NCBI RefSeq assembly: GCF_023256235.1
Contig: NZ_JAGDWY010000067.1
Span: 13,489-52,382, forward strand
DNA length: 38,894 nucleotides
Direction: 5' to 3'
Origin: Desulfurella sp.
GTDB lineage: Bacteria > Campylobacterota_A > Desulfurellia > Desulfurellales > Desulfurellaceae
Made by a program: the position numbers and the translations under genes
The notes under the pieces: generated by a model
What the model saw: only the letters and a program-made list of their open reading frames with translations
What the model was told of the DNA's origin: nothing
Database searches by the model: none
Shown here: positions 1 through 38,894 of the stretch, piece after piece
Layout: each line of letters starts with the position of its first letter
Position numbering within the stretch: the first letter of the stretch is position 1

Positions 1-519
1 TAGTATGGATATTAAAATCAATACAAAGCCGCCAAACAAAAAAAGAAGTATAATTTTCTTTAAAAAATTTAAAAAAAATATATCGGCATCTTTCAACGAT
101 ACGCCTATTAGTATACTAGATAAATTATTAATGGGCGTTTTGGTAAGAAATAGTCGTGTATTGTCTAATTTAACTATTTTTTTATCATTTTCATAAAATA
201 AATTTTTATATTCATTTTTGTTGCATAATATATCATTTGTTTTAGTTTTTACGCAAGCAACTTGTATAAACGGACTTCCTATAATCGTTGCATTAAGAAT
301 TTTTTGAATTCTTTCTGTATTGTTTTGATTAATTGGATTAGAAAGTTCTATTTTTAACTCTTGAGCTTTTCTTTTTCCAAAACTTTCAAAAAGTTTGTAA
401 TATTTAGTTTGAAATTTGCAGTATTCAAATAGAACCAGACCAACACTAAAAAATAAAATAAAAACTAAGTTTAAAAATATAACTTTATAAAATAAAGATA
501 TTTTATGTTTTTTGTTCAT
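1..519 (-). CDS. Membrane-bound sensor/signalling protein, N-terminal part only, runs off the left edge (TM-periplasmic domain-TM; histidine kinase or cyclase-like)
   Basis: Absent from the ORF track. Manual translation from ATG at 519 stays open to position 1: MNKKHKISLFYKVIFLNLVFILFFSVGLVLFEY...FLKKIILLFLFGGFVLILISIL. Two hydrophobic helices flank a ~115-aa soluble loop. Starts 5 nt after the lipoprotein stop. The output domain is not visible. Confidence 0.7.
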   Translation of the reverse strand, partial: MNKKHKISLFYKVIFLNLVFILFFSVGLVLFEYCKFQTKYYKLFESFGKRKAQELKIELSNPINQNNTERIQKILNATIIGSPFIQVACVKTKTNDILCNKNEYKNLFYENDKKIVKLDNTRLFLTKTPINNLSSILIGVSLKDADIFFLNFLKKIILLFLFGGFVLILISIL

Positions 520-524
520 AAAAC

Positions 525-1145
525 CTAATAAGATGCAATTTCCTTTTTAATAAAATTTATGCATTTGTTTTCAAAATAACCGTTTGATGCTAACATATAT
601 TCAGCATTGTGGATTTTTGAAGTAATTATATAATATTTTGGTATAAATTCCAATAATGTTTTGTCTTTTATGTTTGTAGCAAATATTACCATATAAAAAT
701 TCCATGCCACAATACCGCTAAGTGCAGGTTTATCTATCGTGTATTTAGAAATTTGGGAGGGTAGGCTGGTTGAATAGTATTGAGCCACATTAGAAGAGAT
801 ATCAACTTTTAAAAATCCTTCTTTCATACTGGATTTTTCAATATGGTAATTATTGAGTTCACAGAATTTTAGCAATGCTTGCCAAACCATATCAAATGGT
901 GCATTGATTATTGCTTTTTCTCTTATTAAATGCGTTTGTATATGTGTAGTGGAAACGCTATCTAAATTTACTGGAGTTGTTTTTGATTGATACTGCTGTT
1001 TGATTTCTTGAGCAGTTTTTTCTTTATTTTTTTGAAATAAATAAGGAGAATTGGTATGAGGATATACGAGTCCATTTTCCACAGCTCCACTACACGAAGA
1101 TATTGTGGCACATGACAAAATAGCTAATACAAATTTGTATTTCAT
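525..1145 (-). CDS. Putative lipoprotein of unknown function
   Basis: 206 aa; basic N-terminus, hydrophobic stretch and lipobox-like ISS-C18; starts 7 nt after the cytochrome c stop. Confidence 0.7.
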   Translation of the reverse strand: MKYKFVLAILSCATISSCSGAVENGLVYPHTNSPYLFQKNKEKTAQEIKQQYQSKTTPVNLDSVSTTHIQTHLIREKAIINAPFDMVWQALLKFCELNNYHIEKSSMKEGFLKVDISSNVAQYYSTSLPSQISKYTIDKPALSGIVAWNFYMVIFATNIKDKTLLEFIPKYYIITSKIHNAEYMLASNGYFENKCINFIKKEIASY

Positions 1146-1152
1146 ATAGCCC

Positions 1153-1446
1153 TCATTTTTTAAGCGTATGCAAAAATGCAGATATATCTTCTATATTTTG
1201 CACATTGCTCAATTGTGGATTTGATGATTTTACTGGTTTCATCATGCCTACATTGTTAAGAGCCCATTCAATTTTTTTTACTGATTGACCAACTATGTTT
1301 GGGCCTACATTGCCTTGCGCATTACTGCCATGACATGGTGCACATATAGATTCAAATAATTGCCTTCCATGTTGCACGTTTGCCGCATATGAAGAAACTG
1401 GTGTTGCTAAAATTAGTGCTGCTAAACAAAAAAAATACTTTTTCAT
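1153..1446 (-). CDS. Periplasmic monoheme class I cytochrome c
   Basis: Sec signal (MKKYFF...SSYA), GRQLF then CAPCH heme motif, GPNI, candidate distal Met (VGMM), C-terminal helix IEDISAFL. SD GAGGAGGT at 1461-1454 favours ATG 1446 over GTG 1455. Confidence 0.9.
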   Translation of the reverse strand: MKKYFFCLAALILATPVSSYAANVQHGRQLFESICAPCHGSNAQGNVGPNIVGQSVKKIEWALNNVGMMKPVKSSNPQLSNVQNIEDISAFLHTLKK

Positions 1447-1477
1447 AATAAGCACCTCCTCAAGTAACTTAAATTAC

Positions 1478-1533
1478 AAAATATGCTTTTTTTGGAATTT
1501 TTAAATCAGAAAAAATAGATTTTTTGTAGGAAT
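1478..1533 (-). promoter_or_regulatory. Putative promoter and regulator box for the cytochrome c - lipoprotein - sensor unit
   Basis: On the minus strand: ATTCCTACAAA ... TCTGATTTAAAAA (1510-1498) ... TATTTT (-10-like, 1483-1478). Same layout as upstream of the cyc2-like gene. Confidence 0.5.
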
Positions 1534-1538
1534 TTTTT

Positions 1539-1571
1539 TTACAACCCTCAAGTTAGTCTTGAGGGTTGTAA
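1539..1571. terminator. 14-bp perfect hairpin downstream of the cyc2-like gene (terminator or mRNA-stabilising stem)
   Basis: TTACAACCCTCAAG-ttagt-CTTGAGGGTTGTAA. No U-tract follows it in the minus-strand direction, so it is non-canonical. Confidence 0.55.
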
Positions 1572-1606
1572 TTTATAAGGAGGCAGGCTAAGCATAAAAA
1601 AGGAGT

Positions 1607-3004
1607 TTAAAAAGCATATTGAAGTAATACTCTTGTTGTATCATAGTCTGAGGCGTTACCACCCGTAGCTGCAACATCTGGATTATCTTTATTGTAAATA
1701 TCTTCTTCAAGTCGCAGATTTACATTCTGGTATGGATACCATGATAAACCTATTGCTTCGCCAGATGCATTTAAATCTTTTAACTCAGATGAATGCTGAT
1801 AAGTATATTTTGCATATATTCCATATGTTCTATTGTAGTAATAATCTGCATTTATGCTAAAGTTATTTGCAGCCACCGCCGATCCGTTAATTAATTGTCC
1901 GTTATAAATATCGTGTCCGTAAAAAGTTCCATTTCTGTCATGTATGAAAGAGGCAAATATTTCAAAAAGATTATGCGAATCTATATATTGCAATTGACCA
2001 TCTATACCGTATTCTCTGACGCTATCTAAGTACTCTCCATTGCCTGGCGCTTCAGCTGCATTCATGTTTTCATGACCAAAATATCCAAATGTTCCAATTT
2101 CGGTATAAATATGATCAAATTCTGGAAAAAAATATGCTAATCTTCCATATTCGTCTACATTAGATGTTCCATCAAATGTAGCTGAAGCTGATCCTGGATC
2201 GTTTAAAACAACATAAGATGGTGAAGTTTTGCCTACTTGACCACTTGTTGGGTGATATAGGCCAAAAGCTGCATATAGTCCTCCATGAGTAAATCCGCCA
2301 AGCATTGCGTAAATTTCGCCACCTTCTAAAGGACTAGGAGCAAACGCTTCAAAAAACCTATTTCTTGAGCTTATTCCACCTAAAAACCCATGCAACAGGG
2401 CACCCCAGTTGCCAACAGAATTTGTTGGATCACTAAATCCAACCATATCTTCACCTCTTAAGCCAAATGTTAGGTTATATGGTCCTAGTTTTTCATTTGG
2501 ACCAACCAATGCCAAATCAAAACCGCCCAGTGTCAATGACCCACCTTCATCATTAATGCCAGTTAGTTCTGTAAATGTACCTATATTTGGTGCTATTTCA
2601 CCAGCAAAATACAAACTTGAACCTTTAACCCAATTAAATTTTGTTTTACTTGGTACATTTGATCCACCTTTTCTATGCGAATATTCTGATTTAACACGCA
2701 AAGAAAGCATTGGAATTTGGTTTACAGCTAAATTTGGCAAAAACCCTTCCTCTTTTGCCTGTTGTTTGTACTGATTTCTTGAGAACTTAATTAATTTAGA
2801 ATAATCATAAGTATAACCATGGAGCTTAAAATCTCTACCAAAAGGTGTTAAATGTGGAAATACGGTGTGACATACATCACACGACAAGCCTGTTTGTCTT
2901 GAAAATGACGGGATAGCTTTAGCTTTTTGCGTAAAGCTTAAAGTACTTACAGTAAAGATTAGTATGAATAATAAGAAATTGTTAAACTGTAAGTTTTTTG
3001 ACAT
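1607..3004 (-). CDS. cyc2: Cyc2-like outer-membrane monoheme cytochrome c - porin fusion
   Basis: After the signal peptide (AKA): IPSFSRQTGLSCDVCHTVFPHLTPFGRDFKLHGY, matching the Cyc2 N-terminal signature PxFxRQTG-CxxCH-PxLTxxGRxFKL. The rest is Gly/aromatic-rich with amphipathic strands and ends in a beta-barrel-type terminal Phe (LLQYAF). SD AAGGAGG. Confidence 0.85.
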   Translation of the reverse strand: MSKNLQFNNFLLFILIFTVSTLSFTQKAKAIPSFSRQTGLSCDVCHTVFPHLTPFGRDFKLHGYTYDYSKLIKFSRNQYKQQAKEEGFLPNLAVNQIPMLSLRVKSEYSHRKGGSNVPSKTKFNWVKGSSLYFAGEIAPNIGTFTELTGINDEGGSLTLGGFDLALVGPNEKLGPYNLTFGLRGEDMVGFSDPTNSVGNWGALLHGFLGGISSRNRFFEAFAPSPLEGGEIYAMLGGFTHGGLYAAFGLYHPTSGQVGKTSPSYVVLNDPGSASATFDGTSNVDEYGRLAYFFPEFDHIYTEIGTFGYFGHENMNAAEAPGNGEYLDSVREYGIDGQLQYIDSHNLFEIFASFIHDRNGTFYGHDIYNGQLINGSAVAANNFSINADYYYNRTYGIYAKYTYQHSSELKDLNASGEAIGLSWYPYQNVNLRLEEDIYNKDNPDVAATGGNASDYDTTRVLLQYAF

Positions 3005-3033
3005 AACTTACCTCCTTAAATAAAATTTTTAAT

Positions 3034-3111
3034 ATCATAAAACTTTTAGATTTTTTTTAAATCAGAGTTTATTAATTTATTTGTAAGAATAAATATTAAA
3101 CTATGTAAGAA
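3034..3111 (-). promoter_or_regulatory. Putative cyc2 promoter with upstream regulator boxes
   Basis: -10 TATGAT at 3039-3034; TCTGATTTAAAAA at 3066-3054; TGTAAGAA direct repeat (+ strand) at 3082 and 3104, a 22-bp period. Confidence 0.5.
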
Positions 3112-3141
3112 AATTTATTTTTTCATATTGAATAATTCCTA

Positions 3142-3200
3142 TTGACAAATAAAAATTAAAGTGCTACTAATAAGTTAGTATATAAATAACTATTTGGAGG
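3142..3200 (+). promoter_or_regulatory. Sigma70-type promoter, palindromic operator and SD of the met operon
   Basis: TTGACA 3142-3147; weak extended -10 TGc-TACTAA 3162-3170; imperfect palindrome AAGTTAGTAT-A-TAAATAACTA 3172-3192; SD GGAGG 3196-3200. Confidence 0.6.
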
Positions 3201-3205
3201 CTTAA

Positions 3206-4468
3206 GTGAAAACAGAAACAATTTTGCTACACTATGGTTACAAACCTGATAATAATAAGTCTCAGGCTATACCAATCTATCAAACTTCGTCTTATAGGTT
3301 TGATTCTATTAAAGATGCCTATGATTTATTTACGCTTAATAGACAAGGCAATATTTACACTAGAATCAATAATCCTACGGTAGGAGTTCTAGAAGAGAGA
3401 CTTGCAGCTATGCATAATGCAAAAAGCGCACTTGTTGTTTCATCAGGACAGGCGGCTATTTTGTATTCTATTTTAAATTTGGCATCTTTTAAGGATAATA
3501 TTGTAAGCAGTAAATATCTTTATGGAGGCACTTATAATTTATTTAAATATACTTTAAAAAGAATAGGTATCGAAACAAGATTTGCACAAACAAACAATAT
3601 TACTGATTTTGAAAAGCTTATAGACAATCACACTAAAGCTGTATATATTGAATCAATTGGAAATCCTACAAATAAAATAGCTGATTTTATTAGATTATCC
3701 GCAATGGCGCATAACAACAATATACCCCTTATAGTAGATAATACTGTAAGCCCAATAATATTTAATCCGTTTGATTTTGGAGCGGATATTATTGTATATT
3801 CTCTAACAAAATTTATAAGCGGAAATGGTACGAGCATCGGTGGTGCAATTGTAGAAAAAGGGGATTTTGATTGGAGTACTTTGAAATTTAATAATGAATT
3901 TAGTTTTGATAAATCTTATCACGGCTTATCTTACATTAAAAAATTTAAAAATTCCGGAGTTTTTACAGCCAAAGCAAGATTGCAATTATTAAGAGATATA
4001 GGTGCTTGCATTTCGCCATTTAATGCATTTTTAATCTTACTTGGTTTGGAAACACTTCCACTTCGTATTGAAAAACATTGTAAAAATGCTTTAAAAGTAG
4101 CAAAATTTTTATCAAACCATCCCAAAGTTAGCTGGACAAACCACCTATCACTGCCAAACCATCCTGATAGGGATTTAGCTGATAAATACTTTAAAAAAGG
4201 TTTTGGAAGTATCATTGGCTTTGGTGTGAATGGGGGTTTTGAAAAAGCAAAAGCTTTTGTTGAAAGTTTAAAATTAATAATTCACTTGGCAAACATAGGT
4301 GACGCAAGAAGTTTAATCATACACCCAGCAAGCACCACTCATAGCCAATTAACCAAAGAAGAACTCAAAAAAGCTCAAATAGGAGAGGATTTTTTAAGGT
4401 TATCTGTAGGGATAGAACACGTTGACGATATTATTGAGGATCTAAATCAGTCTCTGGAGAAAATATGA
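3206..4468 (+). CDS. metY: O-acetylhomoserine sulfhydrylase (aminocarboxypropyltransferase)
   Basis: Cys/Met PLP family motifs PIYQTSSY, IYTRINNPT, SGQAA, DNT, SLTK (PLP Lys), HLANIGDARSLIIHPASTTH, RLSVGIE; GTG start; clustered with metX and metW. Confidence 0.93.
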   Translation: MKTETILLHYGYKPDNNKSQAIPIYQTSSYRFDSIKDAYDLFTLNRQGNIYTRINNPTVGVLEERLAAMHNAKSALVVSSGQAAILYSILNLASFKDNIVSSKYLYGGTYNLFKYTLKRIGIETRFAQTNNITDFEKLIDNHTKAVYIESIGNPTNKIADFIRLSAMAHNNNIPLIVDNTVSPIIFNPFDFGADIIVYSLTKFISGNGTSIGGAIVEKGDFDWSTLKFNNEFSFDKSYHGLSYIKKFKNSGVFTAKARLQLLRDIGACISPFNAFLILLGLETLPLRIEKHCKNALKVAKFLSNHPKVSWTNHLSLPNHPDRDLADKYFKKGFGSIIGFGVNGGFEKAKAFVESLKLIIHLANIGDARSLIIHPASTTHSQLTKEELKKAQIGEDFLRLSVGIEHVDDIIEDLNQSLEKI

Positions 4469-4911
4469 GTATCGTTTTATCAGTAAATATCAGTAAAATC
4501 AAAGGTATTTCAAAAAAACCTGTAGAAAAAGCTACTGCAATAAAAAATTATGGGATATTTGGTGATGCACATGCTTTTATTGGGTCAACAAGACAAATTA
4601 GTCTATTAAATTTTATTGAAATAGGAGAATTTGATAAAAATTTACCTTTTGGGATTTTTGCAGAAAATATTACTATAAGTGGTATAAGTAGTGAATATAT
4701 TAGCATAGGTTCTATTTTGAAAATCGGAAATGTTATTATAAAAATAACACAAATTGGAAAAACCTGCCACAGTGACTGTAATATAAAAAAAATGTTAGGT
4801 TCTTGTATTATGCCTCAAAAAGGTATCTTTGGGGTAGTTTTAAGCGGAGGAATAATAAGACCCCAAATGTTTATCGAGGTATTGAATGGAAAATATTTTT
4901 TATGTAAATGA
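4465..4911 (+). CDS. MOSC domain-containing protein (predicted sulfur carrier)
   Basis: GIFGDAH, RQISLL, GIFAENIT, GKTCHSDC...CIMP, GIF..V..GG.I motifs. ATGA overlap with metY and 26-nt overlap with metX. Confidence 0.85.
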   Translation: MSIVLSVNISKIKGISKKPVEKATAIKNYGIFGDAHAFIGSTRQISLLNFIEIGEFDKNLPFGIFAENITISGISSEYISIGSILKIGNVIIKITQIGKTCHSDCNIKKMLGSCIMPQKGIFGVVLSGGIIRPQMFIEVLNGKYFLCK

Positions 4912-5968
4912 ACCTTTTGAATTTGAATGCAAAAAGATTTTGCATGTTCCAATACATATAGCATATGAAACATACGGGCAATTAAACAATGACAAATCAA
5001 ATGCCATTCTTGTCTGTCATCCGCTCACGGCAAGCGCATGTGCTTATTCTGAAAATACAGATAAAAAAGGTTATTGGGATATATTGATAGGTCCAAACAA
5101 AGCACTTGATACGAATAAATATTATGTAATAAGCTCCAATGTGTTGGGCAGTTGCTATGGATCAAGCGGACCAAGTTCAATCAACCCGGAAACAAACAAA
5201 CCATATGCTCTGGATTTTCCTTTTGTGACAATTAAAGATATGGTAAAAGCTCAAAAGTTACTTGTTGAATATTTGGGTATCGAAAGGCTTTTGTGTGTGG
5301 TTGGTGGCTCTATGGGCGGTATGCAGGTATTGGAATGGGCAAAAAACTTTCCAAACAATATAAATTCTGCTATTGCTATAGCTACAACTAATAGACATAA
5401 TGCTGTCCAGATTGCATTTAATGAAGTGGCAAGACAGGCAGTTATAAATGATCCAAATTGGAACAATGGTAATTATTATTCAAAATGTTTTCCAAAATAT
5501 GGTTTAGCTGTCGCAAGAATGGTAGGGCATATTACTTACTTAAGTAAAGATTCGATGGAAGAAAAGTTTGGTAGAAACCTTGTAAATGACGACATAGAGT
5601 TTAATTTTACGGTTAATTTTCAGGTTGAAAGCTATTTGCATTGTAAGGGAAAACAATTTACGCAACGGTTTGATGCTAATTCGTTTTTGTATCTTACAAA
5701 GGCAATAGATTATTTTGATTTACAAGAAGGTTACCCGACATTAGAAGATGCTTTTTCAAGATGCAAAAATGTAAAATTTTTGATTATATCCTTTTCTTCG
5801 GATTGGCTCTACCCCAAAGAACAATCTCAGCGTATAGTAAATGCTCTGGAATTAGCAGGTGTAAATGTTAGTTACAGAAATATAAATTATAATTATGGAC
5901 ATGATTCTTTTTTATTGGAAAAAAACGAACAGAATTTTATTATTGGTAATTTTTTAAAATTTGTATGA
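4886..5968 (+). CDS. metX: Homoserine O-acetyltransferase
   Basis: IAYETYGQLN...NAILVCH, SNVLGSCYGSSGP, nucleophile GGSMGG, RFDANSF, SSDWLYP (Asp), GHDSFL (His). Confidence 0.95.
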   Translation: MENIFYVNEPFEFECKKILHVPIHIAYETYGQLNNDKSNAILVCHPLTASACAYSENTDKKGYWDILIGPNKALDTNKYYVISSNVLGSCYGSSGPSSINPETNKPYALDFPFVTIKDMVKAQKLLVEYLGIERLLCVVGGSMGGMQVLEWAKNFPNNINSAIAIATTNRHNAVQIAFNEVARQAVINDPNWNNGNYYSKCFPKYGLAVARMVGHITYLSKDSMEEKFGRNLVNDDIEFNFTVNFQVESYLHCKGKQFTQRFDANSFLYLTKAIDYFDLQEGYPTLEDAFSRCKNVKFLIISFSSDWLYPKEQSQRIVNALELAGVNVSYRNINYNYGHDSFLLEKNEQNFIIGNFLKFV

Positions 5969-6543
5969 GAAGAGATTTTAAAATAATTTTGTCTTTAATT
6001 AGTGATAAATCAAAAGTTCTTGATTTAGGATGTGGTGATGGTGAATTATTGCATTTATTACTTAACAAAAAATCTATAATAGCCAAAGGCATTGAGATTG
6101 AACCTAAAAAAGCTTCAGAAAGTATTGCTAGAGGAATTAGCGTATATGAAGGAGATATGTTTGAGATTTTGCCAAATTATAAAACCAAATCATACGATTA
6201 TGTTATTTTAAGCCAGACGCTTAGTGAAGTATCTGACCCAAAGACAATACTCTTTCAATCGCTTAGGGTTGGAAAGAAAGTTATAGTAAGTTTTTCAAAT
6301 TTTGGTTACATATCAAACCGGTTAAGTATTTTTTTTAAAGGTAAAATTGCCAGCAGGATGTTTTACGATTATCTCTGGTTTGAAAAAAAATACTTCCATG
6401 CATTTAGTATTTTAGAATTTGAACAATATTGTGAGAATAATAATGTGAAAATATTAAAAAAATTTCCAATTTTTGGATCCATACTGTTCAAATTTTCTTC
6501 TAATTTATTTGCCAAAAGTGCAGTGTATCTTTTAAAAAATTAA
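5965..6543 (+). CDS. metW: Methionine biosynthesis protein MetW
   Basis: VLDLGCGDG SAM-binding motif, YDYVILSQTL, IVSFSNFGY; ATGA overlap with metX. Confidence 0.92.
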   Translation: MRRDFKIILSLISDKSKVLDLGCGDGELLHLLLNKKSIIAKGIEIEPKKASESIARGISVYEGDMFEILPNYKTKSYDYVILSQTLSEVSDPKTILFQSLRVGKKVIVSFSNFGYISNRLSIFFKGKIASRMFYDYLWFEKKYFHAFSILEFEQYCENNNVKILKKFPIFGSILFKFSSNLFAKSAVYLLKN

Positions 6544-6559
6544 AATAAATATTTTGCCA

Positions 6560-6618
6560 TTGACAAAATAGTTTTGTTTATATAAAATATAGTAAGTTAA
6601 TAACTAATTATTTGGAGG
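6560..6618 (+). promoter_or_regulatory. Sigma70-type promoter, palindromic operator and SD of the sqr operon
   Basis: TTGACA 6560-6565, 17 bp, TAAAAT 6583-6588; palindrome TAGTAAGTTA-A-TAACTAATTA 6590-6610; SD GGAGG 6614-6618. Confidence 0.7.
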
Positions 6619-6622
6619 TTTT

Positions 6623-7852
6623 ATGAGGCGCCTTGTTATTTTAGGTGGTGGTGCAGGTGGAACAATGATGTTAAATAAGTTTTATAATGTTTTGGATAAA
6701 AATGAGTGGCAATTTACAATTATTGATGAATACGAAACTCATTATTATCAACCAGGTTTTTTGTTTATACCATTTGGTATGTATACAAAAAAAGATGTCA
6801 TTAGACCAAAAAGAGATTTTTTCCCGCCAGGCGTTGAAGTTATTCTTGAAAAAATCCAGCTAATAGATCCAGATAAAAATAGAATTATTTTAAATAATAA
6901 TGCAGTGGTATCTTACGATTATTTAATTATAGCAACGGGTTGTAAAATTGATCCCAGTGAAACCGAAGGCTTAAAAGATGATTTGTGGCACAGTAGCATT
7001 TTTGATTTTTATACGATAGAAGGTGCTTTAAAGTTAGCTAATTTTTTTAGACACTTTGATAAAGGAAAATTGGTTTTGCACATTACTGAAATGCCAATTA
7101 AATGTCCGGTTGCACCTCTTGAGTTTGTATTTTTAGCAGATTGGTTTTTTACAAAAAAAGGCGTTAGGGATAAAGTTGAAATAAGTTTTGTTACTCCATT
7201 GCCAGGCGCTTTTACAAAACCAAAAGCTGCAAGCGTGTTAGGTGATTTTTTGCAGAAAAAAAATATTCAGTTAATTCCAGATTTTAGCATAGAGCGTGTG
7301 GATAATGAAAATAAACAAATAATATCTTATGATAATATTAAAGTAAATTTTGATTGTTTGGTGAGTATCCCAACAAATAAAGGAGATGAGGTTATTGCAA
7401 GAAGTAATTTGGGCAATGAGTTAAATTTTATACCCACAGATAAAGAGACGCTTCTTGCAAAAGGTTTTGATAATATATTTGTAATTGGTGATGCAGCTGA
7501 TTTGCCAACATCAAAAGCTGGTTCTGTTGCACATTTTGCCTCAGATATTCTCTTTGAAAATTTTTTGGATGTAATTGAAGGAAAACCACCTAAAGCAAAG
7601 TTTGATGGTCATGCTAATTGTTTTATTGAATCTGGTTTTGGAAAAGGAATTTTGATCGATTTTAATTATGATATAGAACCGCTTCCAGGTAAATTTCCAT
7701 TACCTGCTTTGGGTCCGTTTTCATTATTGCAGGAAACTGCAATGAATCACTATGGAAAAATAATGTTTAGGTGGATGTACTGGAATTATCTATTAAAGGG
7801 TGTTGAACTACCAATAGAATCTCATATGTCTATGGCAGGAAAGAGGGCATAA
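6623..7852 (+). CDS. sqr: Sulfide:quinone oxidoreductase-like flavoprotein (probably type III-like)
   Basis: GGGAGG Rossmann motif, HYYQPG, YDYLIIATG, candidate catalytic Cys in KCPVAPLE and GHANCF, IGDA...SKAG, amphipathic C-terminal helix FRWMYWNYLL. Confidence 0.8.
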   Translation: MRRLVILGGGAGGTMMLNKFYNVLDKNEWQFTIIDEYETHYYQPGFLFIPFGMYTKKDVIRPKRDFFPPGVEVILEKIQLIDPDKNRIILNNNAVVSYDYLIIATGCKIDPSETEGLKDDLWHSSIFDFYTIEGALKLANFFRHFDKGKLVLHITEMPIKCPVAPLEFVFLADWFFTKKGVRDKVEISFVTPLPGAFTKPKAASVLGDFLQKKNIQLIPDFSIERVDNENKQIISYDNIKVNFDCLVSIPTNKGDEVIARSNLGNELNFIPTDKETLLAKGFDNIFVIGDAADLPTSKAGSVAHFASDILFENFLDVIEGKPPKAKFDGHANCFIESGFGKGILIDFNYDIEPLPGKFPLPALGPFSLLQETAMNHYGKIMFRWMYWNYLLKGVELPIESHMSMAGKRA

Positions 7853-7854
7853 AT

Positions 7855-8475
7855 ATGGATGATGTAAAAGACAAATTAAATGCAATAAGCGAAAAACTCG
7901 ATATTGTACTTGAAGAAGTTTATGCACAAAAAACGCATAGAAAATCTATGGAAGATTTAAATGCAGATGCAATGAAAATTGCTGAAAGTATATACGATAT
8001 TGCGTTAAAAAATTTAGAGGAGATATCAGAATACACAAGCATAGAAAGTTTTTTTTACTTTATGAAAAAACTTGCACGCAATATTGATAATCTTACTAAA
8101 TTATTTGGCAGATTGGAAAGCTTAACAGATTTTTGGGAATCACTTGAGCCTTTAACCAGAGAGATAGCCATTTCTACACAAGAGTATTTGGATAATGTTG
8201 AAAAATTAGGTTATTTCACTTTTTTGAAAGAAATTAAAACTTTAATGGATGGTTTTGTAAAAAATATATCGAGTGAAGATTTTAAAAAATTTAGCCAGAC
8301 AATTTTATGTGCAATTGAAGCTATAAAATTAACTTCAAAAGAAGAAATACAACCTCAATCATTTATAAAAGTTATGAAATCACTTAATAACAAAGATGTA
8401 AAATTATCTATACAGTATTTAGTTAGTTTTTTAGAAAATTTTAACAATCTAAAACAAAAAAATTCTATAGTATAG
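7855..8475 (+). CDS. Helical protein, DUF1641-like
   Basis: Predominantly helical-looking; the C-terminal SFIKVMKSLNNKDVKLSIQYLVSFL resembles the DUF1641 motif; this family is typically found next to SQR-like genes. Confidence 0.6.
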   Translation: MDDVKDKLNAISEKLDIVLEEVYAQKTHRKSMEDLNADAMKIAESIYDIALKNLEEISEYTSIESFFYFMKKLARNIDNLTKLFGRLESLTDFWESLEPLTREIAISTQEYLDNVEKLGYFTFLKEIKTLMDGFVKNISSEDFKKFSQTILCAIEAIKLTSKEEIQPQSFIKVMKSLNNKDVKLSIQYLVSFLENFNNLKQKNSIV

Positions 8476-8485
8476 GAGGCTTTTT

Positions 8486-8803
8486 ATGGGAAATTTGCTT
8501 GTTGGAGGCAAAAGTATACCAACAGATGATGAAGGTTACTTGGTTAATTTTGCTGATTGGACAAAGGAGGTTGCTGAAGTAATAGCTAAAGAAGAAGGTA
8601 TTGAAAATTTAACTGATAGACACTGGCTTGTAATTGAATTTATGCAAAAAGAGTTTAAAGAGCATGGAAGCGGACCTTCCATAAGAAAATTAACTAAAGA
8701 AAGCGGTGTTTCAACTAAGGAACTATACGAACTGTTTCCAAAAGGCCCAGCCAAGAAAGCTGCTAAAATTGCAGGTATAAAAAAACCTGTTGGCTGTGTG
8801 TAG
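8486..8803 (+). CDS. TusE/DsrC family sulfur relay protein (single C-terminal Cys)
   Basis: DDEGYL..F.DW, LTDRHW.VI, LYELFPKGPAKKAAKIAGIKKPVGCV. Penultimate Cys present; the second DsrC Cys is replaced by Ala. Confidence 0.9.
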   Translation: MGNLLVGGKSIPTDDEGYLVNFADWTKEVAEVIAKEEGIENLTDRHWLVIEFMQKEFKEHGSGPSIRKLTKESGVSTKELYELFPKGPAKKAAKIAGIKKPVGCV

Positions 8804-8811
8804 GTGCATGT

Positions 8812-9267
8812 ATGAATAAAGTATCGATAATTATTTCAAAAGGTTCTTTGGATGGCGTATATCCTGGTTTAATTATGGCTAATGGGGCTTTAATGGAAGG
8901 AATTGAAGCTATATTGTTTTTTACTTTTTTTGGCTTAGAAGCTATTATTAAATCTCGCATGGATAAATTAAAAGTTGCAACCGTAGGTAATCCTGCCTTA
9001 CATATACCCTCTTTAGTTGGTATATTGCCTGGTATGTCAAGTTTTGCGAGTTTAAAGATGAAAAAAGAAATGGACAAACTGGATATACCACCCGTTGGTG
9101 AGTTTTTGGAAATGATACATGATGCTGGTGGCAAGATTTATGCTTGCAAGGCTACAGTGGATATGTTTCATTTAAAAAAGGAAGATTTTTGCGAGCAACT
9201 TGATGATATTGTAACAGTGGGTCAGTTTTACGAAATGTCATTAGATGGACATATTATATTTACATAG
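8812..9267 (+). CDS. DsrE2/DrsH-like sulfurtransferase
   Basis: SIIISKGSLD, FFTFFGL, GGKIYACKATVDMF with the conserved Cys. Confidence 0.85.
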   Translation: MNKVSIIISKGSLDGVYPGLIMANGALMEGIEAILFFTFFGLEAIIKSRMDKLKVATVGNPALHIPSLVGILPGMSSFASLKMKKEMDKLDIPPVGEFLEMIHDAGGKIYACKATVDMFHLKKEDFCEQLDDIVTVGQFYEMSLDGHIIFT

Positions 9268-9289
9268 CCCCCTCTTTGTTTGCACATAC

Positions 9290-9318
9290 CTCCCTGCTTG
9301 AAAGCGGGGAGCTTTTTT
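9290..9318 (+). terminator. Rho-independent terminator of the sqr operon
   Basis: Stem CTCCCTGCT-TGAA-AGCGGGGAG (one G-U pair) followed by CTTTTTT. Confidence 0.8.
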
Positions 9319-9326
9319 GTTAATAT
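9298..9326 (+). promoter_or_regulatory. cutA promoter embedded in the upstream terminator
   Basis: TTGAAA 9298-9303, 17 bp, TAATAT 9321-9326, extended TG at 9318-9319; 6 nt separate the -10 from the ATG. Confidence 0.55.
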
Positions 9327-9332
9327 AAAATT

Positions 9333-9653
9333 ATGAGTGATTTTGTAATTATTCTTACAACTTCAGATAAAAAAGAAACGCTTGAGCGTATTGCTACTTA
9401 TTTAGTTGAACAAAGACTTGCAGCATGTTGTCAGATTGTAGGCCTAATTGAAAGTTTTTATATTTATGAAGGTAAATTTGAAAATACAAATGAGTACTTA
9501 TGCATAATAAAAACACATAGTAGTTTGTATAACAAAGTCGAAAGCGCAATAAAGCTTTTACATAATTACAAAACTCCTGAGATAGTAGAGATTGATATTC
9601 AAAAATTAAATTTAGACTACCTAAAATGGATGAAAGAAGTATTAAATATTTGA
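9333..9653 (+). CDS. cutA: Divalent-cation tolerance protein CutA
   Basis: LVEQRLAACCQ, ESFYIYEG, IKT, LHNYKTPEI, YLKWM motifs; 106 aa. Confidence 0.92.
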   Translation: MSDFVIILTTSDKKETLERIATYLVEQRLAACCQIVGLIESFYIYEGKFENTNEYLCIIKTHSSLYNKVESAIKLLHNYKTPEIVEIDIQKLNLDYLKWMKEVLNI

Positions 9654-9821
9654 TTTTTTTAATTTTTGAGCGATTTTTAAAAATTTAATTTCACGTAAAC
9701 TTTAAGTCAAATGTTTTTTGGTAATATTTTGGTAGCCTATATTGCCTATAAGCTAATTTGCACTATTTTTTAAGTATTGGGATTTTAAAACTAAATAGAA
9801 TTTTTATGTTAAATTTATTTT

Positions 9822-10487
9822 ATGTTAAATTTAGAAGAAATTCAAAATCTTGATATAAAAAAATTAGAAATACTTGATAGATCATTTTTTGTCAGAAACG
9901 ATATACAGCAAATAGCAAGACAACTTTTGGGTAAATTACTTATTACAAATACAAATGAGGGCTTAAGTGGAGGTATAATTTGCGAAACAGAAGGTTATTT
10001 TGGTTCAATTGATCTTGCTTGCCATGCTCATAAAAATAAAATTACAAAAAGAAATGCTGCTTTATATAAGGAAGGTGGCATATTGTATGTACACACATGC
10101 AGAGGTCATGTGATGCTGAATGTAGTGACAAATAAAGAAAATATACCACATGGTATTTTAATAAGGGGTATTGTTCCGATAATAGGTATTGATTTGATGA
10201 GAAAAAGAAGAGGATTTATAAAAGATTCAATGCTTGCAAATGGCCCAGGAAAGCTTACGAAGGCTTTGGGTATTACAATGCAACATAATATGCTAAAGAT
10301 TTGTAAAGACAAATTTGACATTTTTTTGGAATTACCAGAAATTTGTATACTGGATTTAAATTTATATATTGATAAGAAAATGATTAAACAAACTCCACGC
10401 ATTGGTGTAGATTACGCAAAGGCATGGGCAAATACACCTTTGAGGTTTGTGATTTTGCCACAATTGTTCCATAAAATACAATTTTGA
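9822..10487 (+). CDS. mpg: DNA-3-methyladenine glycosylase (MPG/AAG family)
   Basis: ARQLLGK, ICETEGY, D.ACHA, GILIRG, LANGPGKLTKALGI, PRIGV...PLRF. Confidence 0.9.
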   Translation: MLNLEEIQNLDIKKLEILDRSFFVRNDIQQIARQLLGKLLITNTNEGLSGGIICETEGYFGSIDLACHAHKNKITKRNAALYKEGGILYVHTCRGHVMLNVVTNKENIPHGILIRGIVPIIGIDLMRKRRGFIKDSMLANGPGKLTKALGITMQHNMLKICKDKFDIFLELPEICILDLNLYIDKKMIKQTPRIGVDYAKAWANTPLRFVILPQLFHKIQF

Positions 10488-10581
10488 AGAATCATTTACT
10501 AAAATTTTTTACACAAATATTCCATAAAATTTTCATATTATGGTTTATATACTTAGCAGAACAAAATAAGGAGGTTTTAAA

Positions 10582-10776
10582 ATGTTGGATGATTGGCATG
10601 TAATGGTTGTGGTTTTGATATTTGCTTTGATTTTTGGAGCAAAAAAGTTGCCAGAGATAGGTTCAGGTATAGGTAAAGGTATAAAAAATTTCAAGGAATC
10701 ATTAAAGGATGAAGAAAAAACACCAAATAGCGAGGATACAAAAATAATTGAAGACAAAACACATTCAAAAGATTGA
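10582..10776 (+). CDS. tatA: Twin-arginine translocase subunit TatA/E
   Basis: TM helix followed by FGAKKLPEIGSGIGKGIKNFK; SD AAGGAGG. Confidence 0.92.
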   Translation: MLDDWHVMVVVLIFALIFGAKKLPEIGSGIGKGIKNFKESLKDEEKTPNSEDTKIIEDKTHSKD

Positions 10777-10916
10777 GTGATTTGTAAGTTATAAGTTTTA
10801 AAAAACTAATCATGTTAAACGGATTGTAAAGAATGAATGTGTTAGGTTTTGTCTCGTCAGTAGTTTTTGTTGTAATTTCATTTTTTTTAATTTTTTTTGT
10901 ATTTTGAAGGTGGTTT

Positions 10917-11009
10917 ATGCAAAATTCACCATTTAGCATCGGAATTGGGGTATTTATTTTTTTTGTTTTATCTGGTGGACTTATTCTTTTGTTTTTAAAA
11001 AAGAAATGA
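10917..11009 (+). CDS. Putative 30-aa single-TM small protein
   Basis: MQNSPFSIGIGVFIFFVLSGGLILLFLKKK; SD-like GAAGG at 10906-10910, 6 nt before the ATG; below the ORF-track length cutoff. Confidence 0.4.
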   Translation: MQNSPFSIGIGVFIFFVLSGGLILLFLKKK

Positions 11010-11022
11010 ATCGATTAAAATT

Positions 11023-12966
11023 ATGAAAAAAATTCTTATCATAGTTGGTTTATTTTTCTTTTTAATTTTTATGGGATTGGGTTCGTTTGCATATACGCTT
11101 TATTTGCAGACAAATAAAGATTTTAATAATCTTTTAAATGGAGAAAAGTTTTCAAAACCCACTAAAATCTATGCTCAAAATGGTCAATGTATAGCCATTA
11201 TAGGACCACAAAACAGACAGATTGTAACGTTTAATCAAATTGATTTAAATATGAAAAAAGCTATACTGGCGGCAGAGGACAGCAGATTTTATCAACATGG
11301 ACCAGTAAGTTTTAGAAGCATTCTGAGGGCAGCTTTTGAAGATTTAATACATGGTAAAGTTGTGCAGGGTGGCAGCACCCTCACGCAGCAACTTGTCAAA
11401 AATTTATATTTGACGCCTAAAAAGACGCTTTATAGAAAACTCAAAGAAGCGGTATTATCATACAAAATATCAAGGCATCTTACAAAAAATCAAATACTTA
11501 CCTTGTATTTAAATACAGTTTATTTTGGAAACGGCGCTTATGGTATTCAAATGGCAAGTAAATCATATTTTAATGAAAATGCTGACCAATTAACCATACC
11601 TCAAGCAGCTATGCTTGCCGGTCTTGTCCAGGCGCCGACATTGTACGATCCTTATGTTAACCCTTCTCTTGCAGAAAAAAGAACACTTTATGTCTTAGAA
11701 AGAATGTATGAAGATAAGTTTATTACAAAAAAACAGTACTGGCAGGCAGTACATTCTAAAATTGTTCTAAGAAAGCAAAGTTCGTTTTATGCTTATGGAT
11801 ATCAATATAAAGATGGATATTTTATTGAACATGTTAAAAATTGGCTTGTTAGACATTATGGTGAAGAAGTGGTAGATAAAGGTGGTTTAAAAGTATATAC
11901 AACTTTAAACCCGAAACTTCAATATTATGCTTATCTAGCAGTCAAAAATGGTATAGCAAGGCTCACAAAAAATCTTAAAGCTCCATATTACGTAGTAGAT
12001 GTTAGAAAGTGGTTGATTGAGCATTATGGTAAAAATTCTGATCTGGAAGCAGATTTGATATCTGTAAATCCAAAAAATGGCTATGTAGAGGCTTTGGTGG
12101 GTGGAGTTAGCTATAAAAAAACTCAGTATGATAGGGTAATTCAAGCTCAAAGGCAGCCAGGTAGCGCTTTTAAGCCTATTGTTTATCTTACAGCGTTAGA
12201 AGAAGGCTTTACTCCATTGGATAAGATTGATGATGAGCCAGTTGAGTATAGATACGGCAATAAAGTTTGGGCACCTCAAAATTATACGTTAAGATTTCAT
12301 GGTCCTATTACACTTGAGTATGCTCTTGCACATTCTGTGAATGTTGCGACAGTAAAATTACTGGATAAAATTGGTATTGAAAATGTTATTGTCAATGCAA
12401 GAAGATTGGGTATTACAGAACCAATACCGCATAATTTAACTATAGCCCTTGGTTCATCTTCTGTAACATTGGAGCAACTAAGCCGTGTATATTGCACAAT
12501 AGATAATTATGGTTTAAAACCAAAATTAATTTTTATAAGAAAGATTTACAATAAAGACAAACAATTGATCTACGAAAATAATCCTAAATTAGTAAGAGTT
12601 TTTCCTAAAGATTTAGGATTTATCTTAACAAAAATGTTAGAAAAAGTTGTAAAAGAAGGCACAGGTGTCTACGCAAAAGCACTTGGAAGACCTATAGCAG
12701 CAAAAACTGGCACATCCAATCATGCTAGAGATAACTGGTTTATGGGTTTTACACCTCAACTTGTAACTGGCGTTTGGGTTGGATTTGATGATTATAAACC
12801 TTGTGGACCTTACGCAGTAGGCGCTACAATGGCTTTGCCTATATGGCTAAATTATATGCAAAATGCTTTATCTGGAAAGCCTGTGGAAAATTTTCCCGTG
12901 CCAAATCATTTACCACTTATAATGTCAAATTTTTTGTTTAAAAAAACACACATGCAGTCTGGTTGA
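11023..12966 (+). CDS. Class A penicillin-binding protein (PBP1A family)
   Basis: N-terminal TM; glycosyltransferase motifs EDSRF, GGSTLTQQL, RKLKE, YLN; transpeptidase motifs SAFK, SVN, KTG. Confidence 0.95.
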   Translation: MKKILIIVGLFFFLIFMGLGSFAYTLYLQTNKDFNNLLNGEKFSKPTKIYAQNGQCIAIIGPQNRQIVTFNQIDLNMKKAILAAEDSRFYQHGPVSFRSILRAAFEDLIHGKVVQGGSTLTQQLVKNLYLTPKKTLYRKLKEAVLSYKISRHLTKNQILTLYLNTVYFGNGAYGIQMASKSYFNENADQLTIPQAAMLAGLVQAPTLYDPYVNPSLAEKRTLYVLERMYEDKFITKKQYWQAVHSKIVLRKQSSFYAYGYQYKDGYFIEHVKNWLVRHYGEEVVDKGGLKVYTTLNPKLQYYAYLAVKNGIARLTKNLKAPYYVVDVRKWLIEHYGKNSDLEADLISVNPKNGYVEALVGGVSYKKTQYDRVIQAQRQPGSAFKPIVYLTALEEGFTPLDKIDDEPVEYRYGNKVWAPQNYTLRFHGPITLEYALAHSVNVATVKLLDKIGIENVIVNARRLGITEPIPHNLTIALGSSSVTLEQLSRVYCTIDNYGLKPKLIFIRKIYNKDKQLIYENNPKLVRVFPKDLGFILTKMLEKVVKEGTGVYAKALGRPIAAKTGTSNHARDNWFMGFTPQLVTGVWVGFDDYKPCGPYAVGATMALPIWLNYMQNALSGKPVENFPVPNHLPLIMSNFLFKKTHMQSG

Positions 12967-12971
12967 AAAAT

Positions 12972-13000
12972 TTGAAAAAGCTTTTCAAGTTTAGTATACT
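12972..13000 (+). promoter_or_regulatory. Sigma70-type promoter for the queF-ior run
   Basis: TTGAAA 12972-12977, 17 bp, TATACT 12995-13000; inverted repeat TTGAAAA-AGC-TTTTCAA overlaps the -35. Confidence 0.6.
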
Positions 13001-13009
13001 TTATTGAGT

Positions 13010-13405
13010 ATGAGATATGGCGAGGAAGCAATATTAAACAATAAACTTGAAAAGTGGGAAAATAAGAATGAATTTAAATTTGAAATACATATTGAGTTTG
13101 GAGAATTTACTTGTTTGTGTCCACGCAGTGGTTATCCAGATTTTGCCACAATAAGGATTAAATACGTACCGGATAAATACGTTGTAGAGCTTAAAAGCTT
13201 AAAATTATTTTTAAATAGTTTTAGAAACAAGTATATATCGCACGAAGATTCAATAAATTTAATTTATTCCACTTTGTTTAATTTTTTAGAGCCCATTTAT
13301 CTTGAAATTATAGGAGATTTTAACCCCAGGGGTAATGTAAAAACTATAATAAAAATTGATTCTAATATGCAGGGGGAGTATTTTGAGAAAAATAATAAGC
13401 GGTAA
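13010..13405 (+). CDS. queF: NADPH-dependent 7-cyano-7-deazaguanine reductase (type I QueF)
   Basis: [15 protein letters not shown] (catalytic Cys/Asp), QueF motif [21 protein letters not shown] 13010 preferred over TTG 13004. Confidence 0.93.
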
Positions 13406-15140
13406 TGAAGCAATAGCAATAGGCGCATACAGGGCAAATGCGAGCTTTGCAAGCGGCTATCCTGGAACACCATCCAGTGAAATTTTAGAATATACAAAAA
13501 CTTTTGAAGATATAAAAGTTCAGTGGGCAAGCAACGAAAAAAGTGCTTTTGAGCAGGCATTGGGCTCAAGTATAGCAGGTAGGCGTAGTTTTGTTACAAT
13601 GAAGCACGTTGGCTTAAATGTAGCCGCAGATAGCCTTATGAGTTCATCCTATACTGGTGTAAATGCTGGTTTTGTTGTTGTAGTAGCAGACGATCCTGGG
13701 ATGCATTCTTCTCAAAACGAGCAAGACACCAGGCTTTTTGCAAAATTTGCACAAGTGCCAATTTTAGAGCCGTCTGATGCAAAAGAAGCTATGGGATTTA
13801 TGCAGTATGCTTTTTCTCTAAGCGAAGAATACGATACGCCTGTAATATTGCGTTCTACAACACGTGTGTCTCACACCCAGGAGCTTGTTTATTTTGATAT
13901 GCACAAACTGGGGGGAATGGAAGATAAACTTTTAGCTAAAAATATTTCAAAATATGTGCTTGTGCCAAAAAATGCGCTTTTAAGGCATAAAAAGTTGTTG
14001 GAAAGAAATACAAAACTACAAAAGCTAACAAACGAAATACCATTAAATAAAATGGAACAAGGCAGTTTAAACGTTGGCATCATAACAAGCGGTGTTTCTT
14101 ACCTTTATGCAAAAGAACTCTTGCCTGAAGCAAATTTTTTAAAAATTGGCTTAAGTTGGCCTTTTCCTATAGATTTAGCAAAAGAATTTGCTAAAAACTT
14201 TGAAAAAGTTATTGTTATAGAAGAACTTGAGCCATACATTGAAGAGCAACTCAAAATAGCTGACATAAAGAATGTAGAAGGTAAAAAGTTTTTTCCTCAA
14301 GATGGTGAATTCAATTTAGACATTGTTGAAGAAGGTTTAGCTAAAGCATCTGTTTTGGAAAAGCGCCATAAAAAATACTTTGAAGTGCCTAAAAATTTGC
14401 CTTTAAGACCGCCTGTGTTGTGTCCTGGGTGTCCTCATAGACCTATTTTTGACATACTGCATTCATTGAGGGTGTACGTCACTGGCGATATAGGGTGCTA
14501 CACTCTTGGTGCAGCTGCGCCATTATCCAGTATACATACAACTGTTTGTATGGGTGCCAGTATTTCTATGGGCTATGGGATTGCAAAAGCCAGCCAAAAT
14601 CACAAGATTGTATCTGTTATTGGAGACTCTACATTTTTGCATACAGGTATCCAGCCATTGATTGATGCTTATGTAAATAATGTAGCCTACACTGTAATCA
14701 TACTTGATAATTCTATTACAGCTATGACCGGCGGTCAGCCTGATGCTGTATCTGGTTTTAATATAAAAAATGAACCTGCCCCTAAGGTAGATTTGGAAAA
14801 TTTAGTGCGCTCAATTGGCATAAAAAGAGTATTTAAAGTTGACCAGTACGATTACAAAAAAACCAAAGAAATTATAGAGCAAGAGGTAAACACAAAAGAA
14901 TTAAGTGTAATAATTGCTACAAGACCCTGTGTTTTGGCACCAATAAAAATCAAAGAAATGCCTTATTTTGTAATTGTAGATAAATGCATTGATTGCAAGA
15001 GGTGTTTAAGAATAGGCTGTCCTGCGATCGGATACAAAGAAAATAAAGCCTATATTATTGAAGATTTATGTACGGGATGTGGACTTTGTGCTGAAGTTTG
15101 TCCTACACTTGCTATTGTAAAAGGTGAATCAAATGAATAA
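13383..15140 (+). CDS. iorA: Indolepyruvate:ferredoxin oxidoreductase alpha subunit
   Basis: [55 protein letters not shown] (TPP), two C-terminal ferredoxin motifs. SD GGGGGAG supports a TTG start at 13383. Confidence 0.93.
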
Positions 15141-15693
15141 AAGTATAATATTTTGCGGTGTTGGTGGTGATGGTATTATTACTGCATCAAATATCTGTGC
15201 TGTGGCTTTAATGAGAGCTAATTTTGATGTTAAAAAAAGCGAAGTTCATGGTATGAGTCAAAGGGGTGGAAGCGTTAATGCATTTTTGGTTTATGGTAAA
15301 AAAGTTTACTCTTTTTTGCCAGCAAAAGGTAGTTTAAATTATATGTTTGCAAGTGAAAAACTTGAAGCTTTGCGCAATGTAGATTACTTAAACCCAGACT
15401 CAAAACTTCTTGTAAATGATAGGATTGTTCCTATTGTTGGTGCAAATATAGACGAAGCTCAAATTGAAGAAAGCCTAAAAAGTTACTCTTTGGATTTAAA
15501 GCTCATAAACTTCAATGATTTAGCAAAGCAACATAACATGCAAAAAGCAATTAATACAATTATGCTTGGATACTTTTCAAAAATCATAGAAATAGATAAA
15601 AAGTACTTTATCAGAGCGATCTCTGACAATTTAAGTCCCAAACTGATTGATATAAATATTGAAGCTTTTGAGATAGGATTTAATCTCCAATGA
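15133..15693 (+). CDS. iorB: Indolepyruvate:ferredoxin oxidoreductase beta subunit
   Basis: GVGGDG, KSEVHGMSQRGGSV, EALR, NTIMLG, N.EAF.IG; overlaps the iorA stop. Confidence 0.92.
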   Translation: MNKSIIFCGVGGDGIITASNICAVALMRANFDVKKSEVHGMSQRGGSVNAFLVYGKKVYSFLPAKGSLNYMFASEKLEALRNVDYLNPDSKLLVNDRIVPIVGANIDEAQIEESLKSYSLDLKLINFNDLAKQHNMQKAINTIMLGYFSKIIEIDKKYFIRAISDNLSPKLIDINIEAFEIGFNLQ

Positions 15694-17207
15694 ACCAATT
15701 TTTGCATCTAAATGAATTTACAAAACGCCTAGATAGTTCTCAAGAAATCCAACAGGTTGCAAAACTAACCGAGTATGCTCTAAAAAAAATTTTTAATGCA
15801 ACATTTTTTGGTTTTTTTTTAAAAGAAAACAATACTATAAAACCTGTATATACTAATTTTGATGCTCAAATAATTTTTGATTGTAGAAAGTTTTATAATA
15901 TAGGTCACGAAAGTTTTATTGTTCATATAGACGATATTGATAGTAAAAATTATTTGCATAGAATTTTAACATTTAACCAATTAAATTATTTTATAGCTCA
16001 GTCGTTTGTTTGTGAAAATGGTTTTGAAATTATTTTAAATTTTGGCGTGAAAGGTTTGTTCAAAGACTCTCTTGAATACATGGAAAGTTTCTTGAATGTT
16101 ATAAAGTTAAAATTAAAATACCTATTTTCTATTAATACTTTAAAAAAATCACTAGAAAATGCAAAATCTATTTTAAACAGTTCATTAAATCTTTTATCCA
16201 ATTTGGCTGAAATAAGAGATGTTTACACCAAAGGTCACATGCAACGTGTTGCATTTTATGCTAAAAAAATAGCTATTAATTTAAAACTAAAAAATATTGA
16301 TATTATAGAAAGAGCTGCGCTTTTGCACGATATTGGAAAAATTGGTATACCTGATGCAATTTTACTAAAACCTTCCAAATTATCTGAGCAAGAATATAAT
16401 TTTATCAAAAAACACCCTGAATTTTCTGAGTTTATATTATCTCAAGTGAAAGGTTTTGAAGATATTGTGAAAATAATAAGATCTCACCACGAGTTTTTAG
16501 ATGGCACTGGTTATCCTGATGGTTTAAAAAATGGACAGATAATGCTTGAAGCAAAAATTATAACTATTGCGGATATATTTGATGCTTTAACAACAGATAG
16601 GCCGTATAGAAAAGCAATGAAGCCAGATAAAGCTATAGAATTTATGTTTAATAATTTTAAAGGAAAAATTGACGAAAATATATTAAAAACCTCAGTAGCA
16701 GTTTTATTGGAAGCAAAAAATATGATTTGTGAAGATCAAGATTATAATAAACAATTTGAAGAGATGAGAAACATGGTATTTTTTATAGATTATGAAACTG
16801 GCTTTTACTCTAAATATTACCTGCCAAAATTTTCACATAGTTTAGATAAAAAGGTACAATTTTTGTTGCTTGATTTACAAGATATGAGAACAATTAATTT
16901 TACATACTCAAGGATTATTGGAGATCAGTTGATTTATAAATTCTCTCAATTTATAAGAGAAGTTTTTGCAAAGTACAACAGTGAATTCTTTAGAGTAGGC
17001 GGTGATTCATTTATAGTGGTATTAAAAGAAAAACCAAGTAATTTGATAAACGATATATTGGATCTAGATTCTAAACTTAAAGCGTCGTTTACAAGTATAA
17101 ATCCATCTTTCTGGTATGCTTGTTGTGATTATAAAGAGACTGATAATATTAATATTTGTTTACAAGAGCTGACAAATAAAATATTTTATAAAAGGAGAAT
17201 TTCATAA
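15690..17207 (+). CDS. HD-GYP c-di-GMP phosphodiesterase with a C-terminal degenerate GGDEF domain
   Basis: YTKGH..RV, LHDIGKIG, HHEFLDGTGYPDGL, ADIFDALTTDRPYRKA; C-terminal D..TG, GD.L and RVGGDSF. Confidence 0.88.
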   Translation: MNQFLHLNEFTKRLDSSQEIQQVAKLTEYALKKIFNATFFGFFLKENNTIKPVYTNFDAQIIFDCRKFYNIGHESFIVHIDDIDSKNYLHRILTFNQLNYFIAQSFVCENGFEIILNFGVKGLFKDSLEYMESFLNVIKLKLKYLFSINTLKKSLENAKSILNSSLNLLSNLAEIRDVYTKGHMQRVAFYAKKIAINLKLKNIDIIERAALLHDIGKIGIPDAILLKPSKLSEQEYNFIKKHPEFSEFILSQVKGFEDIVKIIRSHHEFLDGTGYPDGLKNGQIMLEAKIITIADIFDALTTDRPYRKAMKPDKAIEFMFNNFKGKIDENILKTSVAVLLEAKNMICEDQDYNKQFEEMRNMVFFIDYETGFYSKYYLPKFSHSLDKKVQFLLLDLQDMRTINFTYSRIIGDQLIYKFSQFIREVFAKYNSEFFRVGGDSFIVVLKEKPSNLINDILDLDSKLKASFTSINPSFWYACCDYKETDNINICLQELTNKIFYKRRIS

Positions 17208-17210
17208 GCT

Positions 17211-19817
17211 ATGGATACTTACAATAGTGATTTTGAAAAAGATATATACAGATTCTGGGAAGAAAATGATCTTTTTAAACCAGAAGTAAATAAAGATGGA
17301 AAACCTTTCAGTATGGTAATTCCACCTCCAAATGTTACAGGCGCTTTGCATATTGGTCACGCATTAAATCAGACACTCCAGGACATTTTTGCAAGATACA
17401 AACGCATGTGCGGTTATAGCGTGCTTTGGCTTCCAGGCACAGATCATGCTGGTATTGCAACACAAACAATGGTAGAGCGCGATCTTGCAAAAAAAGGCAT
17501 AAAAAAAGAAGAAATTGGTAGAGATGCATTTATTGAAAAAGTATGGGAATGGAAAAATACCTATGGTAATAGGATAATAGACCAAATTAAAAGACTGGGG
17601 GCAAGTTGCGATTTTTCAAGGCTTCGCTTTACAATGGATGAAGGCTTATCAAGAGCCGTTAGAAAGGCATTTGTTGAGTTATACAACGCAGGCTATATTT
17701 ACAAAGGTGAGTATATAATAAATTGGTGTCCAAGTTGCCACACAGCTTTATCTGATTTGGAAGTGGAATATGAAGAAGAAAACTCAAAACTTTACTATTT
17801 AAAATATTTTTTAGAAAATTCAGACGATTTTTTGATAGTTGCTACCACAAGGCCAGAAACACTATTTGGTGATACAGCTGTTGCAGTTAATCCCAAAGAT
17901 GAACGCTACAAGCACCTTGTGGGTAAAAAAGTGGTTTTGCCACTTGTTAATAAGCTAATTGAGATTATTGAAGATGAATATGTTGATATGAGTTTTGGTA
18001 GTGGTGTTGTAAAAATAACACCAGCCCATGATGTAAATGATTTTGAAGTAGGCAAAAGGCATAATTTGGATATTGTAATAGCGATAGATGATTATGGTAA
18101 AATGACGCTTAATGCGCCTGGTTTAGAGGGTTTAGATAGATTTGAAGCAAGAAAAGTTACTGTAAAAAAGCTAAAAGAAGCAGATCTAATTTACAAGATA
18201 GAAGATTATGTGCACTCTGTTGGTCATTGTTATAGATGTGGGACTGTGATTGAACCATATATATCAAAGCAATGGTTTGTAAAAACAAAAGATTTGGCAA
18301 AAAAAGCCATAGAGGTTGTTGAAAATGGCTCGATTAAGTTTATCCCAAAACACTGGGAAAAAACTTATTTTGAGTGGATGTATAATATAAAAGATTGGTG
18401 TATCTCAAGACAGATCTGGTGGGGACATAGAATCCCAGCATATACATGCAAGCAATGCTGTGAAGTTTTTGTAAGCGAAAATCCAATCGATAAATGCTCA
18501 AAATGCTCTGGAAAGCTTATACCAGAAACCGACGTATTAGATACATGGTTTTCTTCTGCTCTTTGGCCATTTTCCACGCTGGGATGGCCAGACAATACAG
18601 AAGATTTAAAGAAATTTTACCCTACAAGTCTTCTTGTAACAGGTTTTGACATAATTTTTTTCTGGGTTGCAAGAATGATAATGATGGGTATGTTTTTTAT
18701 GAATGATGTACCCTTTAAAGATGTGTATATACACGCTTTGGTAAGGGATAAGTTTGGCCAGAAGATGAGCAAAACCAAAGGCAATGTTATAGATCCTCTT
18801 GATGTAATTGAAAAATACGGAGCAGACTCATTGCGTTTTACTTTGGCAATACTTGCAGCGCAAGGCAGAGATATAAAGCTTTCCTACGATCAGATAGAAT
18901 CATACAGACGATTTATGAATAAGATCTGGAATGCTTATAGGTTTATTGAGATGAACACTAAAGATTTCCAACCATCAGTTAATATAAATGCTTACTCAAG
19001 CGCAAGTTTGTGGATAAAATCAAGGCTTGCTAGATCAATTGAACAGGTCAGGCAAAACCTGGAAGATTACAAATTTAACGAAGCAGCAAATAGCATTTAT
19101 CAGTTTGTGTGGCATGAGTTTTGCGATTACTATATAGAAATGAGCAAAGCCCACCTAGGAAAAGATGAGTTTAGTGATGAAGTAAAAGGTACTTTGCTTG
19201 AAGTTTTTAAGCAGATCCTTAAGCTAATACACCCCTTTGTACCATTTATCAGTGAATTTTTGTGGCAAAAACTGCCAAACAAATCTGCTAAGTCAATAAT
19301 GATAGCTAAATACCCGCGCTCTCAAGAATTTGCGACGCAGATTGAGGAAGAGTTTGAATGCTTGATTGAACTTATTAAGGCTATGAGAATACTAAGAAGT
19401 GAAAATTCAATTGCTGCAACCAAAAAATTGAGTTTTTATTTTAAACCAATAAGTAAAATTGCAAAAAATATTATAGAAAAATATAAAAAGTATGTTTTGC
19501 TACTTGCAAATGCTAAAGAAATATCTATAATTGAAAAAGATGTGCCAAAAAGCTTTATACAGCCTACTAAATATGGTGATATATTTTTAGAAGCAATTGA
19601 AAATGTTGATGTGGAAGGTGAAATTTTGAGGCTTAAGAAAGTAGTGGAAAAAGCGCAAGTTTCCATTGATTTTTTAAATAAAAGACTGCGCAACCAAGAG
19701 TTTATTTCAAAAGCTCCAAAACAGCTTATTGAAAAAAGCAAAAAAGAGCTTCAAGAGGCAATTTTAATTAAAGAAAATGCCAAAAAAAGAATAGAACAGC
19801 TTCAGAGTGTGTTATGA
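17211..19817 (+). CDS. valS: Valine--tRNA ligase
   Basis: PPPNVTGALHIGH, DHAGIATQ, WCISRQIWWGH, DTWFSS, KMSKT, C-terminal coiled coil. Confidence 0.98.
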   Translation: MDTYNSDFEKDIYRFWEENDLFKPEVNKDGKPFSMVIPPPNVTGALHIGHALNQTLQDIFARYKRMCGYSVLWLPGTDHAGIATQTMVERDLAKKGIKKEEIGRDAFIEKVWEWKNTYGNRIIDQIKRLGASCDFSRLRFTMDEGLSRAVRKAFVELYNAGYIYKGEYIINWCPSCHTALSDLEVEYEEENSKLYYLKYFLENSDDFLIVATTRPETLFGDTAVAVNPKDERYKHLVGKKVVLPLVNKLIEIIEDEYVDMSFGSGVVKITPAHDVNDFEVGKRHNLDIVIAIDDYGKMTLNAPGLEGLDRFEARKVTVKKLKEADLIYKIEDYVHSVGHCYRCGTVIEPYISKQWFVKTKDLAKKAIEVVENGSIKFIPKHWEKTYFEWMYNIKDWCISRQIWWGHRIPAYTCKQCCEVFVSENPIDKCSKCSGKLIPETDVLDTWFSSALWPFSTLGWPDNTEDLKKFYPTSLLVTGFDIIFFWVARMIMMGMFFMNDVPFKDVYIHALVRDKFGQKMSKTKGNVIDPLDVIEKYGADSLRFTLAILAAQGRDIKLSYDQIESYRRFMNKIWNAYRFIEMNTKDFQPSVNINAYSSASLWIKSRLARSIEQVRQNLEDYKFNEAANSIYQFVWHEFCDYYIEMSKAHLGKDEFSDEVKGTLLEVFKQILKLIHPFVPFISEFLWQKLPNKSAKSIMIAKYPRSQEFATQIEEEFECLIELIKAMRILRSENSIAATKKLSFYFKPISKIAKNIIEKYKKYVLLLANAKEISIIEKDVPKSFIQPTKYGDIFLEAIENVDVEGEILRLKKVVEKAQVSIDFLNKRLRNQEFISKAPKQLIEKSKKELQEAILIKENAKKRIEQLQSVL

Positions 19818-21664
19818 AAAAATTTTTATTTTCTGTTTTAGCTTTTTTTATTTTTGTAAATATTGCAAAAGCAAATGTAGGGCAGGATTTTGCAAACGAA
19901 CTTGTTTCAAAATTAGTTGAGCAAAAAGGGAAAGTTATTGGTGTTGAAAACGATTATGTTATACTTGATAAAGGCTCAAATAGTGGCATTTTAAAAGGTG
20001 AGCTTGTATATATTTACAAAAACCTAGGAACTTTTGTTGATCCTACAACACAAAAGCGTGTCGAATTAAAAAGTGGCAGAGCTTATGCTGAGGTAGTGGA
20101 AGTAAAACCTGATAAAAGCATAGCAAAGATTATAAGAGGTACGCAAAAAATACAAAAATACTTTTTAGGCTTACCGTTGATACCAAATGGCTATACTTAC
20201 TCAAAAGCCCATGTAAGCGATAATGATGAGTGGATAATAGGAAAGAGTTTATATAGGGTAGCTATTATTACAAGAAATCCTGTTTTGTTTAACGACATAA
20301 GAAACGCGCTTAATTCTACAAATAAGTTTGATGTGATTGACCCAGATACAATTGAAATTGCAATGACAAAGGAAAAGATTTCATCAATTAGCACGCCAAA
20401 AGACGTAGAAAGATTATGCAGTGATATTAACTGTGATTTTGTAATTCCAGTATATCTAAAAAGTAACAATCAGCTTTCTTACAATATCTATAATGGATAT
20501 ACAGGTGATTTAATATTTTCAACAAGTTCAAAGTTAACTGAGCAAGAAATGCAAAATATAAAAACTGCTAAAGTGGAAAATTTGCCTCCGGAAAATATTG
20601 TACCAAGTACTTTAAACATCGAGCCTAGATTGACATTCTGGGAAAGCTTGCTTAATAAATTCGGACTATATAGCAGATACTCAAATGTGGGTGCATCCAG
20701 TGCTACTATGAGACTTGTTAATTACGCAAATATTGGCTATTCTGCAAAAGCTTTGGCTGTAACTTCAGATTTAATTGTTGTTGCAAATAAAGGTGATCTT
20801 GAACTATATAGGTTTGATGGCTACTCATTAAATAAAGTTGGAAGCATCAAAGTAGGTTACAATATATTTAATATTGATAGCGCCCAGATTGATGGTAAAA
20901 CATATCTTGCCATATCAAACTTTAATGCCTATGGACAGTTATCGTCTTCAATAGGTTATATTGAAGGTACCTCTATACATATAGTAAAAGATTCAATAGG
21001 TTATTGTATAAGATTTTTTGATAAATACTCAAAGCCAGAGCTAATTGCCCAAAACTTATCCATTGGTTCAAAATTTTATGGGCCTATTTATGAAATGAAT
21101 TTAGATGGTACAATTATAAAAGAACTAAAATTGCCAATAAATCCTGCATCTTTCTATGAATTTGAGCAAATTGGCCACAAGTTAGTTTATGCAACACCAA
21201 ACAATGAAATTGCCATATATGATTTAGACACGAAAAAGAATTACTTAACAGGTTATTATGTTGGCTCAAGTGTAGAGCCTATACAAAGATACACTCATAA
21301 TTATAATCCCAATGAAAGCTACTTTGAAAACAAAAATGCTGGAAAAGTATATATTAAAAATAGCTTGAGATTTTACAAGCATGGTGAGAATTATTACGTA
21401 CTCTCACAAACAAGCTATAGAAGTAATGTGGTTCAAATTGCAGGCAGCCATTACAATGCGTATAGTATATCTATGTACAGGTTAGAAAACGATAAACTAC
21501 AGGATATATGGAACTCCGGGAATGTTTCTGGACGTATTGTAAGCTTTGCAAGGCAAAATGATTATATTGTGGGTTTAATTGCAACACCTGCACCATTTTT
21601 TACACGATTTATATTGGGTGAAGACGACATTTATAGGTTAACTATATTTGAAATTAACAAATGA
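19814..21664 (+). CDS. Exported protein of unknown function (FlgT-C-like N-terminal domain, probable beta-rich C-terminus)
   Basis: Signal peptide ending AKA; VILDKGSNSG...G...DP.T...AEVVEV...S.A.I pattern; Tyr/Gly-rich strand-like C-terminal half; ATGA-coupled to valS and polX. Confidence 0.6.
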   Translation: MKKFLFSVLAFFIFVNIAKANVGQDFANELVSKLVEQKGKVIGVENDYVILDKGSNSGILKGELVYIYKNLGTFVDPTTQKRVELKSGRAYAEVVEVKPDKSIAKIIRGTQKIQKYFLGLPLIPNGYTYSKAHVSDNDEWIIGKSLYRVAIITRNPVLFNDIRNALNSTNKFDVIDPDTIEIAMTKEKISSISTPKDVERLCSDINCDFVIPVYLKSNNQLSYNIYNGYTGDLIFSTSSKLTEQEMQNIKTAKVENLPPENIVPSTLNIEPRLTFWESLLNKFGLYSRYSNVGASSATMRLVNYANIGYSAKALAVTSDLIVVANKGDLELYRFDGYSLNKVGSIKVGYNIFNIDSAQIDGKTYLAISNFNAYGQLSSSIGYIEGTSIHIVKDSIGYCIRFFDKYSKPELIAQNLSIGSKFYGPIYEMNLDGTIIKELKLPINPASFYEFEQIGHKLVYATPNNEIAIYDLDTKKNYLTGYYVGSSVEPIQRYTHNYNPNESYFENKNAGKVYIKNSLRFYKHGENYYVLSQTSYRSNVVQIAGSHYNAYSISMYRLENDKLQDIWNSGNVSGRIVSFARQNDYIVGLIATPAPFFTRFILGEDDIYRLTIFEINK

Positions 21665-23382
21665 AATTTCAAGATAATGAAAAAATTGCTTCAATATTTG
21701 AAACAATAGCAGATGCTCTGGAGTTTTTAAATGAAAATGCATTTAAAATAAGGGCATATAGAAATGCAGCAGAATCTATCAGAAATTTAAACGAAAGTAT
21801 CACAGAAATTTATTCTAAGCCAAATCCTAAAAAAATAGAAGGTATAGGCAAAGATTTGGAACAAAAAATTAAAGAGTACATACAAACACAAAAAGTAGCT
21901 TATTTAGATGAGCTTTTAGAAAAAGTTCCATATACACTGTTTCAATTAAAAGATATAAGAGGACTGGGCCCTAGAACTTTATATAAAATGTTTGAGAAGT
22001 ATCGTGTAAGGACACTTGAAGATGTCAAAAAACTTGTATTTGAAAATGATGAGTTAAAAGATATATCATTGCTTGAAAAAAGTATAAAAAAAATAAGAGA
22101 AGGAATACAGCTCTACGAAGAAGGTCAAAGCAGATTTCCTTTAGGAGTAGCTTATCCTATTGCAAAAGATTTGGTTAATAGAGTTTACAAAATAGATAAT
22201 GTAAAAAAAGTCGAAATAGCAGGAAGTGTCAGACGTGGTAAAGAAACTGTTGGAGATCTTGATATACTTATTTGTACAAAAGATTTTAATGGTGTGTCAA
22301 AAGCTTTGGCAAATTTAGAACACAAGCAAATAATTGCAATGGGTGATACAAAAGTAAGTTTGCTTTTATCAAATAATATGCAGGTGGACTTCAGGCTTGT
22401 GGATGAAGATTCTTTTGCAAGCGCTCTTCAATATTTTAGTGGATCGAAAGAACACAATGTGCGCTTGCGTGATATTGCAATAAAAAAAGGCTTTAAACTA
22501 AATGAGTATGGGTTGTTTGAAAAAGATAAAAAGTTAGAAACAAAAACTGAAGAAGATATTTATAAAGCACTTGGTCTTTGCTACATAAAACCAACTTTAA
22601 GAGAAAACAAAGGCGAAATCGAAGCGTGTTTGGCTAATAAATTGCCAAACGTGGTAGAGCTTGACGATATAAAAGGCGATTTGCATGTGCATACCAATTA
22701 TTCAGATGGGTTAATGAGTCTTGAAGAAGTTATTCAAGAAGCAATAAAGCGAAACTATGACTATATTGCAATAACTGACCATTCAGTTTCTTCATATGTT
22801 GCAAATGGTTTAAGCGCAGAACGTCTATACGACCAATTAAATGAAATTGATAAACTCAAGGATAAATACAAAGGCAAGATACACATACTTGCAGGTAGTG
22901 AAGTTGATATAAAGCAAAACGGCGAGCTTGATTTTAGCGATAATGTGCTAAAGGATTTAGATATTGTTATAGCTTCCATACATCAGGGTTTTGCAAACTC
23001 AAAAGAAATAAACACAAAAAGGATTATTTCTGCTATAGAAAACCCATATGTAAACATTATTGCTCATCCAACGGGTAGACTCATTGGCCAAAGAGCACCA
23101 TACGAGATTGATATTCAAAAAATTGCAGAATATGCTGCAAAACACAAAACAGCATTAGAAATAAATTCTTTTTATTTGCGCCTTGATTTAAACGATGAAC
23201 ATGCAAGATTGGCAAAAAATGCAGGTGCTAAAATATGTATTAATACAGATACACATACCAAGGAAAACTTAGATTATATGATTTATGGTGTTTTAACAGC
23301 TCAGCGAGGCTGGATAGAAAAAAGCGATTGTTTGAATACGCTAAACTATAGCCAGCTTAAGCAATTTCTTAAGAAGCACTAG
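21661..23382 (+). CDS. polX: DNA polymerase X / PHP 3'-5' exonuclease
   Basis: FKIRAYRNAA, HhH GIGK and GLGP, GSVRRGKETVGDLDIL, VDFR, GSKEHN; PHP motifs DLHVHTNYSDG, TDH, AHPTGR, NTDTH. Confidence 0.95.
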   Translation: MKFQDNEKIASIFETIADALEFLNENAFKIRAYRNAAESIRNLNESITEIYSKPNPKKIEGIGKDLEQKIKEYIQTQKVAYLDELLEKVPYTLFQLKDIRGLGPRTLYKMFEKYRVRTLEDVKKLVFENDELKDISLLEKSIKKIREGIQLYEEGQSRFPLGVAYPIAKDLVNRVYKIDNVKKVEIAGSVRRGKETVGDLDILICTKDFNGVSKALANLEHKQIIAMGDTKVSLLLSNNMQVDFRLVDEDSFASALQYFSGSKEHNVRLRDIAIKKGFKLNEYGLFEKDKKLETKTEEDIYKALGLCYIKPTLRENKGEIEACLANKLPNVVELDDIKGDLHVHTNYSDGLMSLEEVIQEAIKRNYDYIAITDHSVSSYVANGLSAERLYDQLNEIDKLKDKYKGKIHILAGSEVDIKQNGELDFSDNVLKDLDIVIASIHQGFANSKEINTKRIISAIENPYVNIIAHPTGRLIGQRAPYEIDIQKIAEYAAKHKTALEINSFYLRLDLNDEHARLAKNAGAKICINTDTHTKENLDYMIYGVLTAQRGWIEKSDCLNTLNYSQLKQFLKKH

Positions 23383-23650
23383 ATTGTTGTAATTTTTTAT
23401 TTGCTGCTTTTGCAAGTCTTGAAACCAATCGTGCAGCTTTATTTTTATGTATAACACCTTTACTTTTGATTTTATGTATTATTTTTTGTGCTTTTTTTAA
23501 TTCTTCTTGTAAGTCTTGAACATTTTGACTATTTATAGCAAGTCTTGCTCTTTTTACAGCATTTTTCAGTCTCGTTCTATAAGACTTATTTCTAGCATAC
23601 CTTTTTTTGTTTTGTTTAACTCTTTTTAGAGCCGATTTATGATTTGCCAC
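23369..23650 (-). CDS. rpsT: 30S ribosomal protein S20
   Basis: MANHKSALKR...N...KGVIHKNKAARLVSRL; GTG start with SD AAGGAGG; 14-nt convergent overlap with polX. Confidence 0.97.
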   Translation of the reverse strand: MANHKSALKRVKQNKKRYARNKSYRTRLKNAVKRARLAINSQNVQDLQEELKKAQKIIHKIKSKGVIHKNKAARLVSRLAKAANKKLQQSSAS

Positions 23651-23755
23651 AAACTACCTCCTTATAAAAACTACATAATTAATAGCATATCAAAATTGTA
23701 AAGTCAAATTTTAATTGTTAACAATATTGTTAAAAAGTTTTATAAAAAGCCTTAA

Positions 23756-26245
23756 TTAGAATGACAGTTCCTGGTAAAACAAAGTCTGACTGAAAAGATG
23801 CTCAATATTTTCTGGTAAATCTGGTTTTGCAATCAAATAACCCTGAACTTCATCGCAATGTAAGTGTTTTAGAGCTATTAATTGCTGTTTTGTTTCAACA
23901 CCTTCTGCGATTACCTTAAGATTTAAAATTTTTGATAGATTTATTATGGTTCTTAGAATCTCGAAGTTGCTTTTCTCAAACATTTCTCTAATAAAAGCTA
24001 TATCTATCTTGATACCGCTTAAAGGTATCTCTTTTAAATAAGACAAAGATGAGTATCCTGTGCCAAAATCGTCTATAAAGATTTTTATGCCATTTTCGTT
24101 TAATTTAGTGAGTTTATCCAAGTGTTTAATAAGCGTGCTTTCTGTTATTTCTATTTCTATCAAGCTTTTATCAATTTTAGAATTTTCTATTAATTCAATT
24201 ACGTTTTCTACAAAGTTTGAATCATCCAATTGAACAGGCGAAACATTAACACCAATTTGTATATAAAACCCTTTTTTTTGCCATGTTTTAACCTGGTTTA
24301 TTGATTGTTCAAAAATTTTGTAGCCAAGTTCTGTTATTAAATTTGTTTCTTCTAGTAGCGGGATGAATTCATTTGGCAAAACAATACCGTTTTTTGAGTT
24401 CCATCTAAGTAAAGCTTCTACAGAATGTATATGTAAATCATTCAAAGATAATTTTGGCTGATAAAAAAGTATAAATTCATTGTTTTTTATAGCATTTTTG
24501 AGTTTGCTTTGAAGCTGAAGTTTTGCCTGGATCAGTATATTTGAGTCTTCTTGATAAAAGCTTAAAAACAGATTTTTCTTTTTTGCATCAACAAGAGCTA
24601 TTTCAGCGTTTGTTATGAGTTTTTCCTGCGTATCTGCGTCTGTTGGGTAAATGCTAACTCCTATTGTAAATCCAAGATTCATATCTATATCAAAAGATAA
24701 AGATTCTATTTTTTCTTCGATAGATTTTGCGATATGTAAAATTTCATCTTTATTTGATGTGCTTAAGATAAAGCCAAATTCGTCACTACCGGTTCTTGCT
24801 GCATAATAGATTTTGTCCACTTCCAGGATTGCTTTAGCGACATTTTTAATTATACTGTCTCCTTTTATATAACCATATTTGTTGTTTATAGCTGTGAAAT
24901 TGTTGATATCGCAGATAATAACAGAAAAATTTTTTTTATGTTTTATAAAAGACTCAATTGTATACCCAAACATTATCCTGTTTGGTAAATTAGTTAAAGG
25001 ATCAAAAGATGACAAAAAAACAACCTTTTTCTTTTTTTCAATAAAATCTATTGCATATGCAATATCACTTGCTATTTCTTCAAATAAATTGATTTCTTTT
25101 TCGTCAAAATAATCTATTTCGTCTGAGTAGGCTTTTAAAACTTTTGAAGGACCTTGAGACTCTAAAATAGTTATAGGTACAGTTATTGATGAGTGGAAAT
25201 TAGATTGTTTTGCCTGATTTCTCCATGGGCTCATTATAGGGCTTTTTTGTATATCATTGCACACAACGATTTTGTTGTTTCTAATTGCTATACCTGATGG
25301 ACCACTGCCTTCTGGTTTGTCTTCTTCTATTGAAACAACGATGTTTCTTAAATACTTTTTATCCCCTGCATACGCTTTAGGTTTTATTGTTTTTGTTTTT
25401 GAGTCAACGCATCCAATCCATGCAAGCTTAAATTTGCCAAAATTAACAAGTATATTGCATACTTCTTCAAATAATACATCTACATCCTGTATGCGAACAA
25501 CCAGATTGTTTATTCTTGATAGTACTTCATAGAGTCTATTTAGCCTGATTAGAAGCTTTTCATTTTCAATACGTTTTGTTATATCTCTAAAAACTACAAC
25601 CATTGCAGATTCATTTAGCATATTAACGCTTGCTTCAAGCATGAGAGGCTCGTTTTTTGCAGTTTTAAACTCCAAAATTTCAGTGATACCTTTTTTTTGT
25701 TTAACAAACTTTTTAAATAATTCTTGATAGTAATCTTTTTTATTTTCTTGAGCAAAATTTAATATATCCTGATTAACTATATTTTTTGTTTTTAAAATAT
25801 ATTCAATAGATTTATTTGAAGAAAGTATTTTACGCGTATTTGTATCTATAACCAAAACGCCATCGTAGAGTTTATCAAAAATTGATTTTATTTCTTCCAG
25901 TTTAAGTTGAGTTTTTGAAACGCATTGCCTTGATATGGATAAACTTTCCTGTAAGACTGCTTTTAGTAAATTGTTTTCAAGTTGTTCTATGTTTTCAACC
26001 TTATGATCCAAAAAAACACCATGTGCAAAATCCAAAAATTCATTTACAAAACTCAAAAAATTTGCCGGATTGTCAAAAGAATCTAAATCAATTGTTTTGA
26101 GCTTATTTTTTATATATTTTCTTAGAATTTCTTTAGTTTTTTCATTGACATTTTTATTTTGAATTGTTTCACAGATATTGTAAAGTCTATTTAGTATCTC
26201 TTTATTAATATCTTTTAAATTAGAATCAAAGTAATTATTTGTCAT
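23756..26245 (-). CDS. PAS-GAF-GGDEF(degenerate)-EAL c-di-GMP signalling protein
   Basis: PAS (DGVLVID...RDITKR), GAF (LAWIG...GPSGIAI...SSITVP), DPLTNLPNR, GSDEF in place of GGDEF, EALLRW, DDFGTGYSSL, KID, AEGVE, QGY. Confidence 0.92.
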   Translation of the reverse strand: MTNNYFDSNLKDINKEILNRLYNICETIQNKNVNEKTKEILRKYIKNKLKTIDLDSFDNPANFLSFVNEFLDFAHGVFLDHKVENIEQLENNLLKAVLQESLSISRQCVSKTQLKLEEIKSIFDKLYDGVLVIDTNTRKILSSNKSIEYILKTKNIVNQDILNFAQENKKDYYQELFKKFVKQKKGITEILEFKTAKNEPLMLEASVNMLNESAMVVVFRDITKRIENEKLLIRLNRLYEVLSRINNLVVRIQDVDVLFEEVCNILVNFGKFKLAWIGCVDSKTKTIKPKAYAGDKKYLRNIVVSIEEDKPEGSGPSGIAIRNNKIVVCNDIQKSPIMSPWRNQAKQSNFHSSITVPITILESQGPSKVLKAYSDEIDYFDEKEINLFEEIASDIAYAIDFIEKKKKVVFLSSFDPLTNLPNRIMFGYTIESFIKHKKNFSVIICDINNFTAINNKYGYIKGDSIIKNVAKAILEVDKIYYAARTGSDEFGFILSTSNKDEILHIAKSIEEKIESLSFDIDMNLGFTIGVSIYPTDADTQEKLITNAEIALVDAKKKNLFLSFYQEDSNILIQAKLQLQSKLKNAIKNNEFILFYQPKLSLNDLHIHSVEALLRWNSKNGIVLPNEFIPLLEETNLITELGYKIFEQSINQVKTWQKKGFYIQIGVNVSPVQLDDSNFVENVIELIENSKIDKSLIEIEITESTLIKHLDKLTKLNENGIKIFIDDFGTGYSSLSYLKEIPLSGIKIDIAFIREMFEKSNFEILRTIINLSKILNLKVIAEGVETKQQLIALKHLHCDEVQGYLIAKPDLPENIEHLFSQTLFYQELSF

Positions 26246-26990
26246 TTAAAACTCTTAAACTATTTTTATATGTAATCTGAGCTATTTCTTGTGGTGGTAA
26301 TTTTAGTAAATTGCTAAGTTCAAAAAGCGTATATTGTAGAAAGGATGGTTCGTTTGTGTGCCCGCGTTTTGGAACAGGTGCAAGATAAGGTGAATCTGTT
26401 TCTAATACCATATTTTTTAGCGGTACATACTTTATATTTTTTCTAATAAGTGAATTTTTGAATGTTACAATACCACCTATTCCCAATAGGTAATTACGAT
26501 CTAAAGCAAGTTTTAAAAGATCAATGTCTCCGCTAAAGCAATGAATAATGGCTTTTAAATCTAATTTTGAACTTAGTATATCAATGCTGTCAGAAACTGC
26601 ATCCCTTATGTGAATTGATACCCATTTATTGTGAAAGATTGCAAAGTCAAGTAAACTTGAAAATAGTATTTTTTGAGTTTCTTTAGGAGCGTAGTTATAA
26701 AAGTAATCCAAGCCAATCTCTCCTATGCCTATACATTTTTCATCTTTCAGGTAACTTTCTATGATATCTAAATCGCCGATTTTGAACTCGCCTGCATAAT
26801 GAGGATGAATCCCGGCAAAAAAGTATAAATTTTCATATTTATGTGTTAGTTTACATGCTTTTTCTATATCACTGATATATGATGTAGCAAGAAAAACTTT
26901 TTCAACAATACCAAATCTTTGAATAACTTCATCTATTATATTATCAAATTCTTTTGATTGAAGATGGGCATGTGTATCTATGATTTTCAT
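26235..26990 (-). CDS. tatD: TatD family nuclease
   Basis: IDTHAH, GIHPH, IGEIGLDY, IH.RDA, HCFSG, LETDSPYLAP, NEP. Confidence 0.95.
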   Translation of the reverse strand: MKIIDTHAHLQSKEFDNIIDEVIQRFGIVEKVFLATSYISDIEKACKLTHKYENLYFFAGIHPHYAGEFKIGDLDIIESYLKDEKCIGIGEIGLDYFYNYAPKETQKILFSSLLDFAIFHNKWVSIHIRDAVSDSIDILSSKLDLKAIIHCFSGDIDLLKLALDRNYLLGIGGIVTFKNSLIRKNIKYVPLKNMVLETDSPYLAPVPKRGHTNEPSFLQYTLFELSNLLKLPPQEIAQITYKNSLRVLNDK

Positions 26991-28141
26991 AAATCGACAA
27001 ATCTTAGGCTTGTTAGTGTATGTTCCCTTATGCTTTTTATATTGGGTAGGTCTATTATTGTTTTGCCACCTTGAACTACATACTCAAGGATATCTTGCAT
27101 GGATCCGCCACAAGAACATTCTTGGGTTTTGATAGTGTATGGCACTACTTTATCGCTAAAGCATTTTTTGCATCTAAAAAGGCTTTTTGATCCGGAATTT
27201 TTGCCTTTTTTTGCGATTGGTTTGCCTTCAATTTCTATAATATCCATAGAAAAATCAATTGTAGACGCACTTGATATGCTTGTGCCAACACCAAAACCAT
27301 CCACAACATCAACAAGTGGCTCGATGGTTTCTTCGTCAAGCCCACCGCTTGCAAATATTTTTACATTATCTGCGCCTCTTAAAGATAATTCCCAGCGGAT
27401 TTCTTCAATAATGGCTTTGAGGTTTCCCCTTCTTGAGTTTGGCGTATCAAGTCTAATGCCTGATAATTTTTTGCCAAGCGCTTCAAAAACCCTTAACGTT
27501 TCAAATTTTTCATCTCCAAATGTGTCAATTAGTATAATTCTTGGCACATTGCTATCCATTGTTTCGTCAAAGTATTGAGCTGCACTAACTGTATCGCCAG
27601 AAAGCAAAACGAGAGAATGCGGTATTGTCCCGCTTGGTTGTATGTTTAATGTGTTTGCAGCCAATACTGTAGAAACTCCATCACATCCGCCAATATACGC
27701 AGCTCGCTCAATTGCTACAGCAATAGCAGGATGCATTCTTCTTGCACCAAACGATAAAAGTTGTTTATCTTTAACCAATTTTCTAAGTCTTGCAGCTTTT
27801 GTAGCTACACCAGATTCTTGACATAAAAAGCCCAAAATTGCCGTTTCAAATTTTGCAAATTCACTATATAGACCCTCAATTTCAAGCACTGGTTCGTTTT
27901 CTCTAAAAATACTGCCTTCTTTAATAGCACGAATATTTAAATTTTTACCTTCAAGCAATTCCAAAACTTCTTCTAATCCAACAAAAATTCCCCATTTATA
28001 ATTTTTTGGCAATTTTTTTACGCTAATTTCAGCTTTTACTTTTTTATCCAGACCCTTTACTTTAAGTGTATAAACAGTCCTATCAAAGTATACATCTGTT
28101 ACTTTTGCATTTAATATATCTTCTTTTGTTGAAATGAACAA
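26987..28141 (-). CDS. pncB: Nicotinate phosphoribosyltransferase
   Basis: TDVYF, FETAILG, SFGARR, GTIPH, LIDTF, IRLDT, ASGGLDE, FGVGT, AKKGK; C-terminal CKKC...CSC. Confidence 0.9.
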   Translation of the reverse strand: MFISTKEDILNAKVTDVYFDRTVYTLKVKGLDKKVKAEISVKKLPKNYKWGIFVGLEEVLELLEGKNLNIRAIKEGSIFRENEPVLEIEGLYSEFAKFETAILGFLCQESGVATKAARLRKLVKDKQLLSFGARRMHPAIAVAIERAAYIGGCDGVSTVLAANTLNIQPSGTIPHSLVLLSGDTVSAAQYFDETMDSNVPRIILIDTFGDEKFETLRVFEALGKKLSGIRLDTPNSRRGNLKAIIEEIRWELSLRGADNVKIFASGGLDEETIEPLVDVVDGFGVGTSISSASTIDFSMDIIEIEGKPIAKKGKNSGSKSLFRCKKCFSDKVVPYTIKTQECSCGGSMQDILEYVVQGGKTIIDLPNIKSIREHTLTSLRFVDL

Positions 28142-28152
28142 TTTTTACCCCC

Positions 28153-28488
28153 CTAATCTACAAACGCATTTAATATTAAGCCTATTATACTCATTATTAT
28201 TGAGCCTGCAAGAGCACTAAAAAAACTTTCAACAACAAAACCTTTTACAATGTATGAGGCAAGGTAAAAAAGTAAAGCATTGATAATAAGCGTAAATAAA
28301 CCAAGTGTTAAAATATTAATGGGAAGCGTCAAAATTATCAAAAATGGTCGTATGAATGTATTTAATAATCCAATTACCAAGCTTGCTGCAATTAGCGAAA
28401 ATACACCTTCAACACGTAAACCTTTGACAATCATTACACTAATACCTAAAGCAATAGAATTAATTACCCACTTAATTATGAATATCAT
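28153..28488 (-). CDS. 4-TM membrane protein, YvlD / 'phage holin superfamily IV' family
   Basis: GLLNTFIRPFL..LTLPINILTLGLF.LIINA, GF.V.SF.SAL.GS signature. Confidence 0.88.
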   Translation of the reverse strand: MIFIIKWVINSIALGISVMIVKGLRVEGVFSLIAASLVIGLLNTFIRPFLIILTLPINILTLGLFTLIINALLFYLASYIVKGFVVESFFSALAGSIIMSIIGLILNAFVD

Positions 28489-30470
28489 TTTACCTCCAAA
28501 AAACGGTTAATTGTAGAAAGCACCACTGAGTTTTTCTTTAATGCTTCAATGATTTTTACATAATAAAGTTCTTGAAGCCAAACAGGTGCCTTTAAGTCAG
28601 TTTTTTCTATCCATGCCCATGCTTCAAACTCAAGACCATATATACTTTGTTTAATCAAAACACACTTTGGCGAGTATGTTTCATTGTCTAAAATATAATC
28701 TTGTTTCTTTAGTTCTTCAATAACAATTTCTTTAACTTTTTCAATATCTGAATTTATATCCACGATAAATGGTATTTTCAATTTTATAGCACCAAATGAA
28801 TAAGTAAAATTTATAACTTTGGACTTTATAAAGTAAGAGTTTGGCACGATAATATCCGTATTATCGTAAGCTCTAATAATTGTAGATCTTAATTTAGTTT
28901 CTATAACAACACCAGATATGTTGTTTTCTGGTATATTTATTATGTCTCCTGGTTTAACTAGCTGCTCAAATATGATTATGATACCAGAAACCATGTTGTT
29001 GGCAATATTTTGCAGTCCAAATCCCAAACCAACGCTTAGCGCGCCTGCAATTAAAGCTATGGTAGATGCATTGACGCCTATAAATGTTAATGATATGGCC
29101 AAAATCACTATTACGATAATATATGATCCAAGTGTTTTTAAAATTTGAATATTTGCTTCACCTATGGATTGGCGAAGTTTAAGCTTTTCCAGGCTTTTTT
29201 TGTAATGCTTATCAAGCAAAAATCCTAAAAACAATAAGATGATTATTTTAAGTATCAATGATAAAGATAGATCAATTCCTTTGTACTCAAAGAATGAGTA
29301 ATTTAATACATGTGAAACCTGTATGCCTATGTTTTTGAGAGATTTTGCAGCTTTGTTTAATGCATATATTGAGGGATTTTGTATATGCAGTAATATTTTT
29401 CTAATTGTATTGAGTTTATTTTCCAGTAAGCTTAAGTTTTGCTTGTATGTCATTAAATCAAGTAATGTTTGCTTAAAATACACAAAATAAGAAACTTGAG
29501 AGTTAGCTGTATAATTTGGTGGAGAGTAGTTGGTTATGAACTGAATGTTTGTATCAATTGAATTTTCAATTTTTTGTATTTCTTTTTGGATTTGTGTGTA
29601 TACAGCTACAGTATGTGTAGAGTTTTTATTTTCTATAATTTCTATCAAATAACGCCTGATTTTTAGATCAATTATTGATATTGCTATGCCAAACAATTGA
29701 TTTTCATTGTAGAGTTTTTGATTTTCTAATTGGGCAAGCCTGTTTTGCAGGTATGTAGAGCTAGTAGAAGAATGCATTATTTGAGATACTAAAAGCTGTA
29801 TTTGAGTATCAAGCTGTATATTTTGAGAAACTATATTGTCTTGCATTTCATCGTAGTATTTTTCTTGTGACTTGATTTTTTCATTTATATTTTTTAAAGC
29901 GTACTTGTCCAGAGCAATTTTATGCGTTATACTATTCATTGATTTGTATGAGTCATTTAGGAATTGATTTATATTGTCTATACTTTTTTTAGCCTGGTCA
30001 AGTTTTGCCTGTGTAATTTTATAGCGCAAATCTAAAAGTTCTTCGTCAAGCGTATTTTTTTGAATTGATAAAAATTCTTCGTTTAAAATTTTCTTTCTTT
30101 CACTTAAGTGTTGTATTGTTTTTTCTAAGCTATTTATTGTGTTGCTAAGGTTTGTTAAATAGTCAACAAAATTATTGAATTCATCAAAGTAAATGACTTT
30201 GGCTTTTAATAGACGATCCAGCTTTTCTTTGTTTTGAACCTTTGGTTTTGTTGAGTAAAGACTCTTTAGTTCTCTTAAAAGATCGATTTTTACATAAAGC
30301 TTATCCAATGTTTCTGGATCTTTTGTTTTGCTTATTTGGTTATAGGTTTGCTGTTCCATTTTGTTTATTGCAGCAATATTATCTGAGGACTTTTGTATTA
30401 AGCCAAATGAGTGTGAATTTATAGTTACCGTAAAGAATATTGCTAATATAAGTATTTTTAAGAAACTCAT
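28485..30470 (-). CDS. MscS-family mechanosensitive channel with a large periplasmic helical domain
   Basis: Signal peptide, long heptad-rich region, TM helices, GALSVGLGFGLQNIANNMVSG, GD.I, IIVPNS. Confidence 0.9.
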   Translation of the reverse strand: MSFLKILILAIFFTVTINSHSFGLIQKSSDNIAAINKMEQQTYNQISKTKDPETLDKLYVKIDLLRELKSLYSTKPKVQNKEKLDRLLKAKVIYFDEFNNFVDYLTNLSNTINSLEKTIQHLSERKKILNEEFLSIQKNTLDEELLDLRYKITQAKLDQAKKSIDNINQFLNDSYKSMNSITHKIALDKYALKNINEKIKSQEKYYDEMQDNIVSQNIQLDTQIQLLVSQIMHSSTSSTYLQNRLAQLENQKLYNENQLFGIAISIIDLKIRRYLIEIIENKNSTHTVAVYTQIQKEIQKIENSIDTNIQFITNYSPPNYTANSQVSYFVYFKQTLLDLMTYKQNLSLLENKLNTIRKILLHIQNPSIYALNKAAKSLKNIGIQVSHVLNYSFFEYKGIDLSLSLILKIIILLFLGFLLDKHYKKSLEKLKLRQSIGEANIQILKTLGSYIIVIVILAISLTFIGVNASTIALIAGALSVGLGFGLQNIANNMVSGIIIIFEQLVKPGDIINIPENNISGVVIETKLRSTIIRAYDNTDIIVPNSYFIKSKVINFTYSFGAIKLKIPFIVDINSDIEKVKEIVIEELKKQDYILDNETYSPKCVLIKQSIYGLEFEAWAWIEKTDLKAPVWLQELYYVKIIEALKKNSVVLSTINRFLEVK

Positions 30471-30476
30471 ATAAAA

Positions 30477-30538
30477 CTTATATATGAAAAACTTTTATGT
30501 GTCAATACTATTGACTTTTTGGAAGTTTTTATTACCTT
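30477..30538. promoter_or_regulatory. Back-to-back divergent sigma70-type promoters (mscS operon / mobA-rpoD operon)
   Basis: Minus strand: TTGACA 30505-30500, 17 bp, TATAAG 30482-30477. Plus strand: TTGACT 30511-30516, 16 bp, TACCTT 30533-30538. The two -35 boxes form GTCAATA-C-TATTGAC. Confidence 0.55.
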
Positions 30539-30545
30539 ATAGCAA

Positions 30546-31133
30546 GTGGTAGAAATGTTGAAATTCGGTGCGCTTGTACTGTGTGGAGGTAAATCCAGAC
30601 GGATTGGCAAAAACAAAGCTTACCTATTAAAAGATAATGAGCCATTTATAAGTATAATTGTTAATAAATTATCAGAGATTTTTGAAGAAGTGGTTATTGC
30701 TGTTGACGAAACTCAAAAATATACACAAATTATAAACAATAGGGTAAAAGTAGTGGAGGATAAAAGAAATTATTATGGACCTATTGAGGGTTTGAGACAG
30801 GGTTTAAAAATATCGCAAAAAGATTACATTTTTGTATGTGGGTGCGATATGCCAAACATTTCAAAAGACTGCATAATTGAACTAGCAGCTTATGTAGACT
30901 ATTCATATGAGTGCATATTACCTTTTTTAGAAAAACCTCAGGTTTTACATGGTTTTTACAGTAAATCATTATATACCAAAATTGAATCCGGTAATTATTT
31001 TAGTATAAAAGGACTTTTGGATGATGTTAAAGTTAAGTATGTATCAAAATTCAATTGTAATATAAAAGAATCGGTTATAAATATAAATACAAAAGAAGAT
31101 TACATTAAGTTTTTAGGAGGAGCAAATGGATAA
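30546..31133 (+). CDS. mobA: Molybdenum cofactor guanylyltransferase
   Basis: [36 protein letters not shown]. The start may be ATG 30555. Confidence 0.88.
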
Positions 31134-32601
31134 AACATCAAGTGATGAAATTTTTTCAAGCAGCCTTTTGGAAGAAGGCAAGAAAAAGGGCTACCTAACT
31201 TATGATGATATAAATAAACTTTTGCCAGATGAGATTAACATCGAAGAAATTGATGATTTAATGGATAAGTGCGATGATTTAAATATTGATATCTTGGAAA
31301 GTGATGCAGACGCAAAAAAATTAAGCACAATAGTAAAAGAAGAAGAGCTTTTAGAAGAAGATACTGAAATCAAAAGTGCTATAAAAATGTATTTTTCAGA
31401 AATGGGAACCATAGATTTACTCGATAGAGATGAGGAAATTGAACTTGCAAAAAAAATTATTGACGAAAAAAATATATTGCTTGAAACCCTTATAGAAGTG
31501 CCATTTTTTAGTGCGGCTTTGGATGAGTTAATATACAATGTAAGCAACAACATTATAAAGCTTAAAAATATATCAAATGCTCTTGATAGCTCTTTTGATG
31601 ATGTAAAACAAGAAGATGAAGAAGATTTTACAACAAAACAAAAATTTTTGATTGTTTTCTCAGAAATAAAAGAGACACTTAATTTGTATAAAAAAGAAAA
31701 TAAACCGGAATACAAAGAAAAAATTATCCGCAACCTTACTGAAGTTTCTCTAAATGATACCTGTATTGGAAATATGATAGAAAGTTTTAAACAAAAGGCT
31801 TATAAGTTAGAGCAGGTCCCAGAAAAAGATAAAATTTTTGACCAGATAAATAAGCTTGAAAAAAGCAAGCTTGTAATTGAAAATGCAAAACAAAGGATGA
31901 TAAAAGCAAATTTGAGGCTTGTTGTATCTATTGCCAAAAAATATTTAAGCAGGGGTTTGTCATTTTTGGATCTTATCCAGGAAGGAAATATAGGACTTAT
32001 GAAAGCTGTAGATAAATTTGATTATAAAAGAGGCTTTAAGTTTTCTACCTACGCTACATGGTGGATCAGACAATCAATATCTCGAGCTATTGCAGATCAA
32101 GCCCGAACCATTCGTATCCCTGTTCATATGATAGAGACAATAAACAAGATTGTAAGAGCTTCAAAATTGCTTGTACAGGAAAACGGTAGAGAACCAACCG
32201 TACAGGAATTGTCAGAAACCCTTAATGTGCCTGTGGAAAAAATAAAAAATATTTTAAAAATTGTAAAAGAACCTATATCACTGGAGACACCAATTGGCGA
32301 TGAAGAAGATACAAGACTGGAGGATTTCATAGAAGATAAAAATGCAGCTTCCCCGCTTGATGCTGTGATCGAAGCTGATCTTTCAGAAAAAATAGAAGCT
32401 GTGCTTGCTACACTTAATGAAAGGGAACAGAAGGTATTGCGTATGAGATTTGGAATAACTACAGGTTTTGATCATACACTTGAAGAAGTTGGCAAAGTTC
32501 TTGGGGTAACACGTGAACGTGTAAGACAAATTGAAGCAAAAGCAATCAAAAAATTGAGGCATCCAAAACGCTCTAAAGCACTTGTGAGCTTTATTGAATG
32601 A
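31126..32601 (+). CDS. rpoD: RNA polymerase primary sigma factor
   Basis: Region 1.1 [57 protein letters not shown]...[10 protein letters not shown]. Confidence 0.97.
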
Positions 32602-33290
32602 GGCTTAATAGGTATTTGGCAGCCTGCGGGTTGGGTTCTAGGAGAAAGACTGAAGAATTAATTAAAAATGGTCTCATAAGCGTAAATGGAGAGATTGTAA
32701 GAGATTTTATAGATATTGATCCGCAAAGCGAAAATGTCTTATATAAAGGCAAACCTATAAAACCGCAAGGCAAATTATATTTTGCCTTTTACAAGCCTCC
32801 TTTTGTTATATCAAGCCTTAAAGATGGGACACACAGGTGTATAGGAGATTTTTTTGGTCATTTAGACATAAGGGTTTTTCCGGTTGGGAGGCTTGATTAC
32901 TTATCAGAAGGTTTGATTTTTGTAACCAATGATGGATTATTTGCTAATAAGGTTACTCATCCTTCAAAAAAGGTTAAAAAGACTTATCTAATAAAAACAA
33001 AAAAACAAATAGAAAGTAAACTATTAAATGAACTTTCAAAAGGGACAATACTTGAAGATGGATTTTTTAAACCATTATTTATTTCTTTTACAGAAAATAA
33101 ATTGTGGATAAAGCTTGTAATGGATTCTGGGAGGAATAGGGTTATAAGAAGGTTTTTTAAAAAATTTGATATTGGAATTGATGTTTTAAAAAGAATATCA
33201 ATTGGTGGTATTAAATTAGGAAATTTAGCTCCAGGGGAGTATAGATTATTGGAAGAAAGTGAAATATTGCAATTGACACAAAGCAAATGA
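32598..33290 (+). CDS. rRNA pseudouridine synthase, RsuA/RluB family
   Basis: S4 domain [12 protein letters not shown], catalytic PVGRLD, GRNR.IRR, L.PGEYR. Confidence 0.92.
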
Positions 33291-33301
33291 TAGTATAAAA
33301 T
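33273..33301 (+). promoter_or_regulatory. Sigma70-type promoter of the nuo operon
   Basis: TTGACA 33273-33278, 17 bp, TAAAAT 33296-33301. Confidence 0.65.
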
Positions 33302-33340
33302 TCACACGAATTATAACTTTCCAATATGGAGGTGTGGTGT

Positions 33341-33691
33341 ATGACTAATTGGTTTATTGCGTTTATTGCATTGGTGCTTTTGTTTGTAATATTTGCCGGT
33401 ATGGTTATAGCCGCTAAATACCTTGCGCCACGTGAGTATGATAAGGAAAAGTATGATCTTTATGAGTGTGGTGCGCCTATGGTGAGTGAATTCAGGTATT
33501 TTAATATTCGCTTTTATATTATTGCGATTATGTTTACACTTTTCGATATTGAAGCGATTTTTATGTATCCATGGGCAGTATATTTTGAAGAATTAGGTAT
33601 TTTGGGTGTTATTGAGATGGGTTTGTTTATTATTATGGTATTTGTTGGATGGATTTATGCTTATAAGAAAGGAGCGCTTGTATGGGAATAG
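33341..33691 (+). CDS. nuoA: Complex I subunit A
   Basis: [38 protein letters not shown] favours ATG 33341. Confidence 0.95.
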
Positions 33692-34143
33692 AGAATGCCT
33701 GGATTACTACAAAACTGGATAAGTTGGTTAGCTGGGGTAGGTATTCATCTTTTTGGCCTGTAACATTTGGTTTGGCATGCTGTGCTATCGAAATGATGGC
33801 AACAGGAGCTTCACGATTCGACTTAGATAGATTTGGTGTGGTGTTTAGAGCATCGCCAAGACATTCAGACGTTATGATAGTAGCGGGTACTCTTACAAAA
33901 AAAATGGCAATAGCCGCACGCAAAGTTTATGACCAGATGCCAAGGCCAAAGTGGGTTATATCAATGGGTAGCTGTGCAAATACAGGTGGTATGTTTGATT
34001 CTTACAGCGTTGTGCAAGGTGTTGATACAATAATACCAGTTGATGTATATGTACCGGGGTGCCCTCCAAGGCCAGAAAGTTTATTATACGGTATAATGAA
34101 ATTACAGGAAAAGATTAAGAAAGAAGGGTCGATGAATACATAA
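33682..34143 (+). CDS. nuoB: Complex I subunit B
   Basis: [31 protein letters not shown]. Confidence 0.97.
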
Positions 34144-34156
34144 TAAGGAGTTAGCA

Positions 34157-34702
34157 ATGGATGGTCAAAGCGTTGTAGAGTTGGTTAAGGGTAAGTTTGG
34201 TGATGGTGTTTTGGAAGCAAGTGAGTTTAGAGGCGAGTACAGCATCCTTGTTTCAAGTAATATTGCTCACGAATGTCTAAAATATTTGCATGATGAGTTG
34301 AATTTTGAGTATCTAGTATTTGTTACTGCTGTAGATTTTGGCATTGATGCTGAATATAGATTTCAAGTAGTTTATGAACTCAGATCTCTTTTACATAAGC
34401 TTCAGATACGTGTAAAAACCAATATAAAAGAAAATCAAGATATAGAAAGTGTTGTGGATATTTATAAATCTGCTACATGGGACGAAAGGGAAACCTATGA
34501 TATGTTTGGTATAATATTTAGAAATCATCCGGATTTAAGAAGAATTTTAATGCCTCAGGATTGGACAGGATATCCATTAAGAAAGGATTACCCTCTAAAA
34601 GGCAGACCAGAAGACGATGATTGGCTGGATAAGCATTTACCGCTTGGTCAACTAAAAAGGCCAAGGCATACAAGAAAGCCTTTTAGTTTAGTCCAAAAAT
34701 AG
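34157..34702 (+). CDS. nuoC: Complex I subunit C
   Basis: [28 protein letters not shown]. Confidence 0.95.
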
Positions 34703-34711
34703 GAGTTTAAA

Positions 34712-35908
34712 ATGAACAAAACTTATGTTGTTGAAAACGAAAGAGAAGTCATTGTAAATATGGGGCCACAACACCCATCAACACACGGTGTTTTGAGGTT
34801 TGTTGTAAAACTTGATGGTGAAAAAATCGTTGAATCAGATCCTGATGTAGGATACTTACACCGTGGTTTTGAAAAATTTGCCGAAAACATGACATATCAA
34901 CAATTCATGCCATTTACTGACAGACTTGATTATTTAGCTTCAATGAACAATAACTTTGCCTATGCAATGGCTGTGGAAAAATTGCTTGGTATAAGCAGCC
35001 AGATTCCAAAAAGAGCTGAATACATCCGTGTAATCATGGCTGAGCTTGGAAGGATTGCGTCGCATTTGGTTTGGCTTGCTACACATGCTTTGGATATTGG
35101 CGCTATGACAGTATTTTTATATTGTTTTAGAGAAAGAGAGTATATACTTGATATGTATGAGATGGCATGTGGCAACAGGCTTACTTATAATTATATAAGA
35201 ATAGGTGGAGTTGCACGTGATTTGCCAGATGGATTTTTAGACAAATTAAAAGAATTTGTAAAACTTTTTCCTTCAAAAGTAAAAGAATACCACACTTTGC
35301 TTTCAAAAAATAGAATATGGCTTAAGCGTACAAAAGGTATCGGTTACATTTCGAAACAGGATGCTATTAACTGGGGAATTGCAGGCCCTTGCACAAGGGG
35401 TTCCGGTATTGATTGGGATTTAAGGCGTGATATGCCATACTCAGTTTATCCTGAGCTGGATTTTGAGATACCAGTTTATCATAATTGCGACGTATACGAT
35501 CGCTACCTTGTGCGTATGGACGAAATGATTCAGTCCAATAGGATTTTAGAGCAATGTATAGAAAAAATTCCAGATGGACCTGTAATGATGAAAGATAGCC
35601 CATATGTATGGGATCCAAAAGAAGACATAATGAAAAAAAATTATGCTTTAATGAAACATTTTGTAAAGGTTGTTCAAGGCATTAAGGCACCGCCTGGAGA
35701 GACTTATTTTGGCGCTGAAAACCCCAAAGGTGAATTAGGATTTTACATTTACTCCAATGGTGAAGGTGTGCCTTATAGGATGAAAATCAGATCACCATCT
35801 TTTATAAACTTAAGTGCCATGCCAGTTATGTTAAAGGGGCATTATATTGCGGATATTATCTCGGTAATCGGCAGTTTGGATTTTGTTTTTGGTGAATGCG
35901 ATAGATAG
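34712..35908 (+). CDS. nuoD: Complex I subunit D
   Basis: NMGPQHPSTHGVLR, GYLHRG.EK, DRLDY, ENPKGELG, C-terminal GECDR. Confidence 0.97.
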   Translation: MNKTYVVENEREVIVNMGPQHPSTHGVLRFVVKLDGEKIVESDPDVGYLHRGFEKFAENMTYQQFMPFTDRLDYLASMNNNFAYAMAVEKLLGISSQIPKRAEYIRVIMAELGRIASHLVWLATHALDIGAMTVFLYCFREREYILDMYEMACGNRLTYNYIRIGGVARDLPDGFLDKLKEFVKLFPSKVKEYHTLLSKNRIWLKRTKGIGYISKQDAINWGIAGPCTRGSGIDWDLRRDMPYSVYPELDFEIPVYHNCDVYDRYLVRMDEMIQSNRILEQCIEKIPDGPVMMKDSPYVWDPKEDIMKKNYALMKHFVKVVQGIKAPPGETYFGAENPKGELGFYIYSNGEGVPYRMKIRSPSFINLSAMPVMLKGHYIADIISVIGSLDFVFGECDR

Positions 35909-35917
35909 AGGTGAATT

Positions 35918-38272
35918 ATGGAAAAAAAAGTTAAGATTAAAATAAACGGAAAAGAGTTTGAAGTGGATAGTGAAAAAAGTATTTTGCAATCAGCAAGAGA
36001 AAATGGCATCTATATACCAGCTATTTGCTATTCTGATAGGTTTGGTGCCATTGGTGCCTGCAGAATATGCGCAGTTGAGATTGTTGGTATGAAAAAACCC
36101 ATGCTATCATGTGCAGCAAAGGTAAAAGATGGTATGGAGGTTATAACTAACTCTCCTGCACTGGACCAGCTAAGAAGAGAGATAATTTATGAGTGGGACA
36201 CATTTCATCCGCTTCAATGCGGTGTCTGCGATAAAAGTGGTGAGTGTGAGCTTCAAAATATAAATTACGAATTTAATATAACAGAAAACCCAAAAGAGGC
36301 TCAAACAGACCCGCTTAGCATACCTCGAGGCACAATACACTATGAATGGAAGATTATCCATCATGATGCAAATCTTTGTATTCAATGTAGAAGGTGCGTG
36401 GCAGTATGCGACAAGGTGGTTAATTTTGGTATTTTAGCTTTGGTAAAAAAAGATGGGGATAGAAAAGAGATTGATACAAAAGATGGTAAACCTTTAGATT
36501 GCGAGTTTTGTGGTCAATGTGTGAGTGTCTGCCCAACTGGTGCAATGTCTAGCAAGTTATTTAAATACAAAGCCAGAGCATGGGAAATGGAAAAGGTTCC
36601 CACAACTTGCGGTTTTTGTTCTTCTGGGTGCCAGATGGATTTAAATGTTAAAAATAATGAGATCCTAAGAGTAACAAGCGAAGAATATACTCCGAATATG
36701 GCAAACCTTTGCAATTTGGGCAGGTTTAATTATTCTGTTAGCAAATCAGATAGGCTTATTAAGGATTACTCATTAAATTCAAAAACACTAAATCAGGAAG
36801 CAATGTTATTAGAATTATCTCAAATTTTAAAAAATACACCAAAAGAGAAAATTTTTGGTATAAGTGGCGCAAGAGAAACGCACGAAGACAATCTTGCATT
36901 TAAAATGTTTTTTAATAATACATTGTCAAGTAACAACATAGATAGTCTATCGTCTACTCATATAGGTAAATTGTATAAGTACTTGCCTCAAAGTGTAAAT
37001 ACACTTTATGATTTTTCAGATATTTCTGATGCTAACCTTATAATATGTTTTGGCGGAGATATTGCAAACGAGATGCCACGTATTGACTGGTCTATAACAA
37101 GGGGTGCAAAATTACTTAAAACTTCAAAAGTGATAAGTGCTTACTGGAAAGATACAAAGATTGATACGCTTGGTTCTATACCGCTAAGGTATGAACCCGG
37201 AAGAGAACTTGACTTTTTAACTTCTTTTGCGTTCGCATTAAAATCAGAAGGTTATGGTGCAGGGCTTGATGGTATTGATGGTCTTACAGGTAGCGAATTT
37301 GATGTTTCAAGTATAATCGAAGAAGTTAAAAAAGCTTCAAACATAGCTTTTATTGTGTGTCAAGAAGCGCTTGAGCGTTCAAATGGTGAAGAAATTGCAA
37401 AAGCTGTTTCCAATATCGCTCTTTTACTTAAAGATAAGGTAAAAGTTTATGCATCAAGTAAATACAATAATGCATTTGGTTCTTTGTACAATAATTATGG
37501 CTCATCTAGTGAATTTAGCATCCAAAGACTGCTTGAATTTGCAAAAGAAGGTAAAATTGAAACATTAATATTGCTTAATGCAGATTTGTTTAGTTTTTTG
37601 AGCGATAACGAGGCTAAAATAGTCAGAGATACTGTAAAAAATATAGTTTTATTTGATACTTTTGAAAGCAAAACTTCTCTTATTGCAAATGCAATTGTGC
37701 CAGTTCCTTTTTTTACCAGTCAAAGTGGTACCTTTATTAATGCAGAAGGTAGGGTAAATAAGATAAATAAAGCAATAGAGTGCAATGTACCTTGCGCATG
37801 GGAGTTTTTATTTAAACTATCAACTAATTTGGGATATAACCTTTCAAGCGCAAAATTACAACTAAAAGATAAGAAAATTACTCTAAATGGTCCTGCAGAT
37901 AAAATTTATACAATAAATACAAATTCAAGTGTTAAAAGTGATGGTGAATTTGTATTTATAGCAAACTATTCTAAATTTAGGACTTCTGTTTACTCTGGTT
38001 ATGGTGAGGGGGCTAAGCTGGCACAAAGTCAATCAGTTTTGCATATAAGCAAAGAAGATGCTCAAAGGATTGGCTTAAATGATGGTGATTTTGCTAATAT
38101 TGAAGCAAATAGTTCATCAATAGTTCTTCCTGTAAAAATTGATGAACAAATGCCAAAGTCCGTTCTTGCTGCACAATTATGGTTTGAAAATACCAATCCA
38201 TACAATATAACAGGAGGTTTTAATAATTTAGTAAGAGCTAACCTTACAAAAGCTCAAGGGGGATTAAAATGA
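35918..38272 (+). CDS. nuoG: Complex I subunit G (Fe-S protein with a molybdopterin-oxidoreductase-like scaffold)
   Basis: 2Fe-2S ligands C...GACRIC...C, HPLQCGVCDKSGEC, CIQCRRCVAVC, CEFCGQCVSVCP, TTCGFCSSGC...LC, GTFINAEGR; lies between nuoD and nuoH. Confidence 0.9.
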   Translation: MEKKVKIKINGKEFEVDSEKSILQSARENGIYIPAICYSDRFGAIGACRICAVEIVGMKKPMLSCAAKVKDGMEVITNSPALDQLRREIIYEWDTFHPLQCGVCDKSGECELQNINYEFNITENPKEAQTDPLSIPRGTIHYEWKIIHHDANLCIQCRRCVAVCDKVVNFGILALVKKDGDRKEIDTKDGKPLDCEFCGQCVSVCPTGAMSSKLFKYKARAWEMEKVPTTCGFCSSGCQMDLNVKNNEILRVTSEEYTPNMANLCNLGRFNYSVSKSDRLIKDYSLNSKTLNQEAMLLELSQILKNTPKEKIFGISGARETHEDNLAFKMFFNNTLSSNNIDSLSSTHIGKLYKYLPQSVNTLYDFSDISDANLIICFGGDIANEMPRIDWSITRGAKLLKTSKVISAYWKDTKIDTLGSIPLRYEPGRELDFLTSFAFALKSEGYGAGLDGIDGLTGSEFDVSSIIEEVKKASNIAFIVCQEALERSNGEEIAKAVSNIALLLKDKVKVYASSKYNNAFGSLYNNYGSSSEFSIQRLLEFAKEGKIETLILLNADLFSFLSDNEAKIVRDTVKNIVLFDTFESKTSLIANAIVPVPFFTSQSGTFINAEGRVNKINKAIECNVPCAWEFLFKLSTNLGYNLSSAKLQLKDKKITLNGPADKIYTINTNSSVKSDGEFVFIANYSKFRTSVYSGYGEGAKLAQSQSVLHISKEDAQRIGLNDGDFANIEANSSSIVLPVKIDEQMPKSVLAAQLWFENTNPYNITGGFNNLVRANLTKAQGGLK

Positions 38273-38894
38273 TAGAAGTGATAATTGGGATTGTTAAATT
38301 AATATTGCTTGTTGCAGTTTTAAGTGTGTATGTTATGTATGCTACTTGGTATGAAAGAAAAGTTATAGGGCACATGCAACAGCGTATTGGACCAAAAAGG
38401 GTTGGACCATATGGTTTGCTTCAACCTTTAGCAGATACAATTAAAAGTTTTTTTAAAGAAGATGTTATACCAGCAAGGGCAGATAAACCTCTATTTTGGT
38501 TAGCTCCTATTTTAGCGCCTACTTTTCCATTTGCTGCTGCAGCTGCTATACCGTTTTTTCCGCCAATTGAGCTTTCAAATGGTACAATGTTTTACTTTAG
38601 TGTATTTCATTCCAATGTAGACCTGCTATACATTCTGGCTATGATGGGTTTATCTAGTTTTGGTGTTATGCTTGCAGGTATTGCATCAGGTGGCAATAAA
38701 TATTCATATTTTGGGGCTCAGCGTGAGATAGCTCAAGTTGTTAGCTACGAAATAATTTTAGCGCTTGCATTACTAAATCCAATACTTATGGTTCAATCGT
38801 TGAATTTAACAGAATTTGTTACATTCCAACAACAGCATTTATGGTTGATTTTCTATCAGCCTTTTGCATTTGTAGCATTTGTAATTGCAATGGT
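38269..38894 (+). CDS. nuoH: Complex I subunit H (truncated at the right edge)
   Basis: Manual translation from ATG 38269 (ATGA overlap with nuoG): ...WYERKVIGHMQQRIGPKRVGPYGLLQPLADTIKSFFKED...NKYS...R...Q.VSYE. Confidence 0.95.
   Translation, partial: MIEVIIGIVKLILLVAVLSVYVMYATWYERKVIGHMQQRIGPKRVGPYGLLQPLADTIKSFFKEDVIPARADKPLFWLAPILAPTFPFAAAAAIPFFPPIELSNGTMFYFSVFHSNVDLLYILAMMGLSSFGVMLAGIASGGNKYSYFGAQREIAQVVSYEIILALALLNPILMVQSLNLTEFVTFQQQHLWLIFYQPFAFVAFVIAM

What the first reader, a model, noticed from the sequence alone, without database searches (positions are those of the whole stretch)
1..3004. Cyc2-like cytochrome-porin module with its own cytochrome c, lipoprotein and sensor in an apparent anaerobic sulfur-cycling genome
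Seen: a monoheme CxxCH within the Cyc2 N-terminal signature, fused to a predicted beta-barrel. Downstream on the same strand are a periplasmic cytochrome c, a lipoprotein and a two-TM sensor-like protein. Established: Cyc2 is the outer-membrane Fe(II) oxidase of Acidithiobacillus and of neutrophilic iron oxidisers, passing electrons to periplasmic carriers. Inference: this is a compact, regulated trans-outer-membrane electron conduit. It is divergent from a sulfur/methionine gene block in a genome with no sign here of aerobic iron oxidation, so it may exchange electrons with S0/polysulfide, FeS or Fe(III) minerals or partner cells, possibly in the reducing direction. A Cyc2 homologue alone does not establish iron oxidation.
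Basis: partly seen in the sequence, partly recalled or inferred. Interest (0 to 1): 0.85.

Follow-up and report, generated by a model that had tools for sequence, protein, structure and literature searches.

The report
Cyc2 wired to a quinol oxidiser
In an anaerobic sulfur-reducing bacterium with no cytochrome c oxidase, the outer-membrane 'iron oxidase' gene cyc2 heads a conserved ten-gene cluster that also encodes a Rieske/cytochrome b complex, so it likely runs backwards as a dedicated wire exporting respiratory electrons to an outside acceptor, probably ferric iron.

Summary
Confirmed and larger than reported. The 465-aa gene (3004-1607, minus) is a Cyc2-family cytochrome-porin: signature motif, predicted 16-stranded barrel, provisionally Cluster 2. 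The genome is a Desulfurella by its closest named homologues. The four genes are the first of ten on one strand: cyc2, cytochrome c, lipoprotein, histidine kinase, response regulator, ccsA, resB, a DOMON-domain membrane protein, Rieske protein and cytochrome b; the last six lie left of the window. The order is kept in three congeners (split over two contigs in one). Among the 37 genomes of the phylum, the Rieske/b/DOMON trio occurs in 13: four Desulfurella, all with cyc2, and nine sister-family genomes without cyc2, where it sits with N2O reductase or S/N-oxide reductase genes. No genome has a heme-copper oxidase over cut-off. Best reading (0.6): menaquinol -> Rieske/b -> DOMON heme -> cytochrome c -> Cyc2 -> extracellular high-potential acceptor, most likely Fe(III) at low pH. 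Direction and substrate are inferred, not shown. Direct S0 reduction fits poorly. Cultured D. amilsii carries the genes, annotated as hypothetical, so the test is easy.

The parts
1607..3004 (-). cyc2: signal peptide, monoheme CxxCH domain (C42-H46) fused to a predicted 16-stranded porin barrel ending in Phe
1539..1571 (-). conserved hairpin (14 bp here, 10-16 bp in congeners) in the cyc2-cytochrome c spacer; followed by an A-run, not a U-run, on the coding strand, so likely an mRNA-stabilising or processing hairpin rather than a terminator
   Evidence: z -5.1, -4.4, -6.9, -2.9 in the four genomes; stems differ in sequence and length
1153..1455 (-). periplasmic class I monoheme cytochrome c (likely start 1446); 85-97% identical in congeners; paralogue on contig C59 (47%)
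   Evidence: (PF00034, PF13442)
525..1145 (-). lipoprotein of no named family (lipobox ISSC18); weak likeness to BamC/NlpB-type domains; role unknown, perhaps assembly or anchoring
   Evidence: PF06804 E 0.019, under cut-off; unnamed lipoprotein clusters 0.93-0.94; BamC cluster 0.82, lead only
1..519 (-). N-terminal two-helix sensor half of a HisKA_3-type histidine kinase. The cluster goes on left of the window on contig C20 (window = C20:13489-52382): kinase C-terminus 12813-13373, LuxR-type response regulator 12166-12816, ccsA 11223-12155, resB 10142-11236, DOMON membrane protein 9054-10022, Rieske 8430-9041, cytochrome b 7194-8420
3082..3111 (-). direct repeat TCTTACA, 22-bp spacing, upstream of cyc2; invariant in 4 of 4 genomes and the only such pair in the genome; candidate response-regulator site (untested)

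Best explanation
This is a Cyc2-family cytochrome-porin at the head of a conserved ten-gene cluster with its own cytochrome c, heme-attachment system, two-component regulator and Rieske/cytochrome b/DOMON complex, which together likely form an outward electron wire from menaquinol to an extracellular high-potential acceptor, most likely Fe(III) in acidic water. Shown from sequence and comparison: gene content and order; intact heme, Rieske and Qo-site motifs; absence of the searched cytochrome c-fed sinks; the either/or pairing of the trio with cyc2 or with N2O/S-N-oxide reductase genes. Inferred: H2, acetate or sulfide (via the nearby type III SQR) reduce menaquinone; the Rieske/b complex oxidises menaquinol by a Q-cycle and conserves energy; the Met/His DOMON domain binds heme b and stands in for cytochrome c1; the small cytochrome c carries electrons across the periplasm to the Cyc2 heme; Cyc2 reduces dissolved or chelated Fe(III) at the cell surface; the kinase/regulator pair switches the cluster on through the upstream repeat. 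Inferred history: cyc2 came sideways from an acid-spring/mine lineage and took the place of a periplasmic terminal reductase beside an inherited quinol-oxidising complex.
For: Ten genes on one strand with gaps of -14 to 160 bp; colinear in G001 and G002, split over two contigs in G004, and cyc2 to resB in metagenome contig L114. Cytochrome b keeps four His ligands and PDWY, Rieske keeps both boxes, DOMON keeps M89 and H180 in all aligned copies; Rieske's closest solved relative is 1NYK/3FOU (E 1e-26; recalled as the Thermus menaquinol:cytochrome c reductase Rieske); the DOMON model matches dopamine beta-hydroxylase and cellobiose dehydrogenase cytochrome domains (E 2e-7 to 7e-4). Futalosine menaquinone genes in 6 of 6 congeners. 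Phylum survey, 37 genomes: cyc2 in 4; DOMON in 13, the same 13 with the close cytochrome b; nosZ in 8 of the 9 non-Desulfurella carriers and 0 of 6 Desulfurella; the ninth (G017) has an S/N-oxide reductase next to the trio. In G008 the trio lies between a TorA/BisC-family reductase with a TorC-like monoheme and nosD/napGH-like genes leading to nosZ. COX1-family over cut-off 0 of 37; multicopper family 0 of 5 and diheme peroxidase 0 of 6 Desulfurella. bd oxidase and NarG are present but are quinol-fed, so Fe(II) oxidation through a reversed Q-cycle would net no charge translocation (established bioenergetics, my inference). Precedent: quinol -> bc1 -> cytochrome c -> Cyc2 -> Fe3+ is the proposed anaerobic route of At. 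ferrooxidans (PMC8790237, PMC7735108; passages). D. amilsii grows to pH 3 and comes from iron-rich river sediment (PMC5317093, passages).
Against: No activity, expression or midpoint potential is shown. The D. amilsii genome paper names only sulfur and thiosulfate as acceptors (passages); I could not see the species description, so Fe(III) may have been tested and found negative. Co-location with a Rieske/b complex does not fix direction: At. ferrooxidans runs bc1 in reverse during Fe(II) oxidation. Other Cyc2 genes sit beside unrelated Rieske/cytochrome b genes in genomes that do have COX1-family genes (5 of 5 Cyc2-bearing genomes tested, three of them with such neighbours). The genome has other multiheme cytochromes (HAO-like octaheme, 10- and 12-heme ExtM-like) that could take electrons from the small cytochrome c. 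The 37 genomes are kin and many are incomplete; the four cyc2 carriers are one acquisition. A 160-bp spacer with a hairpin follows cyc2, so one transcript is not shown.
Confidence: 0.6

Rival explanations
1. Inward conduit: Cyc2 oxidises Fe(II), FeS or a cathode-like donor, and the Rieske/b complex runs in reverse to reduce menaquinone for NarGHI or cytochrome bd, or the cytochrome c feeds the octaheme directly.
For: All three biochemically tested Cyc2-family proteins oxidise Fe(II) (PMC8406198, section 13); 'Ca. Ferristratum' co-expresses cyc2 and narG on Fe(II) (same section). narG has no internal stop in G000, G001 and G002; bd oxidase in 5 of 5. Rieske box II has Ser and Tyr (CPCHQSMY) against Ser and Phe in 3 of 4 aligned sister-family copies, which would raise the potential (recalled rule) and suits either direction.
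Against: No cytochrome c-fed oxidase, NO reductase, N2O reductase, copper nitrite reductase or peroxidase found, so there is no downhill, energy-conserving branch; reverse Q-cycle plus Nar or bd nets zero charge (inference). The orthologous trio serves terminal reductases in the sister family.
Confidence: 0.17
2. Outward conduit used as a redox valve or for another partner: it discharges electrons from sulfide/S0 oxidation (type III SQR 3.6 kb away) or from disproportionation to Fe(III), Cu(II), Mn oxides, humics or partner cells without supporting growth by itself.
For: SQR type III is syntenic with the cluster in G000, G001, G002 and G004 and is lost with it in G003. Desulfurella disproportionates sulfur by an unknown mechanism.
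Against: SQR is on the other strand, behind four methionine/MOSC genes, and joint loss is one deletion, not independent evidence. G003 keeps the TusE/DsrE2 genes. The proteomics paper does not name these loci in text or in the two supplements held.
Confidence: 0.13
3. Direct S0/polysulfide reduction at the cell surface through Cyc2.
For: The genus respires sulfur, and D. amilsii benefits from contact with solid sulfur (PMC6378623, passage).
Against: Electrons leaving a Rieske centre are far more positive than the S0/H2S couple (established values, recalled). A complete congener lacks the whole cluster, and Table S8 lists the block as unique to D. amilsii among the sulfur-respiring Desulfurellaceae compared there.
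Confidence: 0.04
4. Chance assembly: cyc2-cytochrome c-lipoprotein-regulators and the Rieske/b trio are neighbours on an island but work separately (e.g. Cyc2 in metal sensing, uptake or detoxification).
For: Function of most Cyc2 homologues is untested. Gaps of 160 and 119 bp could hold separate promoters.
Against: Order kept at about 80% DNA identity between G000 and G002; a second, dedicated ResB/CcsA pair (47-50% identical to the housekeeping pair) sits in the middle; the trio is found in Desulfurella only together with cyc2 (4 of 4; both missing in 2 of 2).
Confidence: 0.06

Closest known systems
Cyc2 of Acidithiobacillus ferrooxidans (rus operon, Cluster 2) and its proposed anaerobic Fe3+-reducing use
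   Same: Fused monoheme-porin with the family motif; adjacent cytochrome c; proposed quinol -> bc1 -> cytochrome c -> Cyc2 -> Fe3+ route (PMC8790237, PMC7735108; passages).
   Different: There cyc2 is in an operon with rusticyanin and aa3 oxidase (PMC10654088, passages) and reduction is a reversal of an oxidising chain. Here no oxidase or rusticyanin lies in the cluster, no COX1-family gene is in the genome, and the quinol-oxidising complex is co-encoded. The canonical protein was not on hand for direct comparison.
Rieske/cytochrome b/DOMON trio of the sister family (f2) beside nos and TorA/BisC-type genes
   Same: Same three genes, same order, 55-59%, 51-58% and 35-43% identity; neighbouring monoheme cytochrome c.
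   Different: Partner is a periplasmic N2O or S/N-oxide reductase, not an outer-membrane Cyc2; no cyc2 found in 21 of 21 f2 genomes. This trio is itself not described in the papers my search found.
Thermus/actinobacterial menaquinol:cytochrome c reductases (1NYK Rieske; QcrAB)
   Same: Best Rieske match in PDB; best NCBIfam hits QcrA/QcrB, under their cut-offs.
   Different: No cytochrome c1/QcrC gene in the cluster; a DOMON-domain protein with four hydrophobic helices sits in its place.
Cyc2 clade of Hydrogenobaculum, Kryptoniota/Ignavibacteria-like and Deltaproteobacteria MAGs
   Same: 40-46% identity, one clade with support 1.0.
   Different: Neighbours differ; the three genomes of this clade tested (L010, L011, L012) have COX1-family genes.

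Membership tests
Cyc2 family | AXPXFAR[Q/K][T/Y] motif upstream of a single CXXCH, PXL downstream | tested here: met
   AIPSFSRQT..CDVCH..PHL; one Ala->Ser variant, also in other homologues
Cyc2 family | Length over 365 aa with N-terminal signal peptide | tested here: met
   465 aa; hydrophobic helix 7-27 and AKA-IP site read from sequence and model; no SignalP run
Cyc2 family | 16-stranded porin barrel fused to the heme domain | tested here: met
   AF2 model and fold searches; a prediction, not a structure
Cyc2 family | Homology to accepted Cyc2 proteins | tested here: met
   Profile A1 finds a match in 41 of 41 genomes of the class of Zetaproteobacteria locus L022; two homologues carry the label iron:rusticyanin reductase
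Cyc2 Cluster 2 | Placement by FeGenie HMMs or the reference tree | tested here: inconclusive
   FeGenie HMMs and the three characterised proteins not on hand. Own trees (99 and 86 rows): P0001 clade is a long-branched sister (0.99) of a broad group holding Caballeronia, Methylocystis and an At. ferrooxidans plasmid homologue, apart from both Zetaproteobacteria clades; HMM bits 165 vs 68 vs 30. Cluster labels of the anchors are my inference from PMC7029218 and PMC10654088.
Cyc2 iron oxidases | Oxidises Fe(II), with a downhill route to a terminal oxidase | not testable with these tools
   Activity untested; COX1 family not found in 5 of 5 Desulfurella searched
Rieske/cytochrome b complexes | Cytochrome b with four His ligands and a PEWY-type Qo motif; Rieske with two boxes and disulfide Cys | tested here: met
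   (HH..H, H..H, PDWY; CTHMGC, CPCH)
Rieske/cytochrome b complexes | Third redox subunit (cytochrome c1/f/cc) | tested here: not met
   No c1-type gene in the cluster; DOMON protein with invariant Met/His instead; heme binding untested
System II cytochrome c maturation | ResB (CcsB) plus CcsA with WGGYWSWD-type domain | tested here: met
   PF05140, PF01578 over cut-off; second copy per genome only in cyc2 carriers among 5 searched

The most novel reading that the evidence does not exclude
Desulfurella built a minimal, dedicated Fe(III)-respiring chain by plugging a borrowed Cyc2 into an inherited c1-less Rieske/cytochrome b/DOMON-heme complex in place of N2O reductase: a single-heme metal-reduction pathway without Mtr, Pcc or nanowire multihemes, and a Cyc2 whose only physiological job is reduction.
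Probability: 0.4. Interest if true: 0.85.

Novelty: new variant of a known kind. Interest (0 to 1): 0.7.

Why it matters
cyc2 is widely read as a marker of Fe(II) oxidation, and whether Cyc2 can be a physiological Fe(III) reductase has stayed open because At. ferrooxidans carries both directions in one cell. Here a cultured anaerobe has cyc2 with a quinol-oxidising complex and no cytochrome c oxidase, and a close congener lacks the cluster: a natural test pair. A positive result would add Fe(III) respiration to a genus known for sulfur, link acid-sediment sulfur and iron cycles, caution against counting cyc2 as iron oxidation, and describe a Rieske/b complex with a DOMON heme in place of cytochrome c1.

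Tried and rejected
Pfam and NCBIfam give no family for Cyc2, lipoprotein or sensor half; no PDB sequence match for Cyc2 or the DOMON protein. Complex prediction of Cyc2 with the lipoprotein: no verdict, not evidence either way. Sequencing runs: no RNA holder listed. Sigma-70 promoter/terminator scan at chance level (53 vs 60.9 expected; 6 vs 4.0). GC and GC3 of cluster genes mostly within the genome's spread, so no sign of recent transfer. No short homologue of the DOMON protein's three C-terminal helices. The profile search for wider DOMON relatives was still queued at submission, so the trio's range outside this phylum is open. The first tree run timed out; FastTree was used, support values are SH-like, 3 of 29 Zetaproteobacteria loci and about half of the loci were left out, and the second tree kept 12 of 26 universal Zetaproteobacteria rows. 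Earlier findings: none. The plus-strand ORF 2409-2774 is antisense to cyc2 and was treated as a shadow. Cluster 1 membership rejected provisionally (N-terminal match only).
Full report
Observation. The four minus-strand ORFs are present as described. The 465-aa protein has the Cyc2 signature of Keffer et al. (PMC8406198; passages, sections 12 and 13 and supplement 7 read) with one Ala->Ser change, found once in the genome's six frames. An AlphaFold2 model from 121 homologues (pLDDT 82.3) is a barrel whose best matches are 16-stranded porins. A profile of these homologues finds a match in 41 of 41 genomes of the class that holds a Zetaproteobacteria locus, where Cluster 1 cyc2 is reported in all lineages (PMC7029218, passages). 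Family membership is secure.

Host. The window is C20:13489-52382 of a 1.86-Mb, 32% GC genome, 97% complete. The nearest named homologues are Desulfurella proteins at 90% or more, including D. amilsii OSS41111.1. The next group (40-46%) holds Hydrogenobaculum, Kryptoniota/Ignavibacteria-like and Deltaproteobacteria MAG proteins. In my trees these form one clade (support 1.0), a long-branched sister of a broad group with Caballeronia, Methylocystis and an At. ferrooxidans plasmid homologue, apart from two Zetaproteobacteria clades. Cluster 2 is the provisional call; the reference HMMs and characterised proteins were not on hand. cyc2 was found in 4 of 37 genomes of the phylum, all one genus, which points to lateral acquisition (inference).

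The real unit is ten genes. Left of the window, on the same strand, follow the rest of the kinase, a LuxR-type regulator, ccsA, resB, a DOMON-domain membrane protein, a Rieske protein and cytochrome b, with gaps of -14 to 160 bp. The order is the same in G001 and G002, and in G004 across two contigs; metagenome contig L114 shows cyc2 to resB. The complete congener G003, 95% identical to this genome from window 7859 onward, lacks everything from there to beyond cytochrome b, with two transposase-like ORFs (IS607-like, label recalled) at the break; G005 (83% complete) shows no match either. The ResB/CcsA pair is a second copy, 47-50% identical to the pair beside the octaheme genes. Table S8 of the D. 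amilsii genome paper lists loci 2044-2054 as unique genes in the order regulator, kinase, hypothetical, cytochrome c553, hypothetical, O-acetylhomoserine sulfhydrylase, and on to SQR (PMC5317093; passages and supplement 8 read); by that order 2049, 'hypothetical', is cyc2 (my mapping).

Redox anatomy. Cytochrome b keeps its four His ligands and PDWY; the Rieske keeps both boxes, with Ser and Tyr in box II; the DOMON domain keeps Met89 and His180 in 16 of 16 aligned rows and its model matches heme-binding cellobiose dehydrogenase cytochrome domains after dopamine beta-hydroxylase. No cytochrome c1 gene is present, so the DOMON heme likely takes that role (inference). Menaquinone genes are in 6 of 6 congeners.

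Direction. The trio is in 13 of 37 genomes: four Desulfurella, each with cyc2, and nine of 21 sister-family genomes, none with cyc2. Eight of the nine have nosZ; the ninth has an S/N-oxide reductase beside the trio. I read 8 of the 9 loci: nos accessory-like genes adjoin the trio in 7 and an S/N-oxide reductase-like gene in 5; HMM labels come from G008 and G017 only, the rest by likeness of length and start. No genome of the 37 has a COX1-family match over cut-off; three have weak sub-cut-off hits. Desulfurella genomes searched also lack nosZ, multicopper and diheme peroxidase families but have bd oxidase and NarG, which draw on quinol. So in this order the complex is paired either with a periplasmic terminal reductase or with Cyc2. 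Fe(II) oxidation through a reversed Q-cycle to Nar or bd would net no charge movement, whereas forward flow to an outside acceptor would conserve energy (my reasoning from textbook stoichiometry). At. ferrooxidans is proposed to use bc1, cytochrome c and Cyc2 for anaerobic Fe3+ reduction (PMC8790237, PMC7735108; passages). Reported Cyc2 potentials are +208 and +560 mV; an acceptor must lie near or above that, which fits Fe(III) at low pH and not S0 (recalled couples).

Against. Nothing is measured. The genome paper names only sulfur and thiosulfate as acceptors; the species description was not seen. The proteomics paper (PMC6378623; passages and two held supplements searched) does not name these loci, and it notes poor recovery of membrane proteins; its full data were not visible. 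Cyc2 with narG is the signature proposed for nitrate-coupled Fe(II) oxidation in 'Ca. Ferristratum'. Cyc2 also lies near unrelated Rieske/cytochrome b genes in 5 of 80 genome loci and 2 of 78 metagenome loci, and the genomes tested have COX1-family genes (5 of 5). Other multihemes could be sinks. The carriers are kin.

Novelty. Searches for Desulfurella+cyc2 (3 papers, 1 mention of cyc2 each), Hydrogenobaculum+cyc2, DOMON+Rieske+cytochrome b+quinol, Desulfurella with ferric iron or ferrihydrite and cyc2 with iron reduction/Rieske listed no paper whose title or abstract describes this cluster; most were seen as listings only, and the library lacks most subscription papers and the figshare trees, where the protein may already be a leaf. 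Each part is of a known kind; the wiring is a new variant. Verdict: real, conserved, likely an outward conduit (0.6), interest 0.7.

Noticed in passing
window 6623-9267: Type III sulfide:quinone reductase (NF049943 over cut-off), DUF1641, TusE/DsrC and DsrE2 genes; the SQR and the metY-MOSC-metX-metW genes are lost together with the cyc2 cluster in G003, which keeps DUF1641/TusE/DsrE2.
   Followed up: partly
L104-L109, L111, L112 (sister family f2): N2O reductase clusters with an embedded Rieske/cytochrome b/DOMON trio, often next to a TorA/BisC-type reductase with a TorC-like monoheme that lacks the tetraheme part; suggests N2O and S/N-oxide respiration in this family.
   Followed up: partly
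L055, L071, L078, L083, L012, L117, L161: Separate cases of cyc2 next to or near Rieske and cytochrome b genes (b fused to diheme c in four Bacteroidota/Ignavibacteria loci), about 30% identical to the Desulfurella cytochrome b: the pairing seems to have arisen more than once.
   Followed up: partly
L212, L213 (plasmids CP084173.1, NC_015179.1; also NC_009469.1): Cyc2-like gene plus c-type cytochrome beside transposases on plasmids of At. ferrooxidans and Acidiphilium; Acidiphilium is an Fe(III) reducer (recalled).
   Followed up: no
G000:C89:6690-18478: NrfH/NapC-like tetraheme, HAO-like octaheme, a second ResB/CcsA pair and narGHJI; nitrate respiration genes in a genus described as sulfur-respiring; narG has stops in G003.
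   Followed up: partly
G000:C51:66241-68867 and C16:30483-32186: 12-heme and 10-heme ExtM-like cytochromes, the first with an ExtP-like cytochrome b; all under cut-off, function unknown.
   Followed up: no
G000:C59:3901-4344: Paralogue of the cluster's cytochrome c (47% over 77 aa) with a Gly/Met-rich N-terminal extension, next to a heavy-metal ATPase-like gene.
   Followed up: no
L201:16096-18325 (G003): Two-gene mobile element (200-aa resolvase-like and 544-aa TnpB-like ORFs; labels recalled) at the point where the cluster is missing.
   Followed up: no
G000, genome-wide: 148 N-gaps (1,920 N) interrupt genes including the kinase, the Rieske N-terminus and cydA; these are assembly gaps, not evidence of pseudogenes.
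   Followed up: yes
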